64,000 bases of DNA from a virus (Duplodnaviria > Heunggongvirae > Uroviricota > Caudoviricetes), in IMG/VR virus record IMGVR_UViG_3300032280_000361. The stretch is one strand, 5' to 3'. Made by a program: the position numbers and the translations under genes. The notes beneath the pieces were generated by a model. It was not told where the DNA came from, did no database searches, and saw nothing but the letters and a program-made list of their open reading frames with translations. Below, piece by piece: positions 1 to 64,000 of the stretch. Each line of letters starts with the position of its first letter. The first letter of the stretch is position 1.

Positions 1-14
1 ACCATATTGGTATC

Positions 15-263
15 TTACTTCTTTGTAGTTTTCTTAGCAGTTGGTGCTTTTGGAGTTTTAACTGCTTTAACAGCTTTCTCAGCAACAGCTTTAACTTTTT
101 CCACTTTAGCTTTTACTTCCTTAACTTTAACAACTACCTCTTCTACCTTTTCTTCGATAGCATCAGGAATGTTGTTGTTGTTAGCATCTTTAACCTTACC
201 GGTTTTCATTGCTAAGAATAAAGCCAATGCTGCAATAGCAATTACAATAATGAATGTTGTCAT
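15..263 (-). CDS. small membrane-anchored protein with Lys/Ala-rich tail
   Basis: N-terminal hydrophobic helix, DANNNNIPD motif, K/A/V-rich C-terminus; TACTTATA motif upstream. Confidence 0.7.
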   Translation of the reverse strand: MTTFIIVIAIAALALFLAMKTGKVKDANNNNIPDAIEEKVEEVVVKVKEVKAKVEKVKAVAEKAVKAVKTPKAPTAKKTTKK

Positions 264-301
264 TTTTTTGTTTTTTAGTTATAAATGTAAATATAAGTAT
301 A

Positions 302-616
302 TTATTTTTTCACAAAAGTTAATCCAAAGAATTCATAATTTAAGTGTACTGATTTCTCATCACCTGATATAATCGCTTCTTTTTCATCTGAATATATCGC
401 ATCCTCAGGACACTCAGGTACACATGCACCGCAATTAATACACACCGATGGGTCTATATATAATTGCTTTCCCACCTTATCTTCTACACTCATTCCTTCT
501 AACTCATATCCTTCTCCGGTGGGGTTAATTGGTCCATGAATACAATCAACGGGACAAACCTTTAAACAACTTCCATCTATACAACTTACACATTTGTCCC
601 CAATTATAAAACTCAT
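302..616 (-). CDS. dicluster 4Fe-4S ferredoxin
   Basis: CVSCIDGSCLKVCPVDCI and CINCGACVPECP cysteine motifs. Confidence 0.9.
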   Translation of the reverse strand: MSFIIGDKCVSCIDGSCLKVCPVDCIHGPINPTGEGYELEGMSVEDKVGKQLYIDPSVCINCGACVPECPEDAIYSDEKEAIISGDEKSVHLNYEFFGLTFVKK

Positions 617-1050
617 TGTTTACCATTTAAAAGCCAAGAGGAAGATTGAATCTTATCTCCTAACCCATCAGCTAATTCGATACCTAATTCTTTACACAAT
701 TCAGTTTCTCCGATTGTATCCCGATTTTGGTCTCCACCATTAGCAAAGATAACTCTATCAAATTCATCTCCTCTCCAATTCATAATGAACTTAATAGATT
801 CGTTAACAGTTCTTTCAGTGTCTACCGCAACCATAGCCGCATCTACACACCTAAGAGATTGGATTATAGTTTTTCTCTCTTCCTCCAACATAAATGGTTT
901 AGAGCCTTTCATTTCCCTTTGCTTATCGTTATTAACAATCACAAAAAGGAAATCTCCTAATCCTTTACTCTTTGTTAAATACTCTATGTGTCCACTATGT
1001 AATGGGTTAAAATACCCACTAACTATTACCAATGTTTTATTCTTCTCCAT
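613..1050 (-). CDS. cytidylyltransferase-family nucleotidyltransferase (TagD/RfaE-II-like)
   Basis: SGYFNPLHSGH (HxGH), VIVNND, FANGGD, KIQSSS motifs. Confidence 0.85.
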   Translation of the reverse strand: MEKNKTLVIVSGYFNPLHSGHIEYLTKSKGLGDFLFVIVNNDKQREMKGSKPFMLEEERKTIIQSLRCVDAAMVAVDTERTVNESIKFIMNWRGDEFDRVIFANGGDQNRDTIGETELCKELGIELADGLGDKIQSSSWLLNGKQ

Positions 1051-1285
1051 ATAATGAATACTTAGTTACTTCTTTCTGAACTTCTATTTTTTGTTCTGTA
1101 CATACAACTCCTTTACGAGCATATACTTTGAAATCAGTTACTCCGCTTTGACCGAATACAAAATCCAAACCAGCAGTTAGATTGGGGAACAACTTCTTTC
1201 CATCAGTTGTTTCCCATCTATCTCCAGGAGGAACTCTTGTCAGAACGGTCTTTTCTTCAATTTTTTCCTCTGTTTCTGAATACAT
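1037..1285 (-). CDS. hypothetical protein
   Basis: ORF tightly packed between neighbours. Confidence 0.6.
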   Translation of the reverse strand: MYSETEEKIEEKTVLTRVPPGDRWETTDGKKLFPNLTAGLDFVFGQSGVTDFKVYARKGVVCTEQKIEVQKEVTKYSLYGEE

Positions 1286-1287
1286 AA

Positions 1288-1509
1288 TTAATCAATTACT
1301 TGAATGATTTTAGATTCTCTAGCACCTGTAACTTCGTAATCCAATTGTACACCAGATTCTTCAAATTGTTTAACTACTCTAGCTTCTGCTTCCGTAACGG
1401 TCATTGCATCTACTAAATAGTTTTCCTTTACTTTCTTAATTTTTGTACCACCTTTACCACCATCTACTTCATGATGAACTGATACTGTAACTTCAAAATA
1501 CTTTGCCAT
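1288..1509 (-). CDS. DUF4494-like protein (Bacteroidota family)
   Basis: YFEVTV...KKVKENYLVDAMTVTEAEAR pattern; promoter upstream. Confidence 0.7.
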   Translation of the reverse strand: MAKYFEVTVSVHHEVDGGKGGTKIKKVKENYLVDAMTVTEAEARVVKQFEESGVQLDYEVTGARESKIIQVID

Positions 1510-1533
1510 AATTTTAATTTTAAATTGTTTCTA

Positions 1534-1565
1534 CAAATATACGAAAAAAATCCCAAACTACCAAA
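1534..1565 (-). promoter_or_regulatory. Bacteroidota-type sigma70 promoter
   Basis: minus strand TTTG-N20-TATATTTG. Confidence 0.75.
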
Positions 1566-1569
1566 TGTT

Positions 1570-1725
1570 TTACCTATTATGATAAATAAATGGGTCTCTT
1601 TTTCTTAGTTCTTCTAACTTTTTTTGGAATTCAACTTCCAATTCAGCTCTTCGTTTCTCTCTTTCCTTTTCCTCTTTAGTTTTGATACCTAAAGACTTAC
1701 GGATTTTTTCAATTAGTTTTTTCAT
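1570..1725 (-). CDS. small charged protein (51 aa, not in ORF track)
   Basis: MKKLIEKIRKSLGIKTKEEKEREKRRAELEVEFQKKLEELRKRDPFIYHNR; start overlaps the upstream stop. Confidence 0.65.
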   Translation of the reverse strand: MKKLIEKIRKSLGIKTKEEKEREKRRAELEVEFQKKLEELRKRDPFIYHNR

Positions 1726-2558
1726 ATTATATTTTTATTTAATATTATCTTAGATGGTTTTAGTTTTTCATCTAAGAATTCCTTTAATAATTTAGCATAT
1801 TCAATGTGTCCAAAATATCCTGGATGCCCATCGTTACTATATCCATTTAATTCAGCTTTAATCGTTTTATCGTTATCATGACACCAAGTCGCAATATCGT
1901 AATTACTCAAATCTATTCTGAATTTAACCACATCATTTGGCTCAAAACAATCCTTAAAATATACATCGTTCCCAGTCATCACTTTTATACCAATCCCATT
2001 CTGTTTACAAAATGAATATAGTCCTACGAATTCTCTTTCTACTTTTAACCAATGTTCCTTCATATTAAAATGATTTCCAAACCACTTTTCAAAATATCCC
2101 CTATGTAAAGCATCCTCTCTTTCCAATTCTTTATCGAAATAGGCTCTCGTCGCTGAATTAAACTGATTTGTTTCCTTTACACCATCATACCAAGAGTTTA
2201 CAATATAGTAAGATTCGGTTTTATTAAAGTACACCTCACTTCTACTCGCATCAGGTTTCTCCAATATAAGAAGTAATTTGTTTCTCCTATCCCAATTCTC
2301 CAAAAGGAAGTTATAAGTCATCCTCACAACCCTATCTGTCCCTCCTCCCGATTCCGCCTCATTGATGTATGGAATTCCTATTAACTCACTTAATCGGTTC
2401 GCAAAATTGATTTCTGCCCTATCCTTCCACTTAATCCCATATAGTTTCTCATATATCGGCATTACGGATTCACCTTTTAAGGTAGGTTCTTCTAATCCAC
2501 CACCCTGACAATGTGAACATCCATTTACATATATCAATTCGTATCCTTTGTAACTCAT
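1722..2558 (-). CDS. SGNH/GDSL-like hydrolase or acyltransferase
   Basis: YVNGCSH block, NEAESGGG, DGHP motif; start moved to the ATG at 2558. Confidence 0.55.
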   Translation of the reverse strand: MSYKGYELIYVNGCSHCQGGGLEEPTLKGESVMPIYEKLYGIKWKDRAEINFANRLSELIGIPYINEAESGGGTDRVVRMTYNFLLENWDRRNKLLLILEKPDASRSEVYFNKTESYYIVNSWYDGVKETNQFNSATRAYFDKELEREDALHRGYFEKWFGNHFNMKEHWLKVEREFVGLYSFCKQNGIGIKVMTGNDVYFKDCFEPNDVVKFRIDLSNYDIATWCHDNDKTIKAELNGYSNDGHPGYFGHIEYAKLLKEFLDEKLKPSKIILNKNII

Positions 2559-2559
2559 A

Positions 2560-3210
2560 TTATTTGTGTATATATTGATAATCCCACGCATCCTTCTTTA
2601 CGTTCCTCATCGCCTTTCCGAACAGGTCTCCGTTTATCTGAAACCAACAATTATAACACAACATTCTAAGGTTATCGTATTTGTGGTTTCTTCTGTTTCC
2701 GTCCATATAATCCAAAAGAAGTGGAACTTTATTATCCGTTACTCTCGGTTCATCGTATCCACAATTGGCACAGACTTGAGGCATATATCCCGAAGATAAC
2801 AATCTTTTTTTTAATTTCCAATTCGGATATGAAGGATTGTTTCCCTCCAATATGTTTTCCAACGCCCAACTCTTTCTCCCTTTGTTTAGTTTCTTAATCC
2901 CTACCCCAGCTTCATTCTTACAATTCTCAAATACCCCATACATCTTAGCATACTTCTTATAGGTTGGATAACTCACCCCCAATAAACGGGCACAATGTTT
3001 AGCCGATTGAGCCTGTTTCTGCATATCCTCTATTTCCGATTGTAATAGTTGACGTGATAATCTACCCTGTCTTAGGATTCCCCCAACCGGTTTATCAACT
3101 CTGTTTCTCTCCGCTTCTTCTTTGGCTAATTTGTCGTAGTAATCTTTGTAATTGGCGTTTGTGATAAACACCTTTTCGACCTTTTTGTCGTCTTCTTCAT
3201 TTTCACTCAT
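2560..3210 (-). CDS. HTH plus Zn-finger HNH-like protein
   Basis: CARLLGVSYPTYKKY helix-turn-helix; CANCG...LDYMDGNRRNHKYDNLRMLCYNC. Confidence 0.7.
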   Translation of the reverse strand: MSENEEDDKKVEKVFITNANYKDYYDKLAKEEAERNRVDKPVGGILRQGRLSRQLLQSEIEDMQKQAQSAKHCARLLGVSYPTYKKYAKMYGVFENCKNEAGVGIKKLNKGRKSWALENILEGNNPSYPNWKLKKRLLSSGYMPQVCANCGYDEPRVTDNKVPLLLDYMDGNRRNHKYDNLRMLCYNCWFQINGDLFGKAMRNVKKDAWDYQYIHK

Positions 3211-3255
3211 AACATATACCTTTATGATATATATCGTGTGGGTGAAAATTACACT

Positions 3256-3345
3256 CTAAAATTGACGACTATCTTTGTAGTAGTTGTATATTCCTACTCC
3301 GGCTGCTATGATAATCAATTGTAGTTTTATTAAGAGTAGTTTCAT
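3256..3345 (-). CDS. putative 29-aa membrane peptide (not in ORF track)
   Basis: MKLLLIKLQLIIIAAGVGIYNYYKDSRQF; ATG overlaps the upstream stop. Confidence 0.45.
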   Translation of the reverse strand: MKLLLIKLQLIIIAAGVGIYNYYKDSRQF

Positions 3346-3551
3346 TCTATTCCACTAAGTTTAAGAAACTCTTTATCATTGAATGTTACCTTCTCAGAGT
3401 AGAACTTTTGCATCATCTTATCAGCAATCTCTTTTCTGTTATCCATATCATTTACCATAAGGAGTATTTCAGCTACACCTACAACCATATCTCTATCGAA
3501 ATCATGATTCGGTTCTTCAACTTCTTTTAGTAAATTATTAAGTCTTAACAT
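3342..3551 (-). CDS. small protein with MxRLxxLLxE leader (putative head-internal protein)
   Basis: begins MLRLNNLLKE. Confidence 0.6.
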   Translation of the reverse strand: MLRLNNLLKEVEEPNHDFDRDMVVGVAEILLMVNDMDNRKEIADKMMQKFYSEKVTFNDKEFLKLSGIE

Positions 3552-3569
3552 ATTAATAAGTATCCGCTA

Positions 3570-4016
3570 TCAAAAAATTTTGGTCTTTTTGAGGACTTTT
3601 TTGATAGTATCCCCCCACCCCCTTTTTTTCCATACTCCTTTATCGATTACATAAAAATCATCTGTATTTCTATCAATAAATTGGTAGGTCGCTGATTGTA
3701 GTTCGAACCAACTATCAAGTTCTTCTAATACTACTTTGGGTGAAAATTCACAACAGCTATAAAGGTCAAATTGGAACATCGCAGGATTGGTATTATCCCA
3801 AACGTGGATTGAACCATGTGAAGTTGCCAATGTTACTGTCCCTGTGATACCTTCGTTTCCAGGTTCATTTACATATACTGATGTTGGTCCGGCTACAACC
3901 TTCATTCCGACTGTATTAACTAATTGTGTAAAAAATATATTGAGGATTTTCTCTGTCTTTGGTGGAGTTTTCATATAACCCTTTACCAATAGATGTAAAT
4001 GATTTGGTATAAACAT
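3570..4016 (-). CDS. speD: S-adenosylmethionine decarboxylase proenzyme-like protein
   Basis: HLLV, GITGTVTLATSHGSIHVW, FDLYSC motifs of pyruvoyl AdoMetDC. Confidence 0.75.
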   Translation of the reverse strand: MFIPNHLHLLVKGYMKTPPKTEKILNIFFTQLVNTVGMKVVAGPTSVYVNEPGNEGITGTVTLATSHGSIHVWDNTNPAMFQFDLYSCCEFSPKVVLEELDSWFELQSATYQFIDRNTDDFYVIDKGVWKKRGWGDTIKKVLKKTKIF

Positions 4017-4029
4017 TATTTACTCCTCC

Positions 4030-4152
4030 TTATCGCCCTTGACCGCGATATCTTTTTGGTTTTTGTTCTTTTGGACCGTAACCTTTCTTTGCCTTACCGG
4101 TTGTTTTTTTACCGAAAGATAATTTGTTTGATGAACCTACTGACTTTGCCAT
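4030..4152 (-). CDS. 40-aa basic protein (not in ORF track)
   Basis: MAKSVGSSNKLSFGKKTTGKAKKGYGPKEQKPKRYRGQGR; RYRGQG end resembles small basic proteins of large phages. Confidence 0.65.
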   Translation of the reverse strand: MAKSVGSSNKLSFGKKTTGKAKKGYGPKEQKPKRYRGQGR

Positions 4153-4210
4153 TTTGTTAAAACGTTTTTAATGATACAATTTAGCATAACCTTTATTTTA
4201 TTATCATATA

Positions 4211-5275
4211 CTATTGTATATAAGCATTCAATTCATATTCATTTTGTCCACCATGTAAACTTCTTGTTTTAGAATTATCTGAATTTCTCTTATAAGTTCC
4301 CATACCATAAACTTGAATATGAAGATGTTTCTTTTGTGGTTTACCATCTTTAGTTAATTGGATAGAAAATCTATTTGTTTTTCCATCGGATGGTTTTTTA
4401 GGCCCCATTCCTATTTGTCTAAAAGCATCTTCATCATCTATTTCATATCCTTTTTTTTCTGCATATTCTCTAGCTGATTGAATTGCCGATGTATATGTGT
4501 AGTGATATACCGGATAATCTGATTTTGCTTCTTCCATTACACCCTTAAGTCTCATTGATTCATTCTTCATATATCCTTTGTTATCGAATACAGATTGAAT
4601 CTTATCTGCTTCTTTATGGAAACCATTCATTCTTAATGTGAATGCAATACCATCTGCTGCTTCAACTCCACCCCATCCAGAAGATGCTGCTACTTTTCTA
4701 CCGAATTCATGTGCATTATCATCACCTCCCCAATATTCGGAACTATCTACTCCATTCTTTCTTATATCAGCCATTTTCTCCTTATACTTAGGGTCATCCA
4801 TTGATGGGTAGTTTACTTTCTTAGCCCACTCAGGTTTACCTTCAATTGATGCAACTAATTCTCTAGCTTCATCGTGGAAATTAGCATCAGTTAAAGCCTC
4901 AACTGCTGCCTGATACATTACTTTTTTATATCCTTCGTTACCCAACTTCTGTGGAGTAATTCCAAATTTCTCTGCCGCTGCTTTAGCTTCTTTATTTACT
5001 TTTGGATTACCTGGTCTTTTTTTAGCTGGCTCTGATTTAGGTTCTTCCTTTTTAGGTTCTTCCGCTTTTTTAGGTTCTACTTTTTTAGAACTTGCAGAAG
5101 CTCCACCTTTAGGTTTAGATACCGAATCTGATTTTTTAGAAGCTTCACCAGCAGTTGTTTCTTTACCTGCTATGTTTACCTTCGTAGTATCTCTCACTTT
5201 GTGCTTCTCTTTATAAGCATCAAATGCTGCTTGAGAGCCAAAATTTATTTCACTTAATAGTTGCTTTAAATTCAT
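4211..5275 (-). CDS. putative head-internal multi-module protein
   Basis: leader MNLKQLLSE; K/E/P linker; internal ESMRLKGVMEE junction. Confidence 0.6.
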   Translation of the reverse strand: MNLKQLLSEINFGSQAAFDAYKEKHKVRDTTKVNIAGKETTAGEASKKSDSVSKPKGGASASSKKVEPKKAEEPKKEEPKSEPAKKRPGNPKVNKEAKAAAEKFGITPQKLGNEGYKKVMYQAAVEALTDANFHDEARELVASIEGKPEWAKKVNYPSMDDPKYKEKMADIRKNGVDSSEYWGGDDNAHEFGRKVAASSGWGGVEAADGIAFTLRMNGFHKEADKIQSVFDNKGYMKNESMRLKGVMEEAKSDYPVYHYTYTSAIQSAREYAEKKGYEIDDEDAFRQIGMGPKKPSDGKTNRFSIQLTKDGKPQKKHLHIQVYGMGTYKRNSDNSKTRSLHGGQNEYELNAYIQ

Positions 5276-5289
5276 TTTATCTTAATATT

Positions 5290-5562
5290 TTAAAATCCTA
5301 TTGAAATGTTATTTCCTAAATCATCTTCTACCCAACGAGCTTTTGCTGCTATTAATTTTTTCATAGTATCAACATCAAATCTATATGCACCATGCCCACC
5401 TTGTATTTTTATAGCAACAATATATCCATGTATTCCACTCCAAATTACATCAGCCTTTCCACCAATGATTCCTTCAAATGCTTTAATTTGCTTTTGCTTA
5501 ATAGAATCTAATTCTTTGAATTCGATTTCAGATGCTTCGTTTAATTGAGATAATCTTATCAT
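5290..5562 (-). CDS. small protein with MIRLSQLNE leader
   Basis: ORF; leader shared with neighbours. Confidence 0.6.
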   Translation of the reverse strand: MIRLSQLNEASEIEFKELDSIKQKQIKAFEGIIGGKADVIWSGIHGYIVAIKIQGGHGAYRFDVDTMKKLIAAKARWVEDDLGNNISIGF

Positions 5563-5563
5563 A

Positions 5564-7267
5564 TTAATTACTAAATTGTGCTATTACTTTTTTCTGAATA
5601 GGATTGCCTGGCTTTCCAACTAATGCTGTTACAAAATCCATTCTATCTTTCAATCCACCTTTCTTCAAAGATAGATATAATTTATTTGAATTTATATTAT
5701 TCTTTTCTATAAAATCTTTAACTGCGTTTGCTCTAGAAGCAGTTAAACCTGCTATACCATTTGCATCCGCATTTATATCTTCGTTAATATGATGTTCATG
5801 CACTCCACCACATCCACAATCATGATTCTCATTACATCCACAATCATGCTCTTCGTTTACTGATTCATTAAATCTAGAGTCAGCCTTTACTCTTTTTACA
5901 ATATCATCGATTGTATTTACATAAAAATCGTTTCCTTTACTAGGTTCTACCCACCAATCAGTTCCTCCGGATTCATAATCCATTTGAAAATTTCCCCACA
6001 CATATCCATTTTTGTATATAGTATGTGTTTTTGAAGGGCCTTCAGATTTAAGTTCTATATCTCCTACTTTAAGAATGTATCCTTTTTTATTATTTTTTTG
6101 CCAAGTATCTGCAAGTTTACCTTCGTTTATCGATTCTTTAATTGTAGATTTTAATTTAGATAACTCTCCTTTTAATTTAGAATCTAATCCTCTTTCAATT
6201 CCCCAATTAAATGATGCCTTAACTAACATATCTAATGGTAAGTTACTATTCTTTTTGCCAAATGGTGAAGTTCTAATCCAATCAATATAGTGTTGTGCTA
6301 ATTCTTTTGACATTTTAGTTCCTTCTGCTCTAGAAGAATCTCCGTTAACTACAGATTGTAATATTTTGGTAGCCATTCCATGAGCACCTTCGTTTACTGA
6401 TTCGTTTCTTTTATCTAATTCGAAGTATATTTTATTTTTAACTTTCTGAAATGTATCAGCTGCCAATTTAGCATTACCAACAAATCCCATTTCTAAACCA
6501 ATATCTTTTGAACGAACACCTTTTTTAGCTAACGCCATAATTTGTGCCGCAACTGGTTTAGATACTACTTGTGTTGGAGTATCTACGTGAATAACATGCT
6601 TAAACTCTTCAGTTACTACAGATTCCATTTTTGAACGAATCTTACTTGCTATATTTGATAGTTGAGATTTATCGATTCCAATTGCATCTATTACCTGTGC
6701 AAGTAATTGTAATTTAGCGTTATTACTTAACTTTGAATCCTTTATTTTTTCAATAGCCAATTCCAATTTAGCTTTTACAGCTGCAGGTATTGTTGCTGGT
6801 GGTAATTCAGTTGCATCCTCTTTTACTGAACTGTATTTTTCTCTGATTTCTTTTAAACCCAACTCATCTTCAAATTCGATTATATCTTTGTAATCTGCAT
6901 CAAAAAGTTCCTCTTCTACATCTTTTCTACTTGCTTTAGGGTTTTTACATACAACTGCACCTATTTTCTTTTTAGTGAATGAACCACCTCTATCATACAT
7001 TTTCATAATATGCTTAAAATGAACATCGTTACCACTCATTTCATTCATACCACTCTTTTCTCTAATTACTTCTCTCACTACAGATTTAAGTTGTTCTTTA
7101 ACATGGTCAGGTAAACCATCGTGCTTAGTAGATGCAAAATCTTTAGCATCACTATCTTTCATATCCGCTGATACCTTTGCCACCTCCGGTGATGCAGGAG
7201 TTTTTCCCTTATCAGCGGCGTGAACCATTCCCATAAATCGTTGTTGTGCTTTACTTGCTGCTGGCAT
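5564..7267 (-). CDS. ESVNE-linked modular polyprotein with DUF3008-like N-terminus
   Basis: MPAASKAQQRFMG...DFASTKHDGLP; ESVNE/ESINE/ESVVTE linkers every 70-90 aa. Confidence 0.65.
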   Translation of the reverse strand: MPAASKAQQRFMGMVHAADKGKTPASPEVAKVSADMKDSDAKDFASTKHDGLPDHVKEQLKSVVREVIREKSGMNEMSGNDVHFKHIMKMYDRGGSFTKKKIGAVVCKNPKASRKDVEEELFDADYKDIIEFEDELGLKEIREKYSSVKEDATELPPATIPAAVKAKLELAIEKIKDSKLSNNAKLQLLAQVIDAIGIDKSQLSNIASKIRSKMESVVTEEFKHVIHVDTPTQVVSKPVAAQIMALAKKGVRSKDIGLEMGFVGNAKLAADTFQKVKNKIYFELDKRNESVNEGAHGMATKILQSVVNGDSSRAEGTKMSKELAQHYIDWIRTSPFGKKNSNLPLDMLVKASFNWGIERGLDSKLKGELSKLKSTIKESINEGKLADTWQKNNKKGYILKVGDIELKSEGPSKTHTIYKNGYVWGNFQMDYESGGTDWWVEPSKGNDFYVNTIDDIVKRVKADSRFNESVNEEHDCGCNENHDCGCGGVHEHHINEDINADANGIAGLTASRANAVKDFIEKNNINSNKLYLSLKKGGLKDRMDFVTALVGKPGNPIQKKVIAQFSN

Positions 7268-7276
7268 CTTTTAGAA

Positions 7277-7540
7277 TTATTTTAATGTTACTTTGAATTT
7301 TTGCTCAGCTAAAGGTAGAAATACATCATATTCAGCATCATCTGTAATAGTGAAATTTTCCGTTAATTGAGTTGGAGTAACATAAATAAGAGTTCCTTCT
7401 GGATTTTCATCGGTTACCAAAAAACAATCGATAAGGATTGCACCTTCTTCAGCATATGTTCCATCAAATAAAACTTGACTCTCTGCTACCTCTTCGGTAA
7501 TTGGTTTATGGTTTTCTAATTTGAATTCTGATATTGTCAT
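7277..7540 (-). CDS. acidic hypothetical protein
   Basis: ORF with TATTTATA motif upstream. Confidence 0.6.
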   Translation of the reverse strand: MTISEFKLENHKPITEEVAESQVLFDGTYAEEGAILIDCFLVTDENPEGTLIYVTPTQLTENFTITDDAEYDVFLPLAEQKFKVTLK

Positions 7541-7573
7541 AATATAGTGTTTTCTTGTATGTGTATATAAATA

Positions 7574-8269
7574 TTATACTATTGAATTAAAGTAATTTTC
7601 TTCGAATAATATACCGGTTAATATTGTATATCTATGAAAATCTTCTGTTTTTATAGGAGTTACTGAATGTTTAGGGTTTATATGCATAAAATCTAATACT
7701 GCAAAGTTACCAAATAGAGGTTGTTGCTTATCAACTCCTTCGATTACTAACTCTCCGCCATCCTCTTCTTTCCAATCATCGTTTAGATAAATAAGTATAT
7801 TACACACCATTCTTTTTCCACCTCCATCAGCATGCGGTTCTATCCAACATCCTTTATTGAAATGAGTAAGGTTTACATTACTTTCGTTTATTTCCCAAAT
7901 TTTATCCATCATATCCTTACCATATGAATACTTAAATACCTCTAAGAATAAGTTTCTCATAGTAGGTATTAAACTCATTTTAAGGTGCGACATTTGGTTA
8001 TCTTCAGTACCCCAAGTAAAGAATGTTTGCCAAAGTTTACCATCCTTATTTCCATCTAAATGCATGTTTTTAACCCCTTCCGCTTCTTCATAACTATTTG
8101 TTTGAGTAGCTTCGTAAGGAACATTCTTATAATATGAATGGGTTACTCTAGTAAAGTTTTCAGGATTCCTAATAGATTTAAGTTTTTCTAACTCTTCTAT
8201 TAGTGATGGGTTTATATCAGAAAGATGTCCAAACAGACATCCTTTAGTTGTTAATTCTTCTCTAACCAT
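7574..8269 (-). CDS. 2OG-Fe(II) oxygenase (prolyl-4-hydroxylase-like)
   Basis: HAD, ILIYLNDDW..EDGGEL, HSVTP, RYT motifs. Confidence 0.85.
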   Translation of the reverse strand: MVREELTTKGCLFGHLSDINPSLIEELEKLKSIRNPENFTRVTHSYYKNVPYEATQTNSYEEAEGVKNMHLDGNKDGKLWQTFFTWGTEDNQMSHLKMSLIPTMRNLFLEVFKYSYGKDMMDKIWEINESNVNLTHFNKGCWIEPHADGGGKRMVCNILIYLNDDWKEEDGGELVIEGVDKQQPLFGNFAVLDFMHINPKHSVTPIKTEDFHRYTILTGILFEENYFNSIV

Positions 8270-8813
8270 GTTTAACCAATTGGATTTTCTTTCTAATATT
8301 AGGGTACTTATTTAATCTTTTTCTAACTGCATCTACATTCTTAGATGAATCATCTACAAAATAAATATTATCATATCCCTTTCTTTCGATTTCCTTTTCT
8401 ATCCAATCGGCTTTTGATTCTGGATTATTATCCCCTAATGCAACTACGAAAACATCTTTGATTCCGCTATCTCTTATGAAATTATATACAGGTTGGTATG
8501 CGGCTCTTGCAGTTAAAATATACACTGCTCTATCAGAGGTTGCCGCCATATTCTTAAGTAATTGGAAATATCCCTTAATTACCTTTGGATTCTTTACTTT
8601 ATCAAAATCTTTGAAATCATACACATCTCCTGGTTTCTCTTTGTAAACCGCATATTGTCCAGGTGTAAGTTTGGATTTTGCTCCATTCTTATGTGTAATA
8701 TAAATAAAGGATGTAGTTTTTACTAAGGTATCATCAAAATCGAATACCCTAAGTTTCTTATCTTCTGTAAATAAACTTCTAGCTATCATAGTCAAATATA
8801 GTGAATTATTCAC
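8262..8813 (-). CDS. HAD-superfamily phosphatase
   Basis: VFDFDDTL, ILTAR, FVDDS..N motifs. Confidence 0.8.
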   Translation of the reverse strand: MNNSLYLTMIARSLFTEDKKLRVFDFDDTLVKTTSFIYITHKNGAKSKLTPGQYAVYKEKPGDVYDFKDFDKVKNPKVIKGYFQLLKNMAATSDRAVYILTARAAYQPVYNFIRDSGIKDVFVVALGDNNPESKADWIEKEIERKGYDNIYFVDDSSKNVDAVRKRLNKYPNIRKKIQLVKHG

Positions 8814-8825
8814 AGACTTCCAAGT

Positions 8826-9140
8826 TTATCCGTTAATTTGTTTCCTAGTCTTTGGTAGTGATTTTTCTAACTTATCGTTTTCTTTGGTAAGGAATTCAAC
8901 TTTAACACTTAATGCCGCCACTTCTCTTGTAAGTTCTAACACCATAGTACGAAGTTCATCTTTCTCTTTTGAACTATTTTCTAATAAGGCTTCCAATTTA
9001 GAGATACGGTCTTTACAATCGTGTCTGATAAACTCATCATCCCTATCTTTGTTTAGTGCTCTCTTTTCGTAGTATCTCCAAGCACCAGTTCCTCCTAATA
9101 CGGTAATTGCCGTAATTAATACTGAATATAAGTTTTCCAT
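8826..9140 (-). CDS. membrane-anchored coiled-coil protein
   Basis: N-terminal TM helix followed by heptad repeats. Confidence 0.6.
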   Translation of the reverse strand: MENLYSVLITAITVLGGTGAWRYYEKRALNKDRDDEFIRHDCKDRISKLEALLENSSKEKDELRTMVLELTREVAALSVKVEFLTKENDKLEKSLPKTRKQING

Positions 9141-9403
9141 TATCCTTCTATTTTTACACCTTGTAGGTATGTTCCGATTTTATCATCATATTTCATAACA
9201 TAATGAATTCCATCCATTCCAATATGTTTATTATATTTAGGAATTTTAGACCACTCTTTTTTAGTAATAGTATGCTTTAATTTATCCTCATTAACAACTA
9301 TTTCTTCTTCCTCTACTTTTTCTACTACAGGAGTGGGGGAATTTCTACTCATCCCTAAAGAAGGAAGAGTTACTATACTATTTACTATATCCATTAATCT
9401 CAT
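9140..9403 (-). CDS. hypothetical protein (MRLMDIV leader, VVNE junction)
   Basis: ORF within the modular-protein cluster. Confidence 0.55.
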   Translation of the reverse strand: MRLMDIVNSIVTLPSLGMSRNSPTPVVEKVEEEEIVVNEDKLKHTITKKEWSKIPKYNKHIGMDGIHYVMKYDDKIGTYLQGVKIEG

Positions 9404-9410
9404 TGTAGTA

Positions 9411-10364
9411 TTATTTTATGTTTTTTAATCTTAATGATTCTGCTTTGAATGGGTTAAATAATCCTCTGCTATTCACTTCTTTTTCAGTAGATGGTGCTAC
9501 TTTTGCATTCTGCTGATGTTTGTGTTTGATTGGATTGTATTTTTCTAATTCATCAACATCAACATTACCATCCGCATCTGTTTTAACCTCACCATATTTA
9601 TCATCACCCAATCTTACGATACCAACTGTCTTTGTTCTTGTATTATAAACTAAATCATCTTTTTTGAATTTACCTTCGTTTACTGATTGTTCTTTTTTTA
9701 GTTTACCTAAAGTTCTTTGTTTTAGTATTTTTTTTAAATCTGCAATTAATTCCTCGTTACCCTCATATCTACTAAGGTTTATAATCATATCAGTTATTGC
9801 ATCTTTAGAATAGTTATCCAAGTTTTCGTTTACTGATTCTAATTTCAAACTTCTCTGTGCATTAGTTAAACCACTAATAATAGATTTCAATCCACCTTTA
9901 ACTCCTTCGGTATCTCTATCTTTAACTCTTTTATCTAAAATCTTTGTATTCATTTTTAGAAAGTTAATGATTGCGTTTTCAACTGCATTCCATCTAATTT
10001 CTTCTTCATTTACCGATTCAGCATTTAAAGTAGGGAATCTATCTGCTCCATTAATACCGGCTTCGTTTGTTCCGTATTCGTGATAGTTAGATGATGCTTG
10101 AGAAATTAAGTTTTCTGCTTTAGCGATATGGTCTTGAATCCAAGCAGGAATTTCTTTTTCATTTTTACCCATTTTAGCTTTTAACTCAGTTGTCATCTTA
10201 ATAATAGTATCCAATGAGTTTTGAGCCATAGAAACTTCGTGGTCTTCTTCCTCTTTAACAATAGTTTCAACTTGTGGTGTAAACGCTCTAGCATATGGGT
10301 TTGATACCACTTGTCCAGGCTTCGCTCCCAATGTCTGCATTATTCCTTTTAAATTCATATTCAT
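9411..10364 (-). CDS. ESVNE-linked modular polyprotein
   Basis: three ESVNE/QSVNE linkers separating 50-90-aa modules. Confidence 0.65.
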   Translation of the reverse strand: MNMNLKGIMQTLGAKPGQVVSNPYARAFTPQVETIVKEEEDHEVSMAQNSLDTIIKMTTELKAKMGKNEKEIPAWIQDHIAKAENLISQASSNYHEYGTNEAGINGADRFPTLNAESVNEEEIRWNAVENAIINFLKMNTKILDKRVKDRDTEGVKGGLKSIISGLTNAQRSLKLESVNENLDNYSKDAITDMIINLSRYEGNEELIADLKKILKQRTLGKLKKEQSVNEGKFKKDDLVYNTRTKTVGIVRLGDDKYGEVKTDADGNVDVDELEKYNPIKHKHQQNAKVAPSTEKEVNSRGLFNPFKAESLRLKNIK

Positions 10365-10365
10365 A

Positions 10366-11313
10366 TTATTTATATCTACTTAATATTTTGAGAGATACTT
10401 CTATCATCTTAAACAAACCCATTTTTATCATATTGTCTTTGTTTACGTTTGATAGCCCATTATATATGTTTAAAACAATAGATGCAGTTTGCATATCTAC
10501 TTTTATTTTCTTACCACTTTTTGGGTCTTTTACACTTTGATATTGTTGATTATTAATAATATCTTTTAATTGAGAAATAATTTCTGGTTCGGATGCTTCG
10601 TTTACTGATTCTCCTCTGCCCAATTTATCTTTCATTTTATTCACATCATCTTCCGAAGGTGAACCGTTAATAGAACCACCTGGAAGGTTTAATCCAGTTC
10701 CTGCTGGTAATCCTATTTCATTATTAGGTGATTTGATACCATACCCTTTCTTTATATTAGAAAGTGTTTGTAAAGCATTTTTTAATCTATCTTGAAATAA
10801 TTTCTTTTGTTCAGCAGATTTTGTATCAGATAGTTTTTGCTTCAACGCTTTAATTCTATCGTTTATTTTTTGGATTCTATCTCCTTCTTCACTTTCTTCT
10901 AATCCACCCTCTACAAAGTTTTTGATTTCAGATTTAACTACCATATTATTGATAGCATCTTTGATTTGAGCTTTATTTAATCCGATTACTTTCACATCAC
11001 CTGCTTCATTTGTATATGCCGCATGCTTTAATCCGATATCTTCTAAATACTTAATAAATCTTTCTCCTATCATTGGTTGTTTCTTTTCTTTTGTTTGAGG
11101 TAATCCCTGTGCAACATGCTGAGGTTCTTGACCTTCTTCAGTTTTCCATCCACCACCTGCTGCTTTGTATTGTTTTGAAGCCCAACCGTTTGCATAAGCC
11201 GATGGATATACATCAAACTTCTTTTTTGCCTGAGAAACGTAATACTGCCACTTCGATGGGTTAGTAGGAACATTTTTCTCCGCTACTATGTTCTTTTTGT
11301 TTAATGTGTTCAT
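10366..11313 (-). CDS. modular protein with KKFDVYPSAYAN domain and ESVNE linker
   Basis: N-terminal domain resembles T4-like phage hypotheticals; ESVNE at 10596. Confidence 0.6.
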   Translation of the reverse strand: MNTLNKKNIVAEKNVPTNPSKWQYYVSQAKKKFDVYPSAYANGWASKQYKAAGGGWKTEEGQEPQHVAQGLPQTKEKKQPMIGERFIKYLEDIGLKHAAYTNEAGDVKVIGLNKAQIKDAINNMVVKSEIKNFVEGGLEESEEGDRIQKINDRIKALKQKLSDTKSAEQKKLFQDRLKNALQTLSNIKKGYGIKSPNNEIGLPAGTGLNLPGGSINGSPSEDDVNKMKDKLGRGESVNEASEPEIISQLKDIINNQQYQSVKDPKSGKKIKVDMQTASIVLNIYNGLSNVNKDNMIKMGLFKMIEVSLKILSRYK

Positions 11314-11319
11314 ATTGTA

Positions 11320-11327
11320 TATAAATA
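11320..11327 (-). promoter_or_regulatory. putative late promoter TATTTATA (representative copy)
   Basis: same 8-mer intergenic at 7566, 11320, 12098, 45267, 45668, 54367, 61959, 62991, 63592. Confidence 0.6.
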
Positions 11328-11340
11328 TATCTTTTTTTAA

Positions 11341-12093
11341 TTAAGATATACTTTCGGTTTTGTTTTTTCCATCACAATGTGCTTTTTGTGAGAAACCTTT
11401 GGGGTTATTACAATCAATTGAGTTTTTATACTCCGCACTCCACTTTTCAACCAATCCTTCACTAGCTCCCGTCTTTACTAATGTTGGTTTTTGTCCCTTC
11501 TTTTGTTCACCACCTTTTTTAGCATCTCCTGCATCGGATTGTGCCGCTCTCTTTCTCTTCACAAATGATGCTCTACCATCCTTACCCAACTTAGCTGATT
11601 TTTCATTTGAAAGGCAAGCTGCATATGCTGAACCCTCCTCACTATCTCCACATTTACCAACTTTTTCTCCCTTAGTGTTATATCTATCCCACCCACCAGT
11701 CTTTCCACTACCAAACCACTTACGAAGGTCTTCTTTTACCGCTAAATCATGTGATGAAGGTAGAACATTTACACCTACCTTTTTACCTAAGAATATGGCA
11801 ATTGGAGTGAATGGAATTGGAGCAGGAATAAACTTAAGTGAAACCAAAAATAATATCTTAACTATATCTCCGGATTGTGCTTTTAGGAATCTTTTCTCAC
11901 TATCACTAACTTCTTTCCCCAATATCATTGATTGAAGGATATGAGCTGCTACGATAGTTTCTTTCTTTTCTCTATTAGTTACCACTTTTAGAGTATCCCA
12001 ATTTGTATTGATATACTTAATAGATTTATCAATCCAATTGGCTACCTTTTCTTTAGCAGTATCAAACACTCCTTCATGTATATTCTTTCCCAT
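11341..12093 (-). CDS. modular protein: LETM1-like segment plus DLRKWF and IDCNNPKGFSQKAHC domains
   Basis: GKEVSDSEKRFL..DIVK..hydrophobic..NVLPSS; modules separated by VKE/LVE. Confidence 0.55.
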   Translation of the reverse strand: MGKNIHEGVFDTAKEKVANWIDKSIKYINTNWDTLKVVTNREKKETIVAAHILQSMILGKEVSDSEKRFLKAQSGDIVKILFLVSLKFIPAPIPFTPIAIFLGKKVGVNVLPSSHDLAVKEDLRKWFGSGKTGGWDRYNTKGEKVGKCGDSEEGSAYAACLSNEKSAKLGKDGRASFVKRKRAAQSDAGDAKKGGEQKKGQKPTLVKTGASEGLVEKWSAEYKNSIDCNNPKGFSQKAHCDGKNKTESIS

Positions 12094-12111
12094 TGGATAT
12101 AAATATAATAT

Positions 12112-12546
12112 TTATTCTATTTCCTTAAAAGATAATATGTTTTCCGATATAATACCTTTTAAGGGTAACCCCTTATATTCATAATCCTCCGTTAATAGTA
12201 ATATATCACCCTCATACCCTTCAATAAGTTGGTCTGATATAATGTGTCCAGTATCGGTTAGAAGTGGTTCACCATTATAATAGAAACAATGTGGTGATTT
12301 ATATTCTTTTAATTTAAGAAGTGTTTCAAAGTTCATCGCATTACTCCATAGAGAGAACATATTGATAAACGATGGTTTGACAGGATATTTTGGTTTATGA
12401 GTTCCTAACCAAAACTGCTCTTCGTGCCACCATACATCTATCCAACAATGAAACCCCATCCGAATAACTTCCGTTACCTGATAGGGTTTATTTTCTTTTT
12501 GCTCATCTACTCCTAAGATGTTTCCTCTATATGAAATTAAATACAT
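12112..12546 (-). CDS. glycerophosphodiester phosphodiesterase-like protein (degenerate)
   Basis: LISYRGN..EN.P, GFHCWIDVW, LGTH resemble the GDPD-like HRGN/EIDVW/LGHD family. Confidence 0.5.
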   Translation of the reverse strand: MYLISYRGNILGVDEQKENKPYQVTEVIRMGFHCWIDVWWHEEQFWLGTHKPKYPVKPSFINMFSLWSNAMNFETLLKLKEYKSPHCFYYNGEPLLTDTGHIISDQLIEGYEGDILLLTEDYEYKGLPLKGIISENILSFKEIE

Positions 12547-13688
12547 TTTCTAGTATACCATTCCGATTTTAATGTAATCAGTTTATGATGATAGGTGTTA
12601 AATGCTATGATTTGTATGTTTACCCCTTCTACTTGATACATCCCTACATTTTTAGCCTGAGAGATTATATTAGGTAAAGTTGTTAATGCCTGATATCCCT
12701 TCTCCGATAATTGTGCAAAATCAAATGAAACTATTATATCATTATCTCTCGGTGTTTCATATGATTTAATCTTTTTAGTTAAATTAAATTTAGTCTTAGA
12801 TTGATTTAAGTTAATGTATTCCGTTGGGTCACAATCTACATATACATTTGAAAAGAAAGGTTCTAATACATCTAATGCTTCCGTTGAGCCATTTTTAAGA
12901 ACTAATCCTATATCGTATGTATGCTGAACAGGATTACCACCATGCCTTCCCCACTTTCTTAAGAAGTTTTTATTAGATGCCATTTCCTTAACTTTTGTAT
13001 CTCTCTCATGCTCAGGAGAGAAACGAGATGTTTTAGATACGAAGTGATATACAACACTATCTAATGCAGTATATTGTTCAAATCCTAATAATTTTAATCT
13101 AAAAATTAGGTCATCATCTTCGGAAAACATAGGGTTATATAGGTTATCCATTCCTCCCATTTGTAAGTATCTTTTTCTACTTTGACACATAAAGAATGAA
13201 ATACCAGCAGATGTTTTATCAGCTTCATTTTTAACTTCCCTTTCCGCATATTGTTCTAACTCCTCTAATTTTAATGTATCAAAATCTCCACCAAAATCCA
13301 TAATGATTTTACCTGGTCTAGCATGTCCGGCAAATACAGGTGGTTCAATTGTTGTATATGAAACTACTTTTCTATCTCCACAATGCTTTTGTAAGTTCTC
13401 TAAGAATCCATTACATACCACTATATCATTATGACAGAATACTATGTACTCCTTTGTTGCTAATTCGGCACACTTATTAAATGTATCCGAAAATGTTTTA
13501 CTTTCCTCAGAGTAGAAGTATATTAGGTTCTCATCATTTAAAGAGTCTAACCACTCATGTGTACCATCCGATGAACCCCAACTTACAAATACCAATTCTT
13601 CTGTTGGGTATATCTCTCTAAATCTTTTATAGAATTTTTGTGAATATTCTAAATTGTTTCTTAATCCTACTAATGTTGAAATTGTCAT
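12537..13688 (-). CDS. glycosyltransferase family 2
   Basis: GSSDGT, FCHNDI, GGMD, EDDDL, YHFVSKT motifs. Confidence 0.85.
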   Translation of the reverse strand: MTISTLVGLRNNLEYSQKFYKRFREIYPTEELVFVSWGSSDGTHEWLDSLNDENLIYFYSEESKTFSDTFNKCAELATKEYIVFCHNDIVVCNGFLENLQKHCGDRKVVSYTTIEPPVFAGHARPGKIIMDFGGDFDTLKLEELEQYAEREVKNEADKTSAGISFFMCQSRKRYLQMGGMDNLYNPMFSEDDDLIFRLKLLGFEQYTALDSVVYHFVSKTSRFSPEHERDTKVKEMASNKNFLRKWGRHGGNPVQHTYDIGLVLKNGSTEALDVLEPFFSNVYVDCDPTEYINLNQSKTKFNLTKKIKSYETPRDNDIIVSFDFAQLSEKGYQALTTLPNIISQAKNVGMYQVEGVNIQIIAFNTYHHKLITLKSEWYTRKCI

Positions 13689-13697
13689 AACTATATT

Positions 13698-14411
13698 TTA
13701 TTGTGTTTCTATCAGTTTACCATTATATTCTCTGATTGCGAATCCAAAAATTCTTTCCATCGCATGTGCATATCCCGTATCAGGTTTTCCTTTTTCAAAA
13801 TGAGATGCAAATTCATCAAAATTAACTCCATTAAACATTTTTTTAAATAATAATGTAGAACTCATAAACATAGTTCCTGCAAAAAAAGGAATTCCATATT
13901 CTATATTTTGTCTAAAATGAAAGAATTTATCACTTAAAGTTTTAACCATATTAAATGCGTGATAGCCAGATAATACACTTTCTCCATCTTTTAACACAGT
14001 TGAAGTTCCTATCATTAATGGTATTCCATCATTTTGAAATTTTTCTATATAGAGATGCATATTTAAAAACTTTTCATAATCATCTACTAAAGGTTTATAT
14101 GCATGAATTCTCCAATCATTATCCGATTTTTTAGATTGTATTTTTGTAACAACACTATATGTGTCCGTAAATAATACTTTATCATATAATGTTTTTACAA
14201 ATGGAAGTACATCCATTCCTCTATTCTCTACTATACTATATGTTATTTTTGATGGTTTTATTTTTTCAAGAACTTCATCTGTTATAGTATCTTCACAGAA
14301 ATCTATATGTATATCAACAAAATCACTTTTTTCTAGTAAATGATAACAATTTATCAGAAATTCATTCAATACGTCTATGTGATAACAATATATTAAAATT
14401 AAATGTCTCAT
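13698..14411 (-). CDS. rhamnan synthesis protein F (RgpF)-like protein
   Basis: ENRGMDVLPF, KIQSKKS, FFAGTMF, AHAMER motifs. Confidence 0.75.
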   Translation of the reverse strand: MRHLILIYCYHIDVLNEFLINCYHLLEKSDFVDIHIDFCEDTITDEVLEKIKPSKITYSIVENRGMDVLPFVKTLYDKVLFTDTYSVVTKIQSKKSDNDWRIHAYKPLVDDYEKFLNMHLYIEKFQNDGIPLMIGTSTVLKDGESVLSGYHAFNMVKTLSDKFFHFRQNIEYGIPFFAGTMFMSSTLLFKKMFNGVNFDEFASHFEKGKPDTGYAHAMERIFGFAIREYNGKLIETQ

Positions 14412-14412
14412 A

Positions 14413-15021
14413 TTATTCTTTTATAAAATTTTCTCTATGCCTTCTGTAATATAATAATCCCTCACTCACATGAGAAACGGTTGCCCCTGCTCCTTGCATT
14501 CTTTCCCATAAAACTAAATCTTCTTCTGAATTATGGCCTCCGCTCGCCGCATATCCTACTGATTTTGCAATATTAGCATTATATAACATAGAACCATGAT
14601 GCTTCATATATCTACTCCAATAATAATCACCTTGATGAGGTTTCATTTCTCCATAATGCCTTGTATATAGTTTATCTTTTAAGTCACCTGTTACTATTAT
14701 ATCGTATGTTACTATATCAGCGGTTTCTTTACTAAGTAATTCTATTGTATCAGCTCTCATCCAATTATCAGCGCCTATAAACATACATTTATTGGTGGTA
14801 ACTCGATTTAACATATCCGAAAAATTAGCAACAGTTCCCATATTTTTTTCTCTTAATATAAAATCAACTTGAGGATATATCGTAGGTAAATGTGCACAAT
14901 CTCCCGCTCCATCATCTACAAACATAATTCTATCAGCCGCTTTACTTTGTGCCAAAACACTTTCTATACAATGTGCCGCTAAGTGTCCGTAACGGTAAGA
15001 TGCTATAACTACTGTAATCAT
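14413..15021 (-). CDS. glycosyltransferase family 2
   Basis: VVIASYRY, VDDG, GADN, EDL, YYRRH motifs. Confidence 0.85.
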   Translation of the reverse strand: MITVVIASYRYGHLAAHCIESVLAQSKAADRIMFVDDGAGDCAHLPTIYPQVDFILREKNMGTVANFSDMLNRVTTNKCMFIGADNWMRADTIELLSKETADIVTYDIIVTGDLKDKLYTRHYGEMKPHQGDYYWSRYMKHHGSMLYNANIAKSVGYAASGGHNSEEDLVLWERMQGAGATVSHVSEGLLYYRRHRENFIKE

Positions 15022-15022
15022 A

Positions 15023-15757
15023 TTAAGGTATTTTTGTTGGGTTTATACTTTTAATTATATTACCATTAACTAAATAATCTGGATATATCGTTGTTGCCTT
15101 TGTTCTACAAAATCCATTCATATAAGTCATACGGTCTTTATCTGATTTATTTGGTTCACTACCGTGCACTGTCAATACACTCCAAATCAATACATCACCT
15201 TTTTTAGCGGTATATTTAGTTCCTTTTAATTCTCCTCTGCCAAACACTCTTAAGTTTTGAGGAGCTCCAATTCTCATAGTTTTGTGTGAACCATCTATAA
15301 ATTCAATAGCTCCATTTTCTTCTGTAATATCATCTACTGCAATAATAGTTTGAAAATAATCATTCTCAACATCTCCATTGAAACTACCTTCTTCTCTAAA
15401 CATTATATCTTGATGCCAAGCAAATTGGTCTTCATCACCACTTTCTCTAAAGTATATTTGGTTATTTATTTGTCTAACATCATCTCCGATAAATTCTTTT
15501 ACTAACTCAACCATTCTTTCATCTGTTCTAATATTATTGATATAATCATTAGCTAAAGCAGGAAAGAATATAAGAGACCTTTTATTGTAAGCAGTTTCAG
15601 ATGCATCATGAGGATATCCTGCTGCTTTTATTTCACTATCTTTAATTGAATATGCTTGTCTTTTTATCTCATCACATTCTTCCGATGTGAATACGGATGG
15701 TATTACAATAACTCCATTTTCAGTATATTGTTTTTTGAGAGTTGCTATGTTTTTCAT
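15023..15757 (-). CDS. phytanoyl-CoA dioxygenase-family (PhyH) enzyme
   Basis: WHQD, ENGAIEFIDGSH, HGSEPN..R motifs. Confidence 0.85.
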   Translation of the reverse strand: MKNIATLKKQYTENGVIVIPSVFTSEECDEIKRQAYSIKDSEIKAAGYPHDASETAYNKRSLIFFPALANDYINNIRTDERMVELVKEFIGDDVRQINNQIYFRESGDEDQFAWHQDIMFREEGSFNGDVENDYFQTIIAVDDITEENGAIEFIDGSHKTMRIGAPQNLRVFGRGELKGTKYTAKKGDVLIWSVLTVHGSEPNKSDKDRMTYMNGFCRTKATTIYPDYLVNGNIIKSINPTKIP

Positions 15758-16266
15758 ATATAATTTCTATAAATTTTGTAATTGTAATCTATTTCATTAA
15801 TATCATTCGAACCCTGTGTCACACTCCATGCAAAATTAAACCCAGCTTTCTTAACACACTTAATAACTAAATCATTATAATTACCATATGGATATGCAAA
15901 TAAGTCCATAGGATATGGAGGAGTTACTTCTTTCATAATCTCTTCCTCTGATAACTTAGTTAAATCTGGATGATTCCATGTATGCCAACCTATTTTAAAA
16001 TTATAATTAGAACACATTTCTTCAACTTGTTCCCATGTACAATACTTTTCCAACTTTGGTACATAATCTAAATCAAAAGAATTATCACCTCCCATAAAAT
16101 TACCCATAACAAAAAATACACCAGTTTTATCCTTTAGTATATCCTGGTTTTCATATACATTTAAATATATACCATCAAATCCTAATGGTTCACTACAATT
16201 TAATACCTGTTCTCTTGTATTATAATTTGAATGGTTTGTATCACCTATGTTATGTAATAATCTCAT
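15754..16266 (-). CDS. polysaccharide deacetylase (NodB/CE4-like)
   Basis: FDG, HTWNHPDL, FAYPYG motifs. Confidence 0.8.
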   Translation of the reverse strand: MRLLHNIGDTNHSNYNTREQVLNCSEPLGFDGIYLNVYENQDILKDKTGVFFVMGNFMGGDNSFDLDYVPKLEKYCTWEQVEEMCSNYNFKIGWHTWNHPDLTKLSEEEIMKEVTPPYPMDLFAYPYGNYNDLVIKCVKKAGFNFAWSVTQGSNDINEIDYNYKIYRNYI

Positions 16267-16723
16267 ATAATCTTACTATTTGCGTATATTCTCTATATTG
16301 AAATTCTATTTCTTTTATTATTTTCCCAAAATCACTCCATATAATCCAATCTTTAATCCCACCAACTAATATATGATGTGATGCGGATTCTTTAATCCAT
16401 TGAGTAATCTGCTGATGATTGTATTGTTGATATAATGTTCCAGTTGTTATTACTAATTCATATTTACCACTTGGTTCATTTAATCTATTTACATTCGATG
16501 GTAATCTTAAAGATGCATTATCAGATAACTCTATACCAAATATTTTTGTTGCGGGTAAATGAGTTGTTACAAATCCTTCTCCACATCCAATATCTAATGC
16601 AGTTTCATAATTATCCAATATAGAAAGTATTTTATTTTTTCTATGTAAATCATCATCGGTAGTTTTATACTGCCATGGGTCTTCAGTTAAATACCAATTT
16701 TCTAATTCTTCTTTAGATTGCAT
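16250..16723 (-). CDS. class I SAM methyltransferase (NodS-like)
   Basis: EDPWQY, ALDIGCGEG; start moved to 16723. Confidence 0.75.
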   Translation of the reverse strand: MQSKEELENWYLTEDPWQYKTTDDDLHRKNKILSILDNYETALDIGCGEGFVTTHLPATKIFGIELSDNASLRLPSNVNRLNEPSGKYELVITTGTLYQQYNHQQITQWIKESASHHILVGGIKDWIIWSDFGKIIKEIEFQYREYTQIVRLYEIIT

Positions 16724-17447
16724 CTCCTTGAAAATAATCAAATTGTGAATAATATTCTTTATCTTTTATATAGTGTACGTTATCAATCGTTGCCAATAAT
16801 TCTATTCCTCTACTAATGTTCATCGATGATGCCCATGCCATTGGACCTGATTGGTTTCCGATGAATAACTTAGAACCATTTATTTTTTTAAAAAACTCAT
16901 ATAGTGAATCAACTTTAATCATTTCACATTGGTCTTTAAGAGTAAAGTTATTGTATTGTTCCTCATCAAAACATATAAATGCTTTCTTTTCAAATTCTTT
17001 TAATACATTTTGATATACCGCAGTTGTTTGCTCACTCATTGGTTTCATAGAACGATTGATTAAGAGTGTATCACTTAACGATTCATCTTTATCCATTTCT
17101 ATCCATGTAAATTCTTTTGGTGGAGCTATATCATCTAAGAATTCTTTAAAATAGATTTCTAACCAATTTGTAGTATATAAAAAACGGCTTTGTCTGAATC
17201 TACTTAAGTTCACATCTATCTGTTCATCTTTGTGTATATTAAAAGAATTCAACCATTCTTGTTTTTCTAAAATTGGCTTTAAATCATTGTATGTAAAATC
17301 CAATCCTTTTTCAAATTGTTCTCCTGTGTTAGATATATACAAATCTGCTTTATACCCAAAGAAATCCCAATTGAATTTACACACAACTAAACTATGTATG
17401 AAATCTCCTAATTTTCCACCTTGTAGATATGATTTTGTTTCTTTCAT
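16713..17447 (-). CDS. GT9/heptosyltransferase-like glycosyltransferase
   Basis: GKLGDFIHSL and LFIGNQSGPM motifs. Confidence 0.6.
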   Translation of the reverse strand: MKETKSYLQGGKLGDFIHSLVVCKFNWDFFGYKADLYISNTGEQFEKGLDFTYNDLKPILEKQEWLNSFNIHKDEQIDVNLSRFRQSRFLYTTNWLEIYFKEFLDDIAPPKEFTWIEMDKDESLSDTLLINRSMKPMSEQTTAVYQNVLKEFEKKAFICFDEEQYNNFTLKDQCEMIKVDSLYEFFKKINGSKLFIGNQSGPMAWASSMNISRGIELLATIDNVHYIKDKEYYSQFDYFQGDAI

Positions 17448-17794
17448 ATTTTAACTTCTGTTACTTCGTTATTAAAAAATTTAGTTTGAAGTTCTACCTT
17501 CTTAATATATCTTTTATAATTAGCTTCCGCAGTTTGTTTAGATAGAGCAGTTTCCCCTGCCCTATCTACTAAATCAAATACTTCTTTATTTGCATGCTTT
17601 AAATCAAAATAGGATGTACTATTTATAATAGAATGGTGTTTAGCTATTCCAATTTGATTTTGAATTTCTTCGGATAATTTATTAAATGAATCTAAACTTT
17701 TCTGTTTCTTTTCTCCATTACTATTTTCAATTTTTACTGCATATATTGATAAGATATCATAAACATATGCTTCATCCAAACTTATCTTTATCAT
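17444..17794 (-). CDS. helical hypothetical protein (DUF6165-like)
   Basis: KISLDEAYVYDILSI...N..R...K; start moved to 17794. Confidence 0.5.
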   Translation of the reverse strand: MIKISLDEAYVYDILSIYAVKIENSNGEKKQKSLDSFNKLSEEIQNQIGIAKHHSIINSTSYFDLKHANKEVFDLVDRAGETALSKQTAEANYKRYIKKVELQTKFFNNEVTEVKI

Positions 17795-17795
17795 A

Positions 17796-18440
17796 CTATT
17801 TTCTTTTGAATACAAATGTTGCAAATGTGTACCAATGCCCTGCATAACAGAAATCATTATCTCCACTATAATCCGCTTCTAATAATTCACAATCATTATC
17901 TTCCAATACTGCATTTAATCGTATCCTTAAATCAAACTCTGTGTATAATCTAACATCTTCGTTTGGTTTAGTTACACCTCCGTTTAAATATCCGTTATTA
18001 TAATCCATAGTTACAATACCATACCCACCACTCTTTAATAATTTACAGATACAATCAATAAATTCTTCATCTTTCTCAACATGCTCAATTACAGAAGTAG
18101 AAACTACCGAATCTATTTTACCATGTTTATCCGGATTGTTATCAAAGTATGTTTTTAAGTCTGAGTTAATTGCAGGGTCTACATCTATTACATCATATCC
18201 TAACTTCTTTAAACTTTCGGTTGCAGTATCTTCCCAACTTCCCGCTGATAATACTACGCCACCGGTAGGAGTTAAATCTAATGCGGTTTGTAATGTAAAC
18301 GCCTGTTGTATAGTAGCTTCTTTTATTTTTCTACCTAACATCTCAGGTGAGTGTTGTTCCATTAATTGAAGAGCCGCCACATAATTGGCGTGCTCTTTTT
18401 GATTTAGTAATTTGTTCATTGTTATATTATTATTTTCCAA
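17796..18440 (-). CDS. SAM-dependent methyltransferase
   Basis: VLSAGS, VVSTSVIEHV, LLKSGG motifs. Confidence 0.75.
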   Translation of the reverse strand: MENNNITMNKLLNQKEHANYVAALQLMEQHSPEMLGRKIKEATIQQAFTLQTALDLTPTGGVVLSAGSWEDTATESLKKLGYDVIDVDPAINSDLKTYFDNNPDKHGKIDSVVSTSVIEHVEKDEEFIDCICKLLKSGGYGIVTMDYNNGYLNGGVTKPNEDVRLYTEFDLRIRLNAVLEDNDCELLEADYSGDNDFCYAGHWYTFATFVFKRK

Positions 18441-19662
18441 TTATTTCAAAAGTTGGGCAAGGTACAATAAATTTACCACCTTTAGATAAGAACTCATCTT
18501 CTCTCTTAACGAACTCAGCAATAAAATGCCAAGGTAATACCAACATATAATCAGGATTCATTGCTCTAACATCTTCTTCTGATAAGATAGGGATGTTAGT
18601 TCCAATTGTTTTTAATCCAAACTTATAATGGCTTCTCTCTGCAATCGCATCAATTAGAGTATTATCTAAACCGAAGTATTGTAAAAGAGTATTTCCTTTT
18701 GTAGAAGCACCATAACCACATATTACCTTTCCTTTAGCTTTTTCAGCTTTAATGAAATCAACTGTCTCTTTTTTCAATGCTTCAATTCTATTATAGAAAT
18801 CTAACCAAATCTCTTCTTTATCTAACTTCAATCCTTTCTCCCATTTGATTAAAGATTCAACTCTTACGTTACATACATCTCTATATGGTGCAGTTGCAAA
18901 TGAAGTTACGGCTGATTTCTTTTTCTTAATATAAATTCTGAAACTTCCTCCGTTTACATCGTTAACTTGACAATCAACAATTTTTAATCCAGCTTTCTTT
19001 AATAACTTTTCCATTGAAGCTAATCCCCAATAGTAAACGTGCTCATGACAAATGTTATCAAACGCTAATTGCTTTATCATTAGAGGGGTGTAACTCATTT
19101 GGATAACAAACAACCCATCATCATCCATTACCTTTGATACATCCTTTAAAAACTCAACTGGCTCATCTAAATCATAGAACATAGCAATACAGGTTACAAC
19201 CTTTGCTTTCTTCTTTTTAAACTTAGATTTTTTGTAGTTTTCCAATGTAAAGAAATCCTGTACAATATCATCTGCAATCTTTGATGATTCTGCTTTAAAT
19301 GAATCTTCTGCGGGGTCAATACCTAATTTCTTAATACCATCTGGAACAAAACTTAATAGTGTTCCATCGTTACATGCAATATCTAACCATAAATCACCTT
19401 CGTTTAATTTTTGAACTGAGGTAACACTATCAACGATACCCTTTAATTCAGTTTTCATTGTTTGATTAATTCCGCTTCTGTACCAATACTTTCCAAACAT
19501 TGAATGGATAGGTGTGCATTTTTCTAAACGGGCTGCACCATACCTCTCATCTATCACAAGAGTCATATCATGCTTACCTGCTCTTGCATCTGTATCTACA
19601 TTAATGAAGTCCGATACATAAAGGTCTCCTAATGAAAATAACTTTTTTGTAAACTTGCTCAT
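18430..19662 (-). CDS. NDP-sugar C-methyltransferase
   Basis: LDIACNDGTLL, FDNICHEH, NGGS, GYGASTKGNTLLQY, LVLPWHF motifs. Confidence 0.85.
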   Translation of the reverse strand: MSKFTKKLFSLGDLYVSDFINVDTDARAGKHDMTLVIDERYGAARLEKCTPIHSMFGKYWYRSGINQTMKTELKGIVDSVTSVQKLNEGDLWLDIACNDGTLLSFVPDGIKKLGIDPAEDSFKAESSKIADDIVQDFFTLENYKKSKFKKKKAKVVTCIAMFYDLDEPVEFLKDVSKVMDDDGLFVIQMSYTPLMIKQLAFDNICHEHVYYWGLASMEKLLKKAGLKIVDCQVNDVNGGSFRIYIKKKKSAVTSFATAPYRDVCNVRVESLIKWEKGLKLDKEEIWLDFYNRIEALKKETVDFIKAEKAKGKVICGYGASTKGNTLLQYFGLDNTLIDAIAERSHYKFGLKTIGTNIPILSEEDVRAMNPDYMLVLPWHFIAEFVKREDEFLSKGGKFIVPCPTFEIIGK

Positions 19663-19663
19663 A

Positions 19664-20608
19664 TTATTTTTTATTTAAAATTGTTGTTAAAGCGTATTCA
19701 TATTTTTCTAATAACGCTTTGTTTGAATGTTTTTCGTAAATTGGTTTCAATGGTTCGATACCATCTGCTATTATATCTCTTAAAGGTCGTTCATCGACAA
19801 ATATTGAAGGTGTTACCCAATTAATATGTCTGAACATCCAACTTCTACTTATTCCTATTGGTTTTCTTACTGATAAAGCGTAATCAATGCTACCACTTAA
19901 ACTTCTTGTGTTATGAGGGTCGTATAAGAATATGTTAATATCATTTTGTTTTAAGAAATTCAACAAATCAGTATGTTCTAAGAAATCATGTGTTACTTCT
20001 AATTCAATATCTTTACCACTATCAGCTATTATTCTTCTCATTTTTTCTACTTCACCTCTAGCAGTATTACCATCACTATCACCAAATGTAGCAAATGGAG
20101 TGTTCAATCTAATCTTTGCTTTGTCAAATTGAGAGCAAACTAACTCAGCTATCTTAGGAAAGTTTTTATCAGGAAACCCAAATCCAAAACTTCCAATCGT
20201 AGGAACTTCATTAGGAGGAAAATCTTTTAAATCCATATCCTCAAATAAAGGTCTAGGAGATGTAAAGTAATTTTGCTCAGGTATATCTTCTTTAGTTGAA
20301 TCTATATCAATTATTCCATTTGGATTAAAGTATAACCCAACTTCATGATAAACAGTAACATGAGGTATATGTCTAATAGGTGATAAAAACTCATCGGTAA
20401 CAAATGGAAGAATAACTGGATAGTAATTATATAATACTAAATCCGGTTGAACTTTATTATACCACTCTGCATACTCATTTGCGTTTTCTACTTCTGCCCA
20501 ATGAGTTTCAAATAGAGAAGATTTTTGTAATGCAGCGTTTACTCTTCTTCCGTAATCCGCTACACCACATCTTTCAGCCTTACGGCTTATGAATAAAATC
20601 TTTTTCAT
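19664..20608 (-). CDS. GT-B glycosyltransferase-like protein
   Basis: CGVADY, GSFGFGFPDKNF, DYALSV motifs; cluster context. Confidence 0.6.
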   Translation of the reverse strand: MKKILFISRKAERCGVADYGRRVNAALQKSSLFETHWAEVENANEYAEWYNKVQPDLVLYNYYPVILPFVTDEFLSPIRHIPHVTVYHEVGLYFNPNGIIDIDSTKEDIPEQNYFTSPRPLFEDMDLKDFPPNEVPTIGSFGFGFPDKNFPKIAELVCSQFDKAKIRLNTPFATFGDSDGNTARGEVEKMRRIIADSGKDIELEVTHDFLEHTDLLNFLKQNDINIFLYDPHNTRSLSGSIDYALSVRKPIGISRSWMFRHINWVTPSIFVDERPLRDIIADGIEPLKPIYEKHSNKALLEKYEYALTTILNKK

Positions 20609-21580
20609 TTACTTCTTTAATAATTTAATATCATTCTCTACCATTATCTTTACTAACTGAGTAAATGATGTTTTTGGTTTCCATCCTAATTTTTCATGTG
20701 ATTTCTTAGCATCACCTAAAAGATAACTAACCTCAACAGGTCTAATAAATCTAGGGTCTACTTTAATGTATGAACTCCAATTATCGATTCCAATTATCTT
20801 AAATGCCTCATCTAAGAATTCTCTGATTGAATGTGTTTCTCCCGTTGCCAATACATAATCTTCCGATTTCTCTTGCTGCATCATTAACCACATACCTTCT
20901 ACATAATCAGGTGCATAACCCCAATCTCTTTTAGATTCTAAATTACCCAATGAGATATGGTCTGCTAATCCTAAATGAATTTTAGCTACACCATCTGAAA
21001 TCTTACGAGTAACAAATTCATGCCCTCTTCTTTCAGATTCATGATTAAATAAGATACCACTTACAGCAAACATACCATGTGATTCTCTATAGTTCTTTGT
21101 AATCCAATGTGCGTATAACTTAGATACACCATATGGAGAACAAGGATAGAATATAGTATCTTCGTTTGCAGTACCACCTTGCTTACCAAACATTTCCGAA
21201 GAAGATGCCTGATAGAACTTAGTGTTCTTATTACCATACTCTCTTATTGCTTCTAATACTCTTAATGCACCTAAACCTGTGATATCAGATGTTTGTTCAG
21301 GCATTGTCCAACTCTCTCCCACAAATGATTGTGCTCCTAAGTTATAAACCTCATGTGGTTCACAATCTTTGATAGCTCTCAATAGTGAGTTTTGGTCAGA
21401 TAAATCTCCTTTTAACAAAGAAATCTTCCCATCTAAGTGTGCTATATTAGGTGAATAGTAATTCGCCTTTCTTCTTTCAATTCCAAATACTTCGTAATCT
21501 CCTCTTTCTAAAAGGAAATCCGCTAAATGTGACCCATCCATTCCGTTAATACCGGTGATTAGTGCTCTTTTCTTTTTCAT
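20609..21580 (-). CDS. gmd: GDP-mannose 4,6-dehydratase
   Basis: ALITGINGMDGSHLA, YNLGAQSFV, YQASSSE, YGVSK, NHES, RDWG motifs. Confidence 0.95.
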   Translation of the reverse strand: MKKKRALITGINGMDGSHLADFLLERGDYEVFGIERRKANYYSPNIAHLDGKISLLKGDLSDQNSLLRAIKDCEPHEVYNLGAQSFVGESWTMPEQTSDITGLGALRVLEAIREYGNKNTKFYQASSSEMFGKQGGTANEDTIFYPCSPYGVSKLYAHWITKNYRESHGMFAVSGILFNHESERRGHEFVTRKISDGVAKIHLGLADHISLGNLESKRDWGYAPDYVEGMWLMMQQEKSEDYVLATGETHSIREFLDEAFKIIGIDNWSSYIKVDPRFIRPVEVSYLLGDAKKSHEKLGWKPKTSFTQLVKIMVENDIKLLKK

Positions 21581-22200
21581 ATATTATTGTAAAAATTGTT
21601 TTGCTTTTCTTGTCTTTCGATTTGTTTGTGGTGATATAATGAGAACCTTTCTTCTGCAGGAAAATTAGCAAAAGTATTATAACCACTAATTCTTTCATGC
21701 ACTTTACCGAACCACTCTACATCATTTGTATTTTTGTAAATTCTTGTTTGATAATCAGGAAAGTTTACCCATCCTTTTTCATCTACTCTCCATCCCCACC
21801 CTTTAATATGTTCTTCAGTTAATCCGTTTACCGTATTTACTCTCGGTACAAACACTATATCAACATTATTACTTTCCAAAATTGTTTTAATATTTTTCAT
21901 TAAATATTCAGTTGGAATCTCATCTGCATCAATTTGGAAAATATAATCTCCACTACAATTCTTTTTAAGATTGTTTTTAAATGTTGCGAAATCTTTGTTA
22001 AGTGGGAATGATACTATCTTAGTTTGTTTATTTATATCACCAAAGATAGTTAAGAAGTCTGATACTTCTTTCGTAACACCATTTGTATCATATTGAATTA
22101 TAATCTCATCTTCCTCCTCAATTCTACCCTGAAGGAAGTTAGTTAATTCTATAATCTCTTTCAGTTCATTACAAACTGTTATTGCGTAACTTATTTTCAT
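21577..22200 (-). CDS. glycosyltransferase family 2
   Basis: ITVCNE, IDADE, PDYQTR, VHE motifs. Confidence 0.85.
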   Translation of the reverse strand: MKISYAITVCNELKEIIELTNFLQGRIEEEDEIIIQYDTNGVTKEVSDFLTIFGDINKQTKIVSFPLNKDFATFKNNLKKNCSGDYIFQIDADEIPTEYLMKNIKTILESNNVDIVFVPRVNTVNGLTEEHIKGWGWRVDEKGWVNFPDYQTRIYKNTNDVEWFGKVHERISGYNTFANFPAEERFSLYHHKQIERQEKQNNFYNNI

Positions 22201-22203
22201 TTA

Positions 22204-22737
22204 TTAATCTGTTAAATTTTCTCTCCTTTCTTTTTGTTTTTGAGAAGGATTTGATGATGGTAAAAATTTATCTCTTAAATATTCTTTATCTATTGTTAAA
22301 ATCTCAACACTTTTAATTGAGGTCATTTTATATTCTCTATAGTTGCCTTCATATATTAATGGTTTCTTTTTTAAAGCATTGAATATAGGTGCACCATCAG
22401 CTTGAAATGTTCTTAACAAAAATCTAAATTCCTCTAGTTCATTAATCTTTTCCTCATTAACCGGCCCCATAGTAGGTTTGATTGCAGTAAAGAATTGTTC
22501 TGGATTTACATGTTTTAATTTTATAGCAGGAAATCTAACTTGCTTATCTATAAACTTTCCTATTAAAAATATATAAGATGTACTCAATCCTGTCAATGTT
22601 CTAGTTTTACCATCAGCTGCATATTTGTACACTATAACTTTGTAGAAATTACCAGGTTTCATTAATCCATGTGCAATAGTTTTTCTATCACTTATAATGT
22701 TATCCCATTGTCCGGTAAATATTCTACTATTTGGCAT
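22204..22737 (-). CDS. hypothetical protein
   Basis: ORF in the same gene run. Confidence 0.6.
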   Translation of the reverse strand: MPNSRIFTGQWDNIISDRKTIAHGLMKPGNFYKVIVYKYAADGKTRTLTGLSTSYIFLIGKFIDKQVRFPAIKLKHVNPEQFFTAIKPTMGPVNEEKINELEEFRFLLRTFQADGAPIFNALKKKPLIYEGNYREYKMTSIKSVEILTIDKEYLRDKFLPSSNPSQKQKERRENLTD

Positions 22738-23972
22738 TAATCAGGAAGTATTAAATCAATTTTTTGTGCAACCTTAATGTGAGTATTAGCTATTTTTCTT
22801 AAAGAATCTGTCATAGAATTCATACTAAATTTAACCTTATTTGTTTCACCTAATTTCTTAGATTCAGCTGAATACTTATCATAGTTCTTATAAATGTCAA
22901 GCATCTTAACCGCTGCATTACTATAATTTACATAAAACCATTGTGTATCTTTTAGTAAGAATTGATTTGCTGCACTTTCATCAACATTTTTCAATTGCCC
23001 TTCTAATAAAACTGCACCTTTTTCATCTAAGAAATCTAAGTGCCCACTCCATTTAGAAACAACTACAGGTTTACCTGTCATACTGAATTCTAAAAGAGGT
23101 CTTCCATATCCTTCTCCATGTGTAAATGATACAGATGCCTTTACTTTAGGATGATTGTATAACTTCCACATATCTTCCTCACTTAAATCACCATGTAATA
23201 AATAGATAGGTGCTGAACCATTTACTTTAGAACTAGCATCTTCGATTTTCTTTCTCATTTCTTCTCTATCTCTTACCGAAAATCCTGCTGATGATGTTTT
23301 AAGAACTAATGCTGGTTTTTTGCCTTTACTTCTTGAAAATGCAGATAAGAAAGTTTGGATTAATCCTCCATTATCTTTTCTATCATGATATAATCCTCCA
23401 GGTAACCAATGCCCTACAAATAAAAAGATAAAATCTTCTTCGATTTGGTCTAACAATTCTAATCCACCGGTTTTATGATAATCACATCCTTCAAATAAAA
23501 CTTCAATTGGTTTAGTTAACTTATGTTCAGCTAAAATTTGTTGAGTATCTTTATGCTTTTCATGATAAATGGTATCCGCAATTCCTTTTTTAGAATGTTC
23601 GGAAGTTGTAATAATCAAATCCATTTTATTACAACCATCTATCCAATCTTTAGCAACTAAGTTAGTTTCAATACCAGCAGTTATGCCGATATTAAATTTA
23701 CCCATTCTTTGAAATTCGTTTGGAACGGTTACTTGCACATAGATATCAACCTCTCTATCTACCGATGTAACGGTATTAAGGTTAATCCATTTATGGAATT
23801 CATTTTGTGGATTTAATTGGTCCATTGGGCAATTTCCCCACTTTGTTGATACTACCTTAATATCATATAAATCTAAATCTTTAAAAGATTTTAAAAGGTC
23901 TCTACTATGGTCTCCGTAGCCACTTCTCGTAGATACTGGAGCCTGAAAAACTAATAATGGTTTTTGTGTCAT
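22737..23972 (-). CDS. glycosyltransferase family 4 (GT-B)
   Basis: SGYG, RKD, GEGYGRPLLE motifs. Confidence 0.85.
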   Translation of the reverse strand: MTQKPLLVFQAPVSTRSGYGDHSRDLLKSFKDLDLYDIKVVSTKWGNCPMDQLNPQNEFHKWINLNTVTSVDREVDIYVQVTVPNEFQRMGKFNIGITAGIETNLVAKDWIDGCNKMDLIITTSEHSKKGIADTIYHEKHKDTQQILAEHKLTKPIEVLFEGCDYHKTGGLELLDQIEEDFIFLFVGHWLPGGLYHDRKDNGGLIQTFLSAFSRSKGKKPALVLKTSSAGFSVRDREEMRKKIEDASSKVNGSAPIYLLHGDLSEEDMWKLYNHPKVKASVSFTHGEGYGRPLLEFSMTGKPVVVSKWSGHLDFLDEKGAVLLEGQLKNVDESAANQFLLKDTQWFYVNYSNAAVKMLDIYKNYDKYSAESKKLGETNKVKFSMNSMTDSLRKIANTHIKVAQKIDLILPD

Positions 23973-23976
23973 AACT

Positions 23977-24411
23977 TTATTTTCCTGTTGAACCGAATCC
24001 GCCTTCGCCTCTTTCGGTGTTAGATAATTCGTTTACTTCGTTAAATTCAATTGGTGGATGTGGGATAATTATAATTTGACAAACTCTATCGCCTACTTTA
24101 TAATTTTCTCTCTCTACATTATCTATTCCTTGTATCTTATTGAATGTAGCCTGCAATTCTCCTCTATATCCACTATCGATTACTCCAACTGAATTACTCA
24201 ATTGTAAGTTTGTTTTTCTGATAGATGAACGAGGGAATACTAACCCTACAAATCCTTCAGGTATTTCTAATGCTATACCCAATCCATATGTTATAGAACC
24301 TAATGTTTCACCTATAATTGTTGTTGCAACTAAATCTAATCCTGCATCTCCATTTTTTGCATAAGATGGAACAACTGCATCAGGATGTATTTTTTTAATG
24401 TTTACTTTCAT
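23977..24411 (-). CDS. dut: trimeric dUTPase
   Basis: AGLDL, PRSS, GVIDSGYRGE, RGEGGFGSTG motifs. Confidence 0.95.
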   Translation of the reverse strand: MKVNIKKIHPDAVVPSYAKNGDAGLDLVATTIIGETLGSITYGLGIALEIPEGFVGLVFPRSSIRKTNLQLSNSVGVIDSGYRGELQATFNKIQGIDNVERENYKVGDRVCQIIIIPHPPIEFNEVNELSNTERGEGGFGSTGK

Positions 24412-24664
24412 AATATCTTCTTCTTACTTTTGCACCCAATTCTTCATTGTTCGGTGTATCTAAAATTGTTCTTTCGTCTACTGTTATTAGGTTTCTACTA
24501 CTACCCATATAACACTGTCTACATAATTGTCCAGCTCCTTCAACATATCCAATTCTGAAATCTATGTGAGTTGTTTTTAATGTATCAGTTTCTACTCCAC
24601 ATTGAATACAGGTTTCAAATATATCAAATTCATCTTTTGGAAATAATTCTAATTGCTTTCCCAT
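24395..24664 (-). CDS. small Zn-finger protein
   Basis: CIQC...YVEGAGQLCRQC. Confidence 0.65.
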   Translation of the reverse strand: MGKQLELFPKDEFDIFETCIQCGVETDTLKTTHIDFRIGYVEGAGQLCRQCYMGSSRNLITVDERTILDTPNNEELGAKVRRRYYESKH

Positions 24665-24665
24665 A

Positions 24666-26072
24666 TTATTCTTTTATTTTAAATAAATCAAATCGTTTTC
24701 TAGGTTTCCAATTTTTAAATGCTCCTTCCATTCCATCAATTAAAGTTTGACACATTCTTTTAGCATTATATCCATGTTCAGGAGTCATAAAGAATTCATG
24801 TCCTTTCATACCCATCTTCTTTCTCTCTTCTTTAGGGATATCATACCAATATCTCATAGCATCTGCTAAATCCTTAATATCAATTTTATCATCAATAATA
24901 TATGGTGTAGGAACTGAACCTGTCATTGTTTGTGCCTTAGCCCATAGCGGTTTAACCCATTCTCCATAAGTTACCTTATCCATTGAATCTCTCCAATTAT
25001 GAAGTGAACCTATTTTAACATAATCTTCAGCAACTAATAATTCACCACTATCCTTCCAACGGAATCCACATTGGTCTTGCAATCCACCGGTTGTTAATAC
25101 AATAATTGGTGTGCCCGCCATTACTGATTCCGCAGTTCCTAACCCGAATCCTTCATTACCACAAATGTTAATTGATACATCTGAAATATTTAAAACTTGA
25201 TTAAGTTGTTCGGTTGATAACCTTCCTGTCGAAAATTTTATATTAGTAGTAGGAGATATTCTTTGAATAACCGCAGGTAAATCTGTACCATTTTCATCAA
25301 CGGGCTGAGTATGCATCAGTAATAACACTTTATCTTTTTGCTCAGGTGTTAATGTTTTACAAAATTCATCATACGCCCAAATTACATCTGATGGTTGCTT
25401 TCTACGAATGTTTCTGTTTGACCAATGGAATACAAAATCATATTTTTTTCCTTCAAACATTTGATTCTTAAACGCATCTAATTCAGCACTTTCTTCTAAT
25501 GGTTTGTATAATTCAGAAACGCCATGAGGTACATACGATACCTGCCAATCTTCTCTAGGTACCCATGTTTTCCCATTCTCTAATTTACCAACTCTTTTGG
25601 TAATACCATAAGTTTGCTTTGAAATACACCCAATCCAATCACAACTTTCGTAGTAATCTCTGTTGTAGTGAGGGTCTGGTAAATCATCCCAAATATGATA
25701 GAAAAATATTGGTGTAGTTTGTCTGATTTCATGCTCGATATCATACAACCATATCCAATATCTCGGGTCTGTAAAGTGTAAGATAGCATCTGGATTATGC
25801 TTATCTATTAATTGCTTAACGATACCATAATCTCCGTATCCACTATAAGGGTAAATTGTTACATTACCTTCTGTTAAACCGGCAACTCTTCTTGCATCAT
25901 CAGATACATCAACAATCTTTCCCTGCTCAGGATGATTAATCGCTGCACCTAACTGAATCCAATCGTATTTGTGAAGAGTACCTAAAACTAATTCTTTTGA
26001 CATAGTAGCTATTCCACTATGCATTCTTAAATCATCTGATAAAAGTAAGATTGTCTTTCTTTTGTTCGCCAT
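24666..26072 (-). CDS. glycosyltransferase family 4 (GT-B)
   Basis: SDDLRMHSG, NRNIRRKQ, NEGFGLGTAE motifs. Confidence 0.85.
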   Translation of the reverse strand: MANKRKTILLLSDDLRMHSGIATMSKELVLGTLHKYDWIQLGAAINHPEQGKIVDVSDDARRVAGLTEGNVTIYPYSGYGDYGIVKQLIDKHNPDAILHFTDPRYWIWLYDIEHEIRQTTPIFFYHIWDDLPDPHYNRDYYESCDWIGCISKQTYGITKRVGKLENGKTWVPREDWQVSYVPHGVSELYKPLEESAELDAFKNQMFEGKKYDFVFHWSNRNIRRKQPSDVIWAYDEFCKTLTPEQKDKVLLLMHTQPVDENGTDLPAVIQRISPTTNIKFSTGRLSTEQLNQVLNISDVSINICGNEGFGLGTAESVMAGTPIIVLTTGGLQDQCGFRWKDSGELLVAEDYVKIGSLHNWRDSMDKVTYGEWVKPLWAKAQTMTGSVPTPYIIDDKIDIKDLADAMRYWYDIPKEERKKMGMKGHEFFMTPEHGYNAKRMCQTLIDGMEGAFKNWKPRKRFDLFKIKE

Positions 26073-26093
26073 AACTTATTAATAATCTCTTTT

Positions 26094-26285
26094 TTAAAAT
26101 TGTGAACCTGATATTTGTAATTCTCCGAATGAGTCTATCTTTTGTTTAAAGATTGGGTCTTCTACATAAAGTGTAAGTGAGCGGTTAACTAATTTTTGTA
26201 AACTCATCTTATCATCTAATGTAGTTCTCTTAAATGAAGAATACAAATCTCTAAGGATTTTCACACTTGTTAATTTTACATCCAT
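26094..26285 (-). CDS. small putative DNA-binding (ribbon-helix-helix-like) protein
   Basis: MDVKLTSVKI strand followed by two helices; start moved to 26285. Confidence 0.5.
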   Translation of the reverse strand: MDVKLTSVKILRDLYSSFKRTTLDDKMSLQKLVNRSLTLYVEDPIFKQKIDSFGELQISGSQF

Positions 26286-26361
26286 ATCTATCGTTTTGTA
26301 TTTGTATATATAGATATATATATGTATTTTTGATAAAACGATAAGTTTTTTGAATATTTTT

Positions 26362-27225
26362 TTAATCTTTATAAAGTGGACAGAGTTTTCTTTCTTTGAA
26401 CTCACACCAATTACAAGATGTTCCTTTTTTAGTTGGATAATCTATATCTCTATAGTTTCCGGCTTCATCAAACACCGTATTCACAAACTCCATAAATCCA
26501 TTCCATGCTTTATTTACAGATGGTTTACCGCTTGCTGGCACATGCTTTGAGATACGAGGAATAGGATAATCAGCATCCTCTTTAACTTTTCTTTTTAGTA
26601 TATGGAATTCTACCTTAACTTTATCCTCACTTATGTTATATTTCTCAGCATAGAATTTTTTGTAGATAAGAATCTGTGCGTTTTTAATTGGGTCTGATTT
26701 CTGATATTTACTCCAACCCGCAGTTGATGTTTTGAAATCTATAATTGTAACTGATTTATCCCATGTATCTCTAACGATAACATCTACAAATCCTATGAAA
26801 TTTACATTATCTTTAATTTGCATATTAAGTGGTAACTCAATAGCAACTAATTCAAATCCTTTCTTATTAAAAAAACTTCCTAATTTAGTTTTGAAGTAGT
26901 GAATTATCTTTCTACCATCTCCGTAGAATTCTTCCAACTCTTCTTTTGTGCAAGGAAATTCTCCTTCTCCTAACTTTTCTTTTTCTTTGTTAAAATTTTC
27001 AACTAATCTTTTTCCCAAAAGTCCATCTAAATCTAAAGCCATTGCAGCAGTTTTAGTGGTATTATACATTATATCTAAAAAGTGTTGTAGAGTTTCGTGC
27101 ATAGCAGTACCAAATATCAAATGTATATTTGCATTTGATACAGATAACTTATCTATATAATTTAATTTGTATTGTTGCGGACAAGTTGTCCACATTGAAT
27201 ATTGTGAAAACGAAACTCTTCCCAT
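26362..27225 (-). CDS. Cas4/AddB-like PD-(D/E)XK exonuclease with Fe-S cysteines
   Basis: SFSQ..CP, GTAMH, GFVD, IDFKT, CNWC...C. Confidence 0.85.
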   Translation of the reverse strand: MGRVSFSQYSMWTTCPQQYKLNYIDKLSVSNANIHLIFGTAMHETLQHFLDIMYNTTKTAAMALDLDGLLGKRLVENFNKEKEKLGEGEFPCTKEELEEFYGDGRKIIHYFKTKLGSFFNKKGFELVAIELPLNMQIKDNVNFIGFVDVIVRDTWDKSVTIIDFKTSTAGWSKYQKSDPIKNAQILIYKKFYAEKYNISEDKVKVEFHILKRKVKEDADYPIPRISKHVPASGKPSVNKAWNGFMEFVNTVFDEAGNYRDIDYPTKKGTSCNWCEFKERKLCPLYKD

Positions 27226-27228
27226 TGA

Positions 27229-27693
27229 TTATTTTTTACTTTTTTTAACTTTTTCCGTCTTAGGTAATTTTTCTTTACCTTTAATTCCATACTTATCTTT
27301 TAAGTATTGTTTATATTCTTCACCTTCTTTAATACAAGTTAAAATATGATAATAATCTATAGCAGTTGATTTAGAACATCCATATTCCTGTTGAAGTAAC
27401 CCCACTATTTGTTCATCTGATGTTTCCTCTGCTTTACCTTTTATATATCTGAAATAATATCTGCCAGATGGAATTATACCAATTAATAATTTATAAAATA
27501 ATTCCGGTTCTAAAGTTTGAGTTAATGGTTGCAATTGAGCAATCATATCTACAAAATCATAATTCATCGAAAGAAATCTATGAATCATATAATTACTCCA
27601 AGTCTTTTTATCTTCTTCCGATAAATCTCTGAAGTAATCCGGTTTTTGGTCTTTTGATATTGCGTTTAAATGGTCAAATAATGTCTTAGCCAT
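27229..27693 (-). CDS. clamp loader small subunit (T4 gp62-like)
   Basis: LFDHLNAI, YMIHRFLSM, YFRYIK; replication context. Confidence 0.7.
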   Translation of the reverse strand: MAKTLFDHLNAISKDQKPDYFRDLSEEDKKTWSNYMIHRFLSMNYDFVDMIAQLQPLTQTLEPELFYKLLIGIIPSGRYYFRYIKGKAEETSDEQIVGLLQQEYGCSKSTAIDYYHILTCIKEGEEYKQYLKDKYGIKGKEKLPKTEKVKKSKK

Positions 27694-28265
27694 TAGCTTT
27701 TGATATAAGTGTTATAAAATTTTTGTTTAAATTGTTCATACCCAATTCTACAATTTTCTATCCAGTCTTCAGTCCCTCCATCATCGCTTACCCATTTGTA
27801 AGAAGTGATAGGTATTTTGAACTCTCTACAAACTCTAGTGATTGAGTATAATTCCATCTCAAAGATACTACAATTATTTAATAATTCCAACTTTTGAGAA
27901 GGGAAAGATTTAATTTTATCCTTTGTTATGAACGTTTCAGTTGTGAAGCATTTAACCCCCATATCCATTACAGGAAACGAACCACCATCTTCTTCAAATG
28001 GGGTAACTGAATATCTTACAAATGGTTCTGCATCCATATCACCATTGAATACTTCTTTTACGGTTACTAATGTTCCTTTTTCTAATTGGAATGAACCACA
28101 ACTCCCAAAGTTACACACAAATTTAGGGTTATATTGTTGAATAGCTAATGCAGTTTTATACCCTGCATTTATCTTACCAACTCCAGTATGAATTATCGGT
28201 GAACCAAATAGAGTAGTTTCTCCATTTGATTCATCCGGCAATGCACATATGAATAATACTTCCAT
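27693..28265 (-). CDS. MTA/SAH nucleosidase-like protein (PNP/UDP family)
   Basis: TGVGKINA, NFGSCG, FEMEL, KWVSD motifs. Confidence 0.8.
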   Translation of the reverse strand: MEVLFICALPDESNGETTLFGSPIIHTGVGKINAGYKTALAIQQYNPKFVCNFGSCGSFQLEKGTLVTVKEVFNGDMDAEPFVRYSVTPFEEDGGSFPVMDMGVKCFTTETFITKDKIKSFPSQKLELLNNCSIFEMELYSITRVCREFKIPITSYKWVSDDGGTEDWIENCRIGYEQFKQKFYNTYIKS

Positions 28266-28266
28266 A

Positions 28267-28584
28267 TTAAATTTCTAATGAACTTTTAGTAACTACAGGC
28301 TCTTCAGGTGTAGTAGGTGTTTCTGTTTGTGGTGTCGATTGTCTTCTTAATTCAGCTGGTAATAATTCATCCAATGGTTTCCCACAATTACCACATAATA
28401 ATACATCCACCGGTAATACAGCATCTTTAGCAGTATTTGCTACGAATCTTGAAATCTTCTTCATCATTACTGCCTGAATAAAGTACGGGTAATTACAATG
28501 AGGACAATTCATGTCTTGTGCTTGAGATAAATCCACTCTAGGTTGTTGTGGAACTCCTGGTTGGTTTCCTAAAATTTGTGCCAT
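28267..28584 (-). CDS. Zn-ribbon protein
   Basis: CPHC...CGNCG. Confidence 0.65.
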   Translation of the reverse strand: MAQILGNQPGVPQQPRVDLSQAQDMNCPHCNYPYFIQAVMMKKISRFVANTAKDAVLPVDVLLCGNCGKPLDELLPAELRRQSTPQTETPTTPEEPVVTKSSLEI

Positions 28585-28595
28585 TTTGTTTTGTT

Positions 28596-29516
28596 TTAAT
28601 TTATATTTAATTTTCTTTTCAAATTCTCTTTTAATACATCATATACCTTTCGATGTCCATTTTCATTTGGATGTGAGTTATCAGGTGTTCCCATTGGTCT
28701 ATCCGGTAACAGAAACTCTTTCCAAACAGTTGTATCACTACCACTATAAATCGGTTCTATGAGTATATCAGTTATTTTATTAGCCTCATCTATTTCATCA
28801 ACAAAGAAAAAGTTTTCTTGCCTAAATGATTCATAGAACGCATTTCTTTCATCACTATTTTCAGTTAGAAACTTAATCATTGTTTTACCAAAGAAATTAA
28901 AATCTGAAAATTCATAATTTCTATATTCTAACTTATAACCCATAACCGGTACAGGTATATCAAAAAATAGGTGTTCTACATTATTTGCCTTAAACCATTT
29001 GTGAACTAAGTATAAAAGATATGTGTTTTGCTTATACAACTCCTTCATATAAGAAACCCATTTGTTATGGTCAAAATCTTTTTTATAAGACCAATAAGTT
29101 CTTTCGTAAAAAGGTTTGTAATCTGTCCAATATCCTACCCAATCATCTATTCTTAATATCTCAGGCTTTTCTTTATATTTCTTTTCAAAATCATCTATTG
29201 AAAATGTATTGGTAAACACTTCCTTATAAAATCGATTATCATAAAATGGATTTTGTAGAAGGTCTTTATCAATTTGTCTTTCAAAGTATGTAGTCTGAAA
29301 TAGAACTAATGCGTTCTTAAAAAAATCAATTGGTTTATTGAGTAATACAGTTGCACCTACGATGTTTCCTGCACCACTAATAGATAAGTTTATAAAGGGT
29401 ACACCTAAGTTATCAGCTATTCTTTGCCCGAATATCTTATCCTTATCAGCGTTTAATCCATATCCGATGGAACACCCCCATAATATTACTTTATCTATAA
29501 CTTTTTCCATACCCAC
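28596..29516 (-). CDS. SGNH/GDSL-like protein
   Basis: WGCSIGYG, NLSISGAGN, DNSHPNENGH; same layout as 1722-2558. Confidence 0.6.
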   Translation of the reverse strand: MGMEKVIDKVILWGCSIGYGLNADKDKIFGQRIADNLGVPFINLSISGAGNIVGATVLLNKPIDFFKNALVLFQTTYFERQIDKDLLQNPFYDNRFYKEVFTNTFSIDDFEKKYKEKPEILRIDDWVGYWTDYKPFYERTYWSYKKDFDHNKWVSYMKELYKQNTYLLYLVHKWFKANNVEHLFFDIPVPVMGYKLEYRNYEFSDFNFFGKTMIKFLTENSDERNAFYESFRQENFFFVDEIDEANKITDILIEPIYSGSDTTVWKEFLLPDRPMGTPDNSHPNENGHRKVYDVLKENLKRKLNIN

Positions 29517-30724
29517 ATTGGTTCACAAAATCTTTTACCTCTTGCTTCCTCCGCTTTTGCTAATGCTTCCTCTGTATATCTACCTTCATCTCCTTCGATA
29601 ATAGCACCTGCTCCCGCTGAACCAGGTCTCTTCGCCATTTCCATGCCCAAACATCCTTCGTATTCCGCGCCTAATGATTTGATATAATCATTCATTGGGT
29701 TTGTAATCTCCACATATCCCTTTTCTCTATCGTTTGATTTAGCATATACATCCGCAATATTAACTGCCAAATAACCCCCTTTGCGTAACGTTGGCCATAG
29801 GTTATGAATTACTTTGTGTAGGAAATCTTCATTCCATGCATCGATTGATTTATAACGTACCCAACTCTGAGTATCATCATATGAATATCTTTCTACATTG
29901 AAGTACGGAGGTGATGTAAATACAATATCGAAGTGGTCTGTATAAGGAGAGAAATCAAAATCTTCAGCCGGTGAACAATGGAATTCTGCTCTTTTATCTG
30001 TTTCAAAAAATCCGTTATGTTTTTTATACCATTCCGCCTGTTGATTATAGATTGGATGGTTTTCTTTTCTAGGGTCAATACCTACATAATGTTCTCCATA
30101 TTCTGATGCAAAGAAACCTGCTACTCTATCACCCCATCCTGCTGAGAAATCTAATACATTCTTACACTCTAAGTAATCGTATAATGCTTTAGCTACATTT
30201 GGTTTGAATTGTGCACAAATGTACTTTCTCAATCCTAAACAAGTTCTTAGTGAGTTTCTATCAATCTCATCAAACTTAAGTGTATATAACCCACCCATAA
30301 GTGAAACCATAAACTCTTTTGTTTCCCAAGTTCTTTTTGGACCAGGTGAAACAGTTCCGTCTACACTCCAACGATTTGCTTGTTGGAAATGGTTTGATGC
30401 TTCATTACCTATATTGTTTCTACTAAAGTATTGTTGCTTACCTCTGAATGTTATTGGATATCTACTCTCCGATGCTTTCCTCGGAAACCACTCCCCTTCT
30501 TTAAGTAAGTCTGCCCACCAAGTTCCTTTTAACTTTTTATATGAATCTAATGCATCTTTTTCAGAAATATCAGCATAAGGAATAGGATACTCCATAAGAA
30601 TAGTTGCTAATGTTTCTTTAACATCATCTATAGCAAATGTAGTTTTAATGTAAGTCCAATCTTCTTTTGGTATGTGAAGATACGGCTCCATTCCTTTGTA
30701 TTTATCTAAATAATCTATATACAT
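29495..30724 (-). CDS. DNA amino-methyltransferase (N6-A/N4-C)
   Basis: motif I LDFSAGWGDR, motif IV FTSPPYF; start moved to 30724. Confidence 0.8.
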   Translation of the reverse strand: MYIDYLDKYKGMEPYLHIPKEDWTYIKTTFAIDDVKETLATILMEYPIPYADISEKDALDSYKKLKGTWWADLLKEGEWFPRKASESRYPITFRGKQQYFSRNNIGNEASNHFQQANRWSVDGTVSPGPKRTWETKEFMVSLMGGLYTLKFDEIDRNSLRTCLGLRKYICAQFKPNVAKALYDYLECKNVLDFSAGWGDRVAGFFASEYGEHYVGIDPRKENHPIYNQQAEWYKKHNGFFETDKRAEFHCSPAEDFDFSPYTDHFDIVFTSPPYFNVERYSYDDTQSWVRYKSIDAWNEDFLHKVIHNLWPTLRKGGYLAVNIADVYAKSNDREKGYVEITNPMNDYIKSLGAEYEGCLGMEMAKRPGSAGAGAIIEGDEGRYTEEALAKAEEARGKRFCEPMWVWKKL

Positions 30725-30735
30725 AATTTTTATTT

Positions 30736-31503
30736 TTAAGCTCCTACATTCCAAAATAATGAATCTGGAGAAGCCAATTCTTTAATATGTTTCCATGCTT
30801 TACTATCATACGTTAATGAAGATGGAAATGGAGGTCTTTCTTCTATAGGGCAATCTTTATGAAAAGGCATTCTTTTTGGTATTGTTATGGCTCTACCCAT
30901 TTCTTCTGTAGTTGTACCATGCCCAATTTGAACACCATATACTTTTGCATCGGGCCAAGCCATTTGCAATCCTCTACTCAATACCCCACTACTCATCACA
31001 CTCCAAACTTCTTTTGGTTCTATTAATAATCCTTTAGCAAAGTTTGCAATAGTCTGAACTATAATTGGATGGTCTAATCCAAATGGTAAACACATAGTTT
31101 TATCCCACCCTAATCCTTGCCTATCTCTAGCTCTTTTATTTATAACCGTCAACATTCCCATAGGAACTTGATTAATTTCAGCACCTAATGCTTCAGATTG
31201 TTTTGTTAATTCAGTTTTTTCATCACTATCAGGAACATAGATAATTGCTTTCTTTCCCAAATCTTTACACACATATGCGAGAGCAAGTTGTGCATATCCT
31301 TGTCTAGGTGAAGCATATACCCAATTTTCTATTTCAGGAAATCTCAAAACATAATTATAAGCTGCTCTTCTTTTAGTTCCACCTGGTAATAAATCTTCTC
31401 TAACTACATTTATACCTTCTATGTTTTCAATTACAATAGATGGTAAGTTAATTTCAGTATCTAACTGCTTATAATCAAAATCAAAAAAATCAAATTGTTT
31501 CAT
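30736..31503 (-). CDS. PLP-dependent enzyme, fold type II
   Basis: VREDLLPGGTKRR (PLP lysine), SSG phosphate loop, YDSKAW, FWNVG. Confidence 0.75.
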   Translation of the reverse strand: MKQFDFFDFDYKQLDTEINLPSIVIENIEGINVVREDLLPGGTKRRAAYNYVLRFPEIENWVYASPRQGYAQLALAYVCKDLGKKAIIYVPDSDEKTELTKQSEALGAEINQVPMGMLTVINKRARDRQGLGWDKTMCLPFGLDHPIIVQTIANFAKGLLIEPKEVWSVMSSGVLSRGLQMAWPDAKVYGVQIGHGTTTEEMGRAITIPKRMPFHKDCPIEERPPFPSSLTYDSKAWKHIKELASPDSLFWNVGA

Positions 31504-31774
31504 TTAGTGCTTCTTTTTTTTTGAAATATTTTAGTATTATAATTTTACCAAACGAACCTGATAATAAAAACAATATAATCGTTAACCAATCACCCTTAAG
31601 AAAACTATCTACAGACCAAGCAGTTGATGCTATCCAAAATAGTGTTTGTATATTAAATAGTATTACGGATTTTGTTATATTATTTTCAACAACCCATTTG
31701 ATTTCTAATACTTTAAAAACTGCTAAAGCTATTTGAGAAAAAATTACAAATCCGTAAACTATATATGGATGCAT
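31490..31774 (-). CDS. small three-TM membrane protein
   Basis: three hydrophobic segments. Confidence 0.6.
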   Translation of the reverse strand: MHPYIVYGFVIFSQIALAVFKVLEIKWVVENNITKSVILFNIQTLFWIASTAWSVDSFLKGDWLTIILFLLSGSFGKIIILKYFKKKEALNETI

Positions 31775-32721
31775 TATTTAGATAAAATTTGTAATACAGT
31801 AATTATACCTGCCATAAATTGTATTTCCTTATCAACTACCAACGCATCTTTTGAGGTTGCTTCAGCTAATGCCTGGATTACAGGAGCCGTATTACCTTTT
31901 GCATAATCATCCAATTTATCATATAGATAAGAATATGTATCAGTAAAATCAGTTACTCTATTATCAGCAACTAATTGTCTAACATTCATAAACTTATTTC
32001 TAAGTTCATCCTTTGATTTAAGTATCTCCACTAATTTAATACGGAAATCCGAATCTACAATTGTAGCACTATCAGTTTTTAATACACCCCCTACACAAGC
32101 TAATTGACAAGTGTTGATAATTTTTCTAATATCAGGATAATAACCATCTACTATAGGAACTAAATCAGCTGGATTAAATTGAATATCCTCTTTCTTTAAT
32201 ATGTTTGCAATCTGAATTGCTACATCTTTTTTAGTTGGAGGTGTAATTGCAAATGATTGACATCTACTTTGGATAGGTAAAATGATTTTTTCAATATAGT
32301 TACAGGTTAAAATAAATCTACAATGTCTGCTAAATGTTTCCATTAAGTTTCTTAACAATGCCTGTGCGTTTGGAGTCATATAATCAAACTCATCCAATAT
32401 AACAATCTTATATTTTTTGAAACCAACTCCACTTGCAAAGTTTTTAACTTTATTTCTAACCGTATCAACATTATTTTCATCTGATGCATTGATAATCATA
32501 ACATCAGATTCTATGTTTTTTACAATTAATTTAGCTAAAGTAGTCTTACCTGTTCCCGCTTTACCAAAAAACAAAAGGTGAGGGATATCACCACTTTCGA
32601 TATATCCCTTTACCTTTGCTTTAAGATTTTCATTACCTACATAATCATCTAACTGTGTAGGTCTATATTTCTCAACCCAAAGTGAATGAACTTGTTCTTC
32701 GTTTTGTTCAAAAAAACTCAT
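31774..32721 (-). CDS. clamp loader large subunit (gp44/RFC-like)
   Basis: WVEKYRP, GKAGTGKTT, NASDE, ILDEFD, QSRC motifs. Confidence 0.95.
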   Translation of the reverse strand: MSFFEQNEEQVHSLWVEKYRPTQLDDYVGNENLKAKVKGYIESGDIPHLLFFGKAGTGKTTLAKLIVKNIESDVMIINASDENNVDTVRNKVKNFASGVGFKKYKIVILDEFDYMTPNAQALLRNLMETFSRHCRFILTCNYIEKIILPIQSRCQSFAITPPTKKDVAIQIANILKKEDIQFNPADLVPIVDGYYPDIRKIINTCQLACVGGVLKTDSATIVDSDFRIKLVEILKSKDELRNKFMNVRQLVADNRVTDFTDTYSYLYDKLDDYAKGNTAPVIQALAEATSKDALVVDKEIQFMAGIITVLQILSK

Positions 32722-32739
32722 ACTTTGTTTGGATTAAGA

Positions 32740-33456
32740 TTAAGATAATTGTACTTCTACTAAATAATATGATGATGTAAACCCATCTACTGCAAATTCA
32801 ACATGAGATAATCCATCTTTAGATACCGCCAAAGTAGCTTTATTTGCTTCTTTATTAGCAGAAAGAATTTCTTTAAAGTATTTTGCAGAGAATGAAATTG
32901 GTTTAACTTCTCCATCATAATTATCATTTACTACTAACTCAACTCTATTGGTGTTGATATTAGAATATCCGATAACAATTTTTAATTTACCTTTTTCTGT
33001 TAATACAGTGAAGTTATCAATATCACTCAATGCGGATTTTGCTTTAATGAATTTTTCAATAAAGTTTGAATCCATATCAATTATGATATTGAAATCAGGT
33101 AATTGTTTTAATTCAGGTACATTTGGGATTACTGCTAAATCCGCTAATTGATACTGAACCGCTGTAGAATCAGATGTTAATGAAAGAGAAATTGGTTTTT
33201 CATCAATTTTCTTTAATGTTAAATTAACATCATTTCCTAAAACGTTTAATAAACTTTTTAAGGTGTTGGTGTTGTAAACACCAATGCTAGAATCTTCAAA
33301 TTCAAATTCATTTAGAGTAACTAATCCCAAAACAGTTTTATCATCTGAAATAAATCTCGTGCTTAATGTTTTGTTTTCTGAATTCCATTGTACTGATTCT
33401 ACTAATCCCGCTAAATTATATTTTGAAATAAAGCGGCTCAATCGATTTTTGTCCAT
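32740..33456 (-). CDS. sliding clamp (gp45/PCNA-like)
   Basis: size, beta-rich pattern, position between polymerase and clamp loader. Confidence 0.7.
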   Translation of the reverse strand: MDKNRLSRFISKYNLAGLVESVQWNSENKTLSTRFISDDKTVLGLVTLNEFEFEDSSIGVYNTNTLKSLLNVLGNDVNLTLKKIDEKPISLSLTSDSTAVQYQLADLAVIPNVPELKQLPDFNIIIDMDSNFIEKFIKAKSALSDIDNFTVLTEKGKLKIVIGYSNINTNRVELVVNDNYDGEVKPISFSAKYFKEILSANKEANKATLAVSKDGLSHVEFAVDGFTSSYYLVEVQLS

Positions 33457-33493
33457 AATACTTGTTATTTGTTTTAAATTGTTTTATATATTG

Positions 33494-33525
33494 TAAAGAT
33501 ACGAATTTTATTGTTAATTACCAAA
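33494..33525 (-). promoter_or_regulatory. Bacteroidota-type promoter variant
   Basis: TTTG-N20-TATCTTTA. Confidence 0.55.
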
Positions 33526-36060
33526 TTAAAATGAGAAAAATTTGTCGGATTTGGTTAATTTTAGTTGCAAAGTACCCCATCCTAAAGCTTTATAAAAATC
33601 ATCTAATTTATTCTGCATTTCATGCTCAAAAATCTTATCATAATCTATGTAATTTTTGATGAAAGTTTCTATTACATCCGGGTCATCTGCTCCCTTAAAT
33701 GCGATGGTTTCTAATCCTAATGGGTTTTGCTTAAGATATACCCACTTCATTTTATCACCATTTCTCATAGGTGAATATTTGAAACCGCAATTAAAGTGTT
33801 TCAATAACTGATTATAAGTCCATGCTGCTTTAACGTGCGCAGGAGTTCCTTTAAGAAATTGGAACATAGCTCCTTTTTCAGGAGTATATTTTGATAATTC
33901 TTTTACTGAACTACTTTTTGCAATATTGTATGGTTTAACTAAAGGTAATGAAGATTTGAATGTTAAAATTCTTTCAGTTATAACATCTTTACCATCTCCT
34001 TTTAGGATATCAATAAGAGTTTGTTTCATAAAAACTTTGAAAGATTGTGGAAATGAAGAACGAACTACATCCAATCCCTTTACTTGCAATTGGTCACATT
34101 TAATACCATTTTCTGCAATAATCCATTGTGCATATCTCTTCTTTGCTACCCAAAATCCAGCTTTAGATACAAACTCTTTTTTAATCTGTAATTTATGTAC
34201 ATCAATATTAAACGCCTTTGAAGCCAACATATCATAAAAATTATTTAAGAAATTTTGGCTTTCTCCTGCAATAGCATCTACTTTTAAAGCGATTTCATCA
34301 TCAGTTTCATTTTTCCAATTTGGAAATCTATGGTCTAGTAAAGGAACTGATGAAAAGAATACTGAATCCGTATCGATGTATATGTTATAATCTACATCGG
34401 ATGTTCCTAATTCTTTATTATATTTAATATTTAACATATTAGCAGTATTCTTAATTACAGTTTGACCTGTTGTGGTCACCGCTTCTGCGTTATCAATATC
34501 ATAGAACCTAAACGAAGGTAATCCTAACACACCATATAATGAATTCAATAAGATTTTTTGAACTAATTGTCTTTTAGCATAGAAAGCATATTGTTCTGCA
34601 TCACCAGCTTCCCCATATTTTTTTTCTAACTTACGATACTCAACTCTTTTCTGAAACCACTCTTCCAAAATTGCAGGAATACATCCTACTTTATCAGTTC
34701 TATATACTACCCCATTTGAAGATACGGAATAATTGTTATCTTTTATAAATTGTTGAAATTTATCTCTTTGAACAGTTTTACCCATAATGGTATAACTTTC
34801 ATCTAATCCTTTAATATACCTTTCTATATCCCAATCCTCTACTTTAGCCATTTTAGTTTCAGGAGAAATATTCAAACTCATAATGATTGATGGATATAGA
34901 GATGTTAAATCCAAATCATAAATCCAATCATGTTTACCAACAATAGGGTCTTTAACATATGCTCCGATAAATTTTTCATCTTTTGCACCTTCATCAATAC
35001 CTCCACTTTCTCGCATCGAATCCAACATTCTATCGGAATCTTCTTTTTTTAATTTATTCGATGCCACTAATCCTCTTTGTCTAAGAAAACATAAAAGTGC
35101 ACCTTCCATAATTCTACCCGCAAAAATAAAATCATCATATGCGATGTGTCCGGCGTGGCAGATACCTCTTACTAATTCTATAAATTGTAGCTTCTTATCC
35201 ATATCTACAATCAACCGAACATCTTCTAAGTTATACTCAATAAATTTTTCAATATCATTTTTAAATAATTCATCTAAGTTACCGGTATATTCAACCTTAC
35301 CCCTACCTAATTCTATTCTAGCAACGGTATCTAATCTATAGTTATCTAATTCTTTGTAGTTATATTTTTGATATAATGTAAGATAATCTAATGCAGAAAC
35401 TCCTCCTATAAACCATCTTTTACGATATGGTGAAAAGAAGGTTTCTCTAATTGGCGATAATCGTTTTGCCTGTCTATCCCCTAATACATTTTTTAAACGA
35501 TTATAGAGATAAGGAATATCAAAGAAATCGATATTCCATCCTGTTAAAATAGTTGGAGCAATTGATTCATATATGTTAAGAAATTTAGATAACAAATTTG
35601 CTTCATTATCAAATGGAAGAATTTCTCTATTATCAGATTTTGAATGTGTTAATGCTCTATCTTTATCTAAAATTAATACATGATAAAAATCAGATACGGA
35701 ATCATGCATAGCAATAGAAGTAATTTCATTGGTTGCCTTTTCTGTATCGGGCATGCCACTAATCATTTCTACCTCAATATCAAATGTTAATATTGTATGG
35801 CCTTTAGATGGTATATCTGAATCAGTATATAAATCCACCAACATACGTGTTACCTCTGGAACATCGGTTTCTAATAATCCCTCATCTTCTTTGGAATATT
35901 TAAATACCTTAGTTAATCTTTCTCCATAAATACTTTCCCATTCGCCATTTATATCCGGTCTAAAGGCATATCTACTATATGGAACGGTAAAATATCCTTT
36001 TACATCATCCCAAATGTGGACAGTGTTTGTGTTTCGTTGGTAATATATGTTTTGGTACAA
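33526..36060 (-). CDS. family B DNA polymerase (T4 gp43-like)
   Basis: FDIEV, GWNIDFFDIPY, YNLED, DLTSLYPSII, KILLNSLYG, YIDTDS, KKRY. Confidence 0.97.
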   Translation of the reverse strand: MYQNIYYQRNTNTVHIWDDVKGYFTVPYSRYAFRPDINGEWESIYGERLTKVFKYSKEDEGLLETDVPEVTRMLVDLYTDSDIPSKGHTILTFDIEVEMISGMPDTEKATNEITSIAMHDSVSDFYHVLILDKDRALTHSKSDNREILPFDNEANLLSKFLNIYESIAPTILTGWNIDFFDIPYLYNRLKNVLGDRQAKRLSPIRETFFSPYRKRWFIGGVSALDYLTLYQKYNYKELDNYRLDTVARIELGRGKVEYTGNLDELFKNDIEKFIEYNLEDVRLIVDMDKKLQFIELVRGICHAGHIAYDDFIFAGRIMEGALLCFLRQRGLVASNKLKKEDSDRMLDSMRESGGIDEGAKDEKFIGAYVKDPIVGKHDWIYDLDLTSLYPSIIMSLNISPETKMAKVEDWDIERYIKGLDESYTIMGKTVQRDKFQQFIKDNNYSVSSNGVVYRTDKVGCIPAILEEWFQKRVEYRKLEKKYGEAGDAEQYAFYAKRQLVQKILLNSLYGVLGLPSFRFYDIDNAEAVTTTGQTVIKNTANMLNIKYNKELGTSDVDYNIYIDTDSVFFSSVPLLDHRFPNWKNETDDEIALKVDAIAGESQNFLNNFYDMLASKAFNIDVHKLQIKKEFVSKAGFWVAKKRYAQWIIAENGIKCDQLQVKGLDVVRSSFPQSFKVFMKQTLIDILKGDGKDVITERILTFKSSLPLVKPYNIAKSSSVKELSKYTPEKGAMFQFLKGTPAHVKAAWTYNQLLKHFNCGFKYSPMRNGDKMKWVYLKQNPLGLETIAFKGADDPDVIETFIKNYIDYDKIFEHEMQNKLDDFYKALGWGTLQLKLTKSDKFFSF

Positions 36061-36063
36061 ATT

Positions 36064-37173
36064 TTATTGGTTTAGTTGTAAATGTAATTCATCAATCATC
36101 TTGTCATCATTAGTGGATAACACTTTAGCTCTTTCAATACTTCTTAATTCATGTTCTCTTCTGTAGTTATCATCATTTAACATACAATCCAATAAATCAA
36201 AGAAATCTTTTTTATATTTCCAAAATATTCCGTTATCATCTATTTCTTTATAACATCCGGATTCTTGAAATATCATAGGTGTTCCATTCATCATACAATC
36301 TGTAGCGGCTACACTCCAACCATAATGAGTTTGTCTCATTTGTACACCAACCTTACATATTTGTAATTTTTTATAATATTCTTCTTTATCGCATTTTATT
36401 GTATCTATCCAGGGTTCTTCAGCAACTTCGTTTAATTGAGGTAACCATACTTTAAAATCCTGTCTTCGTTCTCTGTATTCTCGCATTAATTCCATAAACT
36501 TTGGAAACCCTTTATTTGCAATACATCTATGATTGAATACAATAATATTTTCTTTTTTATCAGAGGGGATTTCTATAATTTTGTTTTTATCAACACCCAA
36601 ATTCCAAACCACTAATTTTTGCCTAAGAATATCAATTACATCAGTACTAAACCATTCTTTTGCTTCTTCAATAATTTTATCTTTTTGTTCCTGAGTATTT
36701 AGGTAGCAAACTTTCATTCGTGTAACTTGATATAAAGATACAACTAAGTTTCTAAAATTAGCCAATCTATCCTCCGCATTACAACTTCTCATTTCAAACC
36801 AATGAGAATATCCAATTATTTCTTTTTGCGTAAATCTAGCGACCTGAAACCAATCTGGCATATGAGAATATACCACATCATAATCCAACTCCTTTAATAG
36901 TCTAATTATTTCTTTTGGAAACAAAACTCTCATAGAAAGAATATTTCCACTAATATCTACAGTGTGTTGGGTTACATTTGGAAAATTTAATCTTCCTAAA
37001 GGTTTAGGTAAAATTAAATGAAAGTAGTAATTCCCTCTTTGGTTTAGAGAATTAATATGATTATATATAACGTCTACGAAAGAATCTTTTTCGAGATTCT
37101 TAAGGTTAGTTATGTTAGGTATAATCAATACCTTCCGTGCAGACTGAAAGTCTGGTATATTAAAGAAATTCAT
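36064..37173 (-). CDS. GT-B glycosyltransferase next to the DNA polymerase
   Basis: VFNHR..NKG, GWSVAATDCMMNGTP; start moved to 37173. Confidence 0.7.
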   Translation of the reverse strand: MNFFNIPDFQSARKVLIIPNITNLKNLEKDSFVDVIYNHINSLNQRGNYYFHLILPKPLGRLNFPNVTQHTVDISGNILSMRVLFPKEIIRLLKELDYDVVYSHMPDWFQVARFTQKEIIGYSHWFEMRSCNAEDRLANFRNLVVSLYQVTRMKVCYLNTQEQKDKIIEEAKEWFSTDVIDILRQKLVVWNLGVDKNKIIEIPSDKKENIIVFNHRCIANKGFPKFMELMREYRERRQDFKVWLPQLNEVAEEPWIDTIKCDKEEYYKKLQICKVGVQMRQTHYGWSVAATDCMMNGTPMIFQESGCYKEIDDNGIFWKYKKDFFDLLDCMLNDDNYRREHELRSIERAKVLSTNDDKMIDELHLQLNQ

Positions 37174-37195
37174 AATTCGTAACTTATTTATAATA

Positions 37196-37227
37196 CAAAG
37201 ATACAAAAAATCTTTGATATTAACAAA
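37196..37227 (-). promoter_or_regulatory. Bacteroidota-type sigma70 promoter
   Basis: TTTG-N20-TATCTTTG. Confidence 0.75.
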
Positions 37228-37228
37228 T

Positions 37229-37492
37229 CTATTTTAAAGATTCATTGATAGCATTTACATATGCTAGCTTTGATTGCATACCTAAGAATCTATCTACTTC
37301 TACACCATCTCTTTCAATGATTACAGTTGGTACTGAACGAATTCCATACTTACTAGATTCATCATATGCTTCATCTACATCATATTCTTCAAATTTAACA
37401 TTTGAAAATTGACCTTTAATTTCGTTCATTACTGGAGCTAATGCTCTACACGGTCCACACCATGCTGCTGAAAATTTCTTAACCGTTATCAT
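37229..37492 (-). CDS. trxA: thioredoxin
   Basis: WCGPC active site. Confidence 0.95.
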   Translation of the reverse strand: MITVKKFSAAWCGPCRALAPVMNEIKGQFSNVKFEEYDVDEAYDESSKYGIRSVPTVIIERDGVEVDRFLGMQSKLAYVNAINESLK

Positions 37493-37513
37493 ATCTTTTC
37501 TTTTATTTAAATA

Positions 37514-39295
37514 TTATCCTTCACAACTTACACATTCTGGGTCCATTGCTTTTGCCGCAATATCTCCTCTTAATACCGATTCAGTTCTCATATAGTAAAG
37601 TGTTTTTACACCCTGCTTCCATGCTTCTAAGTGAACTTGATTAATCCACTTTGGTTCTGCTATTGCAGGAAACGCTAAGTTTAGAGAAACTGCCTGGTCA
37701 ATGTATTGTTGTCTAATACCCGCTTGTCTTACTAAATCTAATTGATTAATTTCTTTGAATGTTTTAAATACATCCTTAACTGAGTTACATTTACCTTTAT
37801 GAGATTCTTCAGTTACCTCACTACATTCAACTAACTTACCATCTAAAAAACACCACTCATCTAAGAAATCTAATCCTAATACAGAACCACCATCTTCTAA
37901 AATTTTATCCCACGTTTCTTTTGTATCAAATCCAATTTTTTTCAATACTCTTCTCAATTCAGGATTTTTTCTGATGAAAGTTCCTTTTGATGTTTGTTCG
38001 GTAAATACGTTAGCTGCCCAAGGTTCAATACCACTACTTACGTTACCACTCAACTTAGAGTTTGATACCGTAGGTGCTACTGCTCTTAGGTGAGTATTTC
38101 TGAATCCACTTTCTTTACACCACAGTGGTTCACCATATTCGTTTGCCAAATCTCTACTTGCTCTTTCAGATTCAATTTTAATTCCAGAGAAAATTTTACG
38201 AGTTTCAAATTGTGCTTGCAATCCTTCAAATGGTAATCCTTTTTGTTGTAAATAAGTGTGCCATCCTAATACACCCAATCCTAATGCTCTACCTCTTTCA
38301 GCTGAACGAACTGAATTCTCAAATCCTTTCATATTCTTAGCTCTTTGCAAGAATTCTTCTAATACACCATCTAAGAAAATAGTAGATGTATAAACTAAAT
38401 CAGTATCTTTCCACTCATCATATTTTGCCAAATTCAAAGAACTTAAACAACAAACGAATGAATGTTGCTCATCAGTATGTAAAACGATTTCAGAGCAGAT
38501 GTTAGTCATATGTACTTTCAATCCGTTCTTTTTATACATTTCAGGATTTGCTTTGTTTACATTACCCTTATACATAATATATGGTTCACCGGTTGCTTTA
38601 CGTTTCTGAAGTAACTTACCCCACTTTCTACGAGCTTCCGAATCTCCCTCTTCAACCTTCTTCATAAATCTATCACTAACTACAACACATTGATGTAAGT
38701 TTAATGATTGACGGTTTACATCACCTTTAGGTTCTCTAATCTCTAAGAAATCTTCAAAGTCTTTATGTTCAATTTTAATGTTCACCGATGCTGCTCCTCT
38801 ACGAACACTTCCTTGATTGGTTGCTAGTATGGTAGAATCGTATATCTTTGCAAATGGTACAATACCATCGGATGTTCCGTTGCCGGTAATTTTAGAACCC
38901 GCAGGTCGTATCATATTGATTCCAATACCAACTCCACCTCCGTGCTTTGCTAATACCATCAATTCTAAGTTCTTAGAACCAATTTCAAAAATACTATCAC
39001 CCACATCAATACCGAAACAAGAGATTGGTAAACCTCTATCCGTACCTGTGTTTGATAATACTGGCGTTGCTAAACATAACCAACCTTTCCAAATGTAATC
39101 AAAGAATTTTGTTGCCAATTGTGGTTTATCCAATCTCTTAGCAACTGCAGTAGCAACTCTCCAATATGCATCTTTTGGTTTTTCTCCTGCTTGCAAATAT
39201 GTTTTGGATATAGTTTTTACATATATCTCATTGTTTCCCCAAGAAGGAAAATCGACATCAACTTCCCAACCGTATTCTTCTCCGTAATTTTTCAT
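37514..39295 (-). CDS. nrdA: class I ribonucleotide reductase alpha subunit (no ATP cone)
   Basis: ATPVLSN, ISCF, TNICSEI, APTVSNS, KTLYY, C-terminal CxxC. Confidence 0.95.
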   Translation of the reverse strand: MKNYGEEYGWEVDVDFPSWGNNEIYVKTISKTYLQAGEKPKDAYWRVATAVAKRLDKPQLATKFFDYIWKGWLCLATPVLSNTGTDRGLPISCFGIDVGDSIFEIGSKNLELMVLAKHGGGVGIGINMIRPAGSKITGNGTSDGIVPFAKIYDSTILATNQGSVRRGAASVNIKIEHKDFEDFLEIREPKGDVNRQSLNLHQCVVVSDRFMKKVEEGDSEARRKWGKLLQKRKATGEPYIMYKGNVNKANPEMYKKNGLKVHMTNICSEIVLHTDEQHSFVCCLSSLNLAKYDEWKDTDLVYTSTIFLDGVLEEFLQRAKNMKGFENSVRSAERGRALGLGVLGWHTYLQQKGLPFEGLQAQFETRKIFSGIKIESERASRDLANEYGEPLWCKESGFRNTHLRAVAPTVSNSKLSGNVSSGIEPWAANVFTEQTSKGTFIRKNPELRRVLKKIGFDTKETWDKILEDGGSVLGLDFLDEWCFLDGKLVECSEVTEESHKGKCNSVKDVFKTFKEINQLDLVRQAGIRQQYIDQAVSLNLAFPAIAEPKWINQVHLEAWKQGVKTLYYMRTESVLRGDIAAKAMDPECVSCEG

Positions 39296-39304
39296 AAACT
39301 TTTT

Positions 39305-40318
39305 TTAAAATATATCATCCCAATTTTCTCCTTCACCTGCCTTACTATAATCAGTAGGTCTCATAGCAAAGAAATCTGTATGTGTTACTCCACCTGTAAG
39401 ATGATAAAACCAATCTAATTCAGATGCTTTCTTTTCGTTAAACTCAAAGTAGTCATCTCCACCTTTAATTGGGTTATACCCCAACTCTCCTAATTTTTCA
39501 TTAACTCTTTTTGTAATGAATTCTTTTAGGTCATTCTTTTTAAGATTCTCTAAATCACCTTGTTCAAAAATTCTATCAATGAACTTATGCTCTAAATCTC
39601 TAATGATTTCAGCTGCTTTGTAGATATCAGCTTTAGCTTCTTCTAATAATTCAGGAAATTCATTACACATATGTCTGAATAATTGACAACCCATCTTTGA
39701 GTGTAAGGATTCATCTCTAACACTCCACTTCATTTGTTGTCCAATTCCTTTTAATAGATTTCTCATTTGGAAAGAATATAGTACAGCGAATGATGAATAC
39801 AATGCTACACCTTCTGCAAATGCCGAAAATATAGCAAGTGAACGAGCAACCTCAACTCTGGCTTTGTGATTAGTATCCAAATCTTTTGGTGTCCAATCTG
39901 CGGTTGTATTCGTTAACAACTCAAATCTTTCTTTCATAACTTCATCATGCATAAAGCCTGCGAAGTCATCCAATCCTAATGTTTCATTTAAGTATGAATA
40001 CGCAACTGAATGGATTGTTTCCTGAGAACCAAATGCCATTGCCATTTGTCTAATCTCATGCTTTGGAAACCATTTGGTAACCATGCCTGTCCAATAATCC
40101 GATACGGCACATTCGGTTTGAGCAAATCCTAAAAGAATATTACCTACTAAATGTTTTTCTTCTTTTGTTAAATTTTCATTCCAATCCTTCACATCCCCTT
40201 GCATTGGTATTTCAGTATGTAACCAAAATGCCTGCATTTGTTTTAACCAACCTTCATTGTAGTAGTCTGGATATTCAAATGGTTTATAGGGGATTCTGTC
40301 CGTAAATAATTTGCTCAT
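39305..40318 (-). CDS. nrdB: class I ribonucleotide reductase beta subunit
   Basis: ETIHSVAY, EGVALYSSF, RDESLH, DFF motifs. Confidence 0.95.
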   Translation of the reverse strand: MSKLFTDRIPYKPFEYPDYYNEGWLKQMQAFWLHTEIPMQGDVKDWNENLTKEEKHLVGNILLGFAQTECAVSDYWTGMVTKWFPKHEIRQMAMAFGSQETIHSVAYSYLNETLGLDDFAGFMHDEVMKERFELLTNTTADWTPKDLDTNHKARVEVARSLAIFSAFAEGVALYSSFAVLYSFQMRNLLKGIGQQMKWSVRDESLHSKMGCQLFRHMCNEFPELLEEAKADIYKAAEIIRDLEHKFIDRIFEQGDLENLKKNDLKEFITKRVNEKLGELGYNPIKGGDDYFEFNEKKASELDWFYHLTGGVTHTDFFAMRPTDYSKAGEGENWDDIF

Positions 40319-40442
40319 AGTGTAATCTTAATTGTGTGTTTATTCAATAGGGTAAGAATAAATACATCACAATCTCTAAAAAATTTTCGGTTCTTTAGAA
40401 ATCTTTTCTATCGTTTTTTCTTTAGTTTTCTTTAGAAAAATT

Positions 40443-40760
40443 TTAATTTTCTATTTCTTCGTCTGCCTGTTCTGTAGGCTCTTCCTCATCAAAGATTGGA
40501 TATTCTGCAAATATAGTTGGAGTTATATCTACTCCTTCATCATTGGATATCTTTAAAGTTAAAATGTTTACATCGATATATTCAGCTGCTTCCAATTCAG
40601 TTAGACCAGATTGCATTAATACTTCTACAATTAAATCATAGTGATATACTATTTTAGTAGAAGTTACATCATATCCTACAATAGCATCATCTAATCCTTC
40701 TAAAATCGCCATACCGGTCGATACATCATTAATAACATTTAGTTGTTCTTGTGTTAACAT
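40443..40760 (-). CDS. acidic hypothetical protein
   Basis: GLDDAIVG...EAAEYID pattern common in phage hypotheticals. Confidence 0.6.
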   Translation of the reverse strand: MLTQEQLNVINDVSTGMAILEGLDDAIVGYDVTSTKIVYHYDLIVEVLMQSGLTELEAAEYIDVNILTLKISNDEGVDITPTIFAEYPIFDEEEPTEQADEEIEN

Positions 40761-40773
40761 ATAATATATTTTT

Positions 40774-42135
40774 TTATCCCATATTATCTACATACTTTTT
40801 ATGTAGTAGTTGTTTTTGTAATAACTCTCCATTTTTACTCTCTTTACTCGCTATAATTCCATTTGATGAATTAGCCGCATATACTTCAATGATACCTTTG
40901 TTAGTGTTCATCTTTGCAGGGAATGTTAATCCATCTGGCCCAAATCTGTTTTTCATAACATGAAATCTAGCGGTATCATTCAACTTATCAGTATCTTTTC
41001 TACTAACTGATATGATTAAATCTGCGTTCATTACTTTTGCATAACTATCCGCAATTTTATCAGCGTGAATTACATCACTTTCAATCGCACTTCTATTAGT
41101 TTGGGATGCAGTCCAAATTGGTATTTGATACTCACCTCCCATTGCTCTTAAATCAATATAGATACCACCTTGTTCCTGATAATCTGAATTGTTCTTAGAG
41201 TTAACTGATACTAATAAATCAGCGTAGTCTATAATTATTAAATCGGGCTGAAATTTGGTTGAACGAACCATATCAATGTGTGCCGCAATTGTGTTTGCAG
41301 TAATACCTTTTGGTGGATAATATTTAATCATCAATCCACCTTTTAGTTTATCTACCTTATCCTTAATCTGTTCTTTATTATCTCTTAACTCAGCTGATGG
41401 GATACCGGTAAAGATTGTATCATATCTCTGACCAACATAGTTCTGTGTAAGTTCTAATGTATAATGTAATACATTCTTACCTTGTCTAACTGCTTCCGCA
41501 CCAATGTGACAAAGAACCCAAGTCTTACCAACTCCAGATGGTGCAACGATTACTCCTAACTCACCAGGCCCTAATCCTCCATCTATTAACTCATCGATTA
41601 CATCCCAATTCGTTTTAACAGTTCTTCTATTAACCTCTTCAAAACGAACTTCTATATCTTCTTTGTAATCTAATCCTAAATCATTTGATTGTCCAACTTT
41701 AACAGCATCTCTTACTAATTTTTCAATCTTATCAAATTGTCCCGTTTGTAATAGGTCAACTGAAGTAAGAATAACATTTTTAAAGTTTTGATTTTTACAA
41801 AATGTTACGAATTCATTCTTAACCCATTCAGAATCTCCACCACTTTGTTGTGCATAAATTGCTTTTAACTGAGTGAGAACATTTTGTTGAAGTGCTTTAT
41901 CGGTGATTTTTTGTATTTCCGTTTTAAAGAAATCAGTAGTAGGAGTATTCTTATATTTGAAAAAGTATTTACGGGTTATATCAACTACCCATTTATTAGT
42001 ATCAGATTCAAAATACTTTGTTTCCAAAATATCCGAAACTTGCTCTAAAAAAGGTCTATCTGTTACTAAATTAGTTACCACTTTTGTTTGGTAACTCTGC
42101 CCGTATTTTGCTAAATTATCTACCGCTTCACTCAT
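40774..42135 (-). CDS. replicative DNA helicase (gp41/DnaB-like)
   Basis: APSGVGKT, YTLEL, IIDYADL, TASQTNR, KNRFG motifs. Confidence 0.95.
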   Translation of the reverse strand: MSEAVDNLAKYGQSYQTKVVTNLVTDRPFLEQVSDILETKYFESDTNKWVVDITRKYFFKYKNTPTTDFFKTEIQKITDKALQQNVLTQLKAIYAQQSGGDSEWVKNEFVTFCKNQNFKNVILTSVDLLQTGQFDKIEKLVRDAVKVGQSNDLGLDYKEDIEVRFEEVNRRTVKTNWDVIDELIDGGLGPGELGVIVAPSGVGKTWVLCHIGAEAVRQGKNVLHYTLELTQNYVGQRYDTIFTGIPSAELRDNKEQIKDKVDKLKGGLMIKYYPPKGITANTIAAHIDMVRSTKFQPDLIIIDYADLLVSVNSKNNSDYQEQGGIYIDLRAMGGEYQIPIWTASQTNRSAIESDVIHADKIADSYAKVMNADLIISVSRKDTDKLNDTARFHVMKNRFGPDGLTFPAKMNTNKGIIEVYAANSSNGIIASKESKNGELLQKQLLHKKYVDNMG

Positions 42136-42139
42136 ACCA

Positions 42140-42171
42140 CAAATATAAGATTAAAATTTGGTATTTCCAAA
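42140..42171 (-). promoter_or_regulatory. Bacteroidota-type sigma70 promoter abutting the helicase ATG
   Basis: TTTG-N20-TATATTTG, ending 4 nt before the ATG. Confidence 0.7.
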
Positions 42172-42174
42172 TTA

Positions 42175-43212
42175 TTATAAAACTAAATTACCGAATGATG
42201 ACCTCAGCCAATCATTAACATCTCCCCAATTTTGTAGTATCTTATATTTCATGCCAAACCCAATGAATTTCATTTTATCCAATGGTTCAACTGATTCAGT
42301 AAATCTGTCGTTTATTTTAAGTTTGGTAATCCCGCTAATATCCGGGTCTTCCAATTGCATTATTTGGAAGTTTCTTTCAATTATTTTTTTACTATCTAAA
42401 ATGGTTTGAAAAACTTTGTATTCCCCTTTTTGTTCTTCAGCTAATCTCATCAGTTCATCCACTGTCAATCTAGCATCGGTTTCCAATACAGGCAATCTTT
42501 TAAGAAGTGTTTTTAATCCACATCCTTTTACACCATCTATGTTATCGGATTTATCACCATCCATTACTCTATACCATATAAAGTTTTCTGCGTGAACTCC
42601 GTATAATTCTTTTAATTTATCCTTATCAATTTTCTGTTTCTTTAATGGATTCCAAACGTGGATATTCTCTGAAACTAATTGTAAGAAATCTTTATCAGAT
42701 GAAAGAATTAATGCTCCTTCATCTTCTTTGATAACTTGTTTAGCTAAATAACCAATTACATCATCTGCTTCTATGTTATCATAAATCATCGTAGTTACTG
42801 GCAATACACCTAAGATGTTAGCCAATGAACTCAATTGCCTTCTCAAACTTACCTGCTCATCTTCTTCACTCATCATATCATCATATTGACGATTGACTCT
42901 GAATTTAACTTTTCTATCCGCTTTGTAATTTGAGAATACTTCCTTTCTTTTTTGTGAACCCCCTTTACCATCAAATATTACTACTACTCTAGTAGGGTTC
43001 TCCTGTCGTATAACTGCTCCTAATGATTTTAGGAATCCAACCATACCACCGGTATGTTCTCCATCTTCGTTCATTGTTGGGTTTGTGCTCCAACAACGGA
43101 AGAACATATTTAAACCATCCACAAATAACACCTTAGAATTTCTAGTTCTAAGGTGTTTAGTGGTATGTTCCAAATTTACTTCATCTAATAAATTCTTGTA
43201 TTTGTTATTCAC
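42175..43212 (-). CDS. 5'-3' exonuclease / RNase H (T4 rnh-like)
   Basis: VDGLN, FDGKG, YKADR, EADD, SSDKDFLQ, GDKSDNIDG. Confidence 0.92.
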   Translation of the reverse strand: MNNKYKNLLDEVNLEHTTKHLRTRNSKVLFVDGLNMFFRCWSTNPTMNEDGEHTGGMVGFLKSLGAVIRQENPTRVVVIFDGKGGSQKRKEVFSNYKADRKVKFRVNRQYDDMMSEEDEQVSLRRQLSSLANILGVLPVTTMIYDNIEADDVIGYLAKQVIKEDEGALILSSDKDFLQLVSENIHVWNPLKKQKIDKDKLKELYGVHAENFIWYRVMDGDKSDNIDGVKGCGLKTLLKRLPVLETDARLTVDELMRLAEEQKGEYKVFQTILDSKKIIERNFQIMQLEDPDISGITKLKINDRFTESVEPLDKMKFIGFGMKYKILQNWGDVNDWLRSSFGNLVL

Positions 43213-44330
43213 TATTCTACTTCGTTTGGTAAATTTGTATCAACTTCCATTGCCTCAATATCGTATGTATCCTTTTTATATTGAAGAATAGTCGTCTCAC
43301 AAATCTTTTTATAAATTTGGTCTCTTAACTCAGGTTTTTCTTGCATCATTACAATAAAATCCTTAGATTGGAATTTAATAACTTCGCCTGAATCAGTATC
43401 TACATACTCATACCAAGCTCCGCCTTGCTTAACTAACTTATTATCTTTCAATACAGTTAACCAGCTACCATAGTTATCGATACCTCTATCGAAATAGATT
43501 TCAAAATCCGCTGAACGAAGTGGTGGACCTAACCGATTCTTAACCACTTGTGCTCTTACTGAGATTCCTACAACTTTATCTGTTCCACCAATTTTAGTTT
43601 TGATTTGTCCAACGTTCTTCAATCTTAAACGAACCGATGCGTGGAAAGCCAAAGCCTTACCACCACTCGTTGTCCAAGGGTCACCGAACATTACTCCTAA
43701 CTTTTGCCTTAATTGGTTTGTGAAGATAACTGCAATTTTCTGCCTACCAATTACATTGGTAATCTTTCTCATTGCCTTAGATATGATAATAGCTTTATCG
43801 GTTGCGTAACCGTCTTTATCATAATCCGATTCCATTTCCTTCTTAGTAGAAGCCGCCGCAACGGAATCCACAACGATTGTTACTAATCTATCTTTGTCAG
43901 ATGTTCTAACCTTTTCAATGATTGTTTCAATTGTTTCAAAGATATCCTCAACTGTATCTACACTCACATATAGAAGTTTGGATACATCTACTCCAATTGC
44001 ATCGAAGAACTCTCTACTTACCGCAGTTTCAGTATCAATCAATACTGCAACTCCACCTTGCTTTTGAGTTTCCGCTAAGATGTGAGCAGAGAGTAATGAT
44101 TTACCACTCTGCTCCAAACCTGTGATTTCAGTAATTCTACCAACAGGTATTCCACCATACGGGCGATTAGAAATAGCAACATCCATCATAGCTGCTCCGG
44201 TTGAAATCCATCCGTTTACATTGGTTGGTGCCCCATCGGAATCATCATCTAAGAAGAAGGCGATTTTTTGGTCTTTATTTTTCTTGTTCAGACTATCGAC
44301 CAGAATATCTGCTAAATCAGTTTTTGCCAT
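43212..44330 (-). CDS. recA: RecA/UvsX recombinase
   Basis: GLEQSGKS, IDTE, VVDSVAA, NQLR, TSGGKAL, VKNR. Confidence 0.93.
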   Translation of the reverse strand: MAKTDLADILVDSLNKKNKDQKIAFFLDDDSDGAPTNVNGWISTGAAMMDVAISNRPYGGIPVGRITEITGLEQSGKSLLSAHILAETQKQGGVAVLIDTETAVSREFFDAIGVDVSKLLYVSVDTVEDIFETIETIIEKVRTSDKDRLVTIVVDSVAAASTKKEMESDYDKDGYATDKAIIISKAMRKITNVIGRQKIAVIFTNQLRQKLGVMFGDPWTTSGGKALAFHASVRLRLKNVGQIKTKIGGTDKVVGISVRAQVVKNRLGPPLRSADFEIYFDRGIDNYGSWLTVLKDNKLVKQGGAWYEYVDTDSGEVIKFQSKDFIVMMQEKPELRDQIYKKICETTILQYKKDTYDIEAMEVDTNLPNEVE

Positions 44331-44345
44331 AATTATAACTTGTTA

Positions 44346-45221
44346 TTATTTGAATAAATCTTCGAACGCATCCGCAACTTGTTGAGTTGTTTTGGATACA
44401 GGAGCCGATGGTGTTTCATCCCAAGGTAACTCTTGTTGAGTAGCCTTTTGTGGAATCTCATCATCTAATTGGTGAGGTTTCGTATCGAAATCAAACGAAT
44501 CACTTACACTCTTTTCTGTTTTAGCCACAAGTGTTTCTTGTGTAGCAGATTGTGCACCTTCATCAGTTGTGTTTCCAGCTAACCAATTTTCTAAGATTTT
44601 CTTCAACTCATCATATGACAATTCTGAGTAGATAGTGGTGATTTCTTTTTCGTTACCAATCAACTCCTTAATCTTCTCATCGTTCTCATGCAACTTAGTA
44701 GTTGTAGGTTTAACTCTGATAGTAGTAGTTGGGTAAGATGCTCCACCTTCCGCTGCTGCGTAATCTACGACGATATCTCTACCACTAAAAGGGTCGGATA
44801 AATCACCGTAATCTGGGTCTGCGAAGTAACCCAATAATTCTTGATAAACTGTCTTACCGAATCCCCAAAACTTAACACCTTCACTTTCCTGACCTCTTAC
44901 GATTACGGGAACAAAAGTTCTTAATTTTGGCTCCATTTTCTTAGCTTCGCGGTAATCATCCTTTCCACCCATTCTCTTAAGTTTTTCTGCAAACTCTACG
45001 ATAGGGTCAGGTCTTCCGAATGAAGCTGGTGATAAATAGGATTTGTTGTTGATGTTGTAGTGAAAATACAATTCAATAAAAGGAATATCCTTGTTGAATT
45101 TGTAAGGTACTAAACGGATTTGGTGTTTACCAACTGTTGGCTTCCATAGTGAGTCAGCCGTTTTCTGTGTGCCCTGAAGTTTGTTCAGACGGGCTCTGAT
45201 TGCATCAATGTTTGTTGACAT
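44346..45221 (-). CDS. single-stranded DNA-binding protein (gp32-like)
   Basis: WKP..G...IRLVP, FWGFGKTVY, GRDI, acidic tail ending AFEDLFK. Confidence 0.85.
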   Translation of the reverse strand: MSTNIDAIRARLNKLQGTQKTADSLWKPTVGKHQIRLVPYKFNKDIPFIELYFHYNINNKSYLSPASFGRPDPIVEFAEKLKRMGGKDDYREAKKMEPKLRTFVPVIVRGQESEGVKFWGFGKTVYQELLGYFADPDYGDLSDPFSGRDIVVDYAAAEGGASYPTTTIRVKPTTTKLHENDEKIKELIGNEKEITTIYSELSYDELKKILENWLAGNTTDEGAQSATQETLVAKTEKSVSDSFDFDTKPHQLDDEIPQKATQQELPWDETPSAPVSKTTQQVADAFEDLFK

Positions 45222-45296
45222 GCTTTATTTGTTTTATGGTTTAAAAATTAAGTTTAAGTTTATAGATATAAATATCTACAAGTAATAAACTTAGAA

Positions 45297-45328
45297 CAAA
45301 GATACACTAATATATCGAATATTCCAAG
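45297..45328 (-). promoter_or_regulatory. Bacteroidota-type promoter for the gp32 gene run
   Basis: CTTG-N20-TATCTTTG; TATTTATA also at 45267-45274. Confidence 0.65.
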
Positions 45329-45348
45329 CTTTTTTTAATATTTTTTTA

Positions 45349-45642
45349 CTAAAATATTTCTTCTTCTAACTCTCTGAGATTCAATTCATTACACCCTTTA
45401 CTACTCTTACATTTTGTGTAAGCATCGTACAATTTCTTATGACGGTTGATTCGTTGAAGAACATACCACCCATCATCATTTGTGGTGTAAATAGATTCCC
45501 ATAGAGTTAAATTCTCTGAATATGGGTGTGGTTGATTTTGTGCCCAATTTTTGGCAGCAGTAAAACCTCGTGGGGTTGCGGGAAATTCTCCTTTAGGTGT
45601 AGGAGTAAAGAATGAGATGATTTTGTTTAAAAACTTTTTCAT
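45349..45642 (-). CDS. hypothetical protein
   Basis: ORF with both promoter types upstream (45668, 45680). Confidence 0.6.
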   Translation of the reverse strand: MKKFLNKIISFFTPTPKGEFPATPRGFTAAKNWAQNQPHPYSENLTLWESIYTTNDDGWYVLQRINRHKKLYDAYTKCKSSKGCNELNLRELEEEIF

Positions 45643-45696
45643 GAAACGGAAGGAGTTGGGATTCCCCTATAAATATATACAAATATACGAAAACAA

Positions 45697-46107
45697 TTAC
45701 TTTATCCAACCTATTTTTTTACCTTCCTTTTTTCTCTCCGCCCACTCTTCTTCAGAGCCAGGAAATCTCCATGCCCATACTATCCAAAATAACATAAATC
45801 CACCAATACCAATAAGTGCCGCAGGTTTATGCAATGTAAATAATAGAATTGTATAACTAACAATCATAGTAGTTACCATTATCCATTTTACCTTTGTTGG
45901 GTAAATACTTTTTTCTTCCCAACGAATTAAATGTGGTGAAAATGTTGGATGTGTATGTAACCAATGATTTAACTTTGGTGAACTCTTAGCAAATGCCCAT
46001 GCTGCTAATATAACGAATGTAGTCATTGGTACACCTGGAACTATTGCTCCTATGTATGCACATCCTACAAATACCAATCCTAATACTCTCCACAACCAAA
46101 CTTTCAT
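45697..46107 (-). CDS. YbaN/DUF454-family inner membrane protein
   Basis: GAIVPGVPMTTFVILAAWAFAKSSPKLNHWL. Confidence 0.85.
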   Translation of the reverse strand: MKVWLWRVLGLVFVGCAYIGAIVPGVPMTTFVILAAWAFAKSSPKLNHWLHTHPTFSPHLIRWEEKSIYPTKVKWIMVTTMIVSYTILLFTLHKPAALIGIGGFMLFWIVWAWRFPGSEEEWAERKKEGKKIGWIK

Positions 46108-46108
46108 T

Positions 46109-46282
46109 TTATTTATTTTTATTTTTAAAAAATTCTTCTACCTTCTCCTCTAAAAAATTAATTGAATCGGAATCTCCTGTCCAACCCTCATATTTGATAT
46201 AATATTCAATTAGGTTAGGATTTTCTTCTAACCTCTGTTTTAGTTCACTTAATGTAGGTATGTATATGTTTATATAAGTCAT
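46109..46282 (-). CDS. 57-aa hypothetical protein (not in ORF track)
   Basis: MTYINIYIPTLSELKQRLEENPNLIEYY...; fills the gap with TAATG coupling. Confidence 0.55.
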   Translation of the reverse strand: MTYINIYIPTLSELKQRLEENPNLIEYYIKYEGWTGDSDSINFLEEKVEEFFKNKNK

Positions 46283-46638
46283 TACTTAGCCCACTTTCCT
46301 CTGCTAACTAATTGTGCAATGATTCCATATACAGATAAATCCTGATAAGTATCATCTATTGCTTCTCCCACATTATCTTGCTTACCTAATACCACTAATT
46401 GTTTTAATCTCTGAATCTTATCATTCATTCTGAACCATAATCCCGTTTGAGATAATTTTCTTTCATCTTCGGTAACTAATGATGTTCCTACTGATATATT
46501 ACCTGGTCCGTAATTTGATTGTTTTAAACAGAAGGTTTCATATCCTTCTATCATAATCTTTTTGTATTCCGCTGTCGTTTCCGGATACTCCTGCTCTATT
46601 TGAGCCACCACTTCTGGGTTCTTATAGTTGATTGTCAT
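46282..46638 (-). CDS. DUF1599 / nucleotide-modification-associated domain 1 protein
   Basis: KQSNYG, RMNDKIQRL, DTYQDLSVYGII; promoter variant at 46658-46689. Confidence 0.75.
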   Translation of the reverse strand: MTINYKNPEVVAQIEQEYPETTAEYKKIMIEGYETFCLKQSNYGPGNISVGTSLVTEDERKLSQTGLWFRMNDKIQRLKQLVVLGKQDNVGEAIDDTYQDLSVYGIIAQLVSRGKWAK

Positions 46639-46689
46639 AACATTTGGTTTATAAGTGTAAAGATAATAAGAAAATTTTACATTTCCAAA

Positions 46690-49600
46690 TTATTTTTTAC
46701 ATTTTACTATCCAAGTTGAATAAGATACATTTATACCCGCTTTTCTCTTTCCGCTCGCATCACCTTTAATTTTGAGTTCTCCCGGATTTGGATTGAATTT
46801 AACACAGCACTTTTCATTTATACCATCCAAAACTTCCATTGAAATTCTAGTTCGTGCACCGGTACCACTTTCTACAAATCTAACATTACCAAAGTTATTT
46901 GATTTAACGTCTTCATTGAACATCATCTCAAATAACATCCCAGTCTTATTATATAATTTTAATCCTCTATCAAATTCAGCATCCATTTCCTCTTCCCCTA
47001 AACTATTTTGATATGATTTTTTAGCCTGCTGGTAAGCGGACGGTTTACCACCAATACCATTAATTGCTTTATTTTCTACATCAGAAACCATTCTTTCCGC
47101 TTGTTCAGCAGTTTTACCCTGTCCAATTAAAATTTCTATCATATGGGCTCTCTGTACTTTATAACCTTCTTCCGCTTTATCAATTGCTTCTTTTGAAGGT
47201 GGATAATCTCCATAAATAGCATGATAGCTATCCATCATTGAATCTAATACTTCTTTTGTTTTTTCATTATTAAATGTACTTCCATCAGTTTTTGAAGGGC
47301 CGGCACTTGCACCACCCTTACCCAATTTAATGCTTTCAGCATCACTATCAATAAATGAAATACTATTTGCAGAGTATTCATTTGCATAAAATTCCGCTAA
47401 TTCTTCTGGAGTTGCGTTTTCCGGTGGGGTTTTTTGTTGATTAAATGAAACTATATCAACAGTTGGGAAGTTTGATGATGAAGGTAAAAATGCCTGATTT
47501 CCTTTTCCGATTTCATTCATAAATACTAAAACTTCCGCTATATCAGGACCACCTGATGCTATATCTTTATCTCTTCTTATATTTTGTAATACATTTGTAA
47601 GTTTACCTAAATATTCTGCTGATGCTTTTTCTTTTTCCTCTGCACTCATAGAATCCCAATTCGGATTGTTTATGGGTGCGGATTTTTCTATCTCATCTAT
47701 ACTTTTAAATAAGTCTGCATATTTTTCTAAAATTTCTTCTTCAGATAATCCCGAATATTTTTTTATAGATTTTAATATACTTTTTCTAGTTTTATCTATT
47801 GTATTCTTAAGGGTCTTTTTTCTATTATCATTGGTATCAGTTGGACCATAATCCACCACTTCCATTTCACCATCTTTTGAAAGTTTATCAACCATTGTGT
47901 TTCCTCTTTCAATAGCAGCAATTACTTTCCTAGCTTCTTCGTTTGCCTCCTCTTCAGAAGAACCTTGTTTAATAAATTGTTCAACTAAATTTGTTTGTTC
48001 TACTAAAGTTTTCTTATCCGGCACTGGTCTTTTAGTATAAGTAACCCCATCTACTGTTACGCTATTTCCATTTTCGGAAACTTCAAATTTTACTTTTCTG
48101 CGTTTTTTATTCATCTTATTTGCAGTCCAATCTTTTTTATTTACATACGCACCAGTTTGGGTTCTAATAGGTAATCCATATTTATTTACCATACTATCAT
48201 TCCACTCCTCTGTTTTAGTATCATAATCCTCAACCTTTTGAGGGTCTATATTCATTTGGATTTTTTCTCTTGAATTAGAATTAAAATCTCCTTCTGTTTT
48301 AGCTATATAAAGACCAATATCATTTCCTCCTCCAACTCTAACCGCTAACCACTTACTTGCAATTTCTGAATTATTAGGGTCTACATCTTCTCCTTTAAGA
48401 ATTTTGGCAATAGTATCTTTTAATATTTCTTTAGTTGAATCATCCGCTTCAGAATTATCGATATGTTTATTAGCCTCTGATATACGCTTTTTTATAACAT
48501 CATCGCTTATTTTCAAATTAGTTCTTGCAGTTGCTACATCTACATTAGGAGTACCCTCTTCTTTAGCGTTTTGAACTTCTTTATTTGCTTCAGGTTGGTC
48601 TTTAACATCAATAGATTTAACCATTACTTCTTTACCTGAGGGAGTTTTCATAGTTAAATTTTCTTCAAATAATAAATGTATAAATTTAATATTTTCTTCT
48701 ATGAATACTTTATTAACTACACTTTCAGATTTCATATATTGAGCAGTTCCACCTTTTGTATCTGAATAGTATCCTCCGCCTAATGGATATATAACACCAC
48801 CTTCTTTTTCATTAGGTTCTTTTGGTTTAGGTAACTCTCCATCTTTAGCATCTGCTTTTTTAGCTGCAATTCCCATATCTTCCGCAAACTTATTCGCCAT
48901 TGGAATCGCATCTTTAATATCCATATCGATTACCGTTGATTTCATTGGTATCGGATTATTAGGATTCTTAGCGTTATGTGCTACAATTGCAGCCCATCTA
49001 TGATGTCCATCGATTACATACCCATCTCTACTCACATATATTGGTGCAGTAATCTTTGGATGATTAGGGTCTTTCTCCAACGCTCCCATCATACCAATTA
49101 CTTTACCACCAACTAAATCTTTCTGTGTTGCTTTTAGTTTATCAGCAGGTACTTCTGTTTGTAATACTTTGATGTTCTTCTCTTTCAACATCTCTCTGAA
49201 TACTGGCTCTGTATCTACTTCGCCATCTTTATCCGTTTCCATTCCTGCTGCTCTACTACCATCCACTGCCTTTCCTTTGAATTGAGGCATTTCTTCTCTA
49301 GGTATTCCTTTATTATCATCACAATATAAGTTGGTTCCAGGAATAGTAATATCACATAAGTTGATGTCCGGTGCAGGTTCTCCTTTAGCCTTTGCATCAT
49401 CTAACATTTTACTAATCTTACTTATATCGGTATTGAATTGGTTTAAATCGTTTGGAGAAATTCCATCTAATGCTTTACCATCTTTACTGAATGTTTCTTT
49501 ATCAGCTTTCGGCATTTCATCTGCAATTTTTTCAGGTTCAACTTTCTTAGTTTCAGTTTTTCTATCCGAACCTTTTTGCATCATCTTATCAACTAATTCA

Positions 49601-51867
49601 ACATGACTCTCTCCTGCAATTACAATTGGTATCTTACCTTTCGCTACTAATTCTTTTCTTTTCTCTATAATATTCTCATCTCTCGTATCATTGAACGCAA
49701 CTTGAATATCATTTATTTTTGTTTCCTTATCACCATTATCCTCCGGAAATGCTAATCTGAATAATGTACCTCTATCACCACTTCCTTCTGGATTTTCTTC
49801 ATTAGGTACTTCTCCCGATGGGTTATCAAAATTTTCTATTGGTGGGAATCCAGCTTCTTTAACCGCATCTTCTAAGAATTTTCTACCTTCATCATCTAAG
49901 AAATCTTTTGGTGACATTGTATCAGTTCCCTCACCTTGCCCAATCATACTAGCCCAATTACCAGCTTTCACTTGTGAATGATTAAGACCAGTTTTCTCCA
50001 TTTGTTTTTTATACAACTTAGATTGGTCATCATGTACATCTAACTCATCACCATCCCATGTATCAATTCCAGCTCCCAATTTCTCAAATCTCGGAGCTGC
50101 ATAATCCATTTCATCGTTAAATTCTAAATCTCCTTCATCATTTGTTGCACCACCCTCTCCTAAGAATACAATATTTTCCCATTCTTCTTGAGGAATAGTT
50201 GCTTTTATTTGGTCAATTATATCATCAACCATTTTGGTTTCACCATGAACGGTTCCAAACATCATTCCACCATCTTCAAATTCTATTGTTTGGATTTCTT
50301 TACCTGATTTTTTACCTTTAAATTTCTGTACTTTTGAATCAGTATCTTCATTAGCCGATTCTAATCTAGTAGGTTCTCCAACTGTACCTTTTCCAGAATC
50401 TTCTTGTTTATTCTTATCTATCGTTTGTTGTGATTTAAATGCTCTGGCTTTAGCTTTATTCTGTGTACTTGCTTTAGGGTCATCTAAAACTAAATCAGGA
50501 TTATCTTTTGGTAAAGTTTTTTCAGCTTCCTTTTCTTTGGTATCCAATGCTTTTGTAGCAGTATCAATCATAGATGCAGTATCCGGCTTATCATTATCAG
50601 ATTCTCCATCAGTTGGTTCTTCTGAAGGTGTTTGATTGTTTAACTCAGCTTTTTCTTTATCTGTTAAAGGTCTTAAATTACCTTTATCATTTTTAAGCTC
50701 AGCTTGTCCTCCATCTTTACTAGAATAATATCCACCTCCTAAGTGAAACTTACCCGGAAATTCTTTTGATTCACCCTTACCATCTTCTTCATTTAGTATT
50801 CTATTAAACAATTCATTTAAATCTATTACTTCCGATTGTGGTTCGTTTGGTTTTTTCTTTTCGTTGTATGAATCAACCATAGACATCATTAATTCATCCG
50901 GTATATCCATATTCTCCATATTATCAGCCACAGCATCCATAAAATCAGCTAACATTCTTTCATCATCTCCATCTGCTCCCGCAAATAAAGATGCTCTACC
51001 AACTCCAACTATAATAGTTTCGGCTACGGCGTGTGGTATCAATTCCATTGCAACGTGCTTAGCAAAATAAGCAGCTCCATGTGCCAATCCACCTCCCGCT
51101 GCAGCAAATAATGCAGTACTAGCTACCTTAATTCCAACTGATATTAATGCCTTCTTTTGTTCTTTTTCTAATGGTTTTCCACTTACCAAATTCTTAACGG
51201 CTGCACCAGCAGCTTTAAATGTATGAACCTCATGCTTAAACCCATGAGCAATAGCATTTCTAGCACCTTTTACTTTATCTTTTAACGTATCCGCAAAACT
51301 TCTACGAGTTGGTGAACCAGGTTTATCTTCTCCTTTTTTGAAAAATTCCTTTTCTTTTTCACTCCATTTTTCTACTTTACTTTTCAATACATCCGCAGGT
51401 GTTTTAACTACGGGTGCAGTTTTCATAGGAGCAGGTGCTTCTACGGAAGAATCTTTTGGTTTTTCTACTGAAGGTGTTTCGGGTGAAGGTTGATTTGGTT
51501 TAGGAGTGTCGTTAGGCTTTTCCGCAGTAGGTGGTTTACTACCCTTTGAATCGAACTTAGCTTTTTCTTCAGGAGTTACGGGTCTTAGATTACCCTTATC
51601 GTTTTTAAATTCAGCTTCTCCTCCATCTTTAGAGGAGTAGTATCCTCCACCTAAATGGAATTTGCCTGCAAATAAACCAGATTCTTTTTCATTTTCCGCC
51701 TCATTTATAAACATCTCTTCCAACAACGGTTTAAGATGTCCATAACCCAATTCATCACATATTTCTAATAACGCAAAAACCTGCTCTCTATCCTTCATAT
51801 TAGGGAATGGATATGTTACAGATAATTCTAAAAGAAGCTCATCTATGATTTTATTAATATCAGCCAT
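46690..51867 (-). CDS. 1725-aa multi-module protein with ParB/Srx-like domain and internal repeats
   Basis: LKATQ...PIYVSRDGYVIDGHHRWAA; three LGGGYYS repeats. Confidence 0.7.
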   Translation of the reverse strand: MADINKIIDELLLELSVTYPFPNMKDREQVFALLEICDELGYGHLKPLLEEMFINEAENEKESGLFAGKFHLGGGYYSSKDGGEAEFKNDKGNLRPVTPEEKAKFDSKGSKPPTAEKPNDTPKPNQPSPETPSVEKPKDSSVEAPAPMKTAPVVKTPADVLKSKVEKWSEKEKEFFKKGEDKPGSPTRRSFADTLKDKVKGARNAIAHGFKHEVHTFKAAGAAVKNLVSGKPLEKEQKKALISVGIKVASTALFAAAGGGLAHGAAYFAKHVAMELIPHAVAETIIVGVGRASLFAGADGDDERMLADFMDAVADNMENMDIPDELMMSMVDSYNEKKKPNEPQSEVIDLNELFNRILNEEDGKGESKEFPGKFHLGGGYYSSKDGGQAELKNDKGNLRPLTDKEKAELNNQTPSEEPTDGESDNDKPDTASMIDTATKALDTKEKEAEKTLPKDNPDLVLDDPKASTQNKAKARAFKSQQTIDKNKQEDSGKGTVGEPTRLESANEDTDSKVQKFKGKKSGKEIQTIEFEDGGMMFGTVHGETKMVDDIIDQIKATIPQEEWENIVFLGEGGATNDEGDLEFNDEMDYAAPRFEKLGAGIDTWDGDELDVHDDQSKLYKKQMEKTGLNHSQVKAGNWASMIGQGEGTDTMSPKDFLDDEGRKFLEDAVKEAGFPPIENFDNPSGEVPNEENPEGSGDRGTLFRLAFPEDNGDKETKINDIQVAFNDTRDENIIEKRKELVAKGKIPIVIAGESHVELVDKMMQKGSDRKTETKKVEPEKIADEMPKADKETFSKDGKALDGISPNDLNQFNTDISKISKMLDDAKAKGEPAPDINLCDITIPGTNLYCDDNKGIPREEMPQFKGKAVDGSRAAGMETDKDGEVDTEPVFREMLKEKNIKVLQTEVPADKLKATQKDLVGGKVIGMMGALEKDPNHPKITAPIYVSRDGYVIDGHHRWAAIVAHNAKNPNNPIPMKSTVIDMDIKDAIPMANKFAEDMGIAAKKADAKDGELPKPKEPNEKEGGVIYPLGGGYYSDTKGGTAQYMKSESVVNKVFIEENIKFIHLLFEENLTMKTPSGKEVMVKSIDVKDQPEANKEVQNAKEEGTPNVDVATARTNLKISDDVIKKRISEANKHIDNSEADDSTKEILKDTIAKILKGEDVDPNNSEIASKWLAVRVGGGNDIGLYIAKTEGDFNSNSREKIQMNIDPQKVEDYDTKTEEWNDSMVNKYGLPIRTQTGAYVNKKDWTANKMNKKRRKVKFEVSENGNSVTVDGVTYTKRPVPDKKTLVEQTNLVEQFIKQGSSEEEANEEARKVIAAIERGNTMVDKLSKDGEMEVVDYGPTDTNDNRKKTLKNTIDKTRKSILKSIKKYSGLSEEEILEKYADLFKSIDEIEKSAPINNPNWDSMSAEEKEKASAEYLGKLTNVLQNIRRDKDIASGGPDIAEVLVFMNEIGKGNQAFLPSSSNFPTVDIVSFNQQKTPPENATPEELAEFYANEYSANSISFIDSDAESIKLGKGGASAGPSKTDGSTFNNEKTKEVLDSMMDSYHAIYGDYPPSKEAIDKAEEGYKVQRAHMIEILIGQGKTAEQAERMVSDVENKAINGIGGKPSAYQQAKKSYQNSLGEEEMDAEFDRGLKLYNKTGMLFEMMFNEDVKSNNFGNVRFVESGTGARTRISMEVLDGINEKCCVKFNPNPGELKIKGDASGKRKAGINVSYSTWIVKCKK
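50669..51666 (-). repeat. duplicated 29-codon unit GKFHLGGGYYSSKDGGxAExKNDKGNLRP
   Basis: copies at 51581-51666 and 50669-50754; degenerate third copy near 48737-48798. Confidence 0.85.
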
Positions 51868-51871
51868 AAAA

Positions 51872-52267
51872 TTAATTAAATTCTATTTTTTCAAAAATTC
51901 TAGTTGGAACTTTTCTAATTCCTTGTAAACCCGTTAATATAATACAATTTCTAAATTTATCCCAATCTAAAGAGAATGAGGTATCTAATACTCCTCCGTT
52001 TTCCTCTTTAATTAATTGATTCAATGCATTGATTGTATATAGGGTATTCGATTGTTTCTTTCTATGTACCAATATAGTGTTGGATAACTGCTTATTTGGT
52101 CTGAACTCCACATCGATATTATATGTAATATATAACTCATCTAAATTCGTCTTATTCTGTAGAATGTAGATGTAGTTATATACTATTTTATAATTTTCTC
52201 TAATTTGCTGTAATATATCCTGCAAAACTTCTTTATCCGTAAAGGTGCATAGTAACTGTGTTTTCAT
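51872..52267 (-). CDS. hypothetical phage protein
   Basis: MKTQLLCTF...HRKKQSNTLYTINALN; TACTTATA upstream. Confidence 0.65.
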   Translation of the reverse strand: MKTQLLCTFTDKEVLQDILQQIRENYKIVYNYIYILQNKTNLDELYITYNIDVEFRPNKQLSNTILVHRKKQSNTLYTINALNQLIKEENGGVLDTSFSLDWDKFRNCIILTGLQGIRKVPTRIFEKIEFN

Positions 52268-52305
52268 CTAACGATTTATTTTATACTTTTTATCCTATAT
52301 AAGTA

Positions 52306-53544
52306 TTAAATATTTCCGTAACTATAATTTTTCTCCACCTTTGTAGGAGATATTCTATGTAAAACCTCCTCTATTTTAGATAAAAGTTCAATTTCGTTAG
52401 TATCAACATCAAATAAAAAAGAATCATATGTGTAAAGTACCAATTTTGTCTTAGTATTTTCTAATAGAATATTCAGTTGATGAAGTAGTAAAACGTTTTG
52501 TTCAGTCTCTAATGCCTGTAAATAATAGTTGAATACCTTTTGTGGGTTATGTTTATCTATCTTAGTGAAAGGTATTCGTTTTCCAAATCTAGTCTCAATA
52601 AACCCATTAACTATAAATTGGTTATAAAGTTTGATTATAAAATCATTTGTTTTTTGGAAAAATGGTATCTCTAAATTATGAACATCTATTCCACCATATA
52701 ATTGTTGGAAAGTAATCTTCTTACTATTAAGGTAATCCTCTTCTGTTAATTCTTCTTTCCCAAAATATTGTCTCCCTAACCATTCATGTGCAGAACCTTC
52801 GGGTATAATCTCTCCTATCAATTTTGCAATCAATCGAATATGATATCCATCAAAATCATATTGAACCAACTCTCCATTCTTACTAACGATAAAATCTCTA
52901 CTACCATCCGATTTCTTAAGAGCAGAATAATTTACTCCTCCAAATGTATTCGAAGGTCTTCCTGTAGTAGTAAAATTATTGTAAAGAGAATACTCATATC
53001 CATATGTGGTAGGAATACCATTTGCTTCGATTCTAAGGAACGATGGGATTGTATAATCATTATACCTAGCAAATCCATTTGAATCGATTCTAACGTACTT
53101 AGCGTTCTCCACAACGAACTCCACAACTCCTTTTAGAATAGTTGCAATTGGAATGAATGAAATATCACTTTTATCCCTATATCCATTGGTGAAAGATTGG
53201 TATATCATATCATACGCATATGATTTAAATTCCATTAAGTGGTATGAAACATCTACACTTTTCCAATTTGTAATTTTGGTTTGGTGTAAGAACCATTTTG
53301 TATCAAAGATGTACTTAATCCTATCACTTCTTTCTAATATGGATAGGCTAACTGGCACACAATCATTGTGGTCTTCCATTATAACCCAACAATGTTCTCC
53401 TATAAACACAAAAACACCCAACAGCTTATTGGCTATAGGGTGTTGTGTTCTATTTTTGAATAGTGGGAATATAACGGAATCTTTGGATGTATATTCATCC
53501 ATAAATCGTGTCGCAATATCTTTATTTTCTACATAGTAAACCAT
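52306..53544 (-). CDS. divergent family A DNA polymerase
   Basis: TTTGRPS, motif A DFDGYHIRL, motif B SKKITFQQLYG, motif C YTYDS; start moved to the ATG at 53544. Confidence 0.75.
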   Translation of the reverse strand: MVYYVENKDIATRFMDEYTSKDSVIFPLFKNRTQHPIANKLLGVFVFIGEHCWVIMEDHNDCVPVSLSILERSDRIKYIFDTKWFLHQTKITNWKSVDVSYHLMEFKSYAYDMIYQSFTNGYRDKSDISFIPIATILKGVVEFVVENAKYVRIDSNGFARYNDYTIPSFLRIEANGIPTTYGYEYSLYNNFTTTGRPSNTFGGVNYSALKKSDGSRDFIVSKNGELVQYDFDGYHIRLIAKLIGEIIPEGSAHEWLGRQYFGKEELTEEDYLNSKKITFQQLYGGIDVHNLEIPFFQKTNDFIIKLYNQFIVNGFIETRFGKRIPFTKIDKHNPQKVFNYYLQALETEQNVLLLHQLNILLENTKTKLVLYTYDSFLFDVDTNEIELLSKIEEVLHRISPTKVEKNYSYGNI

Positions 53545-53550
53545 ATAGAA

Positions 53551-53582
53551 CAAATATACGAAAAATTTTTAAGAATTCCAAT
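53551..53582 (-). promoter_or_regulatory. Bacteroidota-type promoter
   Basis: ATTG-N20-TATATTTG. Confidence 0.6.
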
Positions 53583-54345
53583 ATTTTTTTTGTAAAGGTT
53601 GCAATTCAATTGGCTCTCTCTTCATATGTGAACCCTGATTGAAGTATGCTCCCCTTTTAAGGTATCCTCCTAATAAATTTCTACGGAATCTGTTTGAATC
53701 GTTTGCCTCTGAACCATGTACACAATGTGAGTGAAGTAGAACTACCTGTCCCTTTTTAAGAACTCCTTCTACTTTACGGAAATCATGTCCTTCTGGCATA
53801 ATACAAGGTTTACCTCTTTCGTTTCTCCAAAAGTTAGGATTAGTTTTAGCTCTTTCCTCATCCACTTCGATTGGTAAAGTTGGTAAACGATGTGAACCTT
53901 CGTAGTTCCATACTGCTCCATTACCCGCATCGTGATTATCTAATGCCAATGCAGTATTGATGATTTCATTGTGTCCGCATCCTGTATAGAACGCATTTTG
54001 GTGCATATCTCTACCTAATTGTCCTGGTGGTTTAAAATACGACCAAGTCTGCATACCAACAATTTCACCTCCCATAAGATATGAACATGCTTCGATAATC
54101 TTTGGGTGAACAAATAATCTCTCTATTTTTTCTGAGATTTTGTGTGGGTATGAAAACGGGTCCCACTCTCCCCACTCTTTACCATCTGGAGTAAGTGTTC
54201 CTTTTCTTTCCTGACGAAGTCTTTCTAACTCATCATTTATTTCATCACACTCTTCTTCGGTAAGTAATTCTAAGGTTGTAAATCCTCTGTATCGCCAATC
54301 AAACGTAATTTGTTGGACTTCTAAATCTGTAAGATGTTTGAACAT
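53569..54345 (-). CDS. phytanoyl-CoA dioxygenase-family (PhyH) enzyme
   Basis: FKPPG, HQN, NGAV...GSH, HGSEAN.S..R. Confidence 0.85.
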   Translation of the reverse strand: MFKHLTDLEVQQITFDWRYRGFTTLELLTEEECDEINDELERLRQERKGTLTPDGKEWGEWDPFSYPHKISEKIERLFVHPKIIEACSYLMGGEIVGMQTWSYFKPPGQLGRDMHQNAFYTGCGHNEIINTALALDNHDAGNGAVWNYEGSHRLPTLPIEVDEERAKTNPNFWRNERGKPCIMPEGHDFRKVEGVLKKGQVVLLHSHCVHGSEANDSNRFRRNLLGGYLKRGAYFNQGSHMKREPIELQPLQKKYWNS

Positions 54346-54413
54346 AACTTTGTTGTTTATTATAACTATAAATATACGATGAATTATTTAATTTTCCAAA
54401 TAAATTTATTATT

Positions 54414-54803
54414 TTAATTACCTCTGTAAAATTGTTTTAGATTAACTAAGTATAAATTTATATCCGGTAAAATCTTTATTGCTTCGGTAATAGACCTTCT
54501 ATTTGAATTAATCACAGATGGTATCAAAGCTCCCTGAGTTGTGTATTCATCTTCTAAATTACCACTTATTCTCCAATTAATTTTTACTCCTCTGTAAAAA
54601 TTAGAATTATTAAATTTATAAAATATCTCTTTATCTACTTCAAAAATAGGAGAACCTGATGTATCCCTCAATTGAACAAAATATCTTGTTATCACACCTT
54701 CATTGTAATTATCTTGAGTAGGTGAAGGAAAAAAAGTTCTAGGTATTTTTGTATTAATAACTACACTTTTTAGATTTTTATATTTTTTTATTAAATCATT
54801 CAT
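54414..54803 (-). CDS. tail/baseplate-associated hypothetical protein
   Basis: last gene of the tail run; P.PT..Y..G.I.RYF pattern. Confidence 0.5.
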   Translation of the reverse strand: MNDLIKKYKNLKSVVINTKIPRTFFPSPTQDNYNEGVITRYFVQLRDTSGSPIFEVDKEIFYKFNNSNFYRGVKINWRISGNLEDEYTTQGALIPSVINSNRRSITEAIKILPDINLYLVNLKQFYRGN

Positions 54804-54807
54804 ATCA

Positions 54808-56949
54808 CTATCCTTTATAAAATGGTCTAAAACGTCCGGACACTTCTGTAATCCATTGTTTAGTATCTACTTTATGTGTAATCTCTTCTACCTGAAATGC
54901 ACCTCTTTTATTATACTGAGGAGGTAATCCAATAACTCTATATAAATGTCCAACCTTAAATCCACTCATCCCTAATACAGTAAAACTAAATTCAACATCT
55001 AATGGTCTTCCAGTGTAAGCCTCACCCGTTCCTTTCACTCCATTCATATTTGTTCCAGTTTTTCTTACATCGGTAAATACCTTTTTATTAAGATACATTC
55101 CAGCTCTTCCCCATGCATCAACATTATTTTCTTCAATTTGGTCTTTATCTATAAATTCAGGATTCATTATGATTTTTACATTTCTCCTCAAATCTTTCCA
55201 TGCATTATCCTTTGTATCATCAGCCTCTATTGTTTGGTCAGGTTTAGCTGTTTGAGTTTCTACATTTAATTTTTTAAGTATGTTATCTTTTTGATTAGAA
55301 AATAGACCAGTTAATTCATTAGGGTTAGATACCTTCCCATCGGTAGCTTTCTCCATATAAACCTTTGAAGACATTTCCTTAGATATAGTTAAATTAAAGT
55401 TACAATCTAAAAAGAAACTTTTTGTACCTATCATATTAAATTCAACGATACTACTTCCTCCGCTTGGATTTCTTAAATTTCCATCTGCAATAACTAATGT
55501 TCCTCCATTTTCAATTATCTGAAATCCCCACATACCATCAACTGCTTCACTCATTACACTTAATACCCCATCTAATACATCTTTAATAGGTCGGGTTACA
55601 TCTCTCCATGCCTGAATTGCTACTTCCATATCAATGAATACATCTCCTATCCATCCACATGTTCCTGCAGCTATAGTTACACTTTCATTTCCTTTTGTGT
55701 ATGTTTGACCACCTTCTCTAGGAAAACTTATTCCTCCTACCGATGTATCAATCGTAGCTGCTCCTTTTCCAGCTGGTGCAGATGCTACATAATATGGTTC
55801 ATCATTTAAAAAGTTATAAGATTTTTTATTTGGAATAAAAACTCTCTCATCGGTAGAAAATATACCTGAGAAAGAACTTATAAATATTTTTGGTGCATCT
55901 CTAGTTCCAATATCCATTGTAAAATCCGCTGGTGCACCTTCACCTGTTTCGAATTTTACTCTCATTTGATTTAATATTTCTATAAACATATAGAAACTCA
56001 AATATTTTTTACTCGTTATAGGGCTCTCCGAATCAGTTGCGGTCATTTGTTTTCCTTGCCATACCATATCACCGGAGAATGTGTTATTAAACATCCCCTT
56101 TGTTGTTTCAAATTTCGCCTCATCTAATGCTGATTCATTAAAATTTACAAAGTCACCTTTTGGATTAGCTTTAGCTACCGCAGCTAATACAGATGTAGTT
56201 CTAAATTCAGCAGGAAGTTGATTAAAAAAATAAGAAACGTTTACTGCTGGGTCTTTTGCTTCTTCTTGTTGTGTTATAGTTTTACCTGGAACTACAACTG
56301 GCGATGGTTTCTCTGCTACAGTATCAACCTGCACTCCTTCCTGAGAATGATTCATAAGTATTTCTCCCATAGTTGTAATCTTACAACTAATGTTAAATTC
56401 CTCACCACTTATACCAGATTCTCCACCGGTTATAATGCCTACTAAATTATCATAACATCCTCCATTTGAACTTCGTATATCAAACAATGCATCTGGGTTT
56501 CTATTATATTTGTTTACATTACCGGCATTAGCAGCAACCGGCCCTACACTTTTTCCTTTTGAAATAGAATAATTCCATCCCCATTGTACCATAATACTGA
56601 TACCAGGTTCCATAAAATATTTTTGCATTTCAGTAAGTTGCTCAGGAGTGAAACATTTAATTTTTAATGTTGCCATTCTTAATGTTCCCCTATTTGCAAA
56701 GTCAATTGAAAAATCTGTAATGATTGGGTTTGGTCGGTACTTCATTTCCGATGTAGTATCATATGAAGGATTACCTCCTCCGAATATACTATCATACTTA
56801 CCACTTGATAATGTAAATTGACTTCCTAAATTAGAAGTTGCTGAAATCCAAGGTACTAGACGTGAAACTTTTATCGGGTCTATTCTAGCCTCCAATTCCT
56901 TTACAATATAATCATCTATTGATTTGTACCACGGAAACCCTACTGCCAT
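54808..56949 (-). CDS. baseplate hub-like protein
   Basis: YFMEPGISIMVQWGW; C-terminal GMSGFKVG...FQVEEITHKV...WITEVSG hub-like signature. Confidence 0.6.
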   Translation of the reverse strand: MAVGFPWYKSIDDYIVKELEARIDPIKVSRLVPWISATSNLGSQFTLSSGKYDSIFGGGNPSYDTTSEMKYRPNPIITDFSIDFANRGTLRMATLKIKCFTPEQLTEMQKYFMEPGISIMVQWGWNYSISKGKSVGPVAANAGNVNKYNRNPDALFDIRSSNGGCYDNLVGIITGGESGISGEEFNISCKITTMGEILMNHSQEGVQVDTVAEKPSPVVVPGKTITQQEEAKDPAVNVSYFFNQLPAEFRTTSVLAAVAKANPKGDFVNFNESALDEAKFETTKGMFNNTFSGDMVWQGKQMTATDSESPITSKKYLSFYMFIEILNQMRVKFETGEGAPADFTMDIGTRDAPKIFISSFSGIFSTDERVFIPNKKSYNFLNDEPYYVASAPAGKGAATIDTSVGGISFPREGGQTYTKGNESVTIAAGTCGWIGDVFIDMEVAIQAWRDVTRPIKDVLDGVLSVMSEAVDGMWGFQIIENGGTLVIADGNLRNPSGGSSIVEFNMIGTKSFFLDCNFNLTISKEMSSKVYMEKATDGKVSNPNELTGLFSNQKDNILKKLNVETQTAKPDQTIEADDTKDNAWKDLRRNVKIIMNPEFIDKDQIEENNVDAWGRAGMYLNKKVFTDVRKTGTNMNGVKGTGEAYTGRPLDVEFSFTVLGMSGFKVGHLYRVIGLPPQYNKRGAFQVEEITHKVDTKQWITEVSGRFRPFYKG

Positions 56950-56953
56950 AATT

Positions 56954-57232
56954 TTATAAATTATTTATTATCAAAAACTTATCCTTTGGAATTCTTAGTT
57001 GAATACCAGCTTCAACTCCTATATTTACACCATTCAAATTATTTGCTTGTGCAATAATCCACCATAATCTACTATCGTTATAAAATTGATTAGCCAACAA
57101 ATCCAATCTATCTGAATCTTGTGTGATAATATAGATATCATCATCTCTTTTTTCAATGGTAGTTGGAATATTAGTCTTCAATACTTTCTTACCATTTGCC
57201 AATTTTCGTATTCCTATTTTTTCGTATCTCAT
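56954..57232 (-). CDS. LysM/tail-X-like baseplate protein
   Basis: DRLDLLANQFYNDSRLWWIIAQAN...GIQLRIP; start moved to 57232. Confidence 0.8.
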   Translation of the reverse strand: MRYEKIGIRKLANGKKVLKTNIPTTIEKRDDDIYIITQDSDRLDLLANQFYNDSRLWWIIAQANNLNGVNIGVEAGIQLRIPKDKFLIINNL

Positions 57233-57233
57233 A

Positions 57234-59198
57234 TTAAATAGTATTTTTATTAGCACTCTTACTAATAGGTTTACCATATCCATAAAGATTATTCTGAGTT
57301 GTATTTCTAGACTCAATAAATGTTAATCCTATTGATGCGTTAACTATCTTAGGTAATTTATAATGGTCCATATTTAAATCACCCGAATTATAATTAATTT
57401 CTTTTTCCTTTGCTTTTATGTTAGAACTATTTGTTCCTTTATTATATACCTCATTATTCTCTACTTCAAACTTACCGATTTTTTGAGTTTTTTTAATACC
57501 ACTTATAGATAATAGTTTAGAGTTATTATCTGCTCCAACATTAAATCTACTATTGAAATCAACAAACCTACCATCTTTTGTTTTTATTTTATCTCCTCCT
57601 AATTCCCATAGATTTTCCGATTCATCTATTGAATATGATAAACTATCTATAAAACAAACTTTATCAACATATAGATTACCAAATGTAAAATATATTAAAG
57701 TAGGTTGAAATATACCACTTGCAGTATAAGAATCTGGATATGTACAATGTGAAATAAATTCTAATCTTCTCCACATTAATACTAACTCAGGTTGAGACAT
57801 TGCATAACTCTTAAAATTAAAAGTTAATTTTCTCTCTACACTTGTAAAGTTATAAAAATTAAAAGGATGTCCTAACATTCTACTCGAATCCCATCCAGGT
57901 GAAAATGTTTCATTAAATCCTGTCACTACTGAACGTACATACACTGCACTTCCATCATTTACTTTTTGAAAACGTAGTGGTATCAAATCTACTTCAGAAA
58001 TATCTGTACCATTTACTTTAACAGTTTGTAATTCGGATTCTGTAAATTTACCGGTTTGATTTAATATATCTCTATCCGTATATAATCCTCTTCGTTTTCC
58101 TAATTCATTATTCAAAACTGCATCTTTGTTATAGATAGATTTTTTAGATGTGTCCTTTGAATATCGTGTTATTTGTTTTTCTTTTAATGTAGACGGTTTT
58201 AAAAATTCTAATAGTGTATTGTTTTTTAATTTACCTTCAAATAATGATTGGTTAGAACCCGTTGGTAAATAAGGATTTACAAATGTATTAAATTCTCCTA
58301 ACTTCTGTTTAGTAGGTTCTCCGAATTTTTTATGAGTAGTATCTTCGGATAAAACTAATCCATATGTACTTTTATTTGACCATCTAACTTTTCCAAAAAC
58401 TCCAGTTGTACCTTTTAATCCTTTTACATTCGATGTTGAAGTAATATCAATTTGGTTATATGAATTTGCTTCTGTAAGTTTAGCCATTGAAGTTTCATAT
58501 GTATTTCCATCAAAATATTTTTGATTAAAAAATCCACCATAATTATCTAAACTACCCGATGTTATAGGTACAACTCTATTATTATTTCCTAATGTACTTC
58601 TAATCGCTCCTTTTGCCAAACCTATACCACCTCCGATTACCTGCTTTGATGCCTGTTGGGGAGTTCCTCTAGCAGTATCATTTAGATATCTACCAATTAA
58701 CGAACCTGCCGCATCTTTTTTTATCTTAGCAATTGTTTCGTTTGTTAAAGGCTCTTTTCCTTTTTGAAATGCTTCTTCTGCTCTCAATGATGATGGATAT
58801 ATCGTAGTAGGTATTCCTAAGAATTTATTTACCTTTCCAGCAAATCCATTTGAATTTTTTAATATTGATACTACTGCTGCGCTATCTTCATTTGTTTTAG
58901 CCGCAATCATACCTTGTATAAAAGAAGTTGTTTTTTGTTGTAATCTTACCGTATCAGTACCATATAAAGTAGGTTCATTTATAAATCTCCTAACTCTTAA
59001 TCCAGTTGTTTCTTGTTCAAACGCAGTTTCCTTTAATGGGTCATCAGTTCCTAACGCATTTCCCAAAAAATTACCTACTTTATTTTTTCTATCAATAAGA
59101 AATTGACCTCCCTGAGAAGTACCACTTGTAGGAGGTGCCTGTGGTATTTGTTTTGATATTTTATTGCTTTCAAAAAGCTCTAATATTGATTTTCCCAT
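57234..59198 (-). CDS. baseplate / tail tube initiator-like protein
   Basis: ETFSPGWD..MLGHP..FYNF..VERKLTFNF; follows the tape measure gene. Confidence 0.6.
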   Translation of the reverse strand: MGKSILELFESNKISKQIPQAPPTSGTSQGGQFLIDRKNKVGNFLGNALGTDDPLKETAFEQETTGLRVRRFINEPTLYGTDTVRLQQKTTSFIQGMIAAKTNEDSAAVVSILKNSNGFAGKVNKFLGIPTTIYPSSLRAEEAFQKGKEPLTNETIAKIKKDAAGSLIGRYLNDTARGTPQQASKQVIGGGIGLAKGAIRSTLGNNNRVVPITSGSLDNYGGFFNQKYFDGNTYETSMAKLTEANSYNQIDITSTSNVKGLKGTTGVFGKVRWSNKSTYGLVLSEDTTHKKFGEPTKQKLGEFNTFVNPYLPTGSNQSLFEGKLKNNTLLEFLKPSTLKEKQITRYSKDTSKKSIYNKDAVLNNELGKRRGLYTDRDILNQTGKFTESELQTVKVNGTDISEVDLIPLRFQKVNDGSAVYVRSVVTGFNETFSPGWDSSRMLGHPFNFYNFTSVERKLTFNFKSYAMSQPELVLMWRRLEFISHCTYPDSYTASGIFQPTLIYFTFGNLYVDKVCFIDSLSYSIDESENLWELGGDKIKTKDGRFVDFNSRFNVGADNNSKLLSISGIKKTQKIGKFEVENNEVYNKGTNSSNIKAKEKEINYNSGDLNMDHYKLPKIVNASIGLTFIESRNTTQNNLYGYGKPISKSANKNTI

Positions 59199-59200
59199 TA

Positions 59201-61675
59201 TTAACTTATTGGATTTCTAACTGCGTTTGCTGCAATTTTTGCGTTCATTCTTTGACCATCTATATTAACTGCAATTTTACCGGCAGCCAAATCAGCTCTC
59301 ATCCCTTGCATTTCAGCAATCAATGAACTAACTAATGCCGCAGTTCCTCCTCCTTCTCCTCCACCGATTTGTCCAGCTAATGCCGAAGGGTTTTTAGATG
59401 CAATTAAGAAGTCTGCGGGGTCTGTTGATATAACCTGTCCATTTTGCATAACACCATCGTTAACGCTTTGTGTTTCTCCGCCACCTCCCGCTTCTTCTCC
59501 ACCCATACCGAAGAAACCTTTAACCATTTCCCATCCTGATTGTATGGTACTTATAAAACTCATAATTGGTTCTACTAAATAAGTTTGTAAAAAACCACTT
59601 ATCATATCTATACCGCCAAATACGAAATCAAATAATATTGAAAATGCTCCAACTAAAACATCGATAGCTCCACCGATTACAGTACCTAATAATTCTCCTA
59701 TAAATGAAAACACAGGAAGAATAGGAGCAATACCTTCCATTATCTTATCTTTCAATTCTGTAAATTTAGCCATTAATGGTTCTAATTTTTCGCTTATAGT
59801 AGCTAACGGTTTCGATATGTTTTCCATAATAGCACTTGCAATTGCAAATATTGGTTTTACTATTGCCATAAGCAAATCCCACATAACTCTTAAAGGCATC
59901 AATGCTATGTTTAAAACTGAACCTATTGTACTAAATACCGGCATTAACGTACTTTGTAACAAATCTATAATATCTGTTATTATCGGCATTAATACTTTTC
60001 CTAACGGCATTAACGCATCCATAAACCCAGTACTTAATGCACTAGCTCCGTTCGATAATTTATCCATTTGGGATTGCATATCTTTTTGAGATGCCATTTT
60101 TTTATTTTGTAAATCCAAATCAGCAGCACTTATTTGAGTTATATCTTTTCCAGCATCCATTAATGCATGTGCCGCTGCTAAACGACCTTCATCTAAGTTT
60201 CCGAATTGTTTTTGAATTCGTTGCATATTAACCAATTCCTCAACTGATTTACCGGTTGCCTTAGCTAATGCTTCTTTTGAGTACATATCCATTTTATTGA
60301 TATCACCCACTTTCATCATTTCTTCCATTATGGCCTTTTCTTGCTCATATTGGTTTCCAGCAAATGCCGCAGCTCTCGCTTTTTCTAAGTTTATATCAGC
60401 ACCTAGCATTGCACTTGCTTCTAATTCATTTGCAATACTACTTTCAAAATCTAATAACGATTCAGATGATTTTGCAGCACTCTCCAATGAAGAACCCATC
60501 GCAGCTAAACTAACTGCTGATTTAGCTAATTCTTTTGGTGAACCTCTAAAATACTTAAGAGTATTTGCACTATTATCAGCAATATCCTTCATCACTTGTT
60601 GTGGAGCAACTCCTGCTAACTTACTCATTTCAACAACTGACATACTCATTGATGCCGCCTGAGCTTCAGTTAATCCACCCAAGTTCTGCATCACTTTATT
60701 TACTTTGGAAGCTTCATCAAATCCAACTCCAAAGTTTTTATTCATTATAATTAAAGATTCTACAGTTGATTTTGCAGGTTGTTGAATACCATCGAAAGCA
60801 GTTACAAAACTTGAAGCTGCTTTTCCTACATCTTCGGCCGTTGCCCCTAAATTTGCATATTCTACTGATACACTTGAAATTGTACTCTGTAATCCTTTTG
60901 TTTGTGAATTAAGTAATCCGGTTGTATCTCTAAATTGTTGAGCAGCCTTATCTATTTCCGAAAATCTTTTTACCCCTAATGCTAATGCACCAACAACCAA
61001 TCCTATTATTACCAATGGTGATGCAAACGCAGCCATTAATGATTGTCCCAATGCGGGTGCCGCGGCTCTTAACGAACCCATCATACCTAAATTATTATTC
61101 AATCCAGCTCTGAAATTTGTTACAAATCCTTGCGCTGCATTTCCTAATTTATTTTTAATCGCATCACCACCCATTGAAGCTACTTTGGATAACATTCCCC
61201 CAACTACTGGTATTTGATTTAATCCATTTGTTATTGTATCAAAAGAATCTGCAAATGATTGAGTTAAACTATCTGCAACATCTCTTACCTTTTCAGTAGC
61301 TGCTAATCTCTGCTGTTCAATATTAAGTGTTTCCTCAGCTATTTCTAAAGCTCTTAGCATTTCTCTACCTATTACAGCATTTATACCAACATATGAACCA
61401 GCTACTCTTATTTTTTCACTTTCGATTTCTACCAATTTTTTTGCAACATCTTCGGATGATTCTAATTGAGTCATCGATGATTTTAAATCGTTATGATAGT
61501 CTTTTACTCTTCTACCTAATGTTGTTCTATAATCAATTTCATTATCAATAGATTGTGCCGCTGCAGATGTCATAGACGCGGATATCTTAAGAGCTTCATT
61601 ATATTCATTTTGAAGTCTTATGTTTTCTTTTTGTCGTTCTGCTAATTGTTTCGCCTGGTCGTCTAATGATGCCAT
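59201..61675 (-). CDS. tape measure protein
   Basis: long helical A/S/M-rich protein with amphipathic repeats, downstream of the tube and chaperone genes. Confidence 0.8.
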   Translation of the reverse strand: MASLDDQAKQLAERQKENIRLQNEYNEALKISASMTSAAAQSIDNEIDYRTTLGRRVKDYHNDLKSSMTQLESSEDVAKKLVEIESEKIRVAGSYVGINAVIGREMLRALEIAEETLNIEQQRLAATEKVRDVADSLTQSFADSFDTITNGLNQIPVVGGMLSKVASMGGDAIKNKLGNAAQGFVTNFRAGLNNNLGMMGSLRAAAPALGQSLMAAFASPLVIIGLVVGALALGVKRFSEIDKAAQQFRDTTGLLNSQTKGLQSTISSVSVEYANLGATAEDVGKAASSFVTAFDGIQQPAKSTVESLIIMNKNFGVGFDEASKVNKVMQNLGGLTEAQAASMSMSVVEMSKLAGVAPQQVMKDIADNSANTLKYFRGSPKELAKSAVSLAAMGSSLESAAKSSESLLDFESSIANELEASAMLGADINLEKARAAAFAGNQYEQEKAIMEEMMKVGDINKMDMYSKEALAKATGKSVEELVNMQRIQKQFGNLDEGRLAAAHALMDAGKDITQISAADLDLQNKKMASQKDMQSQMDKLSNGASALSTGFMDALMPLGKVLMPIITDIIDLLQSTLMPVFSTIGSVLNIALMPLRVMWDLLMAIVKPIFAIASAIMENISKPLATISEKLEPLMAKFTELKDKIMEGIAPILPVFSFIGELLGTVIGGAIDVLVGAFSILFDFVFGGIDMISGFLQTYLVEPIMSFISTIQSGWEMVKGFFGMGGEEAGGGGETQSVNDGVMQNGQVISTDPADFLIASKNPSALAGQIGGGEGGGTAALVSSLIAEMQGMRADLAAGKIAVNIDGQRMNAKIAANAVRNPIS

Positions 61676-61693
61676 TGAGTCTATTATTATTTA

Positions 61694-61939
61694 TTATTTT
61701 ATATTCAAAATAGCTTTATAATGTGGTGGTATTGGTTTACCATCTTTTTGCAATTTTTCTACTTTATCTCTAATTTTTTGAATATCATTATCTAATTTTG
61801 TAGCCATAGCAATAAAATCCTTATCGTTAGATAATTTATTTACCATTACTTTTCCAAAGATATAATCAATAATACCTTCTCTTAGAGAATGTTTTTTACT
61901 TAAAGCTTCCTTAATACGATTTATGTGAGTTATATTCAT
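61694..61939 (-). CDS. hypothetical protein
   Basis: ORF with TATTTATA upstream at 61959. Confidence 0.6.
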   Translation of the reverse strand: MNITHINRIKEALSKKHSLREGIIDYIFGKVMVNKLSNDKDFIAMATKLDNDIQKIRDKVEKLQKDGKPIPPHYKAILNIK

Positions 61940-61972
61940 TTGTGTATAAATTTACTAATATAAATATCATTA

Positions 61973-62004
61973 TAAAAAAAATGAGAGTTAACGATTAACT
62001 CTCA
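61973..62004 (-). terminator. intrinsic terminator
   Basis: perfect stem TGAGAGTTAA-N3-TTAACTCTCA followed by a T-run on the minus strand. Confidence 0.7.
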
Positions 62005-62227
62005 CTTTAGATAAATTAGGGCCCCTTGCAGGGCCGTTACTTTTTGATGCTTTTTCTGTTTGTTCTTTTTCCGTTTTTTTCGATTGTATTAATTTGTTAT
62101 AATAAAAATTTCTTATATGAACCGGCATTTGATATACATCCGAATATATAAAACCATTTCCATAATAACACAAATCGAATATTTGACTGTGTAAAATTAC
62201 TGAATAATTACTCGGCAGGCCAAAAAA
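61988..62227 (-). CDS. tail assembly chaperone extension (gpT-like), probably reached by frameshift
   Basis: frame open from the T7 run: FFGLPSNYSVILHSQIFDLCYYGNGFIYSDVYQMPVHIRNFYY; no ATG at its 5' end. Confidence 0.65.
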   Translation of the reverse strand, partial: FFGLPSNYSVILHSQIFDLCYYGNGFIYSDVYQMPVHIRNFYYNKLIQSKKTEKEQTEKASKSNGPARGPNLSKVRVNR

Positions 62228-62969
62228 AGCCTACGCCCATCGGAATCGAGCGTACCTCCTTTTCTCCTGTTTCAGGACTTTCATATTCAAATTCCATTTT
62301 TACATCCGGAGAAATACTCTTAATGTATTCCCTAAATGCTCTAGTATCTTTAGCTAAAAATCTATTATTGATAAAATCTATAATTGATTTACTATCAGTT
62401 TTACCATCCACTTCCTGAATCATATAACGATATCTAGTAGTTAATTCTGAACTTATACCTCCTTTATTGAATTTAGCTAATGCTTTAATATCCTCTTCAA
62501 TCTTTTGCTCATCACCATGTGATAACAATTTAAATACTAAATTATTTCCAGATGGAGTAGTATATGGATATCGGTTATCTCTTCTCAATTTAGTTAAATC
62601 AATATCCTTTGTTTGAACTTTTGATAAATCTACATCTATTTTTTCCTTTTCTCCATTATCAGTAGTAAGTTCAATTGAATATAAAGGTCCATATCCTAAA
62701 ATACGAGTAGCTAACATAATAGCATTCTTATCACCTATTAGAATTTCATTTATATCAATATCCTTATCTACTATGATTGATTCAAATAATTTGTTTAATA
62801 CGATACCTTTTTTAATTAAGTTCTGTGAAGTGAGAATTTCTTCCTCCCTAGCTGTCATATACTTAATCTCTATTGTACCCTTTGATAATGGGGATGTTTC
62901 TGGATACCCCTTTCCTTCAGATGGAAGTGTTATAACCTCCGTTGCGAAATCGTACTTTTGTTCTGCCAT
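62208..62969 (-). CDS. tail assembly chaperone / baseplate hub assembly protein (gp26-like)
   Basis: LPSEGKGY, YMTAREEEIL, GDKNAIMLATRILGYG, ends FFWP; start moved to 62969. Confidence 0.75.
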   Translation of the reverse strand: MAEQKYDFATEVITLPSEGKGYPETSPLSKGTIEIKYMTAREEEILTSQNLIKKGIVLNKLFESIIVDKDIDINEILIGDKNAIMLATRILGYGPLYSIELTTDNGEKEKIDVDLSKVQTKDIDLTKLRRDNRYPYTTPSGNNLVFKLLSHGDEQKIEEDIKALAKFNKGGISSELTTRYRYMIQEVDGKTDSKSIIDFINNRFLAKDTRAFREYIKSISPDVKMEFEYESPETGEKEVRSIPMGVGFFWPAE

Positions 62970-63016
62970 AATAATAACTTGTTGTTTGTATATAAATATA
63001 TATATCTTAATTTTCC

Positions 63017-63051
63017 AAAAAACAAAAAACCCCCACCATTTCTGATGAGGG
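63017..63051 (-). terminator. intrinsic terminator after the tail tube gene
   Basis: CCCTCATCA-GAAA-TGGTGGGGG hairpin then TTTTTTGTTTTTT. Confidence 0.85.
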
Positions 63052-63084
63052 CTGTCCTTCGGTAGCATCCGTAAGGAATATTTT

Positions 63085-63576
63085 TTAGAATTCTAAGATT
63101 GCGTAATCATAAGTAAGTTCTAATACAATTGTAGTAGGGTCAGTAGCATTCGACCAATCCAAATCACCAAAGTTAGCTGAAGTGATAAATGCTCCTTTTA
63201 ATTTCCACTGCTCAATCTTATCACCTACTGGACCTAACATATAGAAATCCACATCCTTCTTATAGAACTCTGCGTATCCATCTCTACCTGTTAATGATTC
63301 GTGTGATGTTCTTACCCACTCCATTACTGCCTGTGCTCCAGAAGGAACAATTGGGTCGTAAAGTGTAATCTCTAACGTAGACCAATCACCTTTTCCTTTT
63401 AACTTTCTTTTGATGTTAATATGGTCTAATACCACAGGTTCAAAAGTGATTGTAGGTCTGTTACCAGCTTTCACTAAATATGAAGGGATACCGTCTATTT
63501 CGAAGATGAATCTATTTTTCATCTTAGGTTCGAAATTGGTATAAAACATTTCGTTAAATTCTAATACTTCTGCCAT
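63085..63576 (-). CDS. tail tube protein (gp19-like)
   Basis: EPKMKNRF, ITLYDPI, W.LKGAF, LTYDYA; follows the sheath gene. Confidence 0.85.
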   Translation of the reverse strand: MAEVLEFNEMFYTNFEPKMKNRFIFEIDGIPSYLVKAGNRPTITFEPVVLDHINIKRKLKGKGDWSTLEITLYDPIVPSGAQAVMEWVRTSHESLTGRDGYAEFYKKDVDFYMLGPVGDKIEQWKLKGAFITSANFGDLDWSNATDPTTIVLELTYDYAILEF

Positions 63577-63612
63577 TTTTTATTTCTTTTATATAAATAT
63601 CAATTATCGAAA

Positions 63613-63999
63613 TTATACACTAAATGATGCTCCTGTCGGTAAGATGTTGAAATCAATTACGATGAATTCAGCCGTCTTAGAAGGTTGTAAAAACACAGAA
63701 CCTTGTAATATGTTTCTGTCGATTACATCTGGTGTATTATTTGTCTCATCCATAACCACTCTAAATGCGTAAAGTCCTTGTCTTTGTTGAACTGCTTCTA
63801 AGTAAGGGTTTACAGTATTTAAGAATTTACTTCTTGTTTGTGCCGTATTTTGTTCGAACACTAAGAATCTAGAAGTAGATGCAACAAACTTCTTCAAGTT
63901 AATTAACAATCTTCTTACGTTGATTCTATCTAATGCAGATGCTTTATCTTGTAAAGTCTTCTGTCCAAATGCACTAATACCTTGTCCAGGGAATGTTGC
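63613..63999 (-). CDS. tail sheath protein, C-terminal part (truncated by the window edge)
   Basis: FGQKTLQ..ASALDRINVRRLLI, FEQN, DETNNTPDVIDRN, PSKTAEFI. Confidence 0.93.
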   Translation of the reverse strand, partial: ATFPGQGISAFGQKTLQDKASALDRINVRRLLINLKKFVASTSRFLVFEQNTAQTRSKFLNTVNPYLEAVQQRQGLYAFRVVMDETNNTPDVIDRNILQGSVFLQPSKTAEFIVIDFNILPTGASFSV

Positions 64000-64000
64000 G

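Follow-up and report, generated by a model that had tools for sequence, protein, structure and literature searches.

Why should neighbouring genes of a phage encode chains of small, mutually unrelated modules, joined by a short peptide that is conserved as protein and also as DNA? The question is raised by three minus-strand ORFs (5564..7267, 9411..10364 and 10366..11313) in the window, that is, the whole 64-kb stretch of DNA analysed here, which comes from a large, uncultured, T4-related phage. The answer set out below, which we consider likely, is that these ORFs encode capsid-targeted cargo polyproteins in which the prohead protease would cut each linker and the linker DNA would double as a site of in-frame recombination.

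The joints are marked by a 16-mer, GAATCAGTAAACGAAG, which occurs on the minus strand exactly at 5851, 6388 and 10596, with one mismatch at 9674 and 9824, and with two at 6121 and 10004. These seven copies are spread over the three ORFs at spacings of 270, 267, 150 and 180 bp, use AAC for Asn in six cases, and encode ESVNE, ESINE or QSVNE placed between modules; a renewed search reproduced every position, mismatch count and spacing, and the AAC count, of the sequence-only reading that had first reported them. Short AT-rich repeats can recur randomly, but when up to three mismatches are allowed the 16-mer has 9 matches, where 0.97 would be expected and no shuffle out of 100 gave as many. Together with the recurrence of the linker on about 90 independent metagenome contigs (at least 134 ORFs), and with the codon p values given below, this refutes chance, codon bias or an assembly artefact as the explanation, to which we attach practically no weight. 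A six-frame translation of the 64 kb contains [EQ]S[VI]NE only in ORFs 5564–7267 (three times), 9411–10364 (three) and 10366–11313 (once). No mutual similarity is found among the 11 modules (best blastp E 0.098). Nine of them are 50–95 aa long; the remaining two, N-terminal pieces of 220 and 239 aa, are composite in turn. The earlier description of small, unrelated modules joined by linkers is borne out by the blastp and motif searches, and that of strings of modules holds for all three ORFs, with the qualification that ORF 10366–11313 has one linker only.

The 567-aa product of ORF 5564..7267 begins with DUF3008 (PF11450; residues 3–56, 25.8 bits against a cut-off of 24, and up to 50.3 bits in relatives). 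Its modules follow via ESVVTE (6608..6625), ESVNE (6388..6403, exact 16-mer), ESINE (6121..6136, two mismatches) and ESVNE (5851..5866, exact), all on the minus strand, the C-terminal end being a Cys/His-rich plus helical module. The middle modules are common to 235 database proteins of 314–965 aa (proteins with two of the window's modules, counted at 90% clustering), and the module after ESVVTE, which begins EFKHVIHVDTPTQ, occurs in the relative L008 within another polyprotein, behind ESINE. An AF2 model of this ORF has a pTM of 0.30 with separate confident domains; pLDDT is <50 at three of the four linkers, and a helix continues through the ESINE joint. The 317-aa product of ORF 9411..10364 has four modules with joints ESVNE (10004..10019, two mismatches, the sole copy with AAT), ESVNE (9824..9839, one mismatch) and QSVNE (9674..9689, one mismatch), again on the minus strand. 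Its N-terminus is MNMNLKGIMQ, with no Glu nearby, and its C-terminal tail, ESLRLKNIK, is leader-like. ORF 10366..11313 encodes 315 aa, starting with the leader-like MNTLNKKNIVAE, and consists of the composite 239-aa N-terminal part, a single ESVNE linker (minus strand, 10596..10611, exact 16-mer) and a 76-aa terminal module.

The polyprotein unit is larger than first reported, and includes four more minus-strand genes. ORF 4211..5275, outside the span reported earlier, is a 354-aa two-part fusion: it opens with the leader MNLKQLLSE and has kept a second leader, ES-MRLKGVMEE (4529–4561, minus strand), internally, ahead of its last module. Gene 5290..5562 encodes a single module (90 aa) with the leader MIRLSQLNE then ASE, paralleling GESVNE then ASE in ORF 10366–11313. 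Another single-module gene, 9140..9403 (87 aa), starts MRLMDIVNS and likewise bears a leader of this type, and the 69-aa gene at 3342..3551 (leader MLRLNNLLKE) is assigned by its leader only. Leaders ending in [LIV]-x-E are thus present on 5290–5562, 4211–5275, 3342–3551 and 10366–11313; ORF 5564–7267, which begins with DUF3008, has no CTS-like leader. Since neither this ORF nor ORF 9411–10364 has a clear one, their targeting signal is assumed.

Among related phages the consensus of the joint is E-S-[VI]-N-E with A, G or S as the next residue; of 175 non-redundant S[VI]NE sites, 67 continue with A, 43 with G and 14 with S. A set of 188 junctions, gathered solely by anchoring on the downstream module, shows which part of the joint is constant: each of the commonest variants listed holds [VIL]-x-E at or just before the module start, with P2 mostly [NT], and residues further upstream vary. 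The T4 prohead protease gp21 recognises L/I-X-E and cleaves behind the Glu; within the 10-aa CTS, processing depends on residues 8 and 10 (PMC9026906). The linker motif fits the gp21 rule.

The linker is uniform at the DNA level to a degree that codon usage, which the sequence-only reading had named as a possible full explanation, does not account for. Codon choice in 138 linkers from unique contexts departs from that in the remainder of their ORFs: Ser is TCA/TCG in 92% (vs 38% elsewhere), Val is GTA in 95% (vs 49%) and Asn is AAC in 68% (vs 33%), and the exact 15-mer makes up 46% of linkers vs about 4% expected. The p values range from 1e-10 to 1e-37 at four of the five positions, with 5e-4 for the last Glu, on the understanding that linkers share descent, so that these statistics, and those for breakpoints below, overcount independent events.

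Related phages exchange modules exactly at the linker, as had been suspected from the repeat. DNA homology with the relative L001 (92.7% identity) ends exactly at base 6388 of the window and resumes exactly at 5866, the break spanning the last base of one repeat to the first base of another. In ORF 9411–10364 the homology with L001 ends at 9825 and the two downstream modules are swapped for a different one; the first module of ORF 10366–11313 is missing from L001. Relative to L002, a 168-nt module flanked by GAATCG is inserted in L003 and L004, at the same junction as the linker 6121–6136. Overall, of 422 internal points at which DNA homology ends (110 genes, identity >=85%), 167 are no more than 3 nt away from a linker, compared with 17.9 by chance and a chance maximum of 34 in 500 trials; the same shared descent inflates this count. 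Single modules remain 90–99% identical while moving between contexts, 72 architectures are found among 120 related proteins, and the longest chains reach about nine modules per polypeptide.

Modules also occur in other orders and as standalone genes, two outcomes that had been left to be looked for, and in standalone genes a leader resembling the T4 CTS and ending in [VIL]-x-E replaces the linker. A given mature module can be found behind an N-terminal leader in one phage and behind an internal linker in another. Thus MIKLTELLKEGVINE then GTRSQVG (standalone) corresponds to ESIINE then GTRSQVG (internal), and MKLTDLVPLKE then GKFKK to ESINE then GKFKK. The terminal module of ORF 10366–11313 is homologous to an 82-aa standalone gene (L037 7951), where MKLLDILNE then GKEPLIITQL matches the window's GESVNE then ASEPEIISQL, and the first module of this ORF is homologous to a 63-aa standalone gene (L108 11180) with the leader MIKLKDIISEEVLEE. 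The last module of ORF 4211–5275, compared by eye, resembles a 100-aa standalone gene with the leader MKHTLLFEQFVTE in G003, a complete 256-kb phage in which about ten small genes start with MK.[VI]KLFE.[FY][VI]NE. The counterpart of gene 9140–9403 in L008 (6681–7874) is fused in frame behind the linker and reads ESVNE-ARLTDIVNS; in the same comparison the L001 orthologue has 75% identity. Judged by sequence, leader and linker are equivalent and interchangeable ahead of the same module.

These observations bear on a reading in which the proteins stay uncleaved and multidomain, ESVNE being a flexible linker whose DNA is conserved solely as a recombination scar or substrate. Recombination alone can indeed account for the DNA conservation and the exact breakpoints, but it leaves unexplained why every junction variant seen (EEVNE, GKINE, ETIME, EPVVTE) keeps [VIL]-x-E despite differences in DNA and in the remaining residues, why standalone genes have, instead of the linker, leaders ending in this motif, and why the genes cluster around the prohead protease (see below). 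We regard it as very improbable. Part of the linker conservation may nevertheless reflect DNA homology and not protease specificity, because the presumed site in the capsid protein (LLDE then A) is far looser than ESVNE.

The window itself contains no protease, portal or capsid gene that could be found within its 64 kb, and the link to the head is seen in relatives. In L004 and L061 a Peptidase_S77 gene (PF03420; 94.8 and 93.8 bits, cut-off 27) is located between the Portal_T4 and Gp23 genes. When genes are numbered outward from the protease on the 83 contigs that encode it, ORFs with linkers concentrate at ranks -3 to -1 and +2 to +5 (31/82 at -1, 14/80 at -2, 12/79 at -3, 16/52 at +2 and 12/42 at +3), and none is found at -6, -4 or +6 to +9. 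For the window's four proteins, 56/57, 25/25, 14/17 and 21/22 homologues are found no further than 3 kb from the protease, the 25/25 referring to ORF 9411–10364 (protease-bearing contigs) and the 21/22 to ORF 4211–5275. The connection to a T4 gp21-type protease, originally drawn from the motif, is therefore matched by gene order, with polyprotein genes flanking Peptidase_S77 in the T4-type head module of relatives. Related proteases occur on at least 595 IMG/VR stretches; the nearest cultured phages by protease, the Microcystis phage Mel-JY01 and the Flavobacterium phage immuto, have no ESVNE polyproteins beside it.

Head proteins of the clade carry similar sites. Where the propeptide is expected to end, capsid proteins retain [LIV]-x-E with A behind it (LLDE, LISE or IVSE, each followed by A), and the clade's capsid site is likely to be LLDE then A, judging from sequence. 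MAQLINE then A in the G003 capsid protein, lying nearer the N-terminus, was considered as a cleavage site and rejected, as it aligns with the start of the T4 gp23 propeptide. G003 encodes a protease–scaffold fusion whose protease domain closes with KRVNE then A; its scaffold portion contains ESTNE and ESYNE.

The same neighbourhood invites a different reading, that the polyproteins are prohead core or scaffold proteins like T4 gp22, gp67 and gp68, cut into fragments that leave the capsid, and not injected cargo. The genes of relatives occupy the positions of T4 67/68 (portal–protease) and 22 (protease–capsid), the core proteins of T4 are cleaved to pieces, most of which leave the head (PMC9026906), several [LI]-x-E sites are present in both, and the ES.NE motif also occurs in the scaffold part of G003. 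However, a separate conserved scaffold-like protein (starting MANSKLLKEAIADAK) adjoins the capsid gene on the same contigs, the hypervariable content of the polyproteins is unexpected for an assembly factor, and the modules are conserved while mobile, several being predicted by AF2 to fold confidently (pLDDT 85–97). Whereas T4 core proteins are conserved assembly factors, these are hypervariable mosaics of folded modules; no sequence match between the two was found, and the window's genes do not adjoin any head gene. We consider a core or scaffold role unlikely, if less so than the absence of cleavage.

Searches for function returned no assignment for the modules from Pfam, PHROGs, Foldseek against the PDB (no match) or the ESM Atlas; the Pfam and PHROGs matches comprise only DUF3008 and families of unknown function. 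Weak matches to MC1, RNase_J_C and EF-hand were set aside, as no stretch passed alone and MC1 and EF-hand were below cut-off. No peptidase or effector domain was found in 13 polyproteins scanned against Pfam, nor any homology to T4 IPI, IPII, IPIII or Alt in the Pfam and PHROGs scans. The one experimental connection with the virion is indirect and comes from the cyanophage S-SCSM1, for which mass spectrometry was used to identify the proteins of the virion (PMC9602691): its DUF3008 homologue SSCSM1_93, annotated as a virion protein, is 62% identical to residues 1–67 of ORF 5564–7267.

The cargo reading would work as follows. Each polyprotein would be a chain of small modules folding independently, and would enter the prohead core via its N-terminal leader or the conserved N-terminal DUF3008 part. 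Each joint would be recognised by the prohead serine protease of the phage, an enzyme of the T4 gp21 type (Peptidase_S77) that cuts after Glu in [LIV]-x-E, and during head maturation all joints would be cut, leaving separate 50–95-aa proteins within the capsid. The freed modules would probably, like the T4 internal proteins, be ejected with the DNA. At the DNA level, the near-identical 15 nt of the joint would provide short in-frame homology for gain, loss and exchange of modules between genes and phages.

The closest known system is that of T4, whose internal proteins are loaded into the head, trimmed and later ejected; one of them, IPI*, inhibits a restriction enzyme (PMC3012670, PMC9026906). 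T4 IPI, IPII, IPIII and Alt are likewise small, unrelated proteins with only a short N-terminal [LI]-x-E leader in common; the protease family is the same, and gene content also differs between relatives, the IP locus of T-even phages being hypervariable. In T4, however, each cargo has one gene and its own leader, whereas here up to about nine modules are joined with the motif repeated internally, and the DNA encoding the motif is a conserved 15-nt repeat and a site of in-frame exchange. T4 internal proteins are basic, while module pI is mixed here (5.0–9.6). The polyvalent proteins of phages and conjugative elements (Iyer et al. 2017), which are thought to be codelivered with DNA and processed into units (PMC5512222), also combine many unrelated, extensively shuffled domains per polypeptide. 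They are large, with recognisable conflict enzymes and usually an embedded MPTase for self-processing (PMC5512222), in contrast to the tiny modules described here, which lack a peptidase domain and would be processed in trans at a fixed short linker. In the giant phages phiKZ, 201phi2-1 and SPN3US, many head proteins are processed by homologous prohead proteases, which recognise the short motif S/A-X-E or A-X-E, cleave after its Glu and sometimes do so more than once in the same protein (PMC9026906, PMC10052503). Those multiple cuts strip long N-terminal propeptides off one mature protein, and a chain of exchangeable modules with a DNA-conserved linker is not described for them.

The literature searched on phage cargo describes only cargo with one leader per gene (T4) or self-processing polyvalent proteins. 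If cleavage and packaging hold, this would be a cargo-loading route that we have not found described, in which one gene yields many injected proteins, and new cargo could be plugged in by recombination at the 15-nt joint. The linker rule offers an easy way to search for such cargo computationally, and hints at how T4-type capsids might be designed to carry several proteins. It is conceivable, though somewhat short of an even bet, that the double role of the 15-nt linker amounts to a cassette system at the protein level, where any inserted module would automatically be translated, packaged, released and delivered, enabling the clade to swap injected effectors such as anti-defence proteins among genes and genomes. 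As the clade is abundant, the modules would form a large untapped pool of small proteins, and because they probably act in the first seconds of infection, they are candidates for anti-defence or host-takeover roles.

The region has a GC content of 32%, and 76 of the 77 genes called in the 64-kb window lie on the minus strand. Microcystis phage Mel-JY01 encodes a polymerase 51% identical to the window's family-B DNA polymerase; for the polymerases of T4-like cyanophages the figure is about 32%. The database record of the protein encoded at 5564–7267 places it on a 293,220-bp contig, so the DNA is assigned to a large uncultured T4-related phage. The linker peptide [EQ]S[VI]NE is translated, within the window, in only three ORFs, at 5564–7267 (567 aa), 9411–10364 (317 aa) and 10366–11313 (315 aa), all on the minus strand. 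The sequence-only reading described these as strings of unrelated small modules joined by a linker that is also repeated as DNA, and this description holds: module-versus-module comparison found no relatedness among the segments between linkers, a search of the window recovered seven copies of the 16-mer at up to 2 mismatches, each time on the minus strand, and both the repeat spacings and the count of AAC codons for Asn were correct on recheck. Allowing 3 mismatches raises the number to 9, where chance would give 0.97.

The unit extends beyond the span first described: the ORF at 4211–5275 (354 aa) is a fusion too, and an internal ES-MRLKGVMEE precedes its final module. This module is found as a standalone 100-aa gene, with leader MKHTLLFEQFVTE, in G003, a complete 256-kb relative. 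Small neighbouring genes begin MIRLSQLNE, MLRLNNLLKE and MRLMDIVNS; the last of these (9140–9403) is joined in frame after ESVNE in the related locus L008. ORF 9411–10364 ends in ESLRLKNIK and a stop (9414–9440, minus strand), 7 nt ahead of the MRLMDIVNS start. This tail resembles a linker followed by a shortened leader, possibly left behind by a split or a fusion; in the counterpart from L001, a close relative, the C-terminal end is ESVNKSLRLTKLK. Directly downstream of the putative cargo cluster are an HNH-endonuclease-like ORF (2560–3210, minus strand), with the C-terminus CANCG...NHKYDNLRMLCYNC, and an S-adenosylmethionine-decarboxylase-like ORF (3570–4016, minus strand; phrog_3125, E 5.5e-16).

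Relatives are encoded in 13 IMG/VR loci, and their module strings vary from locus to locus. Shuffling at the linker, suggested from the window alone, is real. L001 matches the window at about 93% identity in the flanks. Its DNA homology breaks off with the final base of one 16-mer (window position 6388) and picks up again with the opening base of another (5866), two modules giving way to a single unrelated one; a second replacement begins at base 9825, also at a linker. Loci L003 and L004 carry an additional module of 168 nt compared with L002, the insertion being flanked by GAATCG. Protein homology ends near a linker in 71 of 189 cases (25.5 by chance), and internal DNA homology (≥85% identity) ends within 3 nt of one in 167 of 422 (17.9 by chance, with a maximum of 34 in 500 trials; 110 genes). 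The 120 database proteins that share the middle modules of the window display 72 distinct architectures drawn from 63 module families, many having a variable middle between constant ends, with DUF3008 plus one other module N-terminally and a Cys/His-rich module C-terminally. Conservation is highest in the module beginning GAHGMATK and in this Cys/His-rich one. L001 is also without the 250-aa gene at 11341–12093 and the first ~56-aa module of ORF 10366–11313; here, about 960 nt (window 11145–12104) are swapped for 54 nt (L001 6229–6283), with a breakpoint away from any ESVNE linker.

Linker codon identity exceeds what codon usage would give, again as proposed. In 138 unique-context linkers from 87 ORFs, compared with the rest of the same ORFs, there is a strong departure for Ser as TCA or TCG (92% vs 38%), Val as GTA (95% vs 49%), Asn as AAC (68% vs 33%) and the first Glu as GAA (100% vs 85%), and exact GAATCAGTAAACGAA is found in 46% of linkers, about 4% being expected; the p values of this comparison overstate independence because linker sites share descent. 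Shared descent notwithstanding, codon bias by itself does not explain the pattern.

T4 gp21 cleaves after Glu in L/I-X-E, and positions 8 and 10 of the 10-residue capsid targeting sequence (CTS) govern processing (PMC9026906). Among 188 junctions, gathered solely by anchoring on the downstream module, all of the commonest variants, which are those listed, hold [VIL]-x-E (mostly with [NT] at P2) at or just ahead of the module start; the next residue is G, E or A, and positions upstream are variable. A, G or S directly follows S[VI]NE at 124 of 175 sites. Judged by sequence, the linker motif fits the specificity of a gp21-type protease. In T4, processing is prevented when Asp stands in place of the Glu. 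Identical modules sit either behind an N-terminal leader ending in the [VIL]-x-E motif, as standalone genes, or behind an internal linker. In G003 (188–197 kb; loci L026–L027), about ten small, otherwise unrelated genes open with MK.[VI]KLFE.[FY][VI][NT]E, and several of them hold one internal ES..NE linker. This leader is very like a T4 CTS; MK.[VI]KLFE.[FY][VI]NE is close in sequence to MKTYQEFIAE of T4. A protease-scaffold fusion in G003 has KRVNE then A where the domains meet, and its scaffold portion contains two ES.NE motifs; capsid proteins of three divergent lineages retain [LIV]-x-E then A at the expected propeptide boundary. That the polyproteins are themselves disposable core or scaffold proteins is the main rival explanation, and we regard it as rather improbable. 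A 1725-aa protein of the window (46690–51867, minus strand) has FINE then A at residue 54 and ILNE then E at residue 358; with 0.12 such sites per 100 aa, it does not exceed the window average (0.13). In Flavobacterium phage immuto (L113 8955–10196), a scaffold-like gene annotated 'DNA polymerase phi-like' contains two copies of a ~60-aa repeat, each behind a protease-like site (GVNE then GFEQW; NLEE then GFEQW).

The gene order in L002–L004 is terminase, portal (Portal_T4), two conserved genes, polyprotein, a 197-aa protease, a 260-aa KSINE protein and a second polyprotein; in L004 a polyprotein of 507 aa adjoins the protease. The protease belongs to Peptidase_S77, the T4 gp21 family (94.8 bits), the capsid protein is Gp23, and with the protease as query relatives were found in at least 595 IMG/VR stretches. 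Across 83 protease-bearing loci, linker-bearing ORFs cluster around the protease, at ranks -3 to -1 and +2 to +5 in gene order, with none at ranks -6, -4 and +6 to +9; homologues of the four window proteins lie within 3 kb of it in 116 of 121 cases. Near the C-terminus of the L004 protease (11264–11857; residues ~163–170) is PMNESVNRKL, the linker motif with Arg in place of the Glu of the predicted cut, and the G003 protease has KRVNE then A at the corresponding place; the site could be one of self-processing or a pseudo-substrate. The head module of Mel-JY01 includes an annotated gene for ribosomal protein bS21 (L112 9149–9376), positioned between the protease gene and a scaffold-like one.

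An AF2 model of the 567-aa polyprotein (pTM 0.30) contains several separate confident domains, with pLDDT below 50 over three of four linkers and the ESINE joint modelled as a continuous helix. That the linkers are never cleaved is very improbable, as this would not account for three observations: all variants seen retain [VIL]-x-E, leader and linker are interchangeable, and the genes cluster round the protease. Family and structure searches with the modules gave no known match besides DUF3008, a homologue of which carries a virion-protein annotation in phage S-SCSM1, for which mass spectrometry identified 45 proteins of the virion.

The nearest precedent is the CTS/internal-protein system of T4 with its hypervariable locus (PMC3012670, PMC9026906). 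Polyvalent proteins (PMC5512222) are alike in having many domains within one delivered protein, but rely on a peptidase within the chain itself and on domains that are large and enzymatic. The literature searched yielded no description of polyprotein cargo joined via prohead-protease sites. Taken together, we consider it probable that these polyproteins are capsid-targeted cargo, that the prohead protease severs the chain at its linkers, and that the linker DNA has a second role as an in-frame recombination site.
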